Source: Gammaproteobacteria bacterium (lineage in GTDB: Bacteria; Pseudomonadota; Gammaproteobacteria; DRLM01). Taken from it: 64,000 nt of DNA. The position numbers were made by a program, and so were the translations under genes. The DNA lies in NCBI GenBank assembly GCA_037381915.1, contig JARRQJ010000003.1, positions 71,794-135,793 on the forward strand, given 5' to 3'. Below are positions 1-64,000 of this stretch, in pieces. The notes beneath the pieces are model-generated. The model saw only the letters and a program-made list of their open reading frames with translations. It did not search any database and was not told where the DNA came from. How positions within the stretch are numbered: position 1 is the first letter of the stretch; the number at the start of each line of letters is the position of its first letter.

Positions 1-26
1 GGCCGAACTGGCTGGACGCGCTGGGA

Positions 27-740
27 GTGAATCGAATGTGGCTGCCGCGGGTCACCGCGCCCGGCAGCCCCCTGGGGCCGGTAACCGAATCCGTCTCCCG
101 GCGCTTCGGGCTCGCGCCCCATTGCCAAATCGTGGCCGGGACCACCGACAGCATTGCCGGCTTTCTCGCCACCGGCGCCGAGCGGCTCGGCGAAGCGGTG
201 ACCTCCCTGGGTTCGACCCTTGCGGTCAAAATCCTGTCCAAAGGGCCGGTCTTTGCACCGGATTGCGGCGTCTACAGCCATCGCCTCGGCACGCGGTGGC
301 TGGCCGGCGGCGCCTCCAACAGCGGCGGCGCGGTGTTGCGCCATTATTTCTCGCAAGCGGAATTGGACGCCCTCACCCCGCAACTGGACCCCGAGCATCC
401 CACCGGGCTCGATTATTACCCCTTGCTCGCGCCGGGTGAACGCTTCCCCGTCGCCGATCCGGAATTCATGCCGCGCCTGTCTCCCCGCCCCTCGCAGGCG
501 CTGCAATTTTTTCAGGGGATGCTGGAGGGGATGGCTCGCATCGAAGCCGACGCCTACCGCCGTCTCGCCGCCATGGGAGCCCCTTTTCCCGGCTCGGTAA
601 GGACGGTGGGGGGCGGTGCCGTCAACGCCGCCTGGACGCGCATCCGTGCGCGAGAGCTCAAGGTGCCCATGATTGCTCCGCGACATACCGAGGCCGCCTA
701 CGGCGCCGCATTGCTGGCAGCGGGGCGCACGCCGCCATGA
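27..740 (+). CDS. FGGY-family carbohydrate kinase, C-terminal portion (5' end lies outside window)
   Basis: ORF runs from window edge; C-terminal FGGY kinase-like motifs (GTTDSIAGFLATG, AGGASNSGGAVLRHYF); overlaps next gene by ATGA. Confidence 0.55.
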   Translation: MNRMWLPRVTAPGSPLGPVTESVSRRFGLAPHCQIVAGTTDSIAGFLATGAERLGEAVTSLGSTLAVKILSKGPVFAPDCGVYSHRLGTRWLAGGASNSGGAVLRHYFSQAELDALTPQLDPEHPTGLDYYPLLAPGERFPVADPEFMPRLSPRPSQALQFFQGMLEGMARIEADAYRRLAAMGAPFPGSVRTVGGGAVNAAWTRIRARELKVPMIAPRHTEAAYGAALLAAGRTPP

Positions 741-1489
741 GTGTGTTCGCGCCCCTGCACGGCGCCGCCTATCTATGGCGCGGCTTCCGGCTCATCGGCC
801 AAGACGGTCTGCGGCGCTACGTCATAGCGCCGCTCATCATCAACACCGCCCTGTTCGGCAGTGCAATCTGGTACGGGGCCGATAAATTCGAGTCCTTCAT
901 CGACGGGCTGTTGCCCTCCTGGCTTGACTGGCTGCAATGGCTGTTGTGGCCGCTGTTCGCCGTCACGGTACTGGTTGCAAGCTTTTACACCTTCACCATC
1001 GTCGCCAATTTCATCTCCTCACCCTTCAACGGCCTGCTCGCTGCACAAGTGGAGCGACGTCTGGCGGCGGGACAGGCACTGGCACCGCAAGCGGAGTTTT
1101 CCGTCCTGGAGTCCTTCCAGCATGAAGTGAAAAAAATACTGTTCCTGCTGGGTTGGGCCATCCCCCTGGCGGTGTTGTTTCTCATCCCCGGCCTCAATCT
1201 GCTGGCGCCGTTCGCCTGGCTGATATTCAGCACCTGGATGCTGGTTCTGGAGTATTGCGACTATCCCATGGGCAACCATGGCATCCCTTTCCACGACCAG
1301 CGGCGGTTATTGCGTGGACGCCCTTTTCTGAACTTGGGATTCGGCGCCGCCACGCTATTGGCCACCAGTATCCCCGTGGTGAACTTTTTCGCGCTCCCCG
1401 CCGCGGTGGCCGGTGCCACCGCGTTGTGGGCCGAAAATCTGCGGGAACCCAGGGCCGCTAACAACCCCACAGGGGCAAAAGATCGGTGA
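737..1489 (+). CDS. cysZ: CysZ-like (EI24 family) putative sulfate transporter membrane protein
   Basis: 250 aa, multiple hydrophobic segments, N-terminal MSVFAPLHGAAYLWRGFRLI typical of CysZ family; recalled family pattern, not searched. Confidence 0.5.
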   Translation: MSVFAPLHGAAYLWRGFRLIGQDGLRRYVIAPLIINTALFGSAIWYGADKFESFIDGLLPSWLDWLQWLLWPLFAVTVLVASFYTFTIVANFISSPFNGLLAAQVERRLAAGQALAPQAEFSVLESFQHEVKKILFLLGWAIPLAVLFLIPGLNLLAPFAWLIFSTWMLVLEYCDYPMGNHGIPFHDQRRLLRGRPFLNLGFGAATLLATSIPVVNFFALPAAVAGATALWAENLREPRAANNPTGAKDR

Positions 1490-2570
1490 GCAGGATCGAC
1501 TCGTCACGCGCCACGATCTCCTTGATGGCCCATTCCCGGCTTGCGGTGGCGCGCGGCAGGGGCCGGGGATAGGCGACACCGCGTGGCGTGATGACGCTGG
1601 CGACATGCGGCGATATCCCCTCCTGGCCGCGATGGGTCACCACCGCGATGTCACCGTTGTTCAATCGCACGAATGCACCGGGGGGATAGACCCCCAATTC
1701 CTTGATGAACATCTCCGACAGGAATTGATCGACTTCGTTGCCCTGCGCTAGCAGGACCTGTCGCAAGGCATTGGTGGGCAACATAGCGGAACGGTACAGG
1801 CGCTCGGAGACCTTAGCATGATAAACATCAGCAATGGCCACGATGCGTGCGCCTTCATGAATGGCATCGTCGCGCAGCCCGCGGGGATAGCCCTGGCCGT
1901 CCAAGCGCTCGTGATGCTGCAACACGATTTCCAACCCTAGCTCGTCCTCCACGCCCGCCTGGCGCAGCAAGGTCACACTCCGCTCGGGATGGTGCCGGAC
2001 TTCCCGGCGCTGGCTGTCGGTGATCCCGCCCTGTTTGAGCAGTTGCTCCTGCAACTCCAACATGCCGACATTGGCGGTCAGGGTGGCGACAATGATGGGC
2101 TGCCGCTCGTCGGGCAACTTGCCCATGCGGCTTGTCACCAGTTCCACCAGCAGGGCGCTATGAATAAGATGGCGAACCGCATACTTGCCCTCACGCTCGA
2201 GATGAATGGCCGCCAAGGCCGCATCCGCGTCTTCCGCGCACATCACCTGGATAGCGACGCACAGCTCTTCGAGTTGCCCAATCTTGAAATCCGGGCTGCC
2301 TGTCGCGATGGCCTTGAGCAGGACGTTGAGACGACCCATCCACTCACCAATGACGAAAAACGGTACTCGGTGATGAACGGCCGTGGCGCGCGCATGTTCC
2401 TCATCTTCACTGTCGCGATAGATGGCGCGTTCCAGCAGCAGCGCCATGCGTTCCGGGGTATCGAGGACCATTCCTTTGCCCAACAGCGACCGTCCTCTGA
2501 CGTCGAACAGCGTCCAGGGCAAAGGCGTTCCCGCCCGCAATTGATCCCTTTCACGGCTTAATTTGATCAC
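1458..2570 (-). CDS. HD-GYP domain phosphodiesterase with N-terminal uncharacterized sensor region
   Basis: 370 aa; HD motif and HHERLDGQGYP (HD-GYP signature). Confidence 0.75.
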   Translation of the reverse strand: MIKLSRERDQLRAGTPLPWTLFDVRGRSLLGKGMVLDTPERMALLLERAIYRDSEDEEHARATAVHHRVPFFVIGEWMGRLNVLLKAIATGSPDFKIGQLEELCVAIQVMCAEDADAALAAIHLEREGKYAVRHLIHSALLVELVTSRMGKLPDERQPIIVATLTANVGMLELQEQLLKQGGITDSQRREVRHHPERSVTLLRQAGVEDELGLEIVLQHHERLDGQGYPRGLRDDAIHEGARIVAIADVYHAKVSERLYRSAMLPTNALRQVLLAQGNEVDQFLSEMFIKELGVYPPGAFVRLNNGDIAVVTHRGQEGISPHVASVITPRGVAYPRPLPRATASREWAIKEIVARDESILLTDLLPLWGC

Positions 2571-2671
2571 GCATACTCTCCGCTGGCTTGAAATCCAACG
2601 ACATCATGGCATCCGTAGTATTCTTCCAGCTTGTTCATCCGACAATTTATCCCATCACATCGCGACTGGGA

Positions 2672-3859
2672 TTACCGTTTACTGAGGTACTCACGGAGGC
2701 GGCGAACACCCTCCTTGAGATTCTCCAGAGAAGTGGTATAGGCGAAACGCAGGTAGTGTTCGGGCCGGTTATGTCCAAAGTCGCTGCCCGGCGTCACCGC
2801 CACACCAACCTGCTTCAGAATGTCCGCAGCGAAACCGAAGCTGTCGGCCGTGAAACGCCGGCAATCGGCATACACATAAAATGCGCCGCCGGGCGTCACC
2901 GGCACCACGAAGCCCAACTCGCGCAGGGCGGAGAGCAGATAGTCGCGGCGCCGGGCAAACTCGCGCCGCCGGCCCTCGAGGATGGTGATGGTTTCGGGCT
3001 GAAAGGCCGCCAAGGCGGCGTATTGCGCCGGCGTCGATGCGGCCAGGAATATATTTTGCGCCAGCTTCTCCACATGTGCCGTATAGCGTTCGGGCATCAC
3101 CAGCCAGCCGAGGCGCCACCCGGTCATCCCGAAATATTTGGAGAAGCTGTTCACCACAAACACCTGATCGGAGAAACTCAGGGCGGTGGCGGGCGGCTCA
3201 TCCTCGTAAACCAGACCATGGTAGATCTCATCCACGATGGCGCAGCCGTGTCTTTCCGCCACCGCTCCGAGCGTCTTCTCCAGGACGTCGGGAGCGATCA
3301 GGGTCCCGGTGGGGTTGGCGGGCGAGGCCACCATCAAGGCGGCGCTGCGCGCTGTCCATGCCGCCGTCACCTGTTCGGCAGTGGGCTGGAAGGCGGTGTC
3401 CGCACCCACATTGAGAATCGCGGCCTCGCCGCCGGCCAGCCGCACCAGATGGCGATTGCACGGATAACCGGGGTCGGTCAGCAGCACCTGATCCCCGGGA
3501 TTGATCAGCAAGGCCAGCACCAGCTGCAATGCGCCCGAGGCCCCAGGGGTGATAGCGATACGCGCCGGCGAGACTTCAACACGGTAGCGCTCCTTATAAA
3601 AGCCACTGATCGCCTCGCGGAGCGCTGTCAGCCCCAGCGCCGGGGTGTAATGGGTGTGCCCTTCCCGCAACGCCCGTATCCCCGCCTCCACGACAGGAGG
3701 AGGCGTCGTAAAATCCGGCTCACCGATTTCCATATGGACCAGCGAACGGCCGGCGGCCTCCATCAGGCGCGCCCGTGCCAAGATATTCATCACCTGAAAG
3801 GGCTCGATGTCCCGTGCCCGATGTGAGAGCCGCAGTGGCTGAGAGGCATCTATGGCCAT
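2672..3859 (-). CDS. PLP-dependent aminotransferase, class I/II (aspartate/alanine aminotransferase-like)
   Basis: Long ORF; fold-type I aminotransferase motifs (SFSKYFGMTGWRLGW lysine region); start placed at internal Met (MAIDASQ) rather than ORF-track Met. Confidence 0.8.
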   Translation of the reverse strand: MAIDASQPLRLSHRARDIEPFQVMNILARARLMEAAGRSLVHMEIGEPDFTTPPPVVEAGIRALREGHTHYTPALGLTALREAISGFYKERYRVEVSPARIAITPGASGALQLVLALLINPGDQVLLTDPGYPCNRHLVRLAGGEAAILNVGADTAFQPTAEQVTAAWTARSAALMVASPANPTGTLIAPDVLEKTLGAVAERHGCAIVDEIYHGLVYEDEPPATALSFSDQVFVVNSFSKYFGMTGWRLGWLVMPERYTAHVEKLAQNIFLAASTPAQYAALAAFQPETITILEGRRREFARRRDYLLSALRELGFVVPVTPGGAFYVYADCRRFTADSFGFAADILKQVGVAVTPGSDFGHNRPEHYLRFAYTTSLENLKEGVRRLREYLSKR

Positions 3860-3869
3860 GGCGAGCCGG

Positions 3870-4658
3870 CTATCCCTGCTCGGCGACGCGCAACTCTTCG
3901 CCACCGAACACCCGGCGCAGCGTGTCCACATCGATTATCGCCGCGCCGTAAGCATCGCCGGCCAGGACCTTCATGGCATGGCCGGGTTCACCGAGCTGAT
4001 CCACGACCAGGAGGGCCCCGTCGAAACGCTCATCGCGGGTATAATCACTCACGGTCACCAATGTCCTGAGATCGGCCGCCAGGGCCGAGCGGAGGCCGTT
4101 GGTGGAATCTTCCACCGCCAGGCATTGGGCCGGACTCAGCTGCAAGGCATCCAAGGTGTAATGATAGATATCCGGCGCCGGCTTCTTCGCCGCCACCATA
4201 TCGCCCGCCGCAATCACTTCGAACCAGCTCGCCGCGTCAGGATCCAAGGAATGCTCCAACAAGGCCTCGACATTCTCCAGGGAAGTCGTGGTGGCAATGG
4301 CCAGACGCAGTCCCGCCTGCTGCGCCTCCTGCAGGAGCCGCTTTACGCCCGGCCGCAGGGGAATCTCGCCGGCGACCACCATATCGGCGTAATAGCCGTT
4401 CTTGGCGCGGTGCAAACCTGCAATGAATTCGTCGAGGGCACCGGGTGCCGTAAATTCCGGATGGTAATTCTGGATGTAATGAAGGATGCGCTCTTTGCCC
4501 CCGGTCACCGCCAGCAGTTTTCCGTAGAGATCCACCGACCAGTGCCAATTCAAGCCCGCCTCGGCAAAGGCCTTATTAAAGGCGACGCGGTGGCCGGTGG
4601 CCTCGGTATCCGCCAAGGTGCCATCCACATCAAATATCAACGCCGTCAATTCGCTCAT
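3870..4658 (-). CDS. cbbY: HAD-superfamily hydrolase, CbbY-like phosphatase
   Basis: N-terminal LIFDVDGTLADTE HAD motif I; overall similarity to CbbY family (recalled). Confidence 0.65.
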   Translation of the reverse strand: MSELTALIFDVDGTLADTEATGHRVAFNKAFAEAGLNWHWSVDLYGKLLAVTGGKERILHYIQNYHPEFTAPGALDEFIAGLHRAKNGYYADMVVAGEIPLRPGVKRLLQEAQQAGLRLAIATTTSLENVEALLEHSLDPDAASWFEVIAAGDMVAAKKPAPDIYHYTLDALQLSPAQCLAVEDSTNGLRSALAADLRTLVTVSDYTRDERFDGALLVVDQLGEPGHAMKVLAGDAYGAAIIDVDTLRRVFGGEELRVAEQG

Positions 4659-4852
4659 GTCAAGACCCCGAATCTAAAATCTCTACTGATCCACTATGCT
4701 AACATATCACAATCAAGCGCTTACACCTCCCCGCCCCATTCCCGCCCCAAACACGCTCGGCGCGATATTCAGGAAACCGACTCGGAATTCTTGCGTCTCA
4801 CCGCATGTTTTGGTATAGAAACCAGCTTTATTTCAGGCCGGAGACAAAAAGC

Positions 4853-5500
4853 ATGTCCGCAGTGAAGAAGTTAAAAGCCAAACCCGCAGCTTTGAAGGCT
4901 GCCAAAAAGGCCCCTACCAAGGCAAAGGGCGGCACCAAGTCCGCCGCCGCCAAACCCGCCAAAAAGGTCGCCGTCAAGAAAGCTCCGAGCAAACCCAGAG
5001 CGGCCACACCGAAGGTGGTAGCGTCCACGCCCAAGTCCGCCGCCAAGGCCAAGCCCAGACCCAAGGCCAGGCCCAACGGCGACTTGATGAGCTTCAAGAA
5101 TTACGAGCCCTATCCGCTGCGGAAGGGCGAGGAATACATGAACGAGGCCCAGGTGTCCCACTTCCGCAATATCCTCAACTCTTGGAAGAAGGAACTGATG
5201 GAAGAGGTGGATCGCACCATGCACTATATGCAGGATGAAGCGGCCAACTTTCCCGATCCCAATGACCGCGCCTCGCAGGAGTCCGATTTCACCTTGGAAC
5301 TGCGCGCCCGCGACCGGGAACGCAAACTCATCAAGAAAATCGATGAGGCCCTGCAACGCCTCGATGACCATGAATACGGCGAATGCGAAAGCTGCGGTGT
5401 GGAAATCGGCATCCGCCGCCTGGAGGCCCGCCCCACGGCCACCCTGTGCATCGACTGCAAGACCCTGGACGAAATCCGTGAAAAGCAAATGGGCGACTGA
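4853..5500 (+). CDS. dksA: RNA polymerase-binding transcription factor DksA with ~80-aa histone H1/AlgP-like Lys-Ala-Pro-rich N-terminal extension
   Basis: C-terminal 140 aa align closely with E. coli DksA (EEYMNEAQ..HFR.IL, DEAANFPDP.DRA, 4-Cys zinc finger CESCGVEIGIRRLEARPTA.LCIDCKT); ATG at 4853 has GGAGAC RBS; N-terminus is AKKAPTKAKGG..AAKPAKK low-complexity. Confidence 0.85.
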   Translation: MSAVKKLKAKPAALKAAKKAPTKAKGGTKSAAAKPAKKVAVKKAPSKPRAATPKVVASTPKSAAKAKPRPKARPNGDLMSFKNYEPYPLRKGEEYMNEAQVSHFRNILNSWKKELMEEVDRTMHYMQDEAANFPDPNDRASQESDFTLELRARDRERKLIKKIDEALQRLDDHEYGECESCGVEIGIRRLEARPTATLCIDCKTLDEIREKQMGD

Positions 5501-5683
5501 GCAAATCGACCAACTTAAGGAGGGCGCGGGGTGCGGCGTGATGCATTAATCTCGCTTCCCCGCCCCTCGTCTCCTTACCCACCGCTACGTAGCATTCGGT
5601 CATTGCCAGACGGTGCATCACGCTCCGGCAATTGTTAACATTGGCGGATTGCGGACGCCCGCGTAAATCGCATGGGGAGCGCT

Positions 5684-7651
5684 ATGAGTACCGAGAATAT
5701 CGATTCCATTCTGCAAGAAGAGCGGCTGTTTCCGCCCCCCGACTCCTTCGCTGCCAAAGCGCGCGTTCACTCGCTCGAGGATCTACAGGCCTTGCACCGT
5801 CGCGCCGAGAAAGATCACGCCGGTTTCTGGGGAGACCTGGCCCGCCGGGAGATCAGCTGGAACAGGCCCTTTCAAAGCATCCTCGACGACGGCAACGCCC
5901 CCCAATACCGCTGGTTTCATGACGGACAGCTCAATGTATCGTTCAATTGCCTGGACCGCCAATTGGCCGAAAGAGGCGAGAAGACCGCCATCATCTTCGA
6001 AGGCGAAAAAGGCGATGTCCGCACGCTGAGCTACGCGCAACTACATGAACAAGTGTGTCGCTTCGCCAACAGCCTCAAGGCCCACGGCATCGCTGAAGGT
6101 GACCGGGTGGTGATCTATATGCCCATGATCCCCGAGGCGGTGATCGCCATGCAGGCCTGCGCCCGCATCGGCGCCATTCACTCGGTGGTGTTCGGCGGTT
6201 TTTCCGCTGAATCCCTCAAGGACCGGATCAACGACGCCGGGGCGAAGATGCTCATCACCGCCGACGGCGGCCATCGCGGCGGCAAGATCATCGAACTCAA
6301 GTCCGCCGCCGACAAGGCCCTGGACCACGGCTGTCCCACTATTGAAACGGTCATCGTCTACCGCCGCACCGGCCACGAGGTGCCCATGCGCAGCGGGCGC
6401 GACCTGTGGTGGTCCGACGCCGTCGCCGGGCAATCCACGCAGTGCGATCCGGTGTGGGTGGACAGCGAACACCCCCTGTTTCTGCTCTACACCTCCGGCT
6501 CCACCGGCAAACCCAAGGGCATCCAGCACTCCAGCGGCGGCTATCTGCTCGGCGCCATTGTCACCATGCAATGGGTGTTCGACATTCAAGACGACGATAT
6601 ATTCTGGTGCACCGCCGACGTGGGTTGGATCACCGGACACAGCTATGTGGCCTACGGCCCCCTGGCCTGCGGCGCCACTATGCTCATGTACGAGGGCTCG
6701 CCGGCCGTCCCCGACACCGGGCGCTTCTGGAAACTCTGTCAGGATCATAAGGTGACGATCTTCTACACCGCACCCACCGCCATCCGCGCCCTGATGAAGA
6801 GCGGCGACGCGGTGCCGGGACGCTACGATCTCTCCCGGCTGCGCCTGCTGGGCACCGTGGGCGAACCCATCAACCCCGAGGCGTGGATGTGGTACCACCG
6901 GGTGATCGGCAAGGGACGCTGCCCCATCGTTGACACCTGGTGGCAGACGGAAACCGGCGCGCACATGATTGCCCCTATCCCCGGCGCCACCGCCACCAAA
7001 CCCGGCTCCTGCACCCAGCCCCTGCCGGGCATCGATGCCGACGTGGTGGACGAACAGGGCAACAGCATCAGCGTGCCCGACAAGGGCGGCTATCTGGTGG
7101 TGAAGAAACCCTGGCCGTTCATGCTGCGTACCATCTGGGGCGATCACGAACGTTACGTGAGTACCTATTGGAGCAAGTTCGACGGCAGGTATTATCTGGC
7201 CGGCGACAGCGCGCGCCGCGACAAGGACGGTTACTTTTGGATCATGGGCCGCATCGACGATGTGCTGAATGTCTCCGGCCATCGTCTCGGAACCATGGAA
7301 GTGGAATCAGCCCTGGTGGCGCACCCGCGGGTCGCCGAAGCGGCGGTGGTGGGGCGGCCGGACGATATCAAGGGCGAGGCGATCTTCGCCTACGTGGTGC
7401 TGAAGGGTGAACGCCCGGCGAACGGCGTCGACACGGCCCTCACGGAGGAACTGCGCAACTGGGTCGGGGAACAAATCGGCCATATCGCGAAACCGGATGA
7501 CATCCGCTACGCCGACAACCTGCCCAAGACCCGCTCGGGAAAGATCATGCGCCGGCTACTGCGCGCCATCGCCGCGGGCGAAACCATCACCCAGGATACC
7601 TCCACCCTGGAGAATGAGGCGATTCTGCAGCAATTGCAGGGCAAAGGATAA
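5684..7651 (+). CDS. acs: Acetyl-CoA synthetase (AMP-forming)
   Basis: 655-aa ORF; Acs N-terminus ([25 protein letters not shown]), AMP-binding motif [12 protein letters not shown]-terminal [11 protein letters not shown]. Confidence 0.9.
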
Positions 7652-7777
7652 GGCCTCGGGTCACAGCCGGCCGGACGAAGCACGGCCGCCCCTCCTCGTA
7701 ATCAGGCGCCGCAGGTGCCGACATAGGATTGCCGTCCGCTCCTCCCTTGCCGGCGCACGGCCTGTCACGTGCGGCGG

Positions 7778-8221
7778 TCAGCCTTCCACTTGGATACGGC
7801 GGGCTTGCGCCTTCCGGCGCTTCGGGATGACCACCCGTAACACCCCGTTCTTGCCGTGCGCGGTGATGCCCTCCGCGTCCGCCGTCTCGGGCATGACAAA
7901 GCGCCGATGAAAGCCGCCGGCCGACCGTTCGCGACGCTTGAAGACACCATTTTCCGCGGCGGGTTGCACGCTGCGCGTCCCGCTCAAGCTGAGAACGTTC
8001 CGTTCCATGCTCACTTCGATATCGGCAGGGTCCACTCCCGGTACGTCGGCGTCGATTACGTATTGATTTTCCTGTTCCTGAATATCCACCAACGGCACCC
8101 AATCGCCGGTCGCCGCCGCGGTACGCTCGCGCCGCCCGCCAGACCGTGAATCAAACAGGCGGCCCGCCTCGCGTTGCAATTGATGCATCAGGGCAAAAGG
8201 ATCATAGCTGATCGCGGCCAT
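7778..8221 (-). CDS. Hsp20/alpha-crystallin family small heat-shock protein
   Basis: 147 aa; alpha-crystallin domain pattern (WVPLVDI.E....Y.I..D.PGV...DI.V....VL...G.R); preceded by sigma-32-like promoter. Confidence 0.8.
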   Translation of the reverse strand: MAAISYDPFALMHQLQREAGRLFDSRSGGRRERTAAATGDWVPLVDIQEQENQYVIDADVPGVDPADIEVSMERNVLSLSGTRSVQPAAENGVFKRRERSAGGFHRRFVMPETADAEGITAHGKNGVLRVVIPKRRKAQARRIQVEG

Positions 8222-8261
8222 GACAATCCTCCATTAGACAATTACTGATTACCTGTTTATT

Positions 8262-8290
8262 TAAATAGGGATCGAAGAGCCGATTTCAAG
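8262..8290 (-). promoter_or_regulatory. Candidate sigma-32 (RpoH) heat-shock promoter for hsp20: CTTGAAA-N13-CCCTATTTA
   Basis: Minus strand reads CCCTTGAAATCGGCTCTTCGATCCCTATTTAAAT about 40 nt upstream of the hsp20 ATG; matches the sigma-32 consensus CTTGAAA-N13/14-CCCCATnT. Confidence 0.45.
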
Positions 8291-8351
8291 GGCGGCAGGG
8301 CGCTTGACATGTTTCCGGGTTGCCCGGCAAAGCGAAGGAGCGATGTGCAGC

Positions 8352-9176
8352 TTACAAGGCCTGAAAGAGTTGGGCGCGGTAGTAGAGCAATAGGATCACA
8401 CCGAATACGATGCGGTACCATGCAAAGACCATGAAGGTATGCCCGGCGACGAATTTGATCAGCGCCTTGGTGGCGGCGAAGGCGCTGGCGAAGGCCGTGA
8501 CGAAACCCACGGCGAAGACCCCCAGTTCCTGAGCGTTCATTAGATCCCAATGCTTGTAGAGATCGTAGAATGAAGCGGCGAACATCACCGGCACGGCAAG
8601 AAAGAACGAGAATTCGGTGGCGGCCTGTCGCGACAGACCGAAAACTACCCCGCCGATGATGGTCGCCCCCGAACGCGACGTCCCCGGAATCAGTGCCAAA
8701 ACCTGGACCAGACCGATCTTAAGAGCGTCAATCCAGCGCATGTCGTCGACGCTATGGATACGCGGCGCATAGCGGCGGGCCTTTTCCACCCATATGATGA
8801 TCAGACCGCCGACGATGAAGGCGATGGCCACGGTGAAGGGCTGGAACAGATGGGCCTTGATCGCCTTGTTGAACAACAGGCCGAATACCGCCACCGGCAG
8901 AAAGGCAATAAACAAATTCCATACGAAGCGCCGCGCACCCTGCGTATGAGCCACACCACCGACCACTTGCACCAGGCGCACGCGGTACTCCCAGCAAATG
9001 GCCAGGATGGCGCCCAATTGAATGACAATCTCAAAGGCTTTGCCGATTTCGTCGTTGAAGTTCAACACATCGCCGACGATGATCAAATGTCCGGTGCTGG
9101 ATACCGGCAGAAATTCCGTCAAGCCCTCGACGAGACCGAGGGCGAGGGCTTTGATAAGCAGCAGCAAATCCATCAC
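8352..9176 (-). CDS. uppP: Undecaprenyl-diphosphate phosphatase
   Basis: 274 aa; N-terminus [20 protein letters not shown] and the SRSG motif typical of UppP/BacA. Confidence 0.9.
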
Positions 9177-9337
9177 GAGACCTTTGATTCAGCTAGCACA
9201 GGCCACAAGGCCGCCCATTATCATCGGGCCCGAGGTAATCGGCAAGCATAACAGGGCAATGATGACGAAATGATGTAAGGAAAGCTTCCCCGTTCTCTAC
9301 CGCGAGGGGTGCGCGGCACCCCTCGGGGCTGGAATTG

Positions 9338-9544
9338 TCAATATCTGAGATAATAGGGCAAGGCAAGGAGTACCACGCCGACGATGACCATTGCATAGGT
9401 ATTGGATACGAAGTACGGATACACCATCAAACCGATGCCGGATGCAAACGGCACGCCGCGCTTCTGCTTCTTGCCGTAAATGAAGTATGCAAACCCGATG
9501 GAGCCGAAGATCAGCCCCCAAAGCAGCGAAGCGGTGTTGTCCAT
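9338..9544 (-). CDS. Small (68 aa) two-helix membrane protein, uncharacterized
   Basis: ORF with two hydrophobic helices separated by a KKQKRG loop; no recognizable family; start chosen at MDNTAS. Confidence 0.35.
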   Translation of the reverse strand: MDNTASLLWGLIFGSIGFAYFIYGKKQKRGVPFASGIGLMVYPYFVSNTYAMVIVGVVLLALPYYLRY

Positions 9545-9773
9545 GTCATTCCTTTCCACTGTGGCCGATATTGAATCATCGACAAACTAGGCTGACTTCT
9601 CAAGGAACCGGATCTAAAACCCAAAATCACCTTTCCGTACCGATAAATAGGCTTGCAACCGCGGGGCGGATCAGTGATGACCCCACCGGTGGCCGGCGCG
9701 GGCATTCAGTGGCCCGGCGTCCCGGACGCACCCACGGCAGCCGTGCAAAGGGAGAGAATTGAAAAGCCGGGCA

Positions 9774-10340
9774 TCAATGCCCCGGTCGCCAGCCTGCACG
9801 GCTCACCATGGTCAGTGCCTCGTTCTTGACCGGCGAGTGTTTGTCGTTGGTCAATATGGTAAAGGTGCATACCACGTTGCCGACCGCTACCGCGCCCTGG
9901 GTCATGTATTTAAACTCCCCGGGCTTGGGCGCCCGATCGGTGGCATCGAAATAATAGCCGGGTCCTTGCGCTCCCCCCATGGTCACGATGCTGAGCTTGC
10001 CTTCCACCGACTCCGGCTCCGCGGCATGCGCCGCCTTGGCGACGATTTCATGGATACTCTTGGGAGTACCGAAAGCGCTGGCAGTGTGATGATCGGGCCA
10101 GCGTGGAGTCACGAATATGACAAACGGCGCGCCCTCGAAACCACTGATGAATATGGTCGGTGGGAAATCCCCGGGGTGCCTGCGCAACTCATCGTTCCAA
10201 TCCTTGGGCAAGCGCAGGTGCAGCTGGCCGTGACCGGGCATGGTATAGACTTTGTCCACGGCGCCATCGGCGGCCAAGACGACGTTACCAAACATGAAAC
10301 TGCATATGCCGGCGAGAAGAAAGATGCGTGAGAATTTCAC
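9774..10340 (-). CDS. Secreted hypothetical protein (188 aa) with cleavable signal peptide
   Basis: GTG start at 10340 preceded by a GGAGG RBS; N-terminus VKFSRIFLLAGICSFMFGNVVLA-ADG is a Sec signal peptide; no recognizable domain. Confidence 0.55.
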   Translation of the reverse strand: MKFSRIFLLAGICSFMFGNVVLAADGAVDKVYTMPGHGQLHLRLPKDWNDELRRHPGDFPPTIFISGFEGAPFVIFVTPRWPDHHTASAFGTPKSIHEIVAKAAHAAEPESVEGKLSIVTMGGAQGPGYYFDATDRAPKPGEFKYMTQGAVAVGNVVCTFTILTNDKHSPVKNEALTMVSRAGWRPGH

Positions 10341-10443
10341 TTGAGCCTCCGGATATCCCTGAATTTGGCCAGGCGTGGAATCAACCAACGGCGCGGGGAG
10401 AATCGCGCAATGGGCAGTCACTTATCCCTGTTACAACAAAAAG

Positions 10444-10468
10444 GGGCTGCCGCCCCTTCTCATCTTGT
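10444..10468 (-). terminator. Rho-independent terminator downstream of pnp
   Basis: Minus strand: AAGGGGC-GGCA-GCCCCTT followed by TTTGTTG, about 25 nt after the pnp stop. Confidence 0.55.
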
Positions 10469-10493
10469 CGCAACGACCTAACAGCGCATCGTG

Positions 10494-12593
10494 CTATTCG
10501 CCTTCCTCGACCGCCTTGATGCTGAGGCGGACACGGCCTTGCTTGTCGATCTCCAGGACTTTCACCTTGACCGTATCGCCCTCGGACAGCTTGTCACCGA
10601 CGTTCTGTACCCGTTCCTCGGAGATCTGGGAGATATGCACCAGACCGTCCTTCCCGGGCAGGATGCTGACGAAGGCGCCGAAGTCCATGATCTTGGCGAC
10701 CCGGCCCTCGTAGACCTTACCTACTTCCACATCGGCGGTGATTTCCTCGATGCGGCGCTGCGCCTCCAAACCCGCCGCCTTGTCCACGGAGGCGATCTTC
10801 ACGGTGCCGTCATCGGTGATGTCAATCTCGGCGCCGGTAGCCTCGGTGATGGAGCGGATGGTGGCACCGCCCTTGCCGATGACGTCACGGATCCGCTCGG
10901 GATTGATCTTCATGGTGATATAGCGCGGCGCATACTCGGACAGTTCGGCACGGGGCTCGGTGATGGCCTTGGCCATCTCACCGAGGATGTGCAGGCGTCC
11001 CTCGCGGGCCTGTTCCAGAGCCACGGCCATGATCTCGCGGGTAATCCCGGTGATCTTGATGTCCATTTGCAGGGCGCTGACGCCGTTGGTGGTGCCCGCA
11101 ACCTTGAAGTCCATATCGCCGAGATGGTCCTCGTCACCGAGGATGTCGCTCAACACCACGAAACTGTCACCTTCCTTCACCAGCCCCATGGCGATACCCG
11201 CCACCGGAGACGATACGGGCACGCCGGCATCCATCAACGCCAGGCTGGCACCGCACACGCTGGCCATGGAGCTGGAGCCGTTGGACTCGGTGATTTCGGA
11301 TACGACACGAATGGAGTAGTTATATTGGCTCATGTCGGGCATCACAGCGGCCACGCCGCGCTTGGCCAGTCGGCCATGGCCGATTTCGCGGCGCTTGGGG
11401 CTGCCCACCATGCCGGTTTCGCCGGTACAGGACGGCGGGAAGTTGTAATGGAACATGAACGGTTCGCGATACTCGCCATCGAGGGCGTCGATGATTTGCG
11501 AATCGCGCTGGGTACCCAGGGTGCTCACCACCAGGGCCTGGGTCTCGCCGCGGGTGAACAGGGCGGAACCGTGGGTGCGCGGCAATACACCGACCCGCAC
11601 GGCTATGGGACGCACGGAACCGTTGTCGCGGCCGTCGATGCGACTCTCGCCGGCGATGATGCGACTGCGCACCACGCCCTTCTCCAAGGCGTCGATGGCC
11701 TGTTGCAGTTCTTCAGCAGTCCAATCCTGGACGCTTTCCTCGCTGGGCGCCAGCTTGGCGGCCAGATTCTGGCGGATCTCCGCGAGACGCTGGGAACGCT
11801 GCTGCTTCTCGGCGATGCGGTAAGCCTCGTTGATGGTGGCTTCACCTGCCTCGCGCACCGCCGTTTCCAGCGCTTGATTCTTTTCCGCCGCCTGCCAATC
11901 CCAACGCGGTTTGCCGGCCTTCTCCACCAAGTCGTTGATGGCGTTGATCGCGGCCTGCATCTGCTCGTGACCGAACATCACCGCATCCAACATTACGCTC
12001 TCGGACAGTTCTTTGGCTTCGGATTCCACCATCAATACCGCATCCTTGGTTCCGGCCACCACCAGATCCAGGGCGGAGTTCTTGAGATCGGTCTTGGAGG
12101 GATTCAACAAATACTTACCGTCGCGATAACCCACCCGCGCCGCACCGATAGGCCCTTGGAAGGGTAGCCCGGAAATCGCCAAGGCTGCCGAAGCGCCGAT
12201 CATGGCGGGGATATCGGGATCGATTTCTTTGTCGAGGGAGACCACGGTGGCGATGATCTGAACTTCGTTCTTGAACCCTTTGGGAAACAAGGGGCGAACG
12301 GGACGATCAATCAGGCGGCAGGTCAATGTCTCTTTTTCACTGGGACGACCTTCACGCTTGAAAAAACCGCCTGGGATCTTGCCGGCCGCATAGGTACGTT
12401 CCTGGTAATTGACTGTCAGGGGAAAGAAATCCTTGCCCGGCACGGCTTCTTTGATACCGACGGCGGTCACCATGACCATGGTATCCCCCATGCTGATCAT
12501 CACGGCGCCGCTGGCCTGCCGGGCGATTTCATTGGTTTCGATGGTGACAGTGTGATCACCGTATTTAAATTCGGTCTTTACGATAGACGTCAC
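10494..12593 (-). CDS. pnp: Polynucleotide phosphorylase/polyadenylase
   Basis: 699 aa; two RNase PH domains plus KH and S1 domains; N-terminus [27 protein letters not shown]. Confidence 0.95.
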
Positions 12594-12652
12594 AAGCGCT
12601 TCCTTACAAACTGGATTTAAGATTTATAATTGGATTGCTCGGGTGGAAATGC

Positions 12653-12681
12653 AAAAAGAACCGGACCCCGGCTTATCCGGT
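12653..12681 (-). terminator. rpsO terminator / pnp leader hairpin
   Basis: Minus strand: ACCGGA-TAAGCCGGGG-TCCGGT followed by TCTTTTT, 37 nt after the rpsO stop; corresponds to the rpsO terminator/pnp leader structure known in E. coli. Confidence 0.45.
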
Positions 12682-12717
12682 GGCATAGCGTTGCCCGCGA
12701 CGCGCCGGGCTCCATGC

Positions 12718-12987
12718 TCAGCGACGCAGGCCGAGTCGGGAGACCAGCGTGCGATAGCGCTCAGTGTCATGGCGCTTGAGGTAATCCAAGAGATTGCGAC
12801 GCGCACTCACCATGCGTAACAAGCCCTGGCGCGAGTGATGATCCTTGGCATGCCCCTTGAAATGCTCAGCCAATTGATTGATGCGGGCGGACAACAGCGC
12901 AACCTGCACTTCGGGCGATCCGGTATCGCCGGGACTGCGTTGATAGTCCTTGATAATCTGCTGAGTGGTATCGGTGTTCAGTGACAT
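12718..12987 (-). CDS. rpsO: 30S ribosomal protein S15
   Basis: 89 aa from internal Met ([17 protein letters not shown]..); near-canonical S15 sequence. Confidence 0.9.
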
Positions 12988-13124
12988 TAACAGCTCCAAA
13001 TAATAAGCATTCTTATAAAGAGTCGGTATTTTACCCATTAACCCAGTAACGGCACAAGGTTATCCGGGCGACCCGGACAAAAAACGGCCTCAGGCATGGC
13101 CGGGATTGCTCATCCCCGCCGCCG

Positions 13125-14042
13125 TCAGGCCCCCAGGGCGCTGACCAACCTCTTCGGGGCGACACGTCCATCATCCAGAACGCATCCCACCCCGAGAAAG
13201 CGCCGGTCGGCGGTCCGTAACCTGACCCACCCCTGAGTGGGCGCACGCGGCACGAAGACCGCTTGGCCCTGCCGCACATAAAAGGCCAGATCGTCGCTGA
13301 GACAGACCTCTGGCCACTGCTCCAGAGCCGCCTCAGGGGGCAACAAGAAACCTTCCAGAGTGGCGAAATCCTCGAGCGCGGCCTGTTCCAGTTGCGCCAT
13401 AGGCACCATTTGCTCTCCGCGAAAAGGACCGGTGGCGGTTCTACGTAGTTCGCTCACATGGGCGCCCACGCCCAAGGCCTCGCCGATATCTTCCGCCAGG
13501 GTGCGGATATAGGTGCCTTTGGAGCACAGCACATCCACCTCCAGCTCATCCCCTTCGACGCGCAGCAAGCGCAGCTCATGGATCGTTACCGGCCTCGCCC
13601 GGCGCTCCACCTCAATGCCCTGGCGGGCCAGCTTGTACAAGGGCTGCCCCCGGTGCTTGATCGCGGAATGCATGGGCGGGATCTGCTCGATCGTGCCGGT
13701 AAAGCGCTGCAGCACCGCCGCCAAGGCTTCAGGAGTGAGGCTGGTCACCTCGCAACGGGCGACGATCTCACCCTCCGCGTCTCCCGTGGTAGTTTTGATC
13801 CCCAGTTTAACCGCCACCCGGTAGCGTTTATCCGATTCCAGGAGAAATGCGGAAACCTTGGTGGCAGCTCCGAAACACAGCGGCAGGAGACCGCTGGCCA
13901 GGGGATCCAGGCTGCCGGTATGGCCGGCCTTCTTGGCCCTGAACAGCCGTTTGACGGCCTGCAACGCCGCGTTCGAGGTCATTCCCACCGGCTTATCCAG
14001 GAGCACGATGCCGTTGACGTCCCGCATGCCGCCTTTGCGCAT
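13125..14042 (-). CDS. truB: tRNA pseudouridine-55 synthase
   Basis: N-terminus GIVLLDKPVGMTSNAALQAVKRLFRAKKAGHTGSLDPLASGLLPLCFG (catalytic Asp motif); exact start uncertain. Confidence 0.9.
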   Translation of the reverse strand: MRKGGMRDVNGIVLLDKPVGMTSNAALQAVKRLFRAKKAGHTGSLDPLASGLLPLCFGAATKVSAFLLESDKRYRVAVKLGIKTTTGDAEGEIVARCEVTSLTPEALAAVLQRFTGTIEQIPPMHSAIKHRGQPLYKLARQGIEVERRARPVTIHELRLLRVEGDELEVDVLCSKGTYIRTLAEDIGEALGVGAHVSELRRTATGPFRGEQMVPMAQLEQAALEDFATLEGFLLPPEAALEQWPEVCLSDDLAFYVRQGQAVFVPRAPTQGWVRLRTADRRFLGVGCVLDDGRVAPKRLVSALGA

Positions 14043-14053
14043 CCTATTCTCTT

Positions 14054-14437
14054 TCATTCTTCGTGTTCTTTGTCTTCCGCGGCAACCGTATCCAGCAGGG
14101 CGGCGATGCGCATTCCTTCGTCCAGGGAACTGTCGTAGACAAAATGCAAATCCGGCAACACCCGCAGCGTAATCCGCTTCCCCAGGGCGCGGCGCAAAAA
14201 ACCGGACGCCTTCTTCAAGACCTTGAGCGTCGCATCAACATCCTGGTCGGTGTTCATCAGGGTAATAAACACCTTGGCGTGGGCCATGTCCTTCGACACT
14301 TCTACCGCCGAGATGGTCACCATGCCCAAGCGGGGATCACGCAGTTCCTGTTGAATGATCTGCGCTAATTCCCGCTGGATCTGTCCGCCTACCCGCTGGG
14401 TCCGGCTGAATTCCTGCATCATGCGCTTACCCGCCAT
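14054..14437 (-). CDS. rbfA: Ribosome-binding factor A
   Basis: 127 aa; RbfA pattern FSRTQRVGGQIQRELAQII...DPRLGMVTISAVEVSKDMAHAKVF. Confidence 0.9.
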   Translation of the reverse strand: MAGKRMMQEFSRTQRVGGQIQRELAQIIQQELRDPRLGMVTISAVEVSKDMAHAKVFITLMNTDQDVDATLKVLKKASGFLRRALGKRITLRVLPDLHFVYDSSLDEGMRIAALLDTVAAEDKEHEE

Positions 14438-14511
14438 TTATGCCGTGAGAAGATCGCCGTCGTGCCCCGGGCCGTTCCTCCTAATAGCCCGGCCGGTGCC
14501 CGCCACGACAA

Positions 14512-17040
14512 TTAGATTTGGCGGGCCACCTCGACACGTTCGTAGACCTCGATTTGGTCACCAGGCTTCACATCATTGTAGTCCTTCACCCCGATACCGC
14601 ATTCCGTGCCGGAACGCACTTCATTGACGTCGTCCTTGAAGCGTCGTAAGGACTCGAGCTTACCTTCGTAGATCACCACATTGTCCCGCAGAACGCGGAT
14701 GGGATTATTGCGTTTGACGGTCCCTTCCACTACCAGGCAACCAGCGATCGCACCGATCTTCGGCGAACGAAATACGTCGCGCACCTCCGCGAGACCGACG
14801 ATCTGTTCCTTGATCTCCGGCGACAGCATGCCGGACAGGGCCTTCTTCACATCGTCGATCACGTCATAGATGACGCTGTAATAACGGATTTCCACACCTC
14901 GCTCTTCGGCACCGCGCCGCGCGGCGGCATCCGCACGCACGTTGAAGCCGAACACCACCGCGCCGGAGGCGATGGCTAGATTGATATCGGATTCAGTGAT
15001 GCCACCGACGCCGCTGAACACCAGCTTGACCTGCACCTCGTCGGTGGACAGCTTGCCCAGGGACTCGCGCAAGGCCTCTAGGGAACCCTGCACGTCCGTC
15101 TTTACCACCAGATTGAGGACATTGGCCGTATCTTGGCCCATTTGCGAGAACATGTTCTCCAGCTTGGCGCCCTGTTGCCGCGCCAGTTCCACATCCCGGA
15201 ACTTGCCCTGGCGAAACATGGCGATCTCCCTGGCCTTGCGCTCGTCGGGCACCGCCACGGCGGAATCGCCGGCATTGGGCGTCCCCGACAAGCCGAGCAC
15301 TACCACCGGCATGGACGGACCGGCATCCTCGACCGGTTTGCCGTTCTCATCCAGCATGGCGCGTACCCGTCCGTACTCGTGCCCCGTAAGCAGCACGTCA
15401 CCCTTATGCAGGGTGCCGCTCTGTACGAGGATGGTCGCCACGGGACCGCGGCCCTTGTCCAAGGTCGATTCCACCACGACCCCGGAAGCCGGCGCGTCCT
15501 GCACCGCGCGCAGCTCCATCACCTCGGCCTGCAGCAAAATGGCGTCCAGTAAATCGTCCACTCCTTCACCGGTCTTGGCGGACACATGTTTGAACATGAC
15601 ATCACCGCCCCATTCCTCGGGAACGACCTCGTGAGCGACCAGTTCCTGTTTGACCCGATCCGGCTCGGCATCGGGTTTATCGATCTTGTTCACCGCCACT
15701 ACCATGGGCACCCCGGCCGCCTTGGCGTGTTGCACAGCCTCGACGGTTTGCGGCATCACACCGTCGTCCGCAGCCACCACCAGCACCACGATGTCCGTCA
15801 CCTTGGCGCCGCGGGCGCGCATAGCGGTGAAGGCTTCGTGACCCGGCGTATCTAGAAAGGTGATCATGCCTTTGTCGGTTTTGACGTGATATGCGCCGAT
15901 ATGCTGGGTGATGCCACCCGCCTCGCCGGCCGCCACCTTTGTTCTGCGCACATAGTCCAGCAGCGAGGTCTTGCCGTGATCTACATGGCCCATGATGGTC
16001 ACTACCGGCGCGCGCGGGACTGTTTCACCCTCCACCTGGGCGCTTTGCACCAAGGACTCTTCCAGGGCATTCTCCTGCAAGGGTTTGGGAATATGGCCCA
16101 TCTCCTCCACCACCAGGGTGGCGGTCGTCTGGTCCAACACCTGATTGATGGTGACCATGCTGCCGAGCTTCATCATGTACTTGATCAGTTCGGCGGCCTT
16201 CACCGACATCTTCTGCGCCAGCTCCGCTACGGTAATAGTCTCAGGGATACTCACCTCGCGCACCACCGGTGCAGTGGGTCGCTCAAAACCATGCTTGGCG
16301 GATCCGCTGACCGATAAATCCTTGTCGCGTGACGCCTTGGCCTTTTTGCGCTTGCCCACCTTTTCCGAGGCGAGATGAAGTTCCCGCCGCCCGTATTTGC
16401 TGGAACGCTCTTCGCGATCCTTATCCCGGCCGTGGCGCTTCTTCTCTTTCTTTTCCGGTGCAGGCGCCGCAACCGGAGCGGCCTCCGCCGGCGCGACCTG
16501 TTGCGCTACACTCTGACGGGCCTCTTCATCGGCGCGGCGGCGCGCCTCTTCCTCTTCGGCCAAACGGCGGCGCTCTTCCTCCGCGCGCGCCTCTTCCTCG
16601 GCCCGGCGCTGCTCTTCCTCCGCGCGGCGCCGGCTCTCTTCCTGTAACTTCGCCTGCTCTTCGGCCTCCTGACGGGCACGCTCCGCCATCTGCGATTCCA
16701 GGCGCGCGACTTCCTCGGCGTTGGCGATGCTGCGCTTGACGTAGGTGCGGCGCTTGCGCACCTCCACATTTACCGTCTTGCTTTTCCCTTGCGGCCCGGA
16801 CTGCCTGAGCTCGCTGACGGTACGCCGCTTGAGTGTGACCTTTTTGGGTTCGGTGATAGCCGGCTTATCCTCCGCCCCATGCGTCCGGCGCAGGTAGTTG
16901 AGCAGTTCAACCTTCTCCTGATCGCTGATAGGTTGATCCACGGATTTGATCGACGATCCTGCCTCTTCCAACTGAGACATCAAACGATCCACCGGAATAC
17001 CGACGTTTTCCGCGAATTGTTTTACAGTTACATCCGACAT
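14512..17040 (-). CDS. infB: Translation initiation factor IF-2
   Basis: 842 aa; Arg/Glu/Ala-rich N-terminal region; GTPase motifs [24 protein letters not shown]. Confidence 0.95.
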
Positions 17041-17073
17041 ATCCGACTTCTCACTCCATTACGCATTAGGCCA

Positions 17074-18579
17074 TTACGCCTGTTGCTCGCTGGCGAACCA
17101 GGGTTCGCGAGCCGTCATGATCAACTCGCTGGCACGCTGTTCATCTATCCCTTCCATGCCCTCCACCACCTCCAGCAGCTCATCCACCGATTGTTCGGCC
17201 AGATCCTCTCGGGTGATGACGCCATTTTCCGCCAAGCGGTGGGCCAGGGCGCGGTCCATTCCCTTCAACTCCAGCAAATCCTCGGCCGGTACCGCCTGGG
17301 TTTCTTCCTTGGCGATGGCCCGGGTCAACAGCACATCCCGGGCGCGCCGCCGTAATTCCTCCACGATCTCCTCGTCGAATTCCTCGATAGCGACCAGTTC
17401 CTGCACCGGAACGTAGGCGATCTCTTCCACACTGGAGAACCCCTCCTGCACCAGGATGTTCGCCACTTCTTCGTCCACGTCCAATTGTTCCATGAACGCG
17501 GCCTTCAGCGACTCGGTCTCCGACTCGCTCTTGGCCTCCGCCTGGCTCTCGCTCATGACGTTGAGCTCCCAACCGGACAATTGGCCGGCGAGGCGCACGT
17601 TTTGCCCGCCGCGGCCGATGGCCTGGGACAGACTGTCTTCCGCCACGGCGATGTCCATGCTATGGGTATCTTCGTCGACCACGATAGACTTCACCTCGGC
17701 GGGTGACATGGCGTTGATCACGAACTGGGCGGGGTTTTCGTTCCATAAGATGATATCGATGCGTTCACCGGCCAGCTCGTTGGATACCGCCTGCACCCGA
17801 GAACCGCGCATACCGACGCAGGCACCGATAGGATCGATGCGCTGGTCGTTGCTCCGGACGGCAATCTTGGCGCGCGAACCCGGGTCGCGTGCCGCACTGA
17901 CGATCTCGATGAGCCCCTCGCCCGCCTCAGGCACCTCCAGTTTGAACAAGGCGATCAGCAATTCTGGAGCGGTACGCGATACGAACAACTGGGGACCCCG
18001 TGCCTCGGAACGCACGTCCCGCAGATACCCGCGCAGACGATCGCCATTGCGCACGTTCTCCCTGGGAATCATATCTTCGCGGCTGACCAGGGCCTCGGCA
18101 TTGCTGCCCAAATCCAGAATGACATTACCGCGTTCCACACGCTTTACCACGCCCGTGACCAGTTCGCCGACGCGATGCTGATAGGCCTCCACCACCTGGG
18201 CGCGTTCCGCCTCCCGCACCTTTTGCACGATAACCTGCTTGGCTGTCTGAGCGGCAATGCGGCCGAAGGCGACCGATTCCAGCGGCTCCTCGATATAACC
18301 GCCGATTTCTATCTGAGGGATCTTTTTCACCGCCTCGCTGTAATAGATCTGGTGGTCCGGAAATTCCAACGGCTCCTCGTCGGCGACGACCTGCCAGCGA
18401 CGGAATGTCGCATAGTCGCCGTTGTCGCGATTGATGCTCACCCGCGCTTCGATATCACTCTCATAACGCTTCTTGGTCGCAGTGGCCAAGGCGGCCTCCA
18501 ATGCCTCGAAGATAATATCCTTATCGACGCCCTTCTCATTGGATACCGCTTCCACCACCAATAATATTTCTTTACTCAT
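17074..18579 (-). CDS. nusA: Transcription termination/antitermination factor NusA
   Basis: 501 aa; N-terminus [34 protein letters not shown]; S1 and KH domains and acidic C-terminal repeats. Confidence 0.95.
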
Positions 18580-18638
18580 GCCTCGTGCCTCTGCTTGATC
18601 CTCGGCCCTGCCCTGCGGCCCTGACAGCCGTCCATCGC

Positions 18639-19097
18639 CTAAAAATCCGGGACTAACCTCGCCTGCTCTATATGATGCATCGGAATAGCCACTTCTTCTC
18701 CGTCCTGCACCATCACCACGGCGTCACCGCGCACCCCCAGCAAGACGCCGGAGAAGTTGCGCCGCCCCTCAAACGGAGGACTGATCCTCAGCTTGACCCG
18801 ATTACCGGAAAACCGCCGGAAATGTTCTTCCGTAAACAACGGCCGATCCAAACCCGGCGAAGAAACCTCCAACATGTATTGGCCCGGGATAGGATCGTCC
18901 ACATCCAAGGCACTGCTGATCTGGCGACTGGCGCGTTCACAATCGTCCACGCTCACGCCCTCGGGCGTATCGATATAGACCCGCAGCAAGGAGCGCCGTC
19001 CCTGGGGATGGTATTCGATCCCAACCAGTTCGTATCCCAAACCTTGCACCGCTGCCTCGATCGGCCTCCTCAGCTTGTCCGGTGCTTGCCGCCCCAC
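18639..19097 (-). CDS. rimP: Ribosome maturation factor RimP
   Basis: GTG start at 19097 with GGGGAGA RBS gives 152 aa, the typical RimP length; body matches RimP ([14 protein letters not shown]). Confidence 0.8.
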
Positions 19098-19254
19098 GTC
19101 CGTCTCCCCAAACAAAAAATGGGCCAACGGCCCACTTCCTGCATATTTTTCAAAATCTTGCGATATGCAGCCGACTCGCAAGCTACTCCAGCAGGAGCTT
19201 CCACCCGGACCGGTCCCGGCCGTCAACCCTTCCCGGGTTGGGCCAGGCCCTTAA

Positions 19255-19280
19255 CAAAAAGCCCCGGACCCGGGGCTTTT
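19255..19280. terminator. Bidirectional intrinsic terminator hairpin AAAAAGCCCCGG-AC-CCGGGGCTTTTT
   Basis: Perfect 7-bp GC stem flanked by A5 and T5 runs; lies immediately 3' of the tRNA on the minus strand and upstream of rimP, as metY-rimP is arranged in E. coli. Confidence 0.6.
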
Positions 19281-19291
19281 TGTAGTTATCC

Positions 19292-19368
19292 TGGTAGCGG
19301 GGGCAGGATTTGAACCTGCGACCTTCGGGTTATGAGCCCGACGAGCTGCCAGACTGCTCCACCCCGCA
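19292..19368 (-). tRNA. tRNA-Met (anticodon CAU), probable initiator tRNA-fMet
   Basis: 77-nt cloverleaf ending in encoded CCA; anticodon loop CTCATAA; GGG/CCC anticodon stem and an unpaired 1:72 position (T:T), both initiator hallmarks; close to E. coli tRNA-fMet; sits upstream of rimP-nusA-infB like metY. Confidence 0.85.
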
Positions 19369-19410
19369 ACGGAGCGGCGATGATAACAAACTCACAGGAT
19401 TCCTTTCAAG

Positions 19411-19803
19411 CTAAGCTTTTGAGCCACCAGCCTCTAAGATCACAAAGGCCACCGCATAATCATGCTCATCCGCCAGGCTGATGTGGCTGCAGGATATCCC
19501 CATTTGCCGGAGCAGCGCCGCGGTGTTGCCGTCGTACCGCAAACCCGGTTTGCCCAAATGGTCGTGGGTGACACGGATGTCAGAGAGTCGGATCCCGTCA
19601 CGAAACCCGGTACCCAGGGCCTTGACCAGCGCCTCCTTGGCGGCAAAGTGTTTGGCCAGGAAATAGGCCGGGCGCTTATCCGCAAGATATTCCTCGAACT
19701 CCGCCGCGGCCAGGATACGCCGGGCAAAACGTTCGCCATGACGGGCGAGAACGGCGCGCATCCGGGCCACGCCTACGATATCGGTGCCGATACCCAGGAT
19801 CAC
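19411..19803 (-). CDS. acpS: Holo-[acyl-carrier-protein] synthase
   Basis: 130 aa; N-terminus [15 protein letters not shown].. characteristic of AcpS; overlaps pdxJ stop. Confidence 0.85.
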
Positions 19804-20546
19804 GCACCGCCCCGCGCCGCCACCATCAGCTGCTTCATGTCGCGCACCGCCGCCGCCATGCCGGTGAAGACCGCCCGCGCCACGATGGCGTGGCCGATAT
19901 TGAGTTCCCGGATCGCCGGCAGGGCGGCGACCGGCCCAACATTATCGTAACTGAGACCATGCCCGGCATTGACCTGTAATCCCGCCGCTCGCCCTTGATC
20001 CGCGGCGCGCACGATTCGACCCAGCTCGCTGGCCCGTTCATTGGGATCGCCGGCATCGGCATAATGCCCAGTATGCAGTTCTATCGCCGGGGCGCCGGTT
20101 CTGGCGGCCGCATCCACCTGCTCCGGATCGGCGTCGATAAACAATGAAACGCGGCATCCGGCCGCCGCCAAGCGCTGGCAGGCGGCGGCGATACGCGCCG
20201 CCTGCCCCGCCACGTCCAAGCCACCCTCGGTAGTCAGTTCCTCGCGCCGTTCCGGCACCAGGCAACAATCCGCCGGCCGATAGCGTTCGGCGATACATAA
20301 CATTTCCTCCGTCACCGCCATTTCCAGATTCATACGTGTTTGCAGGATGTCTCTCAAGTGCTCCACGTCGTGTTCTTGAATATGGCGACGATCCTCGCGC
20401 AGATGCAGGGTAATGGCATCCGCTCCCGCGCGTTCCGCCTCGATGGCCGCCTGCACTGGATCCGGGTACGGTGTGTGTCGCGCCTGACGCAGGGTCGCCA
20501 CATGATCGATATTCACACCCAGTAGTATCGTCTGTTCATTCCGCAC
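19800..20546 (-). CDS. pdxJ: Pyridoxine 5'-phosphate synthase
   Basis: 248 aa; [36 protein letters not shown] closely matches PdxJ. Confidence 0.9.
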
Positions 20547-20679
20547 TTCTATAACCCTCTATTTTCGCTTCGGCCCGGCTCGCATGCCTGGCTCGTCACC
20601 CGCTGCAAATTAACCGGTTGCGTACCCTGGCCGGCCTGTAATCAAGCGGCCCCCGCAATTCGTGAAATTCAAGCATACC

Positions 20680-21462
20680 CTACTGCGGCGCAAACAACCG
20701 CCGGCTGTTCAAGGGACGATCACCCAACTGTTCGGCAAGGGCAACCCGCATCAAGCTCTTGGCCTCGCGCAAGCTTGCCTTGTTTTCCAAGCGTCCCTGC
20801 GCCAGATCCAACAGACTTTGGCCCCGGATGATCAGCCGCTTTGTCTGTTCCCCCGCGGGAACCGCATCTATCCGCACCGGCCCCTGCATGGGCCGGTAAA
20901 TATAAAGCTGTTGTGCCTCGATAGGTTCCCCGCCCTCGGCATCGTGCTCCAGCACCAGACCATAGCCGATTTCTTCCAGGAGCCGTTTCTCAAACAGGCG
21001 CAGGATAGATTCCAGTTTGGTGGCGTACCCCTGCATGCCCGCCCGCCCGTCTTGCACTGCCTGGTTTGGGCAGATATCCCCGAGCGCCTGCACCGTCTGG
21101 TGGTACACCATGTATAAATCGGGATGGGAATCAAAGCGCTGCACGAGGCGCATCAGCAGTTCATTGAGATAGAAACCGCCCATCAATGCCTGCCCGGTCA
21201 ACCAATGGTGGGCACCTTCGGCCTCCGCGGTACTGACACTGGGCAGTTCGCCGCTGCCGCTCCAGGAGATGAGGACGGAACGGAACGGCTGCAGGACGCC
21301 CGCCAAGCGGGATGAAGACTGACGAGCGGCCCGGGCAACGACCCCCACCCGTCCGTACTGGGGGGTGAACAACTCCACTAACAGGCTGGTGTCGCGAAAG
21401 GCGCGGCGGTGCAGCACATATGCAGGCTGCAACAGTACCCGCGATCTATGATGGGTATTCAT
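20680..21462 (-). CDS. recO: DNA repair protein RecO
   Basis: Start chosen at internal Met (MNTHHRSRVLLQPAYVLHRRAFRDTSLLVELFT), N-terminal OB fold of RecO; sits in the conserved era-recO-pdxJ order. Confidence 0.8.
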   Translation of the reverse strand: MNTHHRSRVLLQPAYVLHRRAFRDTSLLVELFTPQYGRVGVVARAARQSSSRLAGVLQPFRSVLISWSGSGELPSVSTAEAEGAHHWLTGQALMGGFYLNELLMRLVQRFDSHPDLYMVYHQTVQALGDICPNQAVQDGRAGMQGYATKLESILRLFEKRLLEEIGYGLVLEHDAEGGEPIEAQQLYIYRPMQGPVRIDAVPAGEQTKRLIIRGQSLLDLAQGRLENKASLREAKSLMRVALAEQLGDRPLNSRRLFAPQ

Positions 21463-21498
21463 ATATGACTTGCGCTTCCACGGCCGCAAACCGCCGGA

Positions 21499-22407
21499 TC
21501 AACCCTCTTCCTCATCATAACCCAGTTGACGCAAGAGGCGCTCGTCCTCGGACCATGATTCCTTGACTCGTACCCAGGTTTTCAAAAAGACCTTGGCGCC
21601 AAAGACATGCTCCATAGTGATTCGGGCGCGCTGCCCAACCTCCTTGAGTACCGCGCCCCCTTTGCCAATGACGATGGCCTTCTGCCCCTCCTTTTCCACC
21701 CAGATCACGGCGTGAATATGCAAGACGCCGTCCTGCTTCGAGAAGCTTTCGATCTGCACGGTGACGGCGTAGGGCAATTCATCACTCAGGCGTCGCATGA
21801 GTTTTTCCCTCACGATCTCCGCGGCGAGAAAACGCTCGCTGCGATCCGTCACCTGATCTTCTGGAAAGAACGCCGCGCCCTCCGGCAACAAGCCCAGCAC
21901 CACCGTCTCAAGGCGTTCGATATTATCGCCCTCCCGCGCCGACAAGGGAATGACCGCCGCATATTCCCGTTTCTGCGCGACCTCCTGGAGGAACGGCAGC
22001 AAGGCGGTTTTGTCCTCCACCTTGTCCACCTTGTTGACCACCAGCACCACCGGCACCGCGGTACCGGCGAGCGCCGCCAGGATATCCTGGTCCTCGTCGG
22101 TCCACCGCAGGGCTTCGATGACCCACAACACCGCGTCCACATCGACCAGCGCCGATTTGGCGGCACGATTCATATAGCGGTTGATGGCACTCCTGCCGGC
22201 CCGGTGCAAGCCCGGGGTATCCACATAAATCACCTGTCCCGCGGCGGAAGTCTTGATTCCCAGTATCTTGTGGCGGGTAGTCTGCGGGCGGGATGAAGTG
22301 ATGGTGAGCTTTTGCCCGACAATACGATTGAGCAACGTGGATTTACCCACATTGGGCCGACCGACAATCGCCGCGAAACCGCTGCGGAATTTCACACCTT
22401 CAGCCAT
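21499..22407 (-). CDS. era: GTPase Era
   Basis: 302 aa; FRSGFAAIVGRPNVGKSTLLN (G1), DTPG, C-terminal KH domain. Confidence 0.9.
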   Translation of the reverse strand: MAEGVKFRSGFAAIVGRPNVGKSTLLNRIVGQKLTITSSRPQTTRHKILGIKTSAAGQVIYVDTPGLHRAGRSAINRYMNRAAKSALVDVDAVLWVIEALRWTDEDQDILAALAGTAVPVVLVVNKVDKVEDKTALLPFLQEVAQKREYAAVIPLSAREGDNIERLETVVLGLLPEGAAFFPEDQVTDRSERFLAAEIVREKLMRRLSDELPYAVTVQIESFSKQDGVLHIHAVIWVEKEGQKAIVIGKGGAVLKEVGQRARITMEHVFGAKVFLKTWVRVKESWSEDERLLRQLGYDEEEG

Positions 22408-22430
22408 TTTCGATCGCCCCGGGGATCCCG

Positions 22431-23117
22431 TTATTCTTCTGTCTCATCGCCCAACGCGGCCAAGGCCCGCAGCGCCGCCCCCTGCTCCGCGGCACGACGA
22501 TTGGCGCCGCTTCCCTGCGTCCGGATGTCGGCAGCGGCAACGCTGCATTCCACCTGAAAAAGCTGGTTGTGCGCATCCCCCGCCGCGGATAACACCCGAT
22601 ATTCAGGCAAAGGCAAGCCTCGCCCCTGTAAAAACTCCTGCAGGCGGGTTTTGGGATCTTTACTCCCTTGTTCCAAGCTCAGAGAAGCCAATCTCTCTCG
22701 ATAAATCGCGTTGATAAAACCGCGCGCCTGTTCAAAACCGCCGTCGAGAAAGACGGCGCCGATCACCGCCTCCAAGGCCCCCGCCAAAATCGAGTCACGG
22801 CGGAAACCGCCGCTCTTGCGCTCCCCAGGCCCCAGATGCAGGAAGTCACCGAGATGAAACGTCCGCGCTACCGCCGCCAGGGTGGCGCCCTTGACCAGGT
22901 GCGCCCGCAGACGGCTCAACTGGCCTTCGTCCGCCTTGGGAAACCGTTGGTAGAGCAATTGAGCAGCGACAAAATTCAGCACGCCGTCGCCGAGGAATTC
23001 CAAACGTTCATTATTGGCCTTAGCGAAACTGCGATGCGTCAATGCGGTTTCCAACAGCTCCCGCCGCGAAAATTGATACCCCAGCAGCTCCTGCAATCTC
23101 TCGTAGGATCGGCTCAA
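22431..23117 (-). CDS. rnc: Ribonuclease III
   Basis: 228 aa; RNase III signature ERLEFLGDGVL and a dsRBD at the C-terminus. Confidence 0.9.
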   Translation of the reverse strand: MSRSYERLQELLGYQFSRRELLETALTHRSFAKANNERLEFLGDGVLNFVAAQLLYQRFPKADEGQLSRLRAHLVKGATLAAVARTFHLGDFLHLGPGERKSGGFRRDSILAGALEAVIGAVFLDGGFEQARGFINAIYRERLASLSLEQGSKDPKTRLQEFLQGRGLPLPEYRVLSAAGDAHNQLFQVECSVAAADIRTQGSGANRRAAEQGAALRALAALGDETEE

Positions 23118-23470
23118 GGCATTCCCAGTTCGGCGCGATCGTCCGAAAACCGCGCCACCAGATCGATATTGTAGAACAAATTCACCCTCGCCTCGTAGCT
23201 TACATCGACCACCAGCTTCCCACCCTCCCGGGTGACTTTAATATCATTCCTGTTAACGTGCTTCACATCATTGATGATCAAGCGCTTCATCAATAGCTGT
23301 TTGACTTCCATGGGTGATAAAACCGAATCTTTGCCTTTGGTATCATCGGCCAGGGAGGTCAGGGAGGATTTTACCTTGAAGTGTTCCATGTACACGGGGA
23401 AGACTTTGATGCCTATGAGGGCGACAAAGGCGATGGCGACCAACATGATCACCGTCCCTATAAACGTCAT
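23114..23470 (-). CDS. DUF4845-like small membrane-anchored protein conserved between lepB and rnc
   Basis: About 118 aa from Met MTFIGTVIML (one N-terminal TM helix); this position between lepB and rnc is conserved in many gammaproteobacteria (recalled). Confidence 0.5.
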   Translation of the reverse strand: MTFIGTVIMLVAIAFVALIGIKVFPVYMEHFKVKSSLTSLADDTKGKDSVLSPMEVKQLLMKRLIINDVKHVNRNDIKVTREGGKLVVDVSYEARVNLFYNIDLVARFSDDRAELGMP

Positions 23471-23527
23471 CCCAGCCTGGCGGCTTCTCGGGGTAAAGCT
23501 GTGCATCGGTTTCCTCCTGCGAATACG

Positions 23528-24238
23528 CTAATGAATCACCTTTCCAAGCCGGTTCCAAGTAATTCCACCGTTCGAGACATTCCAGTTCATCCAGATCAGA
23601 AAGGCCTTGCCGACCAAATCCTTTTCCGGCACAAAACCCCAAGCGCGGCTGTCGTTACTGTTATCCCGGTTATCCCCCATCATGAAGTAGCTGTGGGGGG
23701 GCGTAAAGGGACCCACGAAGCGCTGATCGGCCTTCACGCCGTTGATGTACACGGTCTTATTGTGATAGGCGATGTGATCGCCCGGCAAGCCGACGACGCG
23801 CTTGATGTAATCAGTGGAAGGATCCTCGGGATAACGAAACACTACCACGTCACCGCGATGCGGCTCGCCAATGTTCAGAATTTTCTCATTTATAATCGGG
23901 AGCCGTATCCCATAGGCGAATTTGTTGACCAGGATGAAATCGCCGGTCCATAGCGTCGGGATCATCGATCCGGAGGGAATGCGGAACGGCTCCACCAGGA
24001 ATGAGCGCAGGCAGAACACCGCCAGTATCACCGGGAAAAACGAGCGCGCGTACTCGACCACTACCGGCTCCTTGCCGAGCCGCAAACGGGTCTCGTCATC
24101 CAGTTGCCCCCCCGCGGCGGCGGCGGCCGACGCTACCGCTTCACGGCGGCGCGGCGCCCAAAGCACCGCATCGATCGCCCAGATGATCCCGCAAATAACC
24201 AGAGCGACCACCATAATGGTTGCAAAATCGTACGTCAT
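23528..24238 (-). CDS. lepB: Signal peptidase I
   Basis: 236 aa; catalytic Ser box IPSGSM and GDNRDNSNDSRAWGFV box E. Confidence 0.9.
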   Translation of the reverse strand: MTYDFATIMVVALVICGIIWAIDAVLWAPRRREAVASAAAAAGGQLDDETRLRLGKEPVVVEYARSFFPVILAVFCLRSFLVEPFRIPSGSMIPTLWTGDFILVNKFAYGIRLPIINEKILNIGEPHRGDVVVFRYPEDPSTDYIKRVVGLPGDHIAYHNKTVYINGVKADQRFVGPFTPPHSYFMMGDNRDNSNDSRAWGFVPEKDLVGKAFLIWMNWNVSNGGITWNRLGKVIH

Positions 24239-26032
24239 TTATTTCTTTCCTACTTGTAGAACTGCCATGAATGCCTCCTGCGGTATCTCCACCGAACCCA
24301 GCTGCTTCATGCGCTTTTTGCCGGCCTTTTGCTTTTCGAGCAACTTGCGCTTACGAGTAATGTCCCCCCCATAGCACTTGGCGGTGACGTTTTTACGCAT
24401 TGCCTTCACGGTTTCCCGGGCGATGATCTTGGAACCGATCGCGGCCTGGATAGCCACGTCGAACATCTGTCTGGGGATTACCTCCCGCAGCCTTTCCACG
24501 AGATCCCGCCCTCGCTGGTTGCTGTTCGCACGATGCACGATTATGGACAGCGCGTCCACCCGTTCGTTGTTGATCAAAATGTCGAGCTTGACCAGATCCG
24601 CCGCTGCGAAGCGGTCAAAGCTGTAATCCATGGAAGCGTAACCGCGGCTGACAGACTTGAGGCGGTCGAAGAAGTCCATTACCACCTCGGCCATGGGCAT
24701 CTCATAGGTCAGCGCCACGTGATTGCCGTGAAATTGCATCTTTTTCTGGATACCGCGGCGTTCTTCGCACAAAGTGATCACGGCACCCAGATGGGTCTGC
24801 GGCACGAGAATGTTCGTAGTGATGATCGGCTCCCGCATCTCCTCGACATCCCCAAGGGGAGGGAGTTTGGCGGGATTGTCGACGTGCAGTACCTCGCCCT
24901 GTTTAGTCAGCAATTCATACACCACCGTAGGCGCGGTGATGATGAGATCCAAATCATATTCGCGCTCGAGGCGTTCCTGGATAATCTCCATGTGCAACAT
25001 GCCGAGGAATCCGCAGCGGAACCCGAATCCCAGCGCCTGTGACACCTCCGGCTCATAGAACAGCGAGGAATCGTTGAGACGCAGCTTGCCCAGGGCGTCG
25101 CGTAGATCCTCGTAGTCTTCGGCACTGATGGGGAACAGCCCGGCGAAAACCTGGGGTTGCACCTTCTTGAATCCCGCCAAGGGCGCGGCGGCGGGGTGGC
25201 TGGTGTGGGTGAAGGTGTCGCCCACCGGCGCCCCATCCACCTCTTTGATTCCGGCGATCACGTAGCCCACTTCGCCGGCGCTGAGACGCCCGGTATCCAG
25301 GCGCTTGGGGGTAAAGATCCCGACCTTGTCCGCGAAATAATGACGCCCGGTGGACATCACGGTAAGCTTGTCCTTGGCCTTCAAGCCCCCCTGCATCACT
25401 CGCACCAACGACACCACGCCGAGATAGTTGTCGAACCAGGAATCAATGATCAAGGCCTGCAAGGGCGCCGCATCGTCGCCCTGGGGAGGAGGAATGCGCC
25501 TGATCAATTCCTCCAGCAAGTTCTCTACCCCCATTCCGGTCTTGGCGCTTACCTGCACCGCGTCATGCGCCTCGATGCCGATGATATCTTCTATCTCCGT
25601 GGATACCCTTTCGACGTCGGCGGTGGGCAGATCGATCTTGTTCAACACCGGCACCACCTCGAGCCCCTGTTCGATGGCGGTATAGCAATTGGCCACGGTT
25701 TGCGCCTCCACGCCCTGCGTGGCATCGACCACCAGCAAGGCCCCTTCACAGGCGGCGAGTGAACGTGACACTTCGTAGGAAAAGTCCACGTGACCGGGGG
25801 TATCAATGAAGTTCAGCAGATAACCGTGCCCGTCCCTGGCCTGATAACGTAACGACACGCATTGCGCCTTGATGGTGATACCGCGCTCCCTCTCCAGCTC
25901 CATGGAATCCAGGACTTGATTGGCCATTTCGCGCGCACTCAAGCCGCCGCATATCTGAATAAGGCGATCAGCCAGGGTGGATTTCCCGTGGTCTATGTGG
26001 GCGATAATGGAAAAATTGCGAATGTGCTTCAT
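24239..26032 (-). CDS. lepA: Elongation factor 4
   Basis: ATG at 26032 ([23 protein letters not shown]); GTPase motifs; canonical LepA C-terminus. Confidence 0.95.
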
Positions 26033-26141
26033 TGATTGGAAACCGGAAAATCCGGACACTTGGACCGCCAAAGCTGGCCAGTGTACCGGATTTTTCGGCT
26101 TTCCAGAATCTCCGCGCCGTTAATATGCGCATTCGCGCCGT

Positions 26142-27575
26142 TTAGTCATCCTTGTCCGGCATCTTCAGCGCCAGGAACATGGGGCCGGGACCGCGCTGCA
26201 CCAGCATCGGTACCGATTTGCCCTTGGGCAGCTCCTTCACCAATTTGCGAAACTGGCTGACATTCTTCACATCCTCATTATTGAGCATAAGAATGATATC
26301 GCCTTGGCGCAGGCCGGCCGCCCGCGCCGGACCGTTATGGACTTTATCCACATAGATCCCGCTATTCTTGTTGTCCAGGCTCTTGCGCTGATCGGGTGTC
26401 AGCTCCTTTACCACCGCGCCCAGACGGTTATCGCGGATCCCTTCGCTCCCGCCGCTACTGGCCTGCTTGATCTCGTCCTCGGGCGGCAGTTTGCCGATCC
26501 TGATCTTTACCGTCTTCGCCTTACCGTTACGCAGAATCTTCACCGTCGCCACTTGCCCCACCTGCATCTGCCCCACGATAGGCGGCAGAGAAGCGGAATT
26601 GTCGATCTGCTTATTGTTGAAGGACAGGATCACATCGCCCACTTCGATGCCCGCCTTTTCCGCGGGGCTCCCGGGCAATACCTGCGCCACCAAGGCTCCG
26701 CCGGGCCGTTCCATGCCGAAGGACTCGGCCAGATCCTGGGTAACGTCTTGAATCAACACGCCTAACCAACCGCGGGTAACGCTGCCCTTGGTCTTTAGCT
26801 GATTGACGACGTCCATCGCCAAATTGATGGGTATAGTGAACGACAGGCCCATGAAACCGCCGGTACGGCTGTAGATCTGCGAATTGATGCCCACCACCTT
26901 GCCGTCCATGTTGAACAGCGGACCGCCGGAATTTCCGGGATTGATCGCCACATCGGTTTGAATGAACGGGACGTAATTTTCATTGGGCAGACTTCGTCCC
27001 AGGGCGCTGACGATGCCGGCCGTCACCGAATGATCGAAATCAAAGGGAGAACCGATGGCCAGCACCCACTCTCCCACCTTCAATTTTGACGAGTCGCCGA
27101 TCTCGACCGTCGGCAGGTTCTTGGCATCGATCTTGAGCACGGCCACATCGCTGCGTTCATCCGCACCCACCACTTTCGCCTTGAATTCCTGGCGATCGTT
27201 AAGGCGTACGATGATCTTGTCCGCGTCCTTGATCACGTGATCATTGGTGAGAACATAGCCGTCGGAGGAGATGATGAATCCCGAACCCAGGGACTGTGTA
27301 CTGAACTCGTCTTCATCCCCGCCATCGCCCGGGTCACCGAAGAAGCGCCGAAAGAAATCATCGGGCGGGGGCGAACCGTTCGGTCCTTGCGGCATGCCCT
27401 GAGGAAAACGTGGATGCCCTTTTACGGTTTGGGAGGTGCTGATATTCACCACCGCCGGGCTGGTCTTGGTCACGATATTGGTGAAATCGGGCAACTCCCG
27501 CGCCTGAACCTGATAGAAGGCGAACATTGCCGATACGGCGACAAACCATGTGGAGAACGCTTTACGATTTATCAT
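26142..27575 (-). CDS. Periplasmic serine endoprotease DegP/MucD (HtrA family) with two PDZ domains
   Basis: 477 aa; signal peptide; catalytic GNSGGPL; two PDZ-like segments; sits downstream of rseABC as mucD does. Confidence 0.9.
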   Translation of the reverse strand: MINRKAFSTWFVAVSAMFAFYQVQARELPDFTNIVTKTSPAVVNISTSQTVKGHPRFPQGMPQGPNGSPPPDDFFRRFFGDPGDGGDEDEFSTQSLGSGFIISSDGYVLTNDHVIKDADKIIVRLNDRQEFKAKVVGADERSDVAVLKIDAKNLPTVEIGDSSKLKVGEWVLAIGSPFDFDHSVTAGIVSALGRSLPNENYVPFIQTDVAINPGNSGGPLFNMDGKVVGINSQIYSRTGGFMGLSFTIPINLAMDVVNQLKTKGSVTRGWLGVLIQDVTQDLAESFGMERPGGALVAQVLPGSPAEKAGIEVGDVILSFNNKQIDNSASLPPIVGQMQVGQVATVKILRNGKAKTVKIRIGKLPPEDEIKQASSGGSEGIRDNRLGAVVKELTPDQRKSLDNKNSGIYVDKVHNGPARAAGLRQGDIILMLNNEDVKNVSQFRKLVKELPKGKSVPMLVQRGPGPMFLALKMPDKDD

Positions 27576-27643
27576 CTGTATTCCATTTCATATAGTACAA
27601 AAATGCCTGCAAAGATCGGGTGATACTCCACTAGCTCCGGGTT

Positions 27644-28117
27644 TCATCCACAACCAGGGACATAGTCGGCGGCCCTGTGCAGGATCAAGGGCTGATAGCG
27701 GCGATCATCACGAATGCGCCGGCTGTGGCGCTTGAGCCATATTAGACCGACGACCAAACCCACCGCCCCTCCCAGGACGCCCGCTAGATCCAACGCGGCG
27801 GATCCCAGCCGCGGCGACATCACGGTCTCGCCCAACAAGGCGAAACCCAGCATAAACAGGATAGGCATCATATAAGCGGCAAATGAACCGCGCACCAAGG
27901 CCCGTTCATCTATCCCTATCACCACGCAGTCGCCAATGGACACGTTCCCGTTACGCGTGACTTTCAATTGCGGGGAATCAAACCCAAATGCCTTGGCAAA
28001 CAAACCCGCCCCGCAACCCTCGCTTCTTGCGCAGGCGCCGCAGGCACTCTGTCGTCGCGTTTCCACCCATGCGGAATCGCCCTCAAGCGCCACCACCGTC
28101 GCGATCTGCTCTATCAT
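27644..28117 (-). CDS. rseC: RseC/MucC family sigma-E regulatory membrane protein
   Basis: 157 aa; N-terminal Cys cluster CGACARSEGCG followed by two TM helices; sits in the rseABC position. Confidence 0.7.
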   Translation of the reverse strand: MIEQIATVVALEGDSAWVETRRQSACGACARSEGCGAGLFAKAFGFDSPQLKVTRNGNVSIGDCVVIGIDERALVRGSFAAYMMPILFMLGFALLGETVMSPRLGSAALDLAGVLGGAVGLVVGLIWLKRHSRRIRDDRRYQPLILHRAADYVPGCG

Positions 28118-29176
28118 CTAGTGTCCGGCCGTCGAGAGTCTTAAGGACTTGCCGATCAATCTGACCGTCGCCAAGGGTACCTCCCCTACCACGGTCAACT
28201 GATGATTATTGACTACGGCACCGTAGGCATTCACCGCCCCCACGTGGGAGACCCCGTTAAATGGTCTGGCGTGCCGCCCCAGTTGTTCGACGAACACCGA
28301 TACCGTCGCCATGCCGTCGGTGAGCACCAACTGTTCGACCGGGCCGCGCTTGGCGCGCTTGTGTTGATAACGCTCCACCAATGAGAAGCCGCTCGGCATG
28401 TTCATAATCCTCCAACGCACATCGGCCACAGGCATGGTATTGGGCTTGCTCATTTTTAAGGCCTTGCGCATTTTATCGCTCATAGTCACGGCCTGAACCA
28501 TCTTCGGCGTGGGTTTGTCCACGACATTGAGCGAGGTGAACATGAATTGTTCGACCGCGTTGCCGCGCCCGTTGACCAGATCGGACTGCAACAGCAATCC
28601 CGTCTTTTCGTCCACCCATATGCGGTATCCGTAGCGGTAATTGTCTTTGGGTTCGATAACGACCATCTGGGCGCTACGCCCCGCGATCCGATCCTTGTCG
28701 CCCATGAGCAGATGATAGTTCTTTTCCAAATCCTGCATGCCGCCCGCGAGCTGCGCCGGAAAATTTCTTGTCAGGCTTCCCTTGTTGATGGTGATACGCC
28801 TTTGACCCGGCGTGAGGCATACCACCCCTTCTTTGCTTCTGAAGAACTCGCGCGGTACGCCGCTCACGGAACTCAGACGTTCCCGTTCACCCATCCCATC
28901 CACGACGTGCACAAGATGCATGGTCACCAGCTGATCATCGCGGCGAAAGATAAATGTGCCTTCATAACTGACTGCCTTCGCCGATGATGAGATCTTGTCC
29001 AACCATACCTTCGCCTCTTTCGCCGATTCATCAGCAGCGGCCGCCCTCGCCTGCTCGGCGAACAGCCCGAGTACCGTCAGCAACCCAAAGGTACAGACCC
29101 ACAGCGCCATGCGATAGCTGTGCGCGGCGTTGACTGACCGATTTGGTAAAGTATTAGTGCCCGCGATATCTGACAT
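28118..29176 (-). CDS. rseB: Sigma-E factor regulatory protein RseB/MucB
   Basis: 352 aa; signal peptide; periplasmic RseB-like sequence; conserved position. Confidence 0.8.
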   Translation of the reverse strand: MSDIAGTNTLPNRSVNAAHSYRMALWVCTFGLLTVLGLFAEQARAAAADESAKEAKVWLDKISSSAKAVSYEGTFIFRRDDQLVTMHLVHVVDGMGERERLSSVSGVPREFFRSKEGVVCLTPGQRRITINKGSLTRNFPAQLAGGMQDLEKNYHLLMGDKDRIAGRSAQMVVIEPKDNYRYGYRIWVDEKTGLLLQSDLVNGRGNAVEQFMFTSLNVVDKPTPKMVQAVTMSDKMRKALKMSKPNTMPVADVRWRIMNMPSGFSLVERYQHKRAKRGPVEQLVLTDGMATVSVFVEQLGRHARPFNGVSHVGAVNAYGAVVNNHQLTVVGEVPLATVRLIGKSLRLSTAGH

Positions 29177-29266
29177 CAGGGTATCAAATCGTCTGCGTGT
29201 ACCGCGGCGGCGGCAAGTTGGGGCTGATCTCTATTTAGCATAATGATGCTCAGCCGGATTCAGGAT

Positions 29267-29896
29267 TTAATGGCCGTCACTGGGCAAGGTACCCGCTTGA
29301 ATGGGTTCGGAACGCTCATACCCCACAATCCTCACTTGAGGAAGCACGCTATTGTGTATCCCGTCTACTGCGGAATATTGATCGTGATTGATCAGGTAAT
29401 CGTTGAGTTTGGACGCCAGCTCGGGTTGCTCAACGTCCCATTGTCTACCGTGCACATTGGTGTAGGAAACCGTCGTCGGCGGAGCACTGACCGTGGTAAT
29501 CGCGTTCGGCACCGACGCGGAGTTCGAAGCCAAGGCCGGCACTTGCTCGGTACCCGTTTGGGTATTCCAGCCTAGACCGATAAAGACCACCGCCGCCACC
29601 GATGCGGCAAGGGCGAAACCGATGGTGGGTCTGAGATAAGCGGGGGTATTGAAGCTGCGGCGCGGCGGCGTGGAAAGCAGGGGCTCGGATTCTAAGGCCA
29701 GGGATATTCGATCTACAAAATCTTCGGGAAGTCTATCGGGGAGGTTGTTCTTCAAGGCGTCGCTGATGAGGTGATAATGTCTCCAACACAATTGGCTGGT
29801 CGCATCGTGCTTGAGCCCGTCCACCAGGCTGTCGACCTCCTCATGCGTAATTTCACCATCCACTAAAGCCGAGATATTTTCAAGATTATTTGCCAT
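29267..29896 (-). CDS. rseA: Anti-sigma-E factor RseA/MucA
   Basis: Start at MANNLENISALVDGEITHEEVDSLV (RseA N-terminal sigma-binding domain); single central TM helix. Confidence 0.75.
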   Translation of the reverse strand: MANNLENISALVDGEITHEEVDSLVDGLKHDATSQLCWRHYHLISDALKNNLPDRLPEDFVDRISLALESEPLLSTPPRRSFNTPAYLRPTIGFALAASVAAVVFIGLGWNTQTGTEQVPALASNSASVPNAITTVSAPPTTVSYTNVHGRQWDVEQPELASKLNDYLINHDQYSAVDGIHNSVLPQVRIVGYERSEPIQAGTLPSDGH

Positions 29897-29935
29897 ATAC
29901 CTTCCCCGCAAAAAGTGCCCAAATACTTAAATCAA

Positions 29936-30511
29936 TCATGCCAGCAGCGGCTTGAGTTTATTATGTATAGCTTCACGCGCCCTGAAGATACGGGATCGCA
30001 CGGTGCCGATCGGACATCCCATGGCGTCCGCAATTTCTTCATAACTTAAGCCTTCGAGTTCCCGAAGCGTAATCGCCGTACGCAAGTCCTCCGGCAATTG
30101 TTCAATGACCTCGAATACCGTCCTTTCAATCTCGTCTTTCAACAGCAGGCGCTCGGGAGTAGCATTATCTCTCAACTCCGATGCCCCTTCATATTGCTCG
30201 GCAACCTCGATTTCCACGTCCGAGTCGGGCAGACGGCGGCCTTGGGCAACGAGGTAATTCTTGGCGGTATTGATGGCGATTCGATACAACCAAGTGTAAA
30301 AAGCGCTCTCCCCGCGAAACCTGGGAAGGGCCCGGTATGCCTTGATAAAGGCATCCTGCGCTACGTCCAATACCTCTGCCTGATCGCGGATATAGCGCGA
30401 AATAAGTTTGACAATCTTGTGCTGATATTTGGCTACCAGAATGTCAAAAGCCTTTTTATCACCTCTCTGAACGCGCTCAACTAAGAGCTGGTCGACGTTT
30501 TGCTCGCCCAT
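29936..30511 (-). CDS. rpoE: ECF RNA polymerase sigma factor sigma-E (RpoE/AlgU)
   Basis: 191 aa; almost canonical RpoE (DQLLVERVQRGDKKAFDILV..RYRALPRFRGESAFYTWLYRIA). Confidence 0.9.
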   Translation of the reverse strand: MGEQNVDQLLVERVQRGDKKAFDILVAKYQHKIVKLISRYIRDQAEVLDVAQDAFIKAYRALPRFRGESAFYTWLYRIAINTAKNYLVAQGRRLPDSDVEIEVAEQYEGASELRDNATPERLLLKDEIERTVFEVIEQLPEDLRTAITLRELEGLSYEEIADAMGCPIGTVRSRIFRAREAIHNKLKPLLA

Positions 30512-30839
30512 TTCGGGCCTGCCCCTTCTTCACTGAGGAGTAAATCCCTTTACTCGGAAACAATAGACAATGTCGGATAATATTAGTTCTCTATTAGTTC
30601 CCTAATAGTTAGCATTACCCAGCACCAATATTAGTAATTTCTAATTTACCGCCCCGGTGCGGAAAGATTTTTTCCGCCAAGACCCAGGCGTCAAACCCTC
30701 GCTGCGGGCGAATGGCTCTGCAGTAGCTGGACGGGTATAACTTCCAGCTATATGCTGCATACATCAGCTAAGCCGGCTTGGCCGAACTATAAAGTATCCA
30801 TTATGACTATAAAAGACCTCTGAGCCAACACGCATTTTT

Positions 30840-32435
30840 ATGGAACAGGATTATTATGATCTCCTGCTGATCGGGGGAGGAGCGGCTGGCCTTAGCCTAG
30901 CCTTACATCTCGCCCCCCATATCCGGATAGCCCTCATCACCAAAGGCCCGCTACCGGAAGGGGCCACCTATTACGCCCAGGGAGGGATCTCCGCGGTTTG
31001 GGACCAGGCCGACTCGCTGGAGTCTCATATCGAGGACACCCTCAACGCCGGTGCCGGCCTGTGCGACGAGGCCGTCGTCCGCTTTACCGTAGAACACGCC
31101 CGGGAGGCCATCCAATGGCTGGCAAGCCAGGGTGTCCCCTTTACCGTGGAGACTCGTCCGGACGGCAGTATCGATTACCACCTGACCCGGGAGGGCGGGC
31201 ATAGCCACCGGCGTGTACTCCACGCCGCCGATACCACCGGCCGCGCCATCGAGTCCACCTTGGAGTCGCAGGTTCGCCGCCATCCCAATATTGAATTGAT
31301 GGAGCACCATATTGCCATTGACCTGATTACCGGCAAAAAGTTGGGGCGGGCGCCCAACCGCTGCTGGGGGGCCTATGTCCTCGACCGTTCCACCGCGCGT
31401 GTTAAAACCCTGCGCGCCAAGTGCGTCGTGTTGGCCACCGGCGGCGCCGGGAAGGTGTACATCTACTCGAGTAATCCCGACGTATGCACCGGCGACGGCA
31501 TCGCCATGGCCTGGCGCGCGGGTTGCCGGGTGGCCAACATGGAATTCATCCAGTTTCACCCCACCTGCCTTTACCACCCCAAGGCCAAATTCTTTCTCAT
31601 TTCCGAGGCGGTACGCGGTGAAGGCGGTCGCATCCTGCTGCCGGACGGCACACCTTTCCTCGACAAGTTCGACCCGCGCGCCGAGCTGGCGCCGCGCGAC
31701 GTGGTCGCGCGTGCCATCGATCATGAAATGAAGCGCCTGGGGGCCGAATATGTCTACCTGGATATCAGCCACAAACCGGCTGACTTCATCACCAGCCGCT
31801 TCCCGACTATTTATAAGCGCTGTCTGGAATTCGGTTTCGATATGACCAAGGAACCTCTCCCGGTGGTGCCGGCGACCCACTATACTTGCGGCGGAGTGAT
31901 GATCGATCTACACGGCCGCACCGATCTGCCGGGGCTGTACGCAATAGGTGAAACCGCCCATACCGGGCTGCATGGAGCCAACCGCATGGCGAGCAATTCT
32001 CTGCTGGAATGCCTAGTGTTCGGCCAAGCGGCGGCGGAACACGTCAAGACCAGCCTGACGGATATTCCCCCTCCGCCTGCCATCCCGGAATGGGACGAGA
32101 GCCGGGTCACCGATTCCGACGAGGAGGTCGTGGTGGCGCATAACTGGGAGGAACTGCGGCGCTTCATGTGGGATTACGTCGGGATCGTGCGCAGCGACAA
32201 ACGCCTCCAACGCGCCAAACACCGCATCGATCTCCTGCTCCAGGAAATCGACGACTATTACGGCCACTTCCGCGTCACCAATGATTTGATCGAGCTGCGC
32301 AACCTGGCCCTGGTGGCGGACCTCATCATTCGCTCCGCCATGCTGCGCAAGGAAAGCCGCGGTTTGCACTACACCCTTGACTATCCCACCCCGGACGACA
32401 GCAAGCCGCCGCAAAATACCATGTTGAGCCCCTAA
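30840..32435 (+). CDS. nadB: L-aspartate oxidase
   Basis: 531 aa; FAD-binding [10 protein letters not shown]; fumarate reductase/succinate dehydrogenase flavoprotein fold; divergent from rpoE as in E. coli. Confidence 0.95.
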
Positions 32436-32496
32436 CACGGGCGGTACGAACACGCCGAGCCGATGCCTGCACAGCGCGCAGCCGGCTCCCCCGCAG

Positions 32497-32943
32497 TCAA
32501 GCCTCTCCCTGCAGCTGCCGCAACTTCATCCGCAAGCGGCGATGACTGTCGGAGTCCAGACTATCCCAAGGCAGGACCGCCGAGTACCGATGCTTATCCT
32601 CCGCGATAAATCGCAGAACCACCAACATGGGATGGATATAAGCATTGGGCAGCAAATCCACCCTGCGACTCACATGATCGCCGCCGCAGAGCTCCCAGCT
32701 GTTTCTCCCGTCCCACACCAGCCGTTTCACCGCAAGCGGTGATGACAAGCGCGCATAGCGCCGCCAGCTGACCAACCAGTGGGCCGATACCGCAACGGCG
32801 ACGGGCAATTTAATCCACCATGTCACGGGCAACGGCGGCAACACCAGCAAGGCCAGACCATGCACAATCATCAAGACGATTGATAGGCAGCGGGAAGGCC
32901 GGCACTCAAGCCGCAGTGGGGCTGCGTAGGCGGACGACCACAT
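32497..32943 (-). CDS. YgfX/CptA-like inner-membrane protein
   Basis: 148 aa with two hydrophobic helices; lies immediately downstream of sdhE as ygfX does in enterobacteria; sequence similarity weak, so the call rests mainly on synteny. Confidence 0.4.
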   Translation of the reverse strand: MWSSAYAAPLRLECRPSRCLSIVLMIVHGLALLVLPPLPVTWWIKLPVAVAVSAHWLVSWRRYARLSSPLAVKRLVWDGRNSWELCGGDHVSRRVDLLPNAYIHPMLVVLRFIAEDKHRYSAVLPWDSLDSDSHRRLRMKLRQLQGEA

Positions 32944-33196
32944 TGGCCAGTTGCTGATCGGTGGGGGTCATGCGACCCATGACATATTCAAATAACAGGG
33001 AATCGGGATAATTCAACAAGGTTTCGAAGGCGCGCCGCTCCTCGGGCGTCGCCTGCTGATATTGATGGTCCAAAAAGGCTTGCAGCACCAGGTCCAGTTC
33101 CAACATCCCGCGCCGGCATTGCCAGTATAGCCGGGCGCGGTGGGTAGCATCATTCTGACCGCCGTTGGTTCGAGCGCCGCCGAATCTCGCCGTCAT
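32906..33196 (-). CDS. sdhE: FAD assembly factor SdhE (YgfY/DUF339)
   Basis: RARLYWQCRRGMLELDLVL..F motif (the SdhE RGxxE region); start choice between two Mets uncertain. Confidence 0.8.
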   Translation of the reverse strand: MTARFGGARTNGGQNDATHRARLYWQCRRGMLELDLVLQAFLDHQYQQATPEERRAFETLLNYPDSLLFEYVMGRMTPTDQQLANVVVRLRSPTAA

Positions 33197-33223
33197 CCGC
33201 CATTTCTCCTCGTCTGGCATTAT

Positions 33224-33919
33224 TTATATCAGATGCTTCAACATCAGCTCCTTTATGCTGCCAATCGCCTTGGTGGGATTCAAGCCCTTGGGACATACAT
33301 CAACACAATTCATGATGGTATGGCAACGAAACAGCCGATAGGGTCCTTCCAGTTCGGCGAGCCGCTCCGCGGTGGCCTGATCACGGCTGTCCGCCAAGAA
33401 TCGGTACGACTGCAACAGGGCCGCCGGGCCGCGGAATTTATCCGGATTCCACCAGAATGACGGACAAGAGGTGGAACAACAGGCGCACAGGATACACTCG
33501 TAAAGCCCGTCCAGCTTATCGCGCTCCCCTGGACTCTGCCGGTATTCCATTTCCGGTTCGGGATCGTGAACCGTGAGCCACGGCTTTACGGACCGGTACT
33601 GGTGATAGAACTGGCTCAGGTCAACTACCAGATCACGGATGACCGGCATGCCCGGCAAGGGACGGATCGTCACCGGTTCCTTCAGACCGGCCAGCGGGGT
33701 GATGCAGGACAAGCCGTTACGACCGTTGATATTGAGCCCGTCCGAACCGCACACGCCTTCCCCGCAGGAATGGCGAAAGCTCAAGGTCTCGTCCTGCTGT
33801 TTGATCTTGAGCAGCGCGTCCAGCAACATCATGCCCGGCGCCACCTCGGCCAGCTCGAAGTCCTGCATCCTGGGCCCGTCATCGGTTTCAGGATTGTAAC
33901 GATATATAGAAAAGCGCAT
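33224..33919 (-). CDS. sdhB: Succinate dehydrogenase iron-sulfur subunit
   Basis: 231 aa; 2Fe-2S and 4Fe-4S Cys clusters (CGEGVCGSDGLNING, CILCACCSTSC, CHTIMNCVDVCPKG). Confidence 0.95.
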   Translation of the reverse strand: MRFSIYRYNPETDDGPRMQDFELAEVAPGMMLLDALLKIKQQDETLSFRHSCGEGVCGSDGLNINGRNGLSCITPLAGLKEPVTIRPLPGMPVIRDLVVDLSQFYHQYRSVKPWLTVHDPEPEMEYRQSPGERDKLDGLYECILCACCSTSCPSFWWNPDKFRGPAALLQSYRFLADSRDQATAERLAELEGPYRLFRCHTIMNCVDVCPKGLNPTKAIGSIKELMLKHLI

Positions 33920-33961
33920 GCCTTCTCCACAAAGCTCGAAAGCCGACCACTATTGGCTTAA

Positions 33962-35731
33962 TCAGTACACCCGCACCTTCGGTGGAAACGGCTCTACTGT
34001 TAGCGGCTGAACCCGCACCGGTTTGTAGTCCAGACGACCACCTTCCTTGAAATAGAGGCTGTGCCTCATCCAGCGTTCGTCGTCACGTTCCGGATAATCG
34101 ATCCGGCTGTGGGCGCCACGGCTCTCGGTGCGCGCCAAGGCCGAGGTGATAGTTGCCAGGGCGACATCCATGAGATTCTCCAGCTCCAGAGCCTCGATGC
34201 GGGCGGTGTTGAATATCTTGCTGTGGTCCTTGAGCCGCGCCTGCTGTAGGCGGTGCTCCAGTTCCTTGACTTTCGCCAGGCCTTCCCGCAGGACGTCCTC
34301 TTTGCGAAATACCCCGCAATAATGCTCCATGGCGCGTTGCAGGCCATCGCGCAGCTCGGCCACCGACTCACCTTCACCCCGCCGCTCCCAGCGCGCCAGG
34401 CGTTCCAGGGCATAATCGATCCCCCGGTCGAACATCGGCCGATGATAGCGCTGGCCACGGAGACCCTCGATGATGCGGTTACCCGCCGCGCGGCCGAATA
34501 CCACAATGTCCAGTAAGGAATTGCCGCCAAGACGGTTGGCACCGTGCACCGATACGCAGGCGCACTCGCCGACGGCGAACAGGCCGGGCACGGCCTCTTC
34601 ACCGCCGCCACCGAGCGTGACCACCTCACCGTAGCGATTGGTGGGAATGCCCCCCATGGTGTAATGAGCGGTGGGAAATACCGGCACCGGCCGCTTGCTG
34701 GGATCGATGTGCAAGAATGTACGGATACTGTCACGGATCCCCGGTAAACGTTTATTGATCACCTCCTCGCCGAGGTGATCTATCTTGAGCAGCACGTAAT
34801 CGCCGTGCGGCCCGCAGCCGCGGCCCTCGCGGATTTCGGTGGCGATGGCACGACTCACTACGTCACGGCTGGCCAGATCCTTGACGTGGGGCGCGTAGCG
34901 TTCCATGAAGCGCTCGCCGTCCTTATTGATCAGGTAACCGCCTTCACCCCTTGCCCCTTCGGATATCAGCATTCCCTTGCCCGCAATCCCGGTGGGATGA
35001 AATTGGAAGAACTCCATATCCTCGAGAGGGATCCCGGCGCGCAATGCCATGCCCATGCCGTCACCGGTGTTGATACGGGCGTTGGTATTGGTGCGGAACA
35101 GGCGCCCCACTCCACCCGTGGCGAGCAGGGTGGTCTTGGCCTCGATCACAACGGGCTCGCCGGTCTCGATCTCCAGTACCACCGCGCCGAGGATATAGCC
35201 CTCTTCGTCCTTAATAAGGTCGACGGCGAAGTATTCATCGAAAAAGTGGGTCTTGGCGCGGATGTTCTGCTGGTAGAGGGAATGCAAAATGGCATGACCG
35301 GTTCGGTCCGCCGCCGCGCAGGTCCGCGCCGCCTGATCGCCGCCGAAATTCTGGCTTTGGCCGCCGAAAGGCCGTTGATAGATCTTGCCGCTGTCCAGGC
35401 GGGAAAACGGCACCCCGGCATGTTCCAGTTCCACCACCAGCCGTGACGCCGCCCGGCACATGTACTCAATGGCATCCTGATCTCCCAGGTAATCGCTGCC
35501 CTTGACGGTATCGTACATGTGCCAATGCCAATTGTCGGGCAGGACATTACCCAGGGCGGCATTGATCCCACCTTGGGCCGCTACGGTATGAGAACGGGTG
35601 GGAAACACCTTGGAGACCACCGCAACGGTGGCGTCCGCCTGGGACAACTGCAGGGCGGCCCGCAAGCCCCCGCCGCCCGCGCCGATCACTAGCGTGTCAA
35701 ACCGCCGCCGTGGAATATCGTGCGCCGCCAT
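33962..35731 (-). CDS. sdhA: Succinate dehydrogenase flavoprotein subunit
   Basis: ATG at 35731 overlaps the sdhD stop (TAATG); FAD motif [14 protein letters not shown] and the covalent-FAD His region. Confidence 0.95.
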
Positions 35732-36063
35732 TAAATCGCCCTCGCCATCACCAGCAGCAGCCACGCCCCCATGGCGATCAGGCCCGCCGCAATCAGACTC
35801 AATACTGTGAGCCGTACCTTGAAGGAATGCAGGTAATCCATGGCGACATCACGCATCCCCACCCAGGCATGGACCAGCAGGAATCCAAACATCAACAGGG
35901 TCGAGATACTCATCAACGACGAAGTCATGAAACCTCGCCATGCGGAAAAGCCATGGGGCGTAACGGCGTTCAATCTGAACAGGAAAAACAGGAGATAGGC
36001 CGCCATATACACGGCACTGAAGCGTTGCGCCAGCCACGCCTTCAAACCATAGGCGCGCGTCAT
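35731..36063 (-). CDS. sdhD: Succinate dehydrogenase hydrophobic membrane anchor subunit
   Basis: About 110 aa, three TM helices; start ATG 36063 overlaps the sdhC stop (ATGA). Confidence 0.75.
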
Positions 36064-36446
36064 AACCACAACAGAATCCCGGCAATCATCACCAGCGACA
36101 CCAGGCTCCCTACCACTATCACCCATGCGCTGCGCCGCGCCTCATCCCGGTCCACACCGATACCCAAATCAATGAGCAGGACCCGCACGCCCGCGTACAC
36201 ATGGTGGGCCAAGGCCCAGAATATAACAATAACCAATAACTTAATCGTGACATGGTCAAGCAGACCTTGCACGCGCTGATAGCCGAGCTGGCTGCCCAAG
36301 GATAAATCCAGCAAATAGATCGCAAAGGGGATGCTGAAGAACAGCACGACACCCGCTATCCTATGCGCGATGGAGATTAATGCTGAGATCGGCAGGCGAA
36401 TGCGTGCAAGATCGAGGAATACCGGTCGATTATTTTTTTGTGGCAT
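36060..36446 (-). CDS. sdhC: Succinate dehydrogenase cytochrome b556 subunit
   Basis: 128 aa, three TM helices; N-terminus NRPVFLDLARIRLPISAL..SIAHRITGV typical of SdhC. Confidence 0.8.
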   Translation of the reverse strand: MPQKNNRPVFLDLARIRLPISALISIAHRIAGVVLFFSIPFAIYLLDLSLGSQLGYQRVQGLLDHVTIKLLVIVIFWALAHHVYAGVRVLLIDLGIGVDRDEARRSAWVIVVGSLVSLVMIAGILLWL

Positions 36447-36536
36447 ACAGTCCGTAGTCTAGACAACTCCTCCAGTTCGTCTAGTATTATGCCCCGTGCG
36501 TATGATTGCAATGGAAAAATTTACAGGAGATGCGCG

Positions 36537-37589
36537 ATGATGCTTCCTGAGTGGCGGGCTTTTCTCGAAAACGCCGGGGCGACGATCTTCGACGGACATG
36601 TCGCCCACTTCGGTGATCCGTCCACCGAGACCCGCTTGACCGCCAACGGGGAGGTCTTGTCCGACCTGTCGCAGCGCGCGCTCATCGCCGTGCGCGGCGC
36701 CGATGCGCAAAAATACCTGCAAGGCCAGCTGACCAACGATATTTACGCCGTCACCGAGGAACGGAGTCAGCTCAGCGCCCATTGCAGTCCCAAGGGGCGT
36801 GCCCTCGCCTGTTTCCGCGTCTTTCGCCGGGGCGATGCCATCTATCTGGCCATGCCCGAGACGCTGCTCGAGCCCAGTTTAGCGCGTCTGCGCAAATATG
36901 TGCTGCTGAGCAAGGTCACCCTGGAAACGGACACGGACCTGGTGCAAATAGGTTATTCCGGAGCTGGGGGCGATAGCCGTTTGCGCGAAATCATCGCGGC
37001 CGTGCCCGAAGAGCCGGATATGGTCACGCATGCCGACGGGATCAGCGCGATCCGCGTCCCCGGACCGCATGCGCGCTTTGAGCTGCTGGGTCCGCTCGCC
37101 GCCATCAAGGCCCTTTGGACTGAACTCGGCGCATACGCTACCCCGGTGGGTACTGGGCCATGGTCCTTGCTGGACATCCTTGCCGGCGTCCCCACCCTTG
37201 CTCCGGAGACCGCGGATAGCTTCGTACCCCAGATGATCAACCTGGATCTACTGAACGGCATCAGCTTCAAGAAGGGTTGCTACACCGGCCAGGAAATCGT
37301 AGCGCGCACCCACTACCTGGGCAAACTCAAACGCCGCATGTACCGGCTGCACTGTCCCGGCACGGAACCGCCGCCCCCCTCGACCGCCATCTACAACGCC
37401 GCCCTGCGCAGCGACGAAAGCGTCGGCAGCGTGATCGCGGCGCAGACAGCCCCGGAGGGCGGGATTGCCCTGCTTGCAGTGCTACAAAGCGAGGCGACGC
37501 ACCGTGGGGAATTGCGGCTGGCCCGCATCGACGGCCCATCCTGCACCCTGCAGGCCCTTCCCTATGATCCGGACGCGGCCGCCGGTTGA
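36537..37589 (+). CDS. ygfZ: tRNA-modifying folate-binding protein YgfZ (CAF17 family)
   Basis: ATG 36537 with AGGAGA RBS; GcvT-like fold; conserved KGCYTGQE motif; divergent from the sdh/sdhE cluster as in E. coli. Confidence 0.75.
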   Translation: MMLPEWRAFLENAGATIFDGHVAHFGDPSTETRLTANGEVLSDLSQRALIAVRGADAQKYLQGQLTNDIYAVTEERSQLSAHCSPKGRALACFRVFRRGDAIYLAMPETLLEPSLARLRKYVLLSKVTLETDTDLVQIGYSGAGGDSRLREIIAAVPEEPDMVTHADGISAIRVPGPHARFELLGPLAAIKALWTELGAYATPVGTGPWSLLDILAGVPTLAPETADSFVPQMINLDLLNGISFKKGCYTGQEIVARTHYLGKLKRRMYRLHCPGTEPPPPSTAIYNAALRSDESVGSVIAAQTAPEGGIALLAVLQSEATHRGELRLARIDGPSCTLQALPYDPDAAAG

Positions 37590-37794
37590 AGAATCTTCGA
37601 TTTGCGCAACAGCTTCGGCGTCCCGATTCTTCACCGTGGTCCACGCGTGTGCATCCTCGCGCCGCTCGCACACGAAGTATTACGCGGCCGAATTCACTAC
37701 GATTATGAAACGGCATCCGCCGCCGGTGCGAAGAACAAGCCCGCCGACAAAACGCCTCCATACAAAGGAATAGCGGCCCAATCTGCCGACGGCG

Positions 37795-39309
37795 TCACTT
37801 GTGCCGCATGTGGGGAAACAGCAAGACGTCGCGGATCGAGGGAGAATCGGTAAACAGCATCACCAGCCGATCGATGCCGATCCCCTCGCCCGCGGTGGGC
37901 GGCAAGCCGTGTTCCAGGGCGACGATATAGTCCTCGTCAAAGTGCATGGCCTCCTCGTCGCCCGCTTCCTTTTCCTCGAGCTGCTTGCGGAAACGCTCGG
38001 CCTGATCTTCGGCGTCATTCAATTCCGAAAAGCCGTTGGCGATCTCGCGGCCGCCGACGAAGAATTCAAAGCGATCGGTGACGAACGGGTCGGCATCGTT
38101 GCGCCGCGCCAAGGGCGACACCTCGGTGGGATAGGCGGTTATAAAAGTCGGATCCTTAAGCCGGTGCTCCACGGTCTTCTCGAAGATCTCGATCTGGATC
38201 TTTCCCAAACCGTAGCCGTCCTTGAGCGGAATGGCCAGCTTCTCCGCCGTGCGCCGCGCCCTCTCCAGATCGTCGATATCCGGCGCCGTCAAGCCCGGAT
38301 TAAAGTGCAATATGGATTCTTTGACCGTCATGCGACGGAAGGGCTGGCCGAAATCATAGCTCTCACCTTGATAGCTCACCGTGGTCGTGCCCAATATCCG
38401 CTGGGCCATACCGCGCAGCAAATTTTCGGTGAGATCCATGAGGTCGCAATAGTCCGCATAGGCCTCATAGAATTCCAACATGGTGAATTCCGGGTTGTGC
38501 CGGGTCGACAGGCCTTCATTGCGGAAATTGCGGTTGATCTCATAGACCCGTTCGAATCCGCCCACTACCAGCCGCTTCAAATACAGTTCGGGTGCGATGC
38601 GTAGAAACAGGTCCATGTCCAGGGCATTGTGGTAGGTGGTAAACGGCCGCGCCGTGGCGCCGCCGGGGATGACCTGCATCATGGGCGTCTCGACTTCCAG
38701 AAATCCGCGGGTGTTGAGAAAATCGCGGATAAAATGGATGATGGCGGTGCGCATGCGAAAGATATCGCGGCTCACGTCGTTCATGATCAGGTCGAGATAG
38801 CGTTGACGATAGCGCGTCTCCTGGTCGGCGAGCCCGTGGAATTTCTCCGGGAGCGGCCGCAGCGATTTGGTCAATAAACGCAGCTTGTCCACCTTGACCG
38901 ACAATTCACCGGTCTTGGTCCTGAACAACACCCCCTCGCCCCCCAGGATATCGCCTATATCCCACGTCTTGAACGACTCGTAAACGCCCCGCGGCAGGGC
39001 ATCGCGCTGCACGAACAACTGGATGCGTCCCGACATATCCAGCAATTGGGCGAAACTGGCCTTGCCCATCACACGCTTGGCCATCATTCGTCCCGCGACG
39101 CTCACCCGACGCGGATTCGCCTCCAGATACGCGTTGTCCTTATCGCCGTATTCGGCGTGCAGTTCGCCCGCCATCACATTGCGGCGAAAATCGATGGGAA
39201 ATGCGATGCCCTGTTCGCGCAGCGCCGCCAATTTGGCGCGACGCTGGGCGATCAAGGCGTGCTCATCCTGCTCCGCTTCGGTCTTGCTACGATCAACGCT
39301 GTCCGTCAT
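37795..39309 (-). CDS. lysS: Lysine--tRNA ligase (class II)
   Basis: 504 aa; N-terminal anticodon-binding OB domain, class II motifs 1-3; immediately downstream of prfB as in E. coli. Confidence 0.95.
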
Positions 39310-39315
39310 TGCCTG

Positions 39316-40411
39316 TTACAATCCGCTCTTCAAGCTTGCTTCAATAAATCCGTCCAGATCGCCGTCCAGCGCCGCCTGGGTATTACCCACCTCGACGCCG
39401 GTACGCAGGTCTTTGATGCGGGACTGATCCAACACATAGGAGCGAATCTGACTGCCCCAGCCGATGTCCGACTTGCTGTCTTCCAGCGCCTGCTCGGCGA
39501 CGCGGCGCTTCTGCATCTCCATTTCATACAGCTTGGCCTTGAGCTGTTTCATGGCAGTGGCGCGATTCTTATGTTGCGAGCGATCGCTTTGACACGATAC
39601 CACGATACCGCTGGGAACGTGAGTAATGCGGATGGCCGACTCGGTGCGGTTGACGTGCTGTCCGCCGGCGCCGCTGGCGCGATAGGTGTCCACCTTCAAA
39701 TCCACGGGGTTGATTTCGATATCGATGTCATCGTCCACTTCCGGTGATATGAACACCGAGGCGAACGAGGTGTGCCGACGGTTGCCGGAGTCGAACGGCG
39801 ATTTACGGACCAGGCGATGCACCCCGGTCTCGGTACGCAACCAGCCGTAGGCGTAATCCCCCTCGAATTTCACCGTTGCGCTCTTGATCCCCGCCACTTC
39901 ACCGTCGGAGATCTCGATGATTTCCGTGTTGAAGCCGTGCCGCTCGCCCCAACGCAGGTACATCCGCAGTAGCATGTTGGCCCAATCCTGGGCCTCGGTG
40001 CCGCCGGAGCCGGCCTGGATGTCCATGAAGGCGTTGTTGGGATCCATCTCGCCGGAAAACATGCGGCGAAATTCCAGGGCTTCAAGGTGCCCTTCCAATC
40101 TGTCCAGGTCGGCAACCACCCCCTCCACCGTCGCCTCGTCCCCCTCCTCCTCGGCCAATTCCAGCAATCCGCCGGCGTCCTCCAAACCCGTGTCCAGTGA
40201 GCGGATGGTATTCACCACCTGTTCAAGCCTGGCCCGCTCCCTGCCCAAATCCTGGGCGCGCTCCGGTTTATTCCAGATATCAGGTTCTTCCAGTTCCCGC
40301 TCGACCTCCACCAACCGCTCACGCTTGGTGTCGTAGTCAAAGATACCCCCTCAGGGAGGCGGCCCGCTCCCTCATGTCGTCGATGCGTCTATATATGATA
40401 TTGATTTCCAT
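39316..40411 (-). CDS. prfB: Peptide chain release factor 2 with programmed +1 ribosomal frameshift
   Basis: Frame 0: ATG 40411 then [24 protein letters not shown] ending at an in-frame TGA (40339..40337). The sequence AGG GGG TAT CTT TGA C is the canonical RF2 autoregulatory shift site. The +1 frame continues [22 protein letters not shown].. to the stop at 39316. Contains the SPF and GGQ motifs. Confidence 0.9.
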
Positions 40412-40592
40412 AATGAAAATGTAGTTGCCCCATCAAAAATAGTTGGTGATTTTAGCACAACCGCCCAAGTCAGGCCTAACGTTTTCAAGGTGTTAATGCG
40501 TCAGCATACTACCGCGTGGCTTGCTTACCGGATACTTAATGACGCAGCGCTCTTACCTAAAGAAACAAAATGAAGGCTTGCCTTAATCCATT

Positions 40593-40612
40593 TTTGGGAT
40601 AGAATTCCCAAA
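40593..40612. promoter_or_regulatory. 20-bp palindrome TTTGGGA-TAGAAT-TCCCAAA about 82 nt upstream of cassette-1 gene A1
   Basis: Perfect 7-bp inverted arms; the same arms and spacing recur upstream of A2 (45098..45117); candidate operator for the cassette. Confidence 0.5.
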
Positions 40613-40693
40613 TACGGTTCTTGGCAAACCTGACAATTCGCAACCGTCGCTTCACGGTTCTTAATTGGTGGCATTAAGGTAAGGAGCATCATC

Positions 40694-42196
40694 ATGATGA
40701 CGCAACAGCAGATCGCGATCGCGGGGACCGCCCTTGCAATCACGCTGACCCTCATGGCTTGTGGCAGCGGTAGCGACGGTACCAGCGGATCCCTGTCTTC
40801 CAGCTCGACGACAACGACCAGTCAAGGCGTCATTACCGGCTTTGGCAGCGTCTTCGTTAACGGCGTCGAATATTACATCGGCAACAACACCGCAATCAGT
40901 GTCAACGGACGTGATAGGTCGGAATCCGACCTGCAACTGGGCATGTTGGTCACTGTGAAAGGCACCGTAAACCCGGACGGCAAGATCGGCATGGCGAACG
41001 AGATCACCTACGCCAACCAGGTGAATGGCGTGGTAACCGCGAACACCGTAAGCAGCGACGGCACCGGCACCTTGACGGTCATGGGCCAAACCGTCACCGT
41101 CACCGCCGATACGGTGTTCGACAGTAACGTCGCCGGCATCACCTCGCCGGACCTCATACAAGTCGGCAACATCGTCGAGATCAGCGGCTATGCCTCGAAT
41201 ACCGGTGACATCACGGCAACCCGCATCGAGGTGAAGGCCAGTTCCCAGACGGCTGTAGCGATGATAGAGGTGAAAGGCGTCATCTCGAATCTCGACACGA
41301 CCACTTCCACGTTCACCATCGGCGGTCTGACGGTCGATTACAGCGGACTCAGCGCCGCCAACCTGCCCAGCGTCGCCCTCGCGGACGGCCTCTATGTCGA
41401 AGTAAAAAGCACGACGACCTTCGATGGGACTGGCCCGTTAGTCGCGAGCGCGATCTATCTGGAAGACGATGGTTTCAAAGGTCATGATGGCCACGAAGGC
41501 GAAGGTCTCGAAGTATGGGGCCTAGTCACCGCGGATTATGCCAATGGCCAGTTTGAGGTGAACGGACGCACCGTTCAGGTCGATGCAAACACTCTGCTCG
41601 TCAACGGCACCACCGACCAGTTGCTGACCGGCAACCAGATCAAGGTCCGCACTCACTATGACGCCAATGGCAATCTGGTGGCGGATAGGATCGAATTCAA
41701 ATTTACTACCGCATATGAATTCCAGGGAACCCTGCAAGCGGTCGACACCACAGCCGGCACGGTCACGGTGCTCGGTAAGACCATCTACGTCAACTCCAGT
41801 ACTCTCATGATGGACAAGAGCAGTGACGCCATGCGTTACTTCAGTCTCACCGACCTGGATCCCAATAACTCCGATTATCTCGAAGTCCATGCCTATAAGG
41901 ACGCCGCCACCGGCAACTTAATCGCCACCAAGCTGGAACGGGAAAGCTACTCGTCCCAGTCTAAGCTCATCGGGCCGGTGCAAGCCGTTAACAGCCTCGT
42001 CGTAGCCGACGTCCCCGTCGACACCTCCACCGCGGGCATCATTCCCACCCTGAATGTGGGCCAGACCGTGATGATCATCGGCAGCTATAGCAACGATACC
42101 TTGACGGCCACGAAGCTTTCAGTGGTTCAGCCCCTGGCGTCGGAGCATGGCTTTGAAACCTATCATGACAATCATTTCGACGAACATATGAGTTAA
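40694..42196 (+). CDS. Modular lipoprotein A1 (500 aa): signal peptide plus lipobox, Ser/Thr linker, then about 6 tandem beta-rich modules of ~75 aa (recalls DUF5666-type modules)
   Basis: AAGGAGC RBS; N-terminus MMTQQQIAIAGTALAITLTLMAC-GSGS (lipobox LMAC); repeated motif ..G.I..h.....F.V.GQTV.V.A.T.F.......L..G..VEV.G.....G.I.AT.IE..; paralog of A2. Confidence 0.8.
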   Translation: MMTQQQIAIAGTALAITLTLMACGSGSDGTSGSLSSSSTTTTSQGVITGFGSVFVNGVEYYIGNNTAISVNGRDRSESDLQLGMLVTVKGTVNPDGKIGMANEITYANQVNGVVTANTVSSDGTGTLTVMGQTVTVTADTVFDSNVAGITSPDLIQVGNIVEISGYASNTGDITATRIEVKASSQTAVAMIEVKGVISNLDTTTSTFTIGGLTVDYSGLSAANLPSVALADGLYVEVKSTTTFDGTGPLVASAIYLEDDGFKGHDGHEGEGLEVWGLVTADYANGQFEVNGRTVQVDANTLLVNGTTDQLLTGNQIKVRTHYDANGNLVADRIEFKFTTAYEFQGTLQAVDTTAGTVTVLGKTIYVNSSTLMMDKSSDAMRYFSLTDLDPNNSDYLEVHAYKDAATGNLIATKLERESYSSQSKLIGPVQAVNSLVVADVPVDTSTAGIIPTLNVGQTVMIIGSYSNDTLTATKLSVVQPLASEHGFETYHDNHFDEHMS

Positions 42197-42261
42197 TATC
42201 CAGCTACGCAACGTAAGGCATGCTATAGAAGCGGTGATCTTGACAACCAGTTATCAATTGT

Positions 42262-43083
42262 ATGGCAACGGCACTCAATAAAGCCCTCTCAGCGGCGATC
42301 CTCAGGCTTCTCCGCCCTCTGGTACGCATATTGTTGCGCAATGGCGTTTCCTATAATGGCTTTGCTGATCTGGCGAAATGGATGTTCGTGGACGTCGCCG
42401 CCAAGGAATTCGGCGTCCCCGGACGTAAACAATCCGACTCGCGAATTTCTGTAGTTACCGGACTGACGCGCAAGGAAGTGGCGCGGGTCAAAGGCATTGA
42501 GACCCCGGACGACAGCGCTGCCGAACAGCAGTACAATCGAGCCGCCCGGGTCATCGCCGGGTGGTTGCGCGACCGACGCTTCTGTGCGCAGGACGGATCC
42601 CCCACGCTTCTCCCCTTTGATGGCGAAAACAGTTTCAGCGAATTGGTCAAATCCTACAGCGGCGACATGACTGCACGCTCCATTCTCGATGAACTAATAC
42701 GCGTCGGCGCGGTCGAACGCACTCAAGAGGGTATGATACATCTGCTTGTCTCAGCCTATGTACCAGTGGGCAGTGATGCCGGAAAGCTCCATATTCTCGG
42801 CACCGATATAGCTTTGCTCATTGGAACCATTGACCACAACATGCACGAGTCGCAACAACAACCCCGTTTTCAGCGCAAGGTTGCCTACGACAACCTGCCC
42901 GAAGAGGCTCTGCCCAAACTGCGGGAGTTGGCCAATGCTCATGGTCAGGCACTGCTGCAGGAAATCGATCGTTATCTATCTCAGCAGGACCGCGACATCA
43001 ATCCGGGCGTTGAGGGAACCGGACGCAAGCACGCGGGCCTAGGCATCTACCTATTCGAGGAAGATGTGCCCGAGGAGAATTGA
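42262..43083 (+). CDS. Cassette protein R1 (273 aa): soluble, uncharacterized, with an HTH-like segment (SRISVVTGLTRKEVARVK); paralog of R2
   Basis: About 70% identical to R2 by eye; no TM or signal peptide; stop TGA 43081-43083 lies 1 nt before the B1 ATG; C-terminal EDVPEEN codons encode the GAGGAGAA SD for B1. Confidence 0.75.
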   Translation: MATALNKALSAAILRLLRPLVRILLRNGVSYNGFADLAKWMFVDVAAKEFGVPGRKQSDSRISVVTGLTRKEVARVKGIETPDDSAAEQQYNRAARVIAGWLRDRRFCAQDGSPTLLPFDGENSFSELVKSYSGDMTARSILDELIRVGAVERTQEGMIHLLVSAYVPVGSDAGKLHILGTDIALLIGTIDHNMHESQQQPRFQRKVAYDNLPEEALPKLRELANAHGQALLQEIDRYLSQQDRDINPGVEGTGRKHAGLGIYLFEEDVPEEN

Positions 43084-43084
43084 C

Positions 43085-44623
43085 ATGGCAAGCCAGCGAG
43101 TCAGATATTTCAGCTTGATGACCGTATTTCTACTCGGTCTCGTGGCTTGCGGCGGCGGCACGCAGGTAGCCGGTGGCGGTATCGGTGGCACCGGCATCAG
43201 TCAGGGCCCTATCACTGGCTTCGGCAGCATTTTCGTCAACGGTGTCGAATTCAATACCGACAACGCTACCATCATCAAGGACGGCACAGCCATCGGCCCT
43301 GTTTCTACGAGCGAGCTGAAAAATTATTTGAAGGTCGGCATGGTGGTCACCGTTGACGGTAGCATCGCCAACAGCATCAGCGGCACGGCCGCCAGCGTGA
43401 CCTATGCCAAGGAATTGGAGGGACCCATCTCCGCCATCACGCTTCCCAACACTCTCTCCGTACTCGGACAAACGGTGATCGTGGACAATTTGACCAAGAT
43501 TGAGGTTGCGGGCTTAGCCACGCCGTCGATTTCCGATCTCGCGGTCGGCGACGTCGTCGAGGTAAGCGGTTATTCTACCGCCGCCGGTATTCGCGCCACC
43601 TATATCGACGCCAAACCAAGTGGTACAACGAAGGAATACGAATTAAACGGCATGATTGGCGCAATCAACGCAAGCAATCCCACCCTGCTCACCATCGGAA
43701 CCCAAACGGTGGATATCAACGGAGCCAGTTTTAACTTTACGCCGAAGGTCGGTGACTACGTCGAGGTCAAGGGCACAATCAGCGCGGGAGGCATTTTGGC
43801 GGCCACTTCGCTCGAACTCAAATCCCGTGCTTTAAACCTGGCGAATGCAGACAAAGCGGAAGTAGAAGGCTACGTCACGGCTACGACCTCCGCCACTGAG
43901 TTCGTACTAAACGCCCAAGTAGTACAGATCACCGCCCAAACCACGTTCAGCGGTGGCATCGCCTCCGATATTGTACCGGGAGTGATAGTTGAAGTTGAAG
44001 GATCCTTAGTCGACGGCACGCTCATCGCTACAAAGATATCCTTCGAGGATGATCTCGAATTGGAAGGAAATGTTGCAGCTATCAACACCTCCACAAACAC
44101 CTTAACCTTAGCTTCCTACCCCGCCATCAGTATCAGCTTCAGCGCCATTTTGACGGATCTTGAAGGCGTACCCAACTTCACTGCAATTAACCCCGGTGAC
44201 CATATAAAGGTACGGGGGCGTCCGCTGGACGCCTCCAACTGCAGTAGCGGGACATGTGTGTTGGCCACCCAGCTTACTCTGGAAAGCGCCGTCGCGGGAA
44301 GCACCGGCGGATCGAGCGGATCAACATCAACTGGCTCAAGCGGCTCAGGAAGCTCCACTGACAGTTCCGGTGGCTCGACCACATCGACAACGGACACCAC
44401 CACCGTCGAGCTTCAAGGCCCCATTGATAACATCGTACCTGGCCAAAGCTTCACCGTTCTCGGCGTTACGGTAGACGCTACTTCCCTGACCAGCTTTAGT
44501 GGCGATGGCATTACCGACAGCTCCACATTTTTTGACACGGTCAAAAGCGGCGATCTGGTCGATGTCACGGGGACACAAGTGGGCACGATTGTTACTTGGC
44601 AAGCGGTAGAACTAGACAACTGA
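43085..44623 (+). CDS. Modular lipoprotein B1 (512 aa): lipobox LVAC-GGG, Gly-rich linker, tandem beta-rich modules, Ser/Thr/Gly low-complexity tract and a conserved CxxxxC pair
   Basis: ATG 43085 with GAGGAGAA SD 7 nt upstream; N-terminus MASQRVRYFSLMTVFLLGLVAC; shares the module consensus of A-type but is a distinct subfamily; paralog of B2. Confidence 0.8.
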   Translation: MASQRVRYFSLMTVFLLGLVACGGGTQVAGGGIGGTGISQGPITGFGSIFVNGVEFNTDNATIIKDGTAIGPVSTSELKNYLKVGMVVTVDGSIANSISGTAASVTYAKELEGPISAITLPNTLSVLGQTVIVDNLTKIEVAGLATPSISDLAVGDVVEVSGYSTAAGIRATYIDAKPSGTTKEYELNGMIGAINASNPTLLTIGTQTVDINGASFNFTPKVGDYVEVKGTISAGGILAATSLELKSRALNLANADKAEVEGYVTATTSATEFVLNAQVVQITAQTTFSGGIASDIVPGVIVEVEGSLVDGTLIATKISFEDDLELEGNVAAINTSTNTLTLASYPAISISFSAILTDLEGVPNFTAINPGDHIKVRGRPLDASNCSSGTCVLATQLTLESAVAGSTGGSSGSTSTGSSGSGSSTDSSGGSTTSTTDTTTVELQGPIDNIVPGQSFTVLGVTVDATSLTSFSGDGITDSSTFFDTVKSGDLVDVTGTQVGTIVTWQAVELDN

Positions 44624-44942
44624 AAATGGAAAGTCTCCACCACCGCTAGAATTGCCTTTCGGCCTGCCGAATCCACCTTAAGCTTTTCTGGTGGGACCGA
44701 AAGCGTTTCTCTTGAGCGAGCTTCGCTGCTCTATACTCAGCCCTCATTGGCTACGGCGCATTGCGACACCATTGCAGGGCCACCCATACGAGCCCAACGC
44801 CCCCGCCCAAACGCAGAAAATCATCACGGCCGGGTTGTAGCTAGTCTCCGTAACTGTTCCTTTCCCACCAGCCATGCTGCGCTTGGCGCGTCGTCCCGGC
44901 GCAATCTCCTATGCAGTTCAAGCCAGGTGAGCCGCCTAGGAT

Positions 44943-44960
44943 GGGTATTCTGTGATACCC
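44943..44960. promoter_or_regulatory. Palindrome GGGTAT-TCTGTG-ATACCC in the inter-cassette spacer
   Basis: Perfect 6-bp inverted repeat with a 6-nt spacer, about 255 nt upstream of A2; significance unknown. Confidence 0.25.
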
Positions 44961-45097
44961 AACTGATTAGAATAATCACCATTCCCCAAACGATCCTAAC
45001 AGCGTGGATCGGCCTCTTCTCTCACCCACGGGCTGAATTACTCTGGAAATGTGACCCCACCCTCAGTTCCAGTATCTACTGCTTGCACGCCATCATT

Positions 45098-45117
45098 TTT
45101 GGGAATATTTTCCCAAA
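45098..45117. promoter_or_regulatory. 20-bp palindrome TTTGGGA-ATATTT-TCCCAAA about 81 nt upstream of cassette-2 gene A2
   Basis: Same arms and the same distance to the ATG as the element upstream of A1 (40593..40612); flanks are also similar (CATTTTTGGGA...TCCCAAATnC). Confidence 0.5.
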
Positions 45118-45197
45118 TGCAGAGCGCAACTTTTTGACGCCGCCTACCCGGTGGGCCCTGACAGAATTTTAATTATTAACAATAGAGGATTAATGTC

Positions 45198-46616
45198 ATG
45201 AAAAAACAATACATTGCACAATCCGCGATGGCGGCTGCCGTCTCCCTAGCTTTAGCTGCCTGTGGTGGCGGTAGCGCCGGTGGCCTAGCTTCATCCACAA
45301 CAACCCAGGGCGTCATTACCGGGTTCGGCAGCGTCTTTGTCAATGGAGTGGAATACAACACCGACTCCAGCACGGCCATCAATATGGAAGGCGTCGATAG
45401 CCCCGAATCCGCCCTCGAGGTCGGGATGCTTGTGACCTTGCAAGGTAGCGTCAATGCAGACGGCAAGACCGGGACGGCCAAGGCGATCAAATACTCCAAC
45501 CAAATGGAGGGGGTGGTCAATGCAAACAGTATCGCCGCCGATGGTACCGGCACCCTCACCGTGATGGGCGAAACCGTAAATGTCACCGCCGATACGATCT
45601 TCGAGAGTAAGGTCGCGGGGGTCACCGCTCTCAATCTCATCCAGGTAGGCAACATCGTGGAGGTCAGCGGCTACGCCTCAAGCACCGGGATAGTGATTGC
45701 TACGCGTATCGAAGTCAAGGCAGCGTCACAGGCACCAGGCTCCGTCATTGAGCTCAAGGGCATAATCTCCGGCCTCGATGCTACTAACAAGACCTTCATG
45801 TTCGGCAGTGTCACTGTAGATTACAGTGGGGTCACCCCAGCGGACATGCCCAGCGTCGGCTTGGCGAATGGACAATATGTCGAGGTCAAAAGCACCACCG
45901 CATACAACGGTACTGGCAACCTAGTCGCCGCCATCATCGAACTCAGTGATGATGGTGTGAAGGGGCATGACGGCAAGGAAGGCGAAGATCTTGAAGTCAA
46001 GGGCTTGGTCACGTCAAATTTCGCCAATGGTCAGTTCGAGTTGAACGGACGTGTTGTAACGGTTGATTCCAGCACCGAGTATGACAACGGTAGCACCGCA
46101 CAATTGCTGACCGGTGCAAAAGTCCAGATGGAGTCCCATTTTGACGCCAGCGGCAATCTGATCGCGGATCAAGTCGAATTCGAACAGACCTCTGAACTTG
46201 AATTCGCAGGGACCTTAGAGGCGGTCGATACAACAGCCGACACCGTCACGATCATGGGGCAGCAATTCTATGTGGACAACAACACCATCATGCTCGATGA
46301 CCTCAATGCAGTCCGCTTCTTTAAACTGGCCGATTTGTCTGTTGCCAATAGCGATCATCTGGAGATAAATGCCTATACAGATGCAGCTACGGGGCATCTC
46401 GTCGCCACAAGACTTGAACGCACGCAATTCGCTACAGAGGCAACGCTGACAGGGGTAGTGGATACCACTAATACGTTGACAGTATCGGGTGTTCCCGTTG
46501 ACACGTCTACGACGACCGGAGTTATTCCAACTCTGACCACCGGCAGCAAGGTGGAAATCACCGGCACCTATATCAACGGCGTACTGTATGCCAGCCAAAT
46601 AAACCTGGCGATCTGA
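45198..46616 (+). CDS. Modular lipoprotein A2 (472 aa), paralog of A1
   Basis: AGAGGA RBS; MKKQYIAQSAMAAAVSLALAAC-GGGS lipobox; the same ~6 modules in the same order as A1 (for example TLTVMGETVNVTADTIFESKVAGVTALNLIQVGNIVEVSGYASSTG). Confidence 0.8.
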   Translation: MKKQYIAQSAMAAAVSLALAACGGGSAGGLASSTTTQGVITGFGSVFVNGVEYNTDSSTAINMEGVDSPESALEVGMLVTLQGSVNADGKTGTAKAIKYSNQMEGVVNANSIAADGTGTLTVMGETVNVTADTIFESKVAGVTALNLIQVGNIVEVSGYASSTGIVIATRIEVKAASQAPGSVIELKGIISGLDATNKTFMFGSVTVDYSGVTPADMPSVGLANGQYVEVKSTTAYNGTGNLVAAIIELSDDGVKGHDGKEGEDLEVKGLVTSNFANGQFELNGRVVTVDSSTEYDNGSTAQLLTGAKVQMESHFDASGNLIADQVEFEQTSELEFAGTLEAVDTTADTVTIMGQQFYVDNNTIMLDDLNAVRFFKLADLSVANSDHLEINAYTDAATGHLVATRLERTQFATEATLTGVVDTTNTLTVSGVPVDTSTTTGVIPTLTTGSKVEITGTYINGVLYASQINLAI

Positions 46617-47458
46617 TGAGGCTACGCAAGCTTGATTGGTGTAACCGGACCGCGGCAATTGTCCGCCTGCTTCGCCCGCTGATCCGCATCTTGCTGCGTA
46701 ACGGCATCTCCTATAACGCTTTTGCGGATTTGGCGAAATGGGTATACGTAGATGTGGCGAGCAAAGAATTCACCGTGCCGGGGCGCAAGCAATCCGTTTC
46801 ACGTATTTCGGTGATTACCGGCTTGACGCGCAAGGAAGTTGCGCGCGTTAAAAGCATCACCGTCCCTAGCGATACCGATGAAGCTGCGCAATACAACCGT
46901 GCGTCACGTGTAATTGGTGGGTGGCTACGCGATCGCCGCTTTTCCCCGCAAGATGGACTTGCCGCGCCACTCCCATTCGATGGCGTCGGAGGCTTTAACG
47001 AGCTCGTCAGAACCTACAGTGGCGACATGACGGCGCGAGCCATGCTTGATGAGCTACTTCGGGCCGGCGCCGTTTCTCGGGATCAGAACGGTGCCATTCA
47101 TCTCCTAGCCTCCGGTTACATACCTAAGGACAGTGATCCCGCCAAGCTCAATATCCTTGGCAGCGACGTGGCGCTGTTGATCGGTACTATAGACCATAAC
47201 TTGCAGATCTCCGAGGAACCGCCTCGCTTTCAACGCAAAGTCGCCTATGACAACCTTCCCGTGGAGGCGCTCCCCAAACTCAGAAAATTCACCCAAGAGC
47301 GCGCCCAAGCTGTACTCGAAGAAGTCAACCGCTATCTATCCCAACAAGATCGCGACATCAATCCATCCATGCAGGGTTCCGCCCGAAAGAACGCCGGCAT
47401 CGGCATTTATTATTTTGAAGAGGATGTGCCTGAGGAGAACGAAAATGGCAATTCATAG
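46616..47458 (+). CDS. Cassette protein R2 (280 aa), paralog of R1
   Basis: ATG overlaps the A2 stop (TGATG); same HTH-like segment SRISVITGLTRKEVARVK; C-terminal ..EDVPEENENGNS overlaps the B2 start by 14 nt. Confidence 0.75.
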   Translation: MRLRKLDWCNRTAAIVRLLRPLIRILLRNGISYNAFADLAKWVYVDVASKEFTVPGRKQSVSRISVITGLTRKEVARVKSITVPSDTDEAAQYNRASRVIGGWLRDRRFSPQDGLAAPLPFDGVGGFNELVRTYSGDMTARAMLDELLRAGAVSRDQNGAIHLLASGYIPKDSDPAKLNILGSDVALLIGTIDHNLQISEEPPRFQRKVAYDNLPVEALPKLRKFTQERAQAVLEEVNRYLSQQDRDINPSMQGSARKNAGIGIYYFEEDVPEENENGNS

Positions 47459-48827
47459 ATTCATTCACACTACATTAATCTCACTCCTGGTGGCCGGCAT
47501 GGTCGCTTGCGGCGGCACCCAATTGGCCGGTGGCGGCATCGGCGGAACCGGCATCAGCCAAGGCCCCATTACCGGGTTCGGTAGCATCTTCGTTAATGGC
47601 GTCGAATTCAACACTAACAACGCCACCATAATCAAAGACGGCCTTCCGGTTACGCAAAAAGATCTGAAGGTCGGCATGATAGTCACTGTTAGCGGTAACA
47701 TCGCCACCAGCACCAGTGGCACAGCGGCCACCGTAACCTACGCCAAAGAACTACAAGGACCGATTACCGCCATCACTCTCCCCAACACCCTCACCGTACT
47801 AGGTCAAGAAGTAAATGTTGATAACTTTACCAAGATTGAGGTAACGGGTGTATCGTCCGCGGGAATCGCCAATCTTAATCTGCAGGACACGGTAGAGGTC
47901 AGCGGATTTCCCGCAGTGAATGGCGCTATTCGCGCCACTTACATCGAGGTTAAACCACCCAGCGCCGACGTCGAACTCACAGGATTTGTCAGCGCAAGTG
48001 CAAACAAGGTCGTTACCATCGGTACTCAGGCGGTGGATATCAGCGCTATCAACCCATTAGTCACGCCTGTGCTCGGCGAGTACGTGGAAGTGAAGGGTGT
48101 CCTGAGTGGGACGATTTTGCAGGCAAGCTCTTTTGACGCGAAGTCTCGCTCACTGGAATCCACCAACGCCGACAAGGCGGAACTGCAAGGTCTTGTCAAC
48201 AGCGTGAACTCCTCGACCGAGTTTCTGATAAACGGCCAGGCGGTACAAACGAGCTCACAAACGAATTTCAATGGCGGCACTGCCGACGATATTAACGTCG
48301 GACAGTGGCTTGAAGTTGAAGGTAGCCTGGCAAACGGCGTACTCATCGCCGCCACGGTAACTTTCGAAGATGATATAAGCCTGGAAGGTAATGTAGCCGC
48401 CTTAAACGGCAATAGCATAAGCCTAGACGGTTATCCCGGCATCAGCATAGAAGTGAATGACGTATTGACCGATGGCAGTACCAATCCGCATGGCATTGGA
48501 GACCATGTAAAGATTCGGGGCCGCAAACTCAGCTCGAGCTGTGGCACAGCGGTATGTCTGCTCGCAACGGAACTCGAGTCAACGACGATAAGCGGTGCAA
48601 CACCGATGGAACTGCAAGGGCCGCTCGAGGCATTTGATCCCGCGGCTGGAACCATTACCGTCCTTGGAATCACGATAGATACATCGCCTATTCAAAGCTT
48701 CAGCGGTACCGGCATTACGGACGCTACGAGCTTCTTTAATACCGTCAAAATCGGCGACCTGATCGATACCACTGGTAGCCAAGTGGGCGGCGCAATTACC
48801 TGGCAAGCGATAGAATTGAATGACTAA
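47445..48827 (+). CDS. Modular lipoprotein B2 (460 aa), paralog of B1
   Basis: ATG 47445 with GAGGAGAA SD; MAIHRFIHTTLISLLVAGMVAC-GGTQ lipobox; the GGGIGGTGISQGPITGFGSIFVNGVEFNT block is identical to B1; conserved SSCGTAVCLLATEL Cys pair. Confidence 0.8.
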   Translation: MAIHRFIHTTLISLLVAGMVACGGTQLAGGGIGGTGISQGPITGFGSIFVNGVEFNTNNATIIKDGLPVTQKDLKVGMIVTVSGNIATSTSGTAATVTYAKELQGPITAITLPNTLTVLGQEVNVDNFTKIEVTGVSSAGIANLNLQDTVEVSGFPAVNGAIRATYIEVKPPSADVELTGFVSASANKVVTIGTQAVDISAINPLVTPVLGEYVEVKGVLSGTILQASSFDAKSRSLESTNADKAELQGLVNSVNSSTEFLINGQAVQTSSQTNFNGGTADDINVGQWLEVEGSLANGVLIAATVTFEDDISLEGNVAALNGNSISLDGYPGISIEVNDVLTDGSTNPHGIGDHVKIRGRKLSSSCGTAVCLLATELESTTISGATPMELQGPLEAFDPAAGTITVLGITIDTSPIQSFSGTGITDATSFFNTVKIGDLIDTTGSQVGGAITWQAIELND

Positions 48828-48833
48828 AGCGAC

Positions 48834-49784
48834 TCAATTCACGCCATTGCGCGGCGTACCCTGTAGATACGCCTGAATATTCGCCGCGACCTCGTTCACC
48901 AGGCGCTGGCGCGATTCACGACTTGCCCAGGCGACATGCGGGGTAAGGATAAGATTCGGGACGTCGGCACTCAGCAACGGATTGTCGAGTGGCGGCTCCC
49001 GGGTAAGCACGTCGACGCCCGCGCCGCCCAAGTGGTGTGACCGCAACGCCTCCAACAGGGCCGACTCGTCGACGATGCCGCCGCGGGCGGTGTTGATCAG
49101 CACCGCGCCTCGCTTCATCGCCTGTAATTCCTTGGCACCGATCAAGCCGCGCGTCTCGTCCGTCAGCGGACAATGCAGGGTCAGTGCATCGACCGCCGGC
49201 AATAATTCCGCCAGTGCCACCCGCCCCGGCTGCGCCGCCCTGGCGGGACGTTCCGCGATCATCACCCTCATGCCGAAGGCCTCGGCGACTCTCGCGACCG
49301 CCCGGCCCAATTCGCCGTAGCCGACGATGCCCAGAATCCTGCCGTTCAATTCATGGATAGGAAAATCAAGAAAGGAAAAATGCACGCTCTTTTGCCAGCG
49401 CCCGGCCTGGACGGCTCGATGATAATCCGACACATGGCGCATCAAGCCCAATAACAGCGCGAAGACGTGCTCCACCACGGACGGTGTTGCGTAACCGCGC
49501 ACATTACAAACAGTGATACCCCGTCGCCTTGCCGCTTCCACATCGACATTGTTGGTGCCGGTGGCGGCGACACATATTAATTTGAGATGTTCGGCCGCGG
49601 CTAAGGACTTCTCATCCAGTATCACCTTATTGGTGATGAGGATGTCGGCCGTGGCGATGCGCCCGATTACGGCCGCCGGCGATGTGCTATCGAAATACTC
49701 CCACTCGATCCCCTCGCACTCCAACGCCCCCATATTCAAGGCGGATTGCCCCAAAGTACCGGCATCGAGAAATACTCCACGCAT
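48834..49784 (-). CDS. D-isomer-specific 2-hydroxyacid dehydrogenase (glycerate dehydrogenase/hydroxypyruvate reductase-like)
   Basis: 316 aa; NAD-binding G.G..G and catalytic-domain patterns typical of the D-2-hydroxyacid dehydrogenase family. Confidence 0.85.
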   Translation of the reverse strand: MRGVFLDAGTLGQSALNMGALECEGIEWEYFDSTSPAAVIGRIATADILITNKVILDEKSLAAAEHLKLICVAATGTNNVDVEAARRRGITVCNVRGYATPSVVEHVFALLLGLMRHVSDYHRAVQAGRWQKSVHFSFLDFPIHELNGRILGIVGYGELGRAVARVAEAFGMRVMIAERPARAAQPGRVALAELLPAVDALTLHCPLTDETRGLIGAKELQAMKRGAVLINTARGGIVDESALLEALRSHHLGGAGVDVLTREPPLDNPLLSADVPNLILTPHVAWASRESRQRLVNEVAANIQAYLQGTPRNGVN

Positions 49785-49819
49785 AGTAGCCCCCTACAAT
49801 GCTCCAAGAAGCGGCGCCC

Positions 49820-50164
49820 TTACCCCGGCAACAACATCACCGTTGTCTCCGCCGTCTTTTTGCTGATATCGAACTGCAGCTCGCAATACTCGGAGTATTC
49901 GCTGGCGGGGGTCGGATCATCGGTACAACTGCAGCCCGGGATCAGCCCCGCATAGAAGATCCCGGTCTTGGCCCGAATGAAACCGGGCCCTTCGGCAACA
50001 CTGATGATCATCACTTGAAAACCACCCTCGGCGGCATAGCTGCTTTGTGACAAACCCTGCTGCAATGGAAGTGTCAGCACATCTAGGCTCTCAAGCTCTT
50101 CCTTGAGAACGTCTGTGAAACGGGGAGTCGTCCATGCGCTTAACGATTTGACCAGTCTTAACAT
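49820..50164 (-). CDS. Hypothetical protein (~114 aa) immediately downstream of egtD
   Basis: ORF MLRLVKSLSAWTTPRFTDVLKEELESL..PGCSCTDDPTPASEYSEYCELQFD; no recognized family; start ambiguous, since the upstream Met at 50299 would overlap egtD by 52 nt. Confidence 0.4.
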   Translation of the reverse strand: MLRLVKSLSAWTTPRFTDVLKEELESLDVLTLPLQQGLSQSSYAAEGGFQVMIISVAEGPGFIRAKTGIFYAGLIPGCSCTDDPTPASEYSEYCELQFDISKKTAETTVMLLPG

Positions 50165-50247
50165 CGTGGAATCCGGGATTGGGAACCATGATGACAATAT
50201 ACCCCATCCCGGCGGATATGAACCCCAGCCCGGCGTCGCTGCGCCGT

Positions 50248-51201
50248 TCAGGCCGAGCGCAGGAAATGCACGCTGAACAGCGCCTCCGAGTCGGTCCATA
50301 CCCGCAGCGGCCGATAACCGGCACGACGGGCAAGCGCTTGAAACTCCTCGATGCTGTATTTGTAGGAGTTTTCGGTATGAATCGTCTCGCCTTCATCCAG
50401 GCTGAACTCGTGGCCGCCGACAACCACGCTCTGGGCTCGGCGGCTGATCAGATGCATCTCGACCCGCCCTTGCTGGCGATTGTAAAAGGCCTGGTGCCGA
50501 AAACCGTTGAGATCGATATGGGCGTCCAGATCGCGCTGCAGCCGGCCGAGAATATTGAGGTTGAAGGCGGCAGTGACACCGGCCGCGTCGTCGTACGCGG
50601 CTTCGATGCGCTTCACTTCCTTCTTGAGATCGATGCTGAGCAGCAGGGAGCCGCCCTCCCCCAGCAGATTGCGGAGATTGGCCAAAAAGGCCACCGCCGC
50701 ATCGGGTTCAAAGTTGCCCAGTGTCGAGCCGGGAAAGAACGCCACCCGCTTGGCGCCTTCGGGGAAAAAGTCCAGATTCAACGGTTGGCAGTAATCGGCG
50801 CAGACGGGATGGACTTCCAGCCAGTCATAATCCGCGGCGAGGGCCTCGGCGGAGCTGCGCAGCTGCTGGCGCGAGATATCGATGGGCACGTACATGGCGG
50901 GACGCAGGTGTTCGAGCAGCAGCCGTACTTTCACCCCCGCGCCGCTGCCCAGTTCCACCAAACAGGCGTCCTCTTCCACCAGCGCGGCCATTTCTCCGGC
51001 GTGGCGTTCCAGGATGGCGATCTCCGTGCGGGTGAGATAATACTCCGGCAACTCGCAGATGCGTTCGAACAGTTGCGCGCCGCGATGATCGTAGAACAGT
51101 TTGGGCGGTAATGCCTTCGGGGTCGCGGCCAGGCCTGCGAGCACCTCGCTCATCAAGCTTGCAGAACTCGGATGATAATCGTGGAAATAGACGCCGGCCA
51201 T
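50248..51201 (-). CDS. egtD: L-histidine N-alpha-methyltransferase EgtD (ergothioneine biosynthesis)
   Basis: 317 aa; SAM-methyltransferase motif LVELGSGAGVK; EgtD-like sequence (YVPIDIS, FFPGSTLGNF). Confidence 0.8.
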   Translation of the reverse strand: MAGVYFHDYHPSSASLMSEVLAGLAATPKALPPKLFYDHRGAQLFERICELPEYYLTRTEIAILERHAGEMAALVEEDACLVELGSGAGVKVRLLLEHLRPAMYVPIDISRQQLRSSAEALAADYDWLEVHPVCADYCQPLNLDFFPEGAKRVAFFPGSTLGNFEPDAAVAFLANLRNLLGEGGSLLLSIDLKKEVKRIEAAYDDAAGVTAAFNLNILGRLQRDLDAHIDLNGFRHQAFYNRQQGRVEMHLISRRAQSVVVGGHEFSLDEGETIHTENSYKYSIEEFQALARRAGYRPLRVWTDSEALFSVHFLRSA

Positions 51202-52493
51202 TATCTCGGATCGTCCGCCAGGCGGATGCCGCTGAATTGCCAGCGATCGGCGGGGTAAAAGAAATTGCGGTAGCTGGCGCGGATGTGACCCGCCGGGGTG
51301 GCACAGGAGCCGCCGCGCAACACGATCTGATTACACATGAATTTCCCGTTATATTCGCCGAGCGTGCCGGCCAGGGGACGAAAACCCGGATAGGCGACAT
51401 AGGGGCTTTGCGTCCATTCCCATACATCGCCGTAGAGCTGCCGCATCCCCGCGCCCTGCGCGGCCATGGGATGATAACGGTCCGTGCCTTGAAGATTGCC
51501 GGTCACCGTCGCTTGCCGCGCCGCCACTTCCCACTCCGCTTCGGTGGGCAGACGCCTGCCGGCCCAGCGGGCGTAGGCATCCGCCTCATAATAACTCACG
51601 TGGCAGACCGGTTCATGCTCATCCACCGCGCGCATTCCGGCAAGGGTCATGTGCCGCCAGCCCCCGTCGCCGTATTCCCAATAAAGGGGGGCCTCCCAGC
51701 TGCGTTCCCTGACCGTGCGCCAGCCTTCCGACAACCAGTATTCCGGGCGTCGATAGCCATCATCCGCCATGAACTCCAGATATTCGCCGTTGGTGATCGG
51801 ACGTGAAGCCAGACGAAAGTCCTCAAGATAGACGCGATGGCGCGGGGTTTCATTGTCGTAACAAAACGCCTCCCCCGCGTGACCGATCTCATAAAGGCCG
51901 CCCGCGAATTCGTGCCATGCTGGCGCCGGGGGCGGCGCCGACACCCCGCGCCCCGTGTCCTGATATACCGGACACAGAGGCTGGGAGGCAAAGATATGCT
52001 TGATATCGGTGAGGAGCAATTCCTGATGCTGCTGCTCATGGTGGATACCGAGCGTAGCGCGGAAAGCCACATCCGGCCATTGTTGGTCCGGCATGCAGTC
52101 GATCAGCCGCACCATCCACTCATCGACATGATGTCGATAGCGATAAACCTCCTCCAGCGCCGGACGCGACAGAAAGCCGCGTCGGGACCGCGGATGCATG
52201 GGGCCCGCGCCTTCATAGTACGAGTTGAACAATACGGCGAATTGGGGATGGAACTCGCGATAATCGGACAGGAACGGCTTCAGCAGAAAGGTCTCGAACA
52301 ACCAACTGACATGAGCGAGGTGCCACTTGGGCGGACTGACGTCGGGCATGGTCTGCATGCAGCAGTCCTCCGCCGACAACGGCGCGCATAATTTCTCGCT
52401 CATGCCGCGTACGGACCGATAGTGCGACAACAGGGCTTGTCGCTCCGGCATAGCCGTTTCATTTCTCAGAGCCCTATCCGTCGGCGACGCCAT
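51201..52493 (-). CDS. egtB: Hercynine oxygenase / sulfoxide synthase EgtB (DinB_2 plus FGE-sulfatase domains)
   Basis: 430 aa; N-terminal DinB-like region with the HEQQHQELL iron-binding motif; C-terminal FGE-like domain; overlaps the egtD start. Confidence 0.8.
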   Translation of the reverse strand: MASPTDRALRNETAMPERQALLSHYRSVRGMSEKLCAPLSAEDCCMQTMPDVSPPKWHLAHVSWLFETFLLKPFLSDYREFHPQFAVLFNSYYEGAGPMHPRSRRGFLSRPALEEVYRYRHHVDEWMVRLIDCMPDQQWPDVAFRATLGIHHEQQHQELLLTDIKHIFASQPLCPVYQDTGRGVSAPPPAPAWHEFAGGLYEIGHAGEAFCYDNETPRHRVYLEDFRLASRPITNGEYLEFMADDGYRRPEYWLSEGWRTVRERSWEAPLYWEYGDGGWRHMTLAGMRAVDEHEPVCHVSYYEADAYARWAGRRLPTEAEWEVAARQATVTGNLQGTDRYHPMAAQGAGMRQLYGDVWEWTQSPYVAYPGFRPLAGTLGEYNGKFMCNQIVLRGGSCATPAGHIRASYRNFFYPADRWQFSGIRLADDPR

Positions 52494-53132
52494 CCCTCGA
52501 CTCCTTGCTGATTTCGTATAGACCGCAGCAGCAGCTTCTCATTCATTCTGGACCGAGGTTACCATGCCCAGAGTCTTATTCAAAGGCGCAGCGCTCTCAA
52601 AGAGCGAACTTTGCCATATTGTGAAAGGTAATTATTATTTCTGCCGGACACTGTCAAGCAGCGTTTTCTTCTCACCAGTGATACGCGTGCCGCATGCGGC
52701 TTAAGCGTCGTCGTCACCTTAACCGATTGTTCATGACGGCCTCCATACGGAATCCCATTAGGTGGCCGCTTCATCGTTACTCACGCAATACCGCTTTTCT
52801 GCAATTCCAGGAGAATGATCAACCAAAAGTTGAATGCATCTGACTTATTGGTGATCATACCTCTCTGCCCACGTGATCAGCTCGGTTGTGCACATACACG
52901 GTGACACTGCTTACTTGACCGGAAGCTTTGCTCCAGATGTTAACGCGATGATATCCCAGCAAGGGGTTGCAGGACAGGACGACCACCAAAGCGTGGCATA
53001 AGGGGATTGCGTGAAGGCGAAGGCTTCGCCGGATTCATGTACGGCGAAATTGTGTTCGTGGCCAAGCAAGGCCAGTCGTCCGTCAAGTTGCGCCACTACC
53101 AGGCAAAAGGATGTCACAAAAGTCTACATCCG

Positions 53133-54866
53133 TCACGCCGTCTCCAGGTATTCCACCAGCAACTGGGCGCTGTGTTGACCGCGGTACTCGTTCACGTCCA
53201 GTTTATATGCCATGCGCGCCCGAGCGGCCGGGTGCGGACAGGCGCGCTCAGCGGCATTGAAGGCGATGGCGTCGATCAGTCTGTCATAGCCGGGCACCTT
53301 CACCACCATCTTGAGATGGCGCTCGCCGACGATCCGTTGATTGACGATCTCGAACAGGCCGTCGAACAGCGGTTCGGGAAAAGTCTGTCCCCACGGCCCC
53401 GCGGCGCGCAACAGCTCCGCCAGAGCCAGGTTCAATTCCTCGGGGACCAGTTCACCGTCGCTCATGATCACGCCGCGCAAATCCTCCCCCGCCAGGTGGC
53501 GGCGCACCTCCTCGTCGAAGGCGGCGCTGAAGGCCGCGAAGTTTCGTCGCGCCAGGTTCAGGCCCGCCGCCATGGCATGCCCGCCGAACTTGCTGAGCAG
53601 ACCGGGATGGCGTGCTGCCACCGCGTCCAGTACGTCGCGGATATGCACGCCGGGGACCGAGCGCGCCGAACCCTTGATGTCGTCGTCCCCGGCGGGCGCA
53701 AAGGCGATCACCGGGCGGTGGAGGCGCTCCTTGATGCGCGAGGCCAGAATCCCGATCACGCCTTGATGCCATTGCTCCTGAAACAGGCACACGCCCACCG
53801 GCAGTCCGGGATCGTCTTCACCGAGCGCCAGGGCCTCGAGCGCCCTCAGGGCGTCATCCTGCATCTGCGCTTCGATGGCGCGCCGTTCCTGATTGAGTTG
53901 ATCGAGCCGCGCCGCCATCATCCGCGCCCGGGTCATGTCGTCGGCGAGCAGGCATTCGATACCCAGCGTCATATCCTCCAGACGGCCCGCCGCATTCAGC
54001 CGCGGCGCCACCGCGAATCCCAGGTCGGCGGCGACCAGCTGCCGCGCGTTGCGGCCGGCCACCGCAAGCAGGGCCTCGATCCCGGTGCATGCGCGACCGG
54101 CGCGAATGCGCGCCAGGCCCTGACTCACCAGGATGCGATTGTTGTAATCCAGCGGCACCACGTCCGCCACCGTGCCCAGCGCCACCAGATCCAGCAACTG
54201 TGCGAGATTGGGTTCGGCGATCCCGTTGCGGGAAAACCATTGTTCCCGGCGCAGGCGGGCGCGCAGGCCCATCAACACATAGAAGATCACCCCGACGCCC
54301 GCCAGATTCTTGCTCGGAAAGTCATCGCCCGGTTGATTGGGATTGACGATGGCGTCGGCCGGCGGCAACACCTCCCCCGGCAGGTGATGATCGGTGACGA
54401 GAACCTGCATGCCGCGCTGTTGCGCCGCGGCCACACCTTCGATACTGGAGATGCCGTTGTCCACGGTAATCAATAGTTCGGGTTGCCGCTGCGCCGCCAC
54501 GGCGACGATCTCCGGCGTTAATCCGTAGCCGAAGGTGAAACGGTTGGGCACCACGTAACAGACGTCCCGTGCTCCGAGCAGCCGCAGGCCGCGCACCGCC
54601 ACGGCGCAACTGGTCGCGCCGTCGGCATCGAAATCGGCGACGATGAGGATGCGCTTCTGCTGCTGCAGCGCGGCGGCGAGCAACTCGCAGGCGGCGTCGA
54701 TCCCCTTCAAAGCGGCATAGGGATGCAAGCCCTCCAGGGAATAACGCAGCTCCCGGGCGTCATGCAATGCACGGGACAGATAGACCCGGCGCAGTACCGG
54801 GTGAAGATCGTCCGGCAGGCTGTCCGACGTCACGGCGGCGGCGCGCCGTTGAATGATCTTTTTCAC
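53133..54866 (-). CDS. recJ: Single-stranded-DNA-specific exonuclease RecJ
   Basis: 577 aa; DHH and DHHA1 motifs (ILIVADFDADGATSCA, VTDHHLP, GGHAMAAG). Confidence 0.95.
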   Translation of the reverse strand: MKKIIQRRAAAVTSDSLPDDLHPVLRRVYLSRALHDARELRYSLEGLHPYAALKGIDAACELLAAALQQQKRILIVADFDADGATSCAVAVRGLRLLGARDVCYVVPNRFTFGYGLTPEIVAVAAQRQPELLITVDNGISSIEGVAAAQQRGMQVLVTDHHLPGEVLPPADAIVNPNQPGDDFPSKNLAGVGVIFYVLMGLRARLRREQWFSRNGIAEPNLAQLLDLVALGTVADVVPLDYNNRILVSQGLARIRAGRACTGIEALLAVAGRNARQLVAADLGFAVAPRLNAAGRLEDMTLGIECLLADDMTRARMMAARLDQLNQERRAIEAQMQDDALRALEALALGEDDPGLPVGVCLFQEQWHQGVIGILASRIKERLHRPVIAFAPAGDDDIKGSARSVPGVHIRDVLDAVAARHPGLLSKFGGHAMAAGLNLARRNFAAFSAAFDEEVRRHLAGEDLRGVIMSDGELVPEELNLALAELLRAAGPWGQTFPEPLFDGLFEIVNQRIVGERHLKMVVKVPGYDRLIDAIAFNAAERACPHPAARARMAYKLDVNEYRGQHSAQLLVEYLETA

Positions 54867-55057
54867 GAAACTGTCATCCTTGCTCTTGCCTCTATCATGA
54901 CCCTATCAAGCAGAGTGGAGCGGGCGGGGGCGGATCCCGCTTCACCGTTCGCGCCCTCCGCGTCGCCGCTTGGATCAAAGGCAAGCCCTTCCAGCGCGAC
55001 GATCGTTGGCACCAATCTCCCACCTCAATCTCCAGATGAACTCGTGGCCTCATGCCG

Positions 55058-56071
55058 CTACAGCCACTGGTCCAGCGACCGCCGCCCGACCCACCACCGC
55101 CGCGCGTCCCTGCCGGTCAAGCGAAACGAGCTGCCGTCCGTCGGATAGAGATGCACCGCCGCCAAGCGGCGCTGTTTGAGCGCGGTCAATAGAGGCTTCA
55201 GCCAGTCGTCGTGCAGCGCCCGCAGAAATTCCCGCCAGGCCTCCACTTCGCCGAACCGGATTTTTTCCTGCAACCCGTCCCATATCAGCAAATGCTCTCC
55301 GGGCGTCCCGTCCTCCAACCACTCCTCCGCCTCGGCCGGCTGCGAAGAAGCCGGTACGCGCGCCAGTGAGGCCAGGCTTTTACTCAAGGCATCGTTGCCC
55401 CACAGCTGCGACCAGGCCACCGCAGGGGGGGAAGGCAACTCGCCGCCGCCCCAAAACCACAGGCTGTTGACCGGCAGGGCGCCGCGCGCCTCACGCTCCC
55501 GATTGACCCGGCTGGAATGCAGCACCATCTGTACTTCGTTCATCACACTGCGCCAGTAAGCCGCCGCGGGCCCGCGAGGCATGTGGTCAACAATATCCTG
55601 CCCGATCACCTCGGGCAGTCCGTCGGTGTTGATCTGCGGATCCTTGTCGAGACGCAGATACCAGCGGCGCACATTCGGCGCCTCGAGTTTCCAGCCTTCT
55701 CCGGCGAAGTGCTGATTGAGTTCCGCGGCGATGTCGTTGCATTCCTCGACGGCGATATCCAGCACCCGGTTGCCGAGCATGACGATGCGATCCCGGTCGG
55801 CGCGCAGGTGGACCGGATCGGCGCGCAGCCACCAGTAACCTCCGGCATCTCCCGCCTCCCACTGCCGGGTGACGGCGGCGATGGGTAAGTCGACGCCGTC
55901 ACCGCCGCTAAGACGAAAGAGCGCGAACAGCGTGCGTTCCAGCCCTTTCCCCTCCGACGACTCACGACGGGCGCGACTCAACATGATATCCAAGGCCGGC
56001 AACGACAAGTCCCGCCATATCTCGGGCGGCCGCTTGCTCTCCGCCGGTCCGAACAGGCCGGGGATCACCAT
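55058..56071 (-). CDS. Conserved hypothetical protein (~337 aa)
   Basis: Long ORF between recJ and tilS with a distinctive WFWGGG motif; start uncertain, since the track start 56128 overlaps tilS and the internal Met 56071 (MVIPGLFGP) does not. Confidence 0.45.
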   Translation of the reverse strand: MVIPGLFGPAESKRPPEIWRDLSLPALDIMLSRARRESSEGKGLERTLFALFRLSGGDGVDLPIAAVTRQWEAGDAGGYWWLRADPVHLRADRDRIVMLGNRVLDIAVEECNDIAAELNQHFAGEGWKLEAPNVRRWYLRLDKDPQINTDGLPEVIGQDIVDHMPRGPAAAYWRSVMNEVQMVLHSSRVNREREARGALPVNSLWFWGGGELPSPPAVAWSQLWGNDALSKSLASLARVPASSQPAEAEEWLEDGTPGEHLLIWDGLQEKIRFGEVEAWREFLRALHDDWLKPLLTALKQRRLAAVHLYPTDGSSFRLTGRDARRWWVGRRSLDQWL

Positions 56072-56091
56072 GGTGAGCTGCCGCGCCGCTG

Positions 56092-57459
56092 TCACTGATC
56101 CGTCCCGTCCCGTGCCGCGCGGCGCCACTCGAATACCAGCCCGGCCTCATCCGCACCCGCCTGGCATGGCGTGCACACCCAATATCCCGGCACCGCCGCC
56201 AATTGCTCGTCGATGTAGATGAGCGGCAGGTGATCCCGCTCCCATGGCGGCATCCCGATCTCCTGCAGGAGCTTTTTGAGGGGCCGGTTCGCGCCGTGCC
56301 GCGCAATCCGACAGGTTTCGCCGCCGCGACGGTAACGCACCGTCACCGCGCCCGGCCGGCACAGCGCGTGCTTGACCCCCGCGCCGCGGGCGGGAACGGC
56401 GACCAGATTGCTGCCGTCCGGCAAGGGCAAGGCCCGCTCCAGGCCCCAGGGCAGAACCGCCGCGCTCTCCACCGGGTCATGCGGAGGCGAGACATACAAA
56501 TGATCGCGATAACGCCGCACCACCGCACCCTCCCACGCCACTTCCGGAGAACGGTCCGCCGCGGCCTGCAGCAACTCTCCCTGCAACTGGGCAAGCCGCA
56601 CCGTGTCGGGCAATTTGAAACCCAGCTGCTTTAACCAGAAGCGCAGCACATTGCGCTGCCGCGCCGCATCCAGCTCCAACAAGGCGCCGATGCGCAGCCT
56701 GCGGCCCGTGGCTTCACAGCGGCGTAAATCCTCCGCCGCGAGTACATCCAGCAAGTGGGCCGCCTCCGCCTGATGGGCCGCGCCGCGCGCCAGCACCCGC
56801 GCCGCCGCCGGCCAACGTTCGCGCAAGACGGGCATCACGGCGTTGCGCAGATAGTTGCGGTCGAAACCGCCGTCCGCATTGCTGGGGTCGTCGATCCAGC
56901 GCAAGGCGTGCCGTTCTGCGTAGCGGCGCAGCTCATCGCGGGGAAAGCCCAGCAACGGCCTGGCGTGCAGCCCGCCGGCAAACGCGCTCACCGCCGGCAT
57001 GGCCGCCAGACCGTGGGGGCCGCCGCCGCGCAGCAATTGCAGCAACAAGGTCTCGGCCTGATCATCCTGATGGTGCGCGGTAAGCAGGCAATCGCCGGCG
57101 CGCATCAGGCCGGCCAGGGCCCGATAGCGGGCGGCGCGCGCCGCCGCTTCGGGGCTTTCGCCGCTACCGGCGCGCGCGTTCACCTGCAACAGAGTGAAGG
57201 GCAGGTCCAGCTCCCCACACACCGTCGCGCAATGCTGCGCCCACTCCGCGGAGGCCGCCTGCAGGCCGTGATCGACGTGCACGACATCCAGTGCCGTTAC
57301 GGCGCCTGCCTCGCGCAACCCCGCGGTGGCATGCAGCAGGACATGGGAATCGCCGCCGCCGCTGTACGCCAGCCAGAAGCGCGATACACCGGGCAGGTCC
57401 CGCAGAATCTCGGCTAGGCTTTCGGAGGAAAAGGGCTGGTGGCGGCGACGCACATACAC
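56092..57459 (-). CDS. tilS: tRNA(Ile)-lysidine synthetase
   Basis: 455 aa; PP-loop LAYSGGGDSHVLLH; lies immediately upstream of accA as in many gammaproteobacteria. Confidence 0.85.
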   Translation of the reverse strand: MYVRRRHQPFSSESLAEILRDLPGVSRFWLAYSGGGDSHVLLHATAGLREAGAVTALDVVHVDHGLQAASAEWAQHCATVCGELDLPFTLLQVNARAGSGESPEAAARAARYRALAGLMRAGDCLLTAHHQDDQAETLLLQLLRGGGPHGLAAMPAVSAFAGGLHARPLLGFPRDELRRYAERHALRWIDDPSNADGGFDRNYLRNAVMPVLRERWPAAARVLARGAAHQAEAAHLLDVLAAEDLRRCEATGRRLRIGALLELDAARQRNVLRFWLKQLGFKLPDTVRLAQLQGELLQAAADRSPEVAWEGAVVRRYRDHLYVSPPHDPVESAAVLPWGLERALPLPDGSNLVAVPARGAGVKHALCRPGAVTVRYRRGGETCRIARHGANRPLKKLLQEIGMPPWERDHLPLIYIDEQLAAVPGYWVCTPCQAGADEAGLVFEWRRAARDGTDQ

Positions 57460-57463
57460 CGGG

Positions 57464-58429
57464 TTACTGACGACGCGTAGTGAAGTTTCCGAACTGCATG
57501 AGGCGCTCGTAGCGATTCTTGAGCAGCTCGTCGAGACTGAGCCCGCTCAACGCCTCCACATTATCCAGCAGCGCCTGCTTCAGGCTTTGCGCGCTTTCAT
57601 CCATGGCGCGGTGCGCCCCGCCCAGGGGCTCCTTGATCACCGTGTCCACCAGATTGAGTTTTTTCAAGCGCGCGGAGGTAATGCCCATAATCTCGGCGGC
57701 ATCGGCGGCCTTCTCGGCACTCTTCCACAGGATGGATGCACAACCCTCCGGCGAGATCACCGAATAAGTACTGTACTCCAACATCAGAATACGGTCGCCC
57801 ACGCCGATAGCCAGCGCGCCGCCCGAACCGCCTTCGCCGATCACGGTGCACACGATGGGCACCCTCAAGCTTGACATTACCATCAGGTTGCGGGCGATGG
57901 CCTCGCTCTGGCCGCGCTCCTCCGCGTCGATGCCCGGATAGGCGCCGGGGGTGTCGATGAAGGTGAGGATCGGCATCTTGAAGCGCTCCGCCATCTGCAT
58001 CAAGCGCAAGGCCTTGCGATAACCCTCGGGTCGCGGCATGCCGAAATTGCGCCGCACCTTTTCCTTGGTATCGCGCCCCTTCTGCTGACCGATCACCATC
58101 ACCGGTTTACCCTCCAGGCGCGCCACGCCACCGACAATGGCGGGGTCGTCGCCGAAGGCGCGATCGCCGTGCAGTTCGTCAAAATCGGTGAAAATACGTT
58201 CGACATAATCCAGGGTATAGGGACGTCCCGGGTGCCGCGCCAATTGCGCGATCTGCCAGGAGCTCAACTTGGCGAAAATGGTTTCGGTGAGGGTCTTGCT
58301 CTTCGCCTCCAGCCGGGTGATCTCCTCGGAGATATTGATCTCGTTGTCGTTGCTCACGTAGCGCAGCTCTTGAATCTTGGCCTCGAGCTCGGCAATGGGT
58401 TGTTCGAAATCCAAAAAGCTATGTTTCAT
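57464..58429 (-). CDS. accA: Acetyl-CoA carboxylase carboxyltransferase subunit alpha
   Basis: 321 aa; [19 protein letters not shown]..; canonical AccA. Confidence 0.95.
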
Positions 58430-58485
58430 GTATAAATTCTGTTGGTTCAGGGGATCGCCATTCTAACAAAGCGGACGAAGAACGG

Positions 58486-61959
<3,474 letters not shown>

Positions 61960-62182
61960 GGCGTGTATTCTAGCTCAGCGCCAGCGCCGCGGCACGGCTT
62001 GACAAGCACAGATTATCACCCGGGTATCCGGTGGCCAGGCGAATCCGTTTATGAAGATAGATCGATAAGCCTTTGACGCTATGGATAATGAAGAAATTCC
62101 CGCTCGGGACGGCCTTACTTCGAAAGTCTCGGGCGGGTATCATCTTCGCGTAGCATCTCTACGCGCAACACAAGGATTGCTT

Positions 62183-62521
62183 ATGACTGACGATACGCCT
62201 CCGCCCGGTGCCGAAACCCCGGAACGAAAACCTGACGACACAGCCTTCAAGCAGCATGTGAAGGCCCGCTCCACCTGGCTGCGACTGTTCTTCATGCTGG
62301 TCATTGTCGTACTTTACGGCGTGTCTCGCGTCGTGGTGGGCGCGGTGGTAGTGCTGCAATTCTTCTGGCTGCTCTTCACCGGCGGGACCAACGCGCGGCT
62401 GCAACAGCTTGGCCAGGCTCTGGCTACTTATACTTATCAGATTATCCTCTACCTGAGCTTCAACACCGAGCAGCGGCCGTTTCCGTTCGACGCCGACTGG
62501 CCGGCCGGGCCGCCCTCCTGA
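62183..62521 (+). CDS. Small membrane protein, uncharacterized (~112 aa)
   Basis: ATG 62183 with AAGGA RBS; two hydrophobic helices (LRLFFMLVIVVLYGV.., VVVLQFFWLLFTGG); no known function. Confidence 0.45.
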   Translation: MTDDTPPPGAETPERKPDDTAFKQHVKARSTWLRLFFMLVIVVLYGVSRVVVGAVVVLQFFWLLFTGGTNARLQQLGQALATYTYQIILYLSFNTEQRPFPFDADWPAGPPS

Positions 62522-62763
62522 ATCCGACACCGCCGAAGCGTGCTGTCATGTGCCATCGCTAGGTGCCACGGTCCGCCGCACCCGAGGCGATGGTTCCGGA
62601 CACGGTCTTGAATGTTTCCCTTCCTTAGTAAGAGGCAGAGAGTTCACTTTCGACTGCGGACGTTTGATTACACGGGATTGCGTTCGTGCCACCGAAGTGA
62701 AGTAATGCGATTGTCCGAGTTCTATCCGATGGTTGGGAACACCTCAACCGGTAATGGCCCCGT

Positions 62764-63060
62764 TTATTTCGTAGCCTTGAGCAGGGCTTGAAGTGGAAAG
62801 CCTTCATCTATAAGGAGGCCGATGCCATCGTGTTCTTTATGTACAACAAAGGCCTTGGCCGTTATCTGTTTAGCCAGTGGAGGTGAGGCATCAATCGCCA
62901 ATCTAAGATAACTCCCCTTCTTGATTCGGCTTTCGGCTGTCTTGATATATAGGCCACTAAAACTGATGTTATGGACCCGGCCGGGATATATAAATCCGTG
63001 GAGGTCGTAAAGCAATGCGCTGTGCTGTGCCAGCCTGCGTGGATGCTGCCGGTGTTCCAT
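62764..63060 (-). CDS. Stand-alone PilZ-domain protein (c-di-GMP receptor family)
   Basis: 98 aa; PilZ-like motifs QHPRR (RxxxR) and NISFSGLYI (D/NxSxxG). Confidence 0.6.
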   Translation of the reverse strand: MEHRQHPRRLAQHSALLYDLHGFIYPGRVHNISFSGLYIKTAESRIKKGSYLRLAIDASPPLAKQITAKAFVVHKEHDGIGLLIDEGFPLQALLKATK

Positions 63061-64000
63061 TTTGACTTCCCTTTCTCAGCACAATGCCATCAAATCACAA
63101 TTGCCCCTTCATGTGACCTGCCGTTGGTCCGGTACGGTTCTGCGCTTCTCGTTCGACAGGGTATTGATCCTACCTGGTGCCATGGGGCGTGGCGACAGAC
63201 TATATGGGCTCACTTAAATTAACCTGAAAAATCGGGCAGAGTGATGATCTCGGATGGCAGTTAGTTACACCTCAGGTGCTCCGTGGCCGTTCATGGAAAC
63301 TGTCAGGGTAAGTTCAGCGCTGGTGATTATATGAAAAGAGACGCGCGACCACCCTTTTTACAAGGCCCGGTATGGGACGCAGAGTGCTGGCGCCCCGTTG
63401 ATTCACCTGGCAGTGCCTTGCCGGCTTAGTGCCCACAAGAAGATGGCGAGGAGCGCATAGCTAACGGTGCTGAAGGAATGGTCGTGCAAATATGAAAGTC
63501 CCGCCATGAGCAGTGACGCCAGCGCTGAGACCTGAAGAATAATGCGCAATGGTTTGGAGATTATCATTAGATCCATATCTCCTGAATGGATTCGTCAGAC
63601 ATTGCGGGCCTGTTACCGTATGCCTGTGTACACAGCATATGACACACAGGCGACCGCCGAAAGCACTGCTTTCGTCGACAAATAGTGCATAAAAAAGATC
63701 CCGGCAACGTGCTGGGTACCGGGATCCAAAAATGCCTAGCCTTTGGGAAACTAGGCATTCCTCCCGTCCCGGGGTAGAAGGGGTGAGGACGGGCTGAGTG
63801 CAATGGGCGTTGTACTCGTGATACCACAGGTATGCTGTCGCCGGGTTCAAGACAGCGACGTCAGCGGAAACAGATATTACGAGCTGCGCGGAATTCCTGA
63901 GACTGGCATCGACCCAACTTGTTAAGAGCTGTTTGCTCTTCCGCTGACGTTGGCCATGACCCTCAACGATCCCTTATTCTCCTCCTCTCGACCCTTTACC

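What the first reader, a model, noticed from the sequence alone, without database searches (positions are those of the whole stretch)
40593..45117. Identical-arm palindrome TTTGGGA-N6-TCCCAAA at the same distance upstream of both cassettes
The site at 40593-40612 is TTTGGGA-TAGAAT-TCCCAAA. The site at 45098-45117 is TTTGGGA-ATATTT-TCCCAAA. Both have perfect 7-bp inverted arms and similar flanks (CATTTTTGGGA...TCCCAAAT). They lie 82 and 81 nt upstream of the A1 and A2 start codons, respectively. Conservation of both sequence and position in front of paralogous operons, in otherwise diverged AT-rich leaders, argues for a shared dimeric DNA-binding regulator site. A shared CCTGACA(A/G)AATT box also lies downstream of each, but its spacing is not conserved.
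Basis: seen in the sequence. Interest (0 to 1): 0.7.

Follow-up and report, generated by a model that had tools for sequence, protein, structure and literature searches.

The report
Conserved operator inside DUF6502 operon promoters
The two identical-arm palindromes are real and are copies of an operator that wraps the -10 box of the promoter of a widespread two-gene module; it probably lets the uncharacterised DUF6502 protein, which looks like a DNA-binding regulator, repress its own operon.

Summary
TTTGGGA-N6-TCCCAAA occurs only at 40593-40612 and 45098-45117, 82 and 81 nt before two paralogous cassettes (DUF5666 lipoprotein, DUF6502, DUF5666 lipoprotein).

The core TTGGGA-N6-TCCCAA lies in front of the DUF6502/DUF5666 module in 65 of 75 loci from Gammaproteobacteria, Desulfobacterales and Nitrospirota. 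In reverse, 33 of 120 metagenomic occurrences of the exact 20-mer adjoin a DUF6502 or DUF5666 gene.

A logo of 83 sites shows a one-sided TTGA 16-17 nt upstream and a TATAAT-like spacer. The palindrome therefore brackets the -10 box of a sigma-70 promoter. It is not a leader element.

DUF6502 is the only non-exported protein of the module. Its SRxSxxTGLxRKE helix-turn-helix is nearly invariant. A confident model (pLDDT 90.6) has the HetR-DNA complex as its only full-length structural match (Foldseek probability 0.98, TM 0.35), with no sequence support.

Best reading: an autorepressor operator shared by both paralogues. Binding and repression are inferred, not shown. The CCTGACA box is not conserved. 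No paper in the held library mentions DUF6502.

The parts
40578..40583 (+). -35-like hexamer TTGCCT of the cassette-1 promoter
   Evidence: The promoter scan calls TTGCCT-16 nt-TAGAAT, 9 of 12 matches. The position equals -15..-10 of the family logo, where TTGA is enriched. TTG is invariant in syntenic relatives.
40593..40612 (.). Operator O1: TTTGGGA-TAGAAT-TCCCAAA
   Evidence: It is conserved as an island in otherwise diverged intergenic DNA of relatives L001, L081 and L085.
40600..40605 (+). -10-like hexamer TAGAAT, which is the spacer of O1
   Evidence: Spacer positions 7-12 of the 83-site logo read T/A-A/T-A-T/A-A-T.
40694..42196 (+). A1: DUF5666 lipoprotein, 500 aa, lipobox LMAC
   Evidence: Pfam PF18914, E 1.6e-50. 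The N-terminus is MMTQQQIAIAGTALAITLTLMACGSG.
42262..43083 (+). R1: DUF6502 protein, 273 aa, the candidate operator-binding regulator
   Evidence: Pfam PF20112, E 1.6e-87. The model has pLDDT 90.6 with a helix-turn-helix at residues 59-77 and a winged helix at 125-161. The top fold match is HetR-DNA.
43085..44623 (+). B1: DUF5666 lipoprotein, 512 aa from the start used in L082 (the longest ORF starts at 43064)
   Evidence: Pfam PF18914, E 1.9e-50. The gene call in L082 gives the start. Lipobox LVAC.
45083..45088 (+). -35-like hexamer TTGCAC of the cassette-2 promoter (weak, 3 of 6)
   Evidence: It has the same register relative to the palindrome as in cassette 1 and in the logo. The consensus scan does not call it.
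45098..45117 (.). Operator O2: TTTGGGA-ATATTT-TCCCAAA
45106..45111 (+). -10-like hexamer TATTTT, 17 nt after the -35-like hexamer
   Evidence: Read from the sequence. It fits the spacer logo.
45198..46616 (+). A2: DUF5666 lipoprotein, 472 aa, lipobox LAAC
   Evidence: Pfam PF18914, E 5.2e-47. N-terminus.
46616..47458 (+). R2: DUF6502 paralogue, 68% identical to R1. Its first ~10 codons are replaced because of a 126-nt gap relative to L083.
   Evidence: Pfam PF20112, E 2.1e-84. Identity. Its helix-turn-helix SRISVITGLTRKEVARV differs from R1 by one V/I.
47445..48827 (+). B2: DUF5666 lipoprotein, 460 aa from the start used in L082 (the longest ORF starts at 47247)
   Evidence: Pfam PF18914, E 1.6e-37. 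Gene call in L082. Lipobox MVAC.

Best explanation
Each palindrome is the operator of a sigma-70-type promoter that drives a DUF5666-DUF6502-DUF5666 operon. The two arms (TTGGGA / TCCCAA) flank the -10 hexamer, and a -35-like TTG box lies 16-17 nt upstream. A dimer bound to the arms would therefore cover the -10 box and the start site and block RNA polymerase. The binder is most likely the DUF6502 protein encoded in the operon, acting as an autorepressor. R1 and R2 have practically identical helix-turn-helix segments and the two operators have identical arms, so both paralogues (possibly heterodimers) probably act on both promoters. Shown: the sequence, its cross-phylum conservation, its promoter register, its reciprocal association with DUF6502, and the predicted DNA-binding fold. 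Inferred: physical binding by DUF6502, the sign of regulation, the start site and the inducing signal, which is unknown.
For: The window holds only two sites, against 0.18 expected. Starting from the gene: among 75 genome loci with enough upstream DNA, 32 have a perfect TTGGGA-N6-TCCCAA, 21 have one mismatch and 12 have two mismatches within -350..+60 of the first module gene. About 0.07 loci with one mismatch or fewer are expected by chance. Most hits outside that window are second sites next to DUF6502 or further operators. Starting from the motif: of 120 metagenomic stretches with the exact TTTGGGA-W6-TCCCAAA, 29 adjoin DUF6502 and 4 adjoin DUF5666, and 31 of these 33 lie within 150 nt of the 5' end of the reading frame. 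The 83-site logo was selected only on GGGA-N6-TCCC. It nevertheless shows a one-sided upstream TTGA at -15..-12 (T 52, T 61, G 48, A 47 of 83) and an A/T-only, TATAAT-like spacer. The scan calls TTGCCT-16-TAGAAT at site 1. In syntenic relatives with 82-86% identical DUF6502, only the TTG, the palindrome and the ribosome-binding site survive in the intergenic DNA. In about 19 loci the DUF6502 ATG starts 1-6 nt after the palindrome. That fits a start site just downstream of the embedded -10 box. The DUF5666 partners carry lipoprotein signal peptides. DUF6502 is therefore the only non-exported product of the module. Its model (pLDDT 90.6, pTM 0.75) has five N-terminal helices with a helix-turn-helix at 59-77 and a winged helix at 125-161. 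Structural matches are DNA-binding proteins, with HetR-DNA first and IclR, MarR and IscR winged helices after it. The segment SRxSxxTGLxRKE is nearly invariant in all 82 module proteins, in parallel with the invariant operator core.
Against: No binding, expression or start-site data exist. The cassette-2 hexamers are weak (TTGCAC 3 of 6, TATTTT 4 of 6) and the scan does not call them. Ten of 75 loci have no recognisable site. Sixteen of 120 metagenomic hits lie in the divergent promoter of an unrelated FlhC-like gene pair, so the motif is not exclusive to DUF6502. HetR, the best structural analogue, is mainly an activator. The sign of regulation rests only on operator position.
Confidence: 0.62

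Rival explanations
1. DUF6502 binds the palindrome but acts as an activator or dual regulator, for example by remodelling the promoter or recruiting polymerase as HetR does at hetP. It would not be a simple repressor.
For: The only full-length structural analogue is HetR, an activator that also regulates itself. The cassette-2 hexamers are weak and might need help.
Against: The dyad centre coincides with the -10 hexamer. There a bound dimer competes with sigma region 2. The -35/-10 spacing is the optimal 16-17 nt. It is not the 19-20 nt of MerR-type activated promoters. Many family promoters have near-consensus TATAAT.
Confidence: 0.17
2. Another regulator encoded elsewhere binds the palindrome, for example a CRP/FNR-family protein. 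TGGGA-N6-TCCCA differs from the CRP consensus TGTGA-N6-TCACA by one base per half-site. On this view DUF6502 has a different role.
For: The 5-N6-5 geometry is that of CRP-type sites (my own knowledge). The same 20-mer also occurs at FlhC-like loci without DUF6502 nearby.
Against: A global regulator predicts sites at many unrelated promoters. The 64-kb window has only the two cassette sites. More than a quarter of random metagenomic occurrences adjoin this one rare module. The association holds across Gammaproteobacteria, Desulfobacterales and Nitrospirota, where no other neighbouring gene is conserved. DUF6502 itself has DNA-binding folds.
Confidence: 0.1
3. The palindrome acts as an RNA hairpin at the 5' end of the transcript, affecting stability or translation, and is not a DNA site.
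For: The 36-nt stretches fold into a 7-8 bp hairpin better than shuffles (z -2.8 and -2.7).
Against: Any perfect palindrome folds this way. The specific bases GGGA/TCCC are fixed across phyla, with no sign of covarying pairs. Outer positions often break pairing, as in ATGGGA...TCCCAC. The -35 and -10 register places the start site at or after the right arm. In about 19 loci the ATG follows within 1-6 nt, with no ribosome-binding site. There is no Rfam match, and the leaders are not unusually structured.
Confidence: 0.04
4. The two sites are merely leftovers of the tandem duplication of the cassette and have no function.
For: The cassette is duplicated only in this lineage. Relatives L081 and L085 have one copy between prfB and the 2-hydroxyacid dehydrogenase gene.
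Against: The surrounding upstream DNA has diverged while the palindrome and the TTG box have not. The motif is conserved across phyla.
Confidence: 0.01

Closest known systems
HetR and its hetP operator (cyanobacterial heterocyst regulator; PDB 4IZZ, 4J00, 4YRV)
   Same: HetR is a homodimeric regulator of similar size (299 versus 273 aa). Its N-terminal helical DNA-binding domain has the helix-turn-helix at about residues 60-80; in DUF6502 it is at 59-77. It binds a palindrome built on G triplets and it regulates itself (PMC4649674, PMC4192349). It is the only full-length structural match to two independent DUF6502 models.
   Different: There is no detectable sequence relationship (hhalign probability below 1%; no Pfam PF03574 match). 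The global TM-score is only 0.33-0.35. HetR needs GGG-N5-CCC, whereas here it is GGG-N8-CCC. HetR is cyanobacterial, acts mainly as an activator and is controlled by PatS peptides. DUF6502 occurs in sulfur-cycling Proteobacteria, Desulfobacterales and Nitrospirota, and its site sits on the -10 box.
Classical autorepressor operators overlapping the -10 box (for example LexA boxes, lambda OR, many TetR/MarR-type operators; from general knowledge)
   Same: A palindromic site for a dimeric helix-turn-helix protein is centred on the core promoter of the regulator's own operon and occludes RNA polymerase.
   Different: The regulator belongs to no characterised family. The arrangement of arms flanking the -10 hexamer exactly is conserved across phyla.
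CRP/FNR-type sites (TGTGA-N6-TCACA; from general knowledge)
   Same: Five-base half-sites separated by six bases, with half-site centres 11 bp apart. The sequence differs by one base per half-site.
   Different: The sites are centred on -10 instead of -41.5 or -61.5. There is no sign of a global regulon. The sites are tied to one gene module. DUF6502 has no cNMP-binding or CRP-type domain.
FlhC-like regulator loci in high-GC metagenomic contigs
   Same: The identical 20-mer TTTGGGA-W6-TCCCAAA lies in the divergent promoter region. The protein carries WTGLTDDRIRKLY, which resembles VTGLTRKEVARV of DUF6502.
   Different: This is a different protein family: about 190 aa with a C-terminal Cys4 motif and a weak Pfam FlhC match (E 9e-4, below the cut-off). 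hhalign against DUF6502 gives probability 0.1%. The promoter register is different.

Membership tests
DUF6502 (Pfam PF20112), for R1 and R2 | Full-length match to the family profile above the gathering score | tested here: met
   E 1.6e-87 (293 bits) and 2.1e-84 (283 bits), against a cut-off of 27.
DUF5666 (Pfam PF18914), for A1, B1, A2 and B2 | Repeated 60-aa DUF5666 domains above the gathering score | tested here: met
   E 1.6e-50, 1.9e-50, 5.2e-47 and 1.6e-37, with 3-6 repeats each. All four carry lipoboxes.
Sigma-70 promoter with an operator over the -10 box | -35-like and -10-like hexamers 16-18 nt apart, with the dyad centred on the -10 box | tested here: met
   TTGCCT-16-TAGAAT is called at site 1. 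TTGCAC-17-TATTTT at site 2 is weaker and not called. The family logo shows TTGA at -15..-12 and a TATAAT-like spacer.
Sigma-70 promoter with an operator over the -10 box | Transcription start a few nt downstream of the -10 box, and repression on protein binding | not testable with these tools
   There are no transcript data. Indirect support comes from about 19 loci where the ATG lies 1-6 nt after the palindrome.
Operator of the neighbouring regulator (cognate pair) | Co-occurrence of site and regulator gene across distant genomes, in both search directions | tested here: met
   65 of 75 loci from gene to motif. 33 of 120 hits from motif to gene.
Operator of the neighbouring regulator (cognate pair) | Physical, sequence-specific binding | not testable with these tools
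   Needs EMSA, footprinting or DAP-seq.
HetR family (Pfam PF03574 and PF18460) | Sequence match to the HetR profiles | tested here: not met
   Pfam finds only DUF6502, even at E up to 10. hhalign of the DUF6502 profile against HetR gives probability 0.2-0.3%. A profile search of PDB sequences does not find HetR.
HetR family (Pfam PF03574 and PF18460) | Three-domain HetR fold (DNA-binding domain 1-98, flap 99-216, hood 217-299) | tested here: inconclusive
HetR family (Pfam PF03574 and PF18460) | Recognition of GGG-N5-CCC | tested here: not met
   The site here is GGGA-N6-TCCC, that is GGG-N8-CCC. The HetR requirement is taken from PMC4192349 and PMC4649674.
CRP/FNR regulon site | TGTGA-N6-TCACA-like site upstream of many promoters, with a CRP-family regulator | tested here: not met
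   The core is TGGGA/TCCCA, with G invariant at the third position in 83 of 83 selected sites. Only the two cassette sites exist in 64 kb.
Known RNA element (Rfam) | Match to a covariance model | tested here: not met
   No match at E up to 1 in 40300-45300. Only a tRNA is found in the whole window.

The most novel reading that the evidence does not exclude
DUF6502 is a very distant structural relative of HetR. The HetR-type regulator, described as a novel fold and known from cyanobacteria, would then be one branch of a large family (about 5,500 clusters at 50% identity). That family would be spread through sulfur-cycling Proteobacteria, Desulfobacterales and Nitrospirota, read G-triplet palindromes, and control exported multi-OB lipoproteins, some of them fused to nine-haem cytochromes.
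Probability: 0.35. Interest if true: 0.8.

Novelty: new variant of a known kind. Interest (0 to 1): 0.6.

Why it matters
This turns two domains of unknown function into a testable regulatory module. It gives a defined 18-20 bp operator, a defined promoter architecture and a named candidate regulator that is present in thousands of environmental genomes. No paper in the held library mentions DUF6502.

The operator can be used at once to map regulons in sulfur-oxidiser, sulfate-reducer and Nitrospirota genomes. Sites already seen in front of DUF5666-multihaem cytochrome fusions hint at an extracytoplasmic redox function.

If the HetR resemblance holds, it would give an evolutionary context to a regulator so far treated as a cyanobacterial invention.

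Tried and rejected
- **HetR homology by sequence.** I compared the DUF6502 profiles (50 and about 140 sequences) with HetR alone and with a 121-sequence HetR alignment. No signal appeared. The HetR search returned only proteins at least 86% identical, so its profile is narrow.
- **PDB by sequence.** Profile searches of PDB sequences found nothing relevant.
- **Weak HTH families.** Pfam at E up to 10 found nothing besides DUF6502.
- **Riboswitch or leader RNA.** There is no Rfam hit, and the leaders fold no better than shuffles.
- **CCTGACA box.** It is not conserved beyond the closest relative and sits in a different register in cassette 2.
- **FlhC-like proteins as relatives of DUF6502.** hhalign gives probability 0.1%.
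- **Literature.** Searches for the motif, for DUF6502 and for 'HetR-like' returned nothing relevant.
- **First structure model.** The model from a shallow alignment was poor (pLDDT 66.7). A deeper alignment replaced it.
Full report
**Observation.** The two sites are exactly as described: TTTGGGA-TAGAAT-TCCCAAA at 40593-40612 and TTTGGGA-ATATTT-TCCCAAA at 45098-45117. With up to two mismatches in the 14 specified bases they are the only matches in the 64-kb window. Shuffles give a mean of 0.18 matches and never two. The site ends lie 82 and 81 nt before the start codons at 40694 and 45198. An alignment of the two upstream regions shows one conserved island, GCTTGC-N8-CATTTTTGGGA-N5-TTCCCAAAT, plus the ribosome-binding region.

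**Gene context.** Each site precedes a three-gene cassette: a DUF5666 protein, a DUF6502 protein and a second DUF5666 protein.
- Cassette 1: A1 40694-42196, R1 42262-43083, B1 43085-44623.
- Cassette 2: A2 45198-46616, R2 46616-47458, B2 47445-48827.

All four DUF5666 proteins start with a lipoprotein signal peptide and lipobox, so they are exported. Upstream and divergent lie prfB and lysS. Downstream lies a 2-hydroxyacid dehydrogenase gene. Close relatives carry a single cassette between the same neighbours (L081, L085). Contigs of the same species as the window (L082, L083) carry the duplication. R1 is 100% identical to a protein named only 'DUF6502 family protein' from a gammaproteobacterial MAG.

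**From gene to motif.** I scanned one genome per species for DUF6502 relatives. This gave 565 confirmed places, and the best 80 were fetched. They come from Gammaproteobacteria (Thiodiazotropha, Sedimenticolaceae, Thiohalomonadales, Ectothiorhodospiraceae, Acidiferrobacterales), Desulfobacterales and Nitrospirota. The invariant core of the neighbourhood is DUF6502 followed by an overlapping DUF5666 gene. An extra upstream DUF5666 gene, as in the window, is present in a minority.

Of the 75 loci with at least 350 nt upstream of the first module gene:
- 32 have a perfect TTGGGA-N6-TCCCAA in the region -350..+60;
- 21 have one mismatch;
- 12 have two mismatches;
- 10 have none.

For one mismatch or fewer, chance expects about 2e-6 per position, or roughly 0.07 loci in total. 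The 49 hits outside these windows are largely real second sites. Some lie directly before DUF6502 where an upstream DUF5666 gene has its own site. Some fall inside over-long ORF calls. Others precede further genes.

**From motif to gene.** Twenty-nine of them carry DUF6502 and four more carry DUF5666 beside the motif. In 31 of these 33 the motif lies within 150 nt of the 5' end of the reading frame. DUF6502 makes up about one in a million protein clusters (5,503 hits among 5.8 billion). This enrichment is far beyond chance. Of the remaining 87 stretches, 34 are from contigs below 45% G+C, where an A/T-rich 20-mer is more likely to arise by chance. In 23 the motif lies within 250 nt of a contig end, so the neighbouring gene cannot be assessed.

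**What the site is.** I built a logo from 83 sites selected only for GGGA-N6-TCCC, with all loci oriented by the downstream gene.
- The palindrome extends to (A/T)TTGGGA...TCCCAA(A/T).
- The six spacer positions are almost purely A/T and read T/A-A/T-A-T/A-A-T.
- On the upstream side only, TTGA occupies positions -15 to -12 (52, 61, 48 and 47 of 83).

That is a -35 box 16-17 nt from a -10 box which is the spacer of the palindrome. The window fits this register exactly. TTGCCT (40578-40583), 16 nt, TAGAAT (40600-40605) is called by the consensus scan. TTGCAC (45083-45088), 17 nt, TATTTT (45106-45111) is in the same register but weaker, and the scan does not call it.

In syntenic relatives whose DUF6502 is 82-86% identical, the intergenic DNA has diverged. 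Only the TTG, the T(T)TTGGGA-N6-TTCCCA block and the ribosome-binding site remain. Their spacers are TATTAT, TATTAT and TAAAAT. In about 19 loci the DUF6502 ATG begins 1-6 nt after the palindrome, with no room for a ribosome-binding site. This fits leaderless transcripts starting just downstream of the embedded -10 box, which independently supports the promoter assignment. The palindrome is therefore a promoter element. It does not lie in a transcribed leader, and the 81-82 nt distance to the ATG is a local feature of this lineage.

**RNA alternative.** The palindromes fold as hairpins, as any palindrome must. However, the bases themselves are fixed across phyla, and the outer positions often break complementarity, as in ATGGGA...TCCCAC. 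No Rfam family matches, and the leaders fold no better than shuffles.

**Who binds.** Nothing but DUF6502 and DUF5666 is conserved around the site across phyla, and DUF5666 is exported. DUF6502 has no annotated domain and no sequence relative in the PDB.

With a 132-sequence alignment of diverse representatives, AlphaFold2 gives a confident model (pLDDT 90.6, pTM 0.75). It has five N-terminal helices, including a helix-turn-helix at 59-66/70-77. A helix-helix-hairpin unit at 125-161 is typical of winged helices. Two long C-terminal helices follow.

The helix-turn-helix segment SR(V/I)S(V/I)xTGL(T/S/N)RKE(V/I) is nearly invariant in all 82 module proteins. T66, G67 and R70 are among the few residues conserved at 90% or more across the whole family. 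This mirrors the invariance of the GGGA/TCCC core. R1 and R2 differ by a single V/I in this segment, and O1 and O2 have identical arms. Cross-regulation of the two cassettes is therefore expected.

**Mechanism.** A dimer bound to arms that flank the -10 hexamer would cover roughly -19 to -2 and exclude sigma region 2. The simplest reading is autorepression, relieved by an unknown signal. An activator or dual role cannot be excluded from sequence alone.

**Comparison with HetR.** For both models the top Foldseek match in the PDB is the HetR-DNA complex.
- First model: 4izz_A, E 4.8e-3, probability 0.91.
- Confident model: 4j00_A, E 6.2e-3, probability 0.98, 315 aligned columns, TM 0.35; apo-HetR ranks second.

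HetR is a 299-aa intertwined dimer with an N-terminal DNA-binding domain of five helices. Its helix-turn-helix is formed by helices 4 and 5. The contacts are Arg62, Lys73 and Glu71, to a GGG-N5-CCC palindrome (PMC4649674; PMC4192349). The resemblance in size, helix order, position of the helix-turn-helix and G-triplet palindrome is striking.

Against this, profile comparisons give no sequence support. The global TM-score is low. The operator spacing also differs by three base pairs (GGG-N8-CCC). I therefore treat HetR as the closest known analogue and do not place DUF6502 in that family.

**Other comparisons.** The 5-N6-5 geometry equals that of CRP-type sites, and the sequence differs from TGTGA-N6-TCACA by one base per half-site. 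The position on -10, the lack of other sites in the window and the tie to one module argue against a global CRP-like regulator.

**An unexpected second context.** Sixteen of the 120 metagenomic hits lie in the divergent promoter region between two genes in high-G+C contigs. One encodes a ~190-aa protein with a weak FlhC match and a C-terminal Cys4 motif. The other encodes a ~218-aa protein with no Pfam match. The FlhC-like protein has WTGLTDDRIRKLY, which resembles the DUF6502 helix-turn-helix, but profile comparison is not significant. The 20-mer is thus not exclusive to DUF6502. This is the main caveat on the assignment.

**Novelty.** No paper in the held library mentions DUF6502. DUF5666 appears only in lists, for example among the most abundant proteins during thiosulfate disproportionation in Dissulfuribacter. 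The family is large, with 5,513 clusters at 50% identity at E up to 1e-3. The mechanism is textbook, an autoregulatory operator over the -10 box. The regulator family, its operator and the conserved arrangement of arms flanking the -10 box are undescribed.

**Verdict.** It is a new variant of a known kind, with interest 0.6.

Noticed in passing
L091, L098, L106, L114, L117, L143, L144, L154, L157, L159, L171, L183, L201, L202 (e.g. L144:1381-1400): The identical 20-mer TTTGGGA-W6-TCCCAAA lies in the divergent intergenic region between two genes in high-G+C metagenomic contigs. One encodes a ~190-aa FlhC-like protein with a Cys4 motif (Pfam FlhC E 9e-4, below the cut-off). The other encodes a ~218-aa protein with no Pfam match. 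This accounts for 16 of 120 pattern hits. The FlhC-like protein carries WTGLTDDRIRKLY, reminiscent of the DUF6502 helix-turn-helix, but hhalign gives probability 0.1%.
   Followed up: partly
window 46650-46660 (A2-R2 junction); L083:6900-7030: The window lacks 126 nt that are present in the conspecific contig L083. The missing stretch is a very G+C-rich intergenic segment plus the first ~10 codons of R2. R2 here starts from a different upstream ATG (MRLRKLDWCNRT... in place of MDTAFINAIS...). L082 has a different 85-nt gap at the same place. This could be an assembly artefact or a hypervariable spot.
   Followed up: partly
window 40338-40353, minus strand: The classical prfB +1 frameshift site AGGGGGTATCTTTGAC (Shine-Dalgarno-like, then CUU UGA C) lies 60-75 nt into the RF2 gene. 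The terminator scan flagged this stretch as terminator-like.
   Followed up: no
L002, L020, L037, L038, L043, L051, L053, L054, L057, L058, L060, L061, L067, L068, L070, L072, L077, L078, L079: The DUF6502 start codon begins 1-6 nt after the palindrome, with no ribosome-binding site. This implies leaderless mRNAs transcribed from the -10 box embedded in the operator.
   Followed up: partly
L022:2805-5858, L023:2845-5853, L034:2850-5858, L033:3743-5902, L163:1444 onward: DUF5666-type lipoproteins are fused to a nine-haem (9 CxxCH) cytochrome region in tubeworm and clam symbionts and in Sedimenticola. Each is preceded by the same operator. This hints at an extracytoplasmic redox role for the regulon.
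   Followed up: partly
L002:4078/4103, L024:4453/4479, L048:4317/4343, L073:7992/8016: Some loci have two operators in tandem, with starts 24-26 bp apart.
   Followed up: no
L052:2433, L054:8168, L059:2405, L073:7992, L077:5384: Extra operators precede genes outside the two families, next to the module. These are a 352-aa P-loop protein, a 408-aa glycosyltransferase-like protein and a 142-aa zinc-ribbon-like protein. They are candidate further regulon members.
   Followed up: no
L003:5992-6009, L018:5992-6009: In one clade the site reads TTGGGAAnTATGACCCAr, with the DUF6502 ATG inside the spacer. The right arm is then constrained by coding, and the promoter must lie elsewhere.
   Followed up: no
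window 50248-52493, minus strand: By synteny with L082, these genes carry Methyltransf_33 and FGE-sulfatase/DinB_2 domains. That is the EgtD/EgtB-like pair of ergothioneine synthesis.
   Followed up: no

Follow-up and report, generated by a model that had tools for sequence, protein, structure and literature searches.

The window, i.e. the whole stretch of 64 kb that was analysed, contains six plus-strand open reading frames which form two paralogous A-R-B triplets:

40694-42196, plus strand: A1, predicted lipoprotein with the lipobox LMAC (Cys23), a Ser/Thr-rich tether, six DUF5666 OB-type modules and a His-rich C-terminal tail (PF18914, E 1.6e-50, 6 stretches)
42262-43083, plus strand: R1, DUF6502 protein of 273 aa, predicted to be cytoplasmic and to contain a helix-turn-helix (HTH), a winged helix and, towards the C-terminus, long helices; candidate autoregulator that would bind the operator
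43085-44623, plus strand: B1, predicted lipoprotein with LVAC (Cys22) and the conserved Gly tether GGGIGGTGIS; of its six OB-fold modules the last is set off by a Ser/Gly/Thr linker (aa 402-440)
45198-46616, plus strand: A2, predicted lipoprotein with LAAC (Cys22) and six DUF5666 modules (PF18914, E 5.2e-47, 6 stretches)
46616-47458, plus strand: R2, DUF6502 protein of 280 aa (PF20112, E 2.1e-84)
47445-48827, plus strand: B2, predicted lipoprotein with MVAC (Cys22), the same GGGIGGTGIS tether as B1 and OB-fold modules (PF18914, E 4.9e-38)

The public gene call for A1 also has 500 aa, the start codons of B1 and B2 are consistent with public gene calls and homologue lengths, and that of B2 is backed by a 460-aa homologue with 99.8% identity. 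Global amino-acid identity amounts to 58.6% for A1/A2, 69.4% for R1/R2 and 58.1% for B1/B2, and to approximately 34% between A and B. At the DNA level identity is 70-75%. Since synonymous sites are saturated between the copies (pS 0.68-0.76) and dN/dS is only about 0.16-0.18, the duplication is old, with purifying selection on both copies. A first-pass annotation of this DNA had described the triplets as roughly 60-70% identical and as a block duplication that diverged and is not recent, and the measured values bear this out.

The A2 stop codon overlaps the R2 start codon (TGATG), the B1 ATG lies 1 nt after the R1 stop codon, and R2 and B2 overlap by 14 nt; these junctions were found as they had been annotated. 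It had also been proposed that the codons of the R C-terminus double as the Shine-Dalgarno sequence of B. Such an element indeed precedes each B start codon by 5 nt:

43072-43079, plus strand: GAGGAGAA, encodes the C-terminal Glu-Glu-Asn of R1 and is positioned, as read from the sequence, as Shine-Dalgarno of B1, 5 nt before the ATG
47432-47439, plus strand: GAGGAGAA, lies within the region encoding the R2 C-terminus and is positioned, read in the same way, as Shine-Dalgarno of B2, 5 nt before the start codon

All four large proteins had been annotated as carrying lipoprotein signal peptides, and each lipobox was located (LMAC, LVAC, LAAC and MVAC in A1, B1, A2 and B2, respectively, at residues 19-23). 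The Cys codons start at 40760 (A1), 43148 (B1), 45261 (A2) and 47508 (B2), and each is followed by a Gly codon. The lipobox Cys is invariant among 48 B homologues, and relatives have lipoproteins in which GGG comes directly after LYSC, LINC or LNAC. Judged by signal peptide and lipobox, A and B are probably membrane-anchored lipoproteins, and the Gly (rather than Asp) at position +2 suggests sorting to the outer membrane. The suggested assignment to DUF5666 proved right: PF18914 matches A1 and B1 with 169.6 bits each, A2 with 158.4 and B2 with 129.7 bits (3-6 repeats per protein, E 5e-38 to 2e-50), far above the Pfam gathering threshold of 27 bits, which is the same for PF20112. Identical proteins in public annotation carry the DUF6502 and DUF5666 names. 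The tandem beta-rich modules expected from the first-pass annotation are seen in the AlphaFold2 model of B1 as six beta modules, each an OB fold, that is, a five-stranded beta-barrel superposing on known OB domains. A sequence-profile search of the PDB with the B alignment gave no match, and in the alignment of B homologues the invariant residues are mostly Gly, with no conservation of a ligand site. The periplasmic OB-fold proteins YgiW/BOF, PilY2 and YobA are single-domain, whereas A and B would present about six modules on a lipid anchor. The combination of anchor, tether and a string of OB-fold beads suggests that A and B form an extended scaffold in the envelope or on the cell surface, or else a ligand-binding stalk, and are not enzymes.

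The R proteins match PF20112 (DUF6502) over its full length, R1 with 293.2 bits (profile positions 2-266 of 268) and R2 with 283 bits (E 1e-84 to 1e-87). Earlier they were described as soluble, HTH-like proteins of about 275 aa, which agrees with their length and with the model, in which helices 59-66 and 70-77 would form an HTH and residues 125-161 a winged helix, and long helices follow at the C-terminus. Conserved Arg and Lys residues are found in the HTH and winged-helix elements. The C-terminal tail YYFEEDVxEE and many polar residues in the C-terminal half are invariant, and the family alignment contains no conserved Cys or His suited to metal sensing. The fold matches of R are weak and are to DNA-binding domains (sigma region 4, DeoR, TetR, MarR, IclR, IscR and HetR), and a PDB sequence-profile search with the R alignment found no relative and no close solved structure. 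HetR (PDB 4izz, 4hri) reaches a TM-score of only 0.31 against R, a weak fold-level resemblance to be taken as a lead; membership in the HetR family was rejected, as PF03574 and PF18460 gave no hit and hhalign probabilities of 0.2% and 0.03%.

Each cassette is preceded by a sigma-70-like promoter with its -10 hexamer inside a palindrome:

40578-40583, plus strand: -35-like hexamer TTGCCT of cassette 1, from a promoter scan; its geometry matches cassette 2, and related loci have TTGACA at this position
40593-40612, unstranded: putative operator 1, perfect palindrome TTTGGGA-TAGAAT-TCCCAAA, approximately 81 nt upstream of the A1 ATG; its spacer (40600-40605) is the -10-like hexamer
45083-45088, plus strand: -35-like hexamer TTGCAC of cassette 2, offset from the palindrome by 15 nt as in cassette 1; GCTTGC is conserved in the alignment
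45098-45117, unstranded: putative operator 2, perfect palindrome TTTGGGA-ATATTT-TCCCAAA with an AT-rich, -10-like spacer, approximately 80 nt upstream of the A2 ATG

The pattern TTTGGGA-N6-TCCCAAA occurs exactly twice in the window, both times 80-82 nt before A1 or A2, while 0.18 matches are expected by chance. An independent promoter scan returned TTGCCT-16 nt-TAGAAT at 40578-40605. Operator 1 is kept in orthologues and paralogues and its flanks diverge. A sigma-54 promoter was considered for the conserved TTGGCAA...TGACAA block that lies downstream of operator 1, and dismissed because the spacing does not fit.

The palindrome marks these operons in Gammaproteobacteria, Desulfobacterota and Nitrospirota. 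The exact form TTGGGA-N6-TCCCAA is present in 49 of 80 related genome loci; with up to two mismatches, 71 of them carry it no more than 400 nt before the first gene of the operon, and 77 have it upstream of R. All sites with at most one mismatch in 968,608 nt of related loci lie at the operon promoters. In these loci the TGGGA and TCCCA cores are invariant and the spacer is TATAAT-like, and at 47 of 79 sites a TTGACA-like hexamer (at least 4 of 6 positions) is located 16-18 nt upstream. Where A and R are separated, each is preceded by one operator. In many loci from Desulfobacterota, Nitrospirota and metagenomes the operator is followed after 2-5 nt by the ATG of R, as expected for a leaderless transcript starting from the -10 in the spacer.

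The same comparison changes the view of the conserved unit. The A-R-B triplet of the first-pass annotation is real in the window; it does not hold as a unit across genomes, since a lipoprotein gene directly follows R in 79 of 80 loci and only 18 have an A gene. By this comparison, both the A gene upstream of R and the tandem duplication were added to an R-lipoprotein core in particular lineages. The lipoproteins adjacent to R share the tether GG(I/T)GGTG although the remainder differs (DUF5666 or Beta_propel, PF09826), and more distant R genes are paired with beta-propeller lipoproteins. Besides the R-lipoprotein pair no neighbour gene conserved across lineages was found, and synteny with housekeeping genes is lineage-specific (prfB-lysS and a 2-hydroxyacid dehydrogenase here, gatCAB and mreBCD in Thiodiazotropha). 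DUF6502 and DUF5666 occur mostly in sulfur-cycling and sediment taxa; carriers include sulfur-oxidising symbionts (Thiodiazotropha, tubeworm endosymbionts), Thiohalomonadales, Desulfobacterales and Nitrospirota.

As stated in the first-pass annotation, no component has a characterised function: the only families matched are DUF6502 and DUF5666, to which R corresponds end to end and A/B with 3-6 repeats, and these Pfam entries themselves carry no function. The cassette proteins had no match in NCBIfam, and A1, R1 and B1 none among the PADLOC anti-phage models. Our literature search retrieved no paper naming DUF6502, DUF5666 only as incidental table entries, and nothing relevant for the operator motif and the Pfam accessions; the R-lipoprotein pairing and the operator are undescribed in that literature. 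What is new here, on comparative grounds, is the R-lipoprotein core unit and the conserved palindrome around the -10 region of these operons.

Based on these observations we propose that each cassette is transcribed as a single A-R-B operon from the sigma-70-type promoter, with the -10 hexamer in the 6-bp spacer of the inverted repeat TTTGGGA/TCCCAAA. A dimer, most likely of the cassette's own R, would bind this operator, occlude the -10 region and thereby repress its own operon until some cue lifts the repression. In the products A and B, a Cys carrying the lipid anchor would be followed by a flexible tether rich in Gly or in Ser/Thr and by about six OB-fold beads, with R and the translationally coupled lipoprotein as the conserved core. 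The earlier idea of R as a candidate regulator is strengthened by the conserved operator in the promoter, which had escaped the first-pass annotation. Autoregulated operons which start with the repressor gene and have an operator overlapping the -10 region are well known, e.g. those of ArsR/SmtB-type and TetR-type local repressors. Like these, R is a small protein, predicted to be cytoplasmic and to have an HTH, that is encoded with its putative targets, the dyad site lies over the -10 region, and in many lineages the R transcript is apparently leaderless. In contrast to them, R is the middle gene in this window, has neither sequence nor full-length fold relation to these families and lacks conserved metal-sensing Cys or His residues. 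The data show the gene structure, the family memberships, the folds and how conserved and specific the palindrome is; binding and repression by R and the location of the lipoproteins are inferred. Taken as a whole, the model of a lipoprotein operon autorepressed by R at the palindrome seems to us rather probable, its weakest part being the link to cytochromes described below.

The palindrome could instead belong to another, unlinked regulator, R being a cytoplasmic partner of the lipoprotein precursor (a chaperone, targeting factor or modifying enzyme) that is kept in a fixed ratio with B by translational coupling. In line with this, R and B abut or overlap in nearly all loci, the R tail and the polar residues of the C-terminal half are invariant, the tether is kept across otherwise differing lipoproteins as if it were recognised, and the resemblance of R to DNA-binding proteins is weak. 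However, across approximately 1 Mb of related loci the operator is restricted to these operons, as would suit a binder encoded close by, and apart from the lipoprotein gene only R is conserved. Further, conserved Arg and Lys occur in the predicted HTH and winged-helix elements of R, and the conservation of the acidic tail of R is partly due to the overlapping Shine-Dalgarno sequence of B. We regard a partner role as unlikely. Much less probable still is that the inverted repeat acts in the RNA, as an attenuator or stability element in the 5'-UTR: its seven-base arms and 6-nt loop could fold into a hairpin, but the arms are invariant, with no compensatory changes, and a TATAAT-like spacer with TTGACA 16-18 nt upstream implies that transcription should begin past the left arm. 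The R ATG 2-5 nt after the right arm in many loci and an Rfam scan of 39800-49200 with no match also speak against a hairpin.

Autorepression by R may operate as proposed on lipoproteins of quite different use. A role of A and B in multihaem-cytochrome electron transfer at the envelope is hinted at by association, and is our weakest inference; it draws on the fusion of DUF5666 to a cytochrome in some relatives and on giant lipoprotein cytochromes of metagenomes whose genes are preceded by the same operator. In tubeworm-symbiont loci the A-type protein combines DUF5666 with a nine-haem MtrC/c7-type cytochrome and is under the same operator; the nine-haem domain matches Cytochrome_C7 and c3, with MtrC/MtrF domains II/IV below threshold. 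In at least three distinct families of metagenome contigs, genes for 36-haem and nine-haem cytochromes have the exact 18-mer operator 44-141 nt upstream, and the site is kept before diverged 36-haem lipoprotein genes while its own flanks differ. Together with the prevalence of the families in sulfur-cycling and sediment taxa, this argues against the view that the lipoproteins serve as generic scaffolds or adhesins of the envelope, have no part in electron transfer, and that the haem fusion, like the operators next to cytochrome genes, reflects lineage-specific recruitment or coincidence. That view is favoured by the lack of CxxCH motifs in A1, A2, B1 and B2 (no ORF of the window has two or more), by 74 of 80 loci without a haem partner, by the housekeeping neighbours, and by the beta-propeller lipoproteins that accompany more distant R genes; we give it an even chance. 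Likeness to outer-surface lipoprotein cytochromes of the MtrC/OmcA type is confined to the relatives' fusion proteins and the operator-linked 36-haem cytochromes, all with a Cys-Gly-Gly-Gly lipobox and a Gly-rich tether, while A and B of the window differ from them by having no haem-binding motifs. Among the metagenome loci returned for the 18-mer, approximately 17 of 80 represent one repeated human-gut sequence with the 18-mer inside a longer palindrome; these, and several matches in coding regions, were regarded as chance or unrelated.

It is tempting to speculate further, though we find it rather doubtful, that DUF6502 is the first of a new transcription-factor family (approximately 4,500 clusters at 50% identity) with a near-invariant -10 operator. 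Its regulon would comprise Gly-tethered surface lipoproteins, among them OB-fold bead-strings as well as the giant multihaem cytochromes with which sulfur-oxidising symbionts and sediment bacteria build electron-transfer conduits, be these extracellular or periplasmic. The haem-free DUF5666 lipoproteins of the window would then contribute to this electron-transfer surface as structural elements or by binding substrate. In any case, two large DUF families become a testable unit with a regulator candidate, a 20-bp operator, target genes and a multihaem-cytochrome lead. If R binds the operator, genome scans for the site would define the regulon in mostly uncultured organisms, and could reveal envelope components, overlooked by homology searches, that take part in electron transfer or interact with sulfur and minerals. 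Finally, the closest species harbours a single cassette, which was considered as a possible B1/B2 recombinant; its B gene has frame breaks and shows mixed similarity.

The finding of the first-pass annotation, two paralogous three-gene cassettes coding for a modular lipoprotein (A), a soluble protein (R) and a second modular lipoprotein (B), is real, and its interpretation is supported. The six genes are:

40694-42196, plus strand, A1
42262-43083, plus strand, R1
43085-44623, plus strand, B1
45198-46616, plus strand, A2
46616-47458, plus strand, R2
47445-48827, plus strand, B2

These coordinates agree with homologue lengths and with public gene calls on identical contigs (NCBI GCA_037381845.1 (JARRQK010000017.1), one JGI metagenome and two Logan assemblies). 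The junctions also read as first described: A2 and R2 overlap in TGATG, a single nucleotide separates the R1 stop from the B1 ATG, R2 runs 14 nt into B2, and GAGGAGAA is found 5 nt upstream of the B1 and B2 starts alike. The inter-cassette spacer (44624-45197, 574 bp) gave no Rfam match and no convincing intrinsic terminator downstream of B1, and its sole ORF (44747-45172, TTG start) looks spurious.

In all four large proteins the signal peptide closes in a lipobox whose Cys precedes a Gly, and this Cys is invariant across 48 B homologues. A and B match the Pfam family DUF5666 (PF18914), as the first-pass annotation had suggested, with E-values of 5e-38 to 2e-50 and three to six repeats per protein, while R1 and R2 match DUF6502 (PF20112) end to end (E 1.6e-87 and 2.1e-84, respectively). 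Searches revealed no sequence-detectable solved relative, no NCBIfam name and no PADLOC model for either family. In the literature search no DUF6502 paper was found, and DUF5666 appeared only as incidental table entries; in Dissulfuribacter thermophilus, a DUF5666 protein is among the 20 most abundant proteins in thiosulfate disproportionation (PMC13490349). In Pfam terms the products are ordinary members of two DUF families and, as had been proposed, the cassettes belong to no functionally characterised system. Each lipoprotein of cassette 1 has an addition that its paralogue lacks: in A1 a His-rich tail at the C-terminus (EHGFETYHDNHFDEHMS, 42143-42193), and in B1 a Ser/Gly/Thr linker of 39 aa that separates modules 5 and 6 (44288-44404).

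In global alignment, A1 and A2 share 58.6% of their amino acids, R1 and R2 69.4%, and B1 and B2 58.1%; A and B share approximately 34%. Synonymous sites of the A, R and B pairs are saturated (pS 0.68-0.76), with dN/dS of 0.16-0.18. Further, other organisms hold separate orthologue groups of B1 and B2 (62-73% and 66-69% identity), and the closest species representative (locus L001, R 86% identical) has a single cassette flanked by the same prfB-lysS and dehydrogenase neighbours as in the window. Taken together, these sequence comparisons indicate that the duplication is old, as first suggested, and that both copies were kept. The lone B gene of L001 (7824-9294) is split over three reading frames, so that it is a pseudogene unless the breaks are errors of long-read assembly; it is nearer to B1 at the N-terminus and slightly nearer to B2 in the middle.

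R has 5,503 database relatives (4,552 clusters at 50% identity) and is encoded in 481 stretches, with one genome per species. Our locus counts are based on the best 80 of these, which come from sulfur-oxidising Gammaproteobacteria (Thiodiazotropha, Sedimenticolaceae, tubeworm endosymbionts, Thiohalomonadales, Ectothiorhodospiraceae) and from Desulfobacterales, other Desulfobacterota and Nitrospirota. A DUF5666 protein gene follows R directly, overlapping or abutting it, in 79 of the 80 loci, the lone exception being cut by a contig end. Each of these 79 proteins has a signal peptide and Cys-Gly-Gly-Gly, and in 77 the tether GGxGG(T/S)G is present (GGGIGGTGIS in B1 and B2); the A-type proteins lack it. 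In the window it corresponds to:

43148-43210, plus strand, Gly tether of B1, right after the lipobox Cys, GG(I/T)GGTG(I/V)(S/T) near-invariant
47508-47570, plus strand, the same tether in B2

Even distant R genes (approximately 44% identity) that pair with other lipoproteins, for example Beta_propel (PF09826), have partners bearing C-x-EGGTGGTG. The tether, which is newly recognised as common to R-adjacent lipoproteins, could act in sorting or processing, or be the site of contact with a partner. Apart from lineage-specific housekeeping synteny, no further conserved neighbour was found in the related loci. Thus, the conserved module is R plus a tethered lipoprotein, and this coupling is the new, system-level description. 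Of the A-R-B co-occurrence considered in the first-pass annotation, the R-B part is general but only 18/80 loci have an A-type gene upstream; the A-R-B layout and its duplication are elaborations of the module.

Each cassette promoter contains a perfect TTTGGGA-N6-TCCCAAA palindrome, not noticed before and nearly invariant among relatives:

40593-40612, operator 1, spacer TAGAAT, upstream of A1
45098-45117, operator 2, spacer ATATTT, upstream of A2

These are the only two such sites in the 64-kb window (0.18 expected by chance). Both lie 81-82 nt upstream of the A1 and A2 start codons, with a TTGC-type -35 hexamer 15 nt further upstream, and an independent promoter scan returned TTGCCT-16-TAGAAT at 40578-40605. 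Outside this promoter/palindrome block the regions upstream of A1 and A2 have diverged. Of the related loci, 49/80 have an exact TTGGGA-N6-TCCCAA; when up to two mismatches are allowed, 71/80 have a site in the 400 nt preceding the first operon gene and 77/80 have one upstream of R. All sites with at most one mismatch in 968,608 nt are at operon promoters; two sites seemed to lie elsewhere because ORFs had been called too long. The sites have invariant TGGGA/TCCCA cores, and their spacer reads TATAAT in 17 cases and is AT-rich in the others; TTGACA (at least 4/6) is found 16-18 nt upstream in 47/79 sites. Loci with an intergenic gap between A and R have one operator copy for each. The R start codon follows the right arm by 2-5 nt in many loci from Desulfobacterota, Nitrospirota and metagenomes, which is where it would be expected in a leaderless mRNA starting from that -10 region.

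Since the palindrome is invariant over three phyla, surrounds the -10 region and is restricted to these operons, the best explanation is that a repressor encoded at the locus uses it as its operator. An inverted repeat could also act as an RNA hairpin; however, this role is unlikely, given that covariation between the arms is never seen and that transcription should start downstream of the left arm. The candidate repressor is R, the sole conserved non-lipoprotein gene product, in line with the embedded regulator suggested earlier. We infer that R, as a dimer, would bind the palindrome at the -10 region, occlude the promoter and thereby repress its own operon. In this model as a whole we have moderate confidence.

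Two operator copies, in tandem or approximately 40 nt apart, flank the -35 region in L045 (5453-5496), L073 (6501-6976) and upstream regions of L095, L117 and L145, a layout suggesting that in these lineages binding is cooperative or involves looping. The A1 leader also contains an inverted repeat, CTTAAT-N7-ATTAAG (40660-40678), directly 5' of the AAGGAG Shine-Dalgarno sequence, and a block TCTTGGCAA(N)CCTGACAA just downstream of operator 1; both are kept in the A1 orthologues of L001, L096, L114 and L118, all close relatives.

A search of a metagenome collection with the exact operator 18-mer TTGGGATATAATTCCCAA gave 106 stretches, 80 of which were fetched as loci. In 26 of these 80, R or an A-type DUF5666 gene lies directly downstream on the correct strand; the A-type genes begin after 81-89 nt, a distance like that in the window. 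Most remaining hits, which come from one repeated gut sequence or lie within coding regions, are due to chance. Three distinct contig families have the 18-mer ahead of genes for multihaem lipoprotein cytochromes, at a distance of 89-141 nt; the complete proteins have 1,101-1,123 aa and 36 CxxCH motifs. In a fourth family the distance is 44 nt and the gene codes for a nine-haem cytochrome of 1,144 aa. In these contigs the 18-mer is conserved and the flanks differ. Further, six genome loci (tubeworm endosymbionts, Sedimenticolaceae) encode, upstream of R and behind its own operator, an A-type protein of approximately 1,000 aa. It is a fusion: N-terminally it has a lipobox, the first module GFGSV(Y/F)V(D/N)GVEY of A-type proteins and more DUF5666 modules, and C-terminally a nine-haem domain matching Cytochrome_C7 and c3, with MtrC/MtrF domains II/IV below threshold. 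One further locus has an eight-haem cytochrome directly after B. The shared operator and the fusion are two lines that newly tie the module to envelope multihaem cytochromes. Since the window A and B proteins contain no haem motifs, the window locus is linked by association only, and a role in electron transfer is a lead which we consider possible but rather doubtful.

The gammaproteobacterial metagenome cluster L126 (also L160 and L104) encodes 9-, 10- and 15-haem cytochromes, the operator-preceded 36-haem lipoprotein, a CycH-like biogenesis protein and a 700-aa protein ending in YTYFF, possibly an outer-membrane barrel. The cluster, which adjoins hisD-hisG-murA, resembles a porin-cytochrome conduit.

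In the window, prfB has a programmed +1 frameshift site on the minus strand (40337-40353, AGGGGGTATCTTTGA, SD-like AGGGGG then CTT TGA). Its short first frame starts at the ATG at 40375, and the RF2 ORF (39316-40314) contains the PCRF and RF-1 domains; public annotation joins the frames to 365 aa. On the other side, a 2-hydroxyacid dehydrogenase gene converges on B2 at a distance of 6 nt. Just beyond it (50248-52493, minus strand), the gene of an EgtD-like histidine methyltransferase (Methyltransf_33, E 3e-113) adjoins that of an EgtB-like protein (FGE-sulfatase plus DinB_2), and by their domains the two look like an ergothioneine biosynthesis pair.
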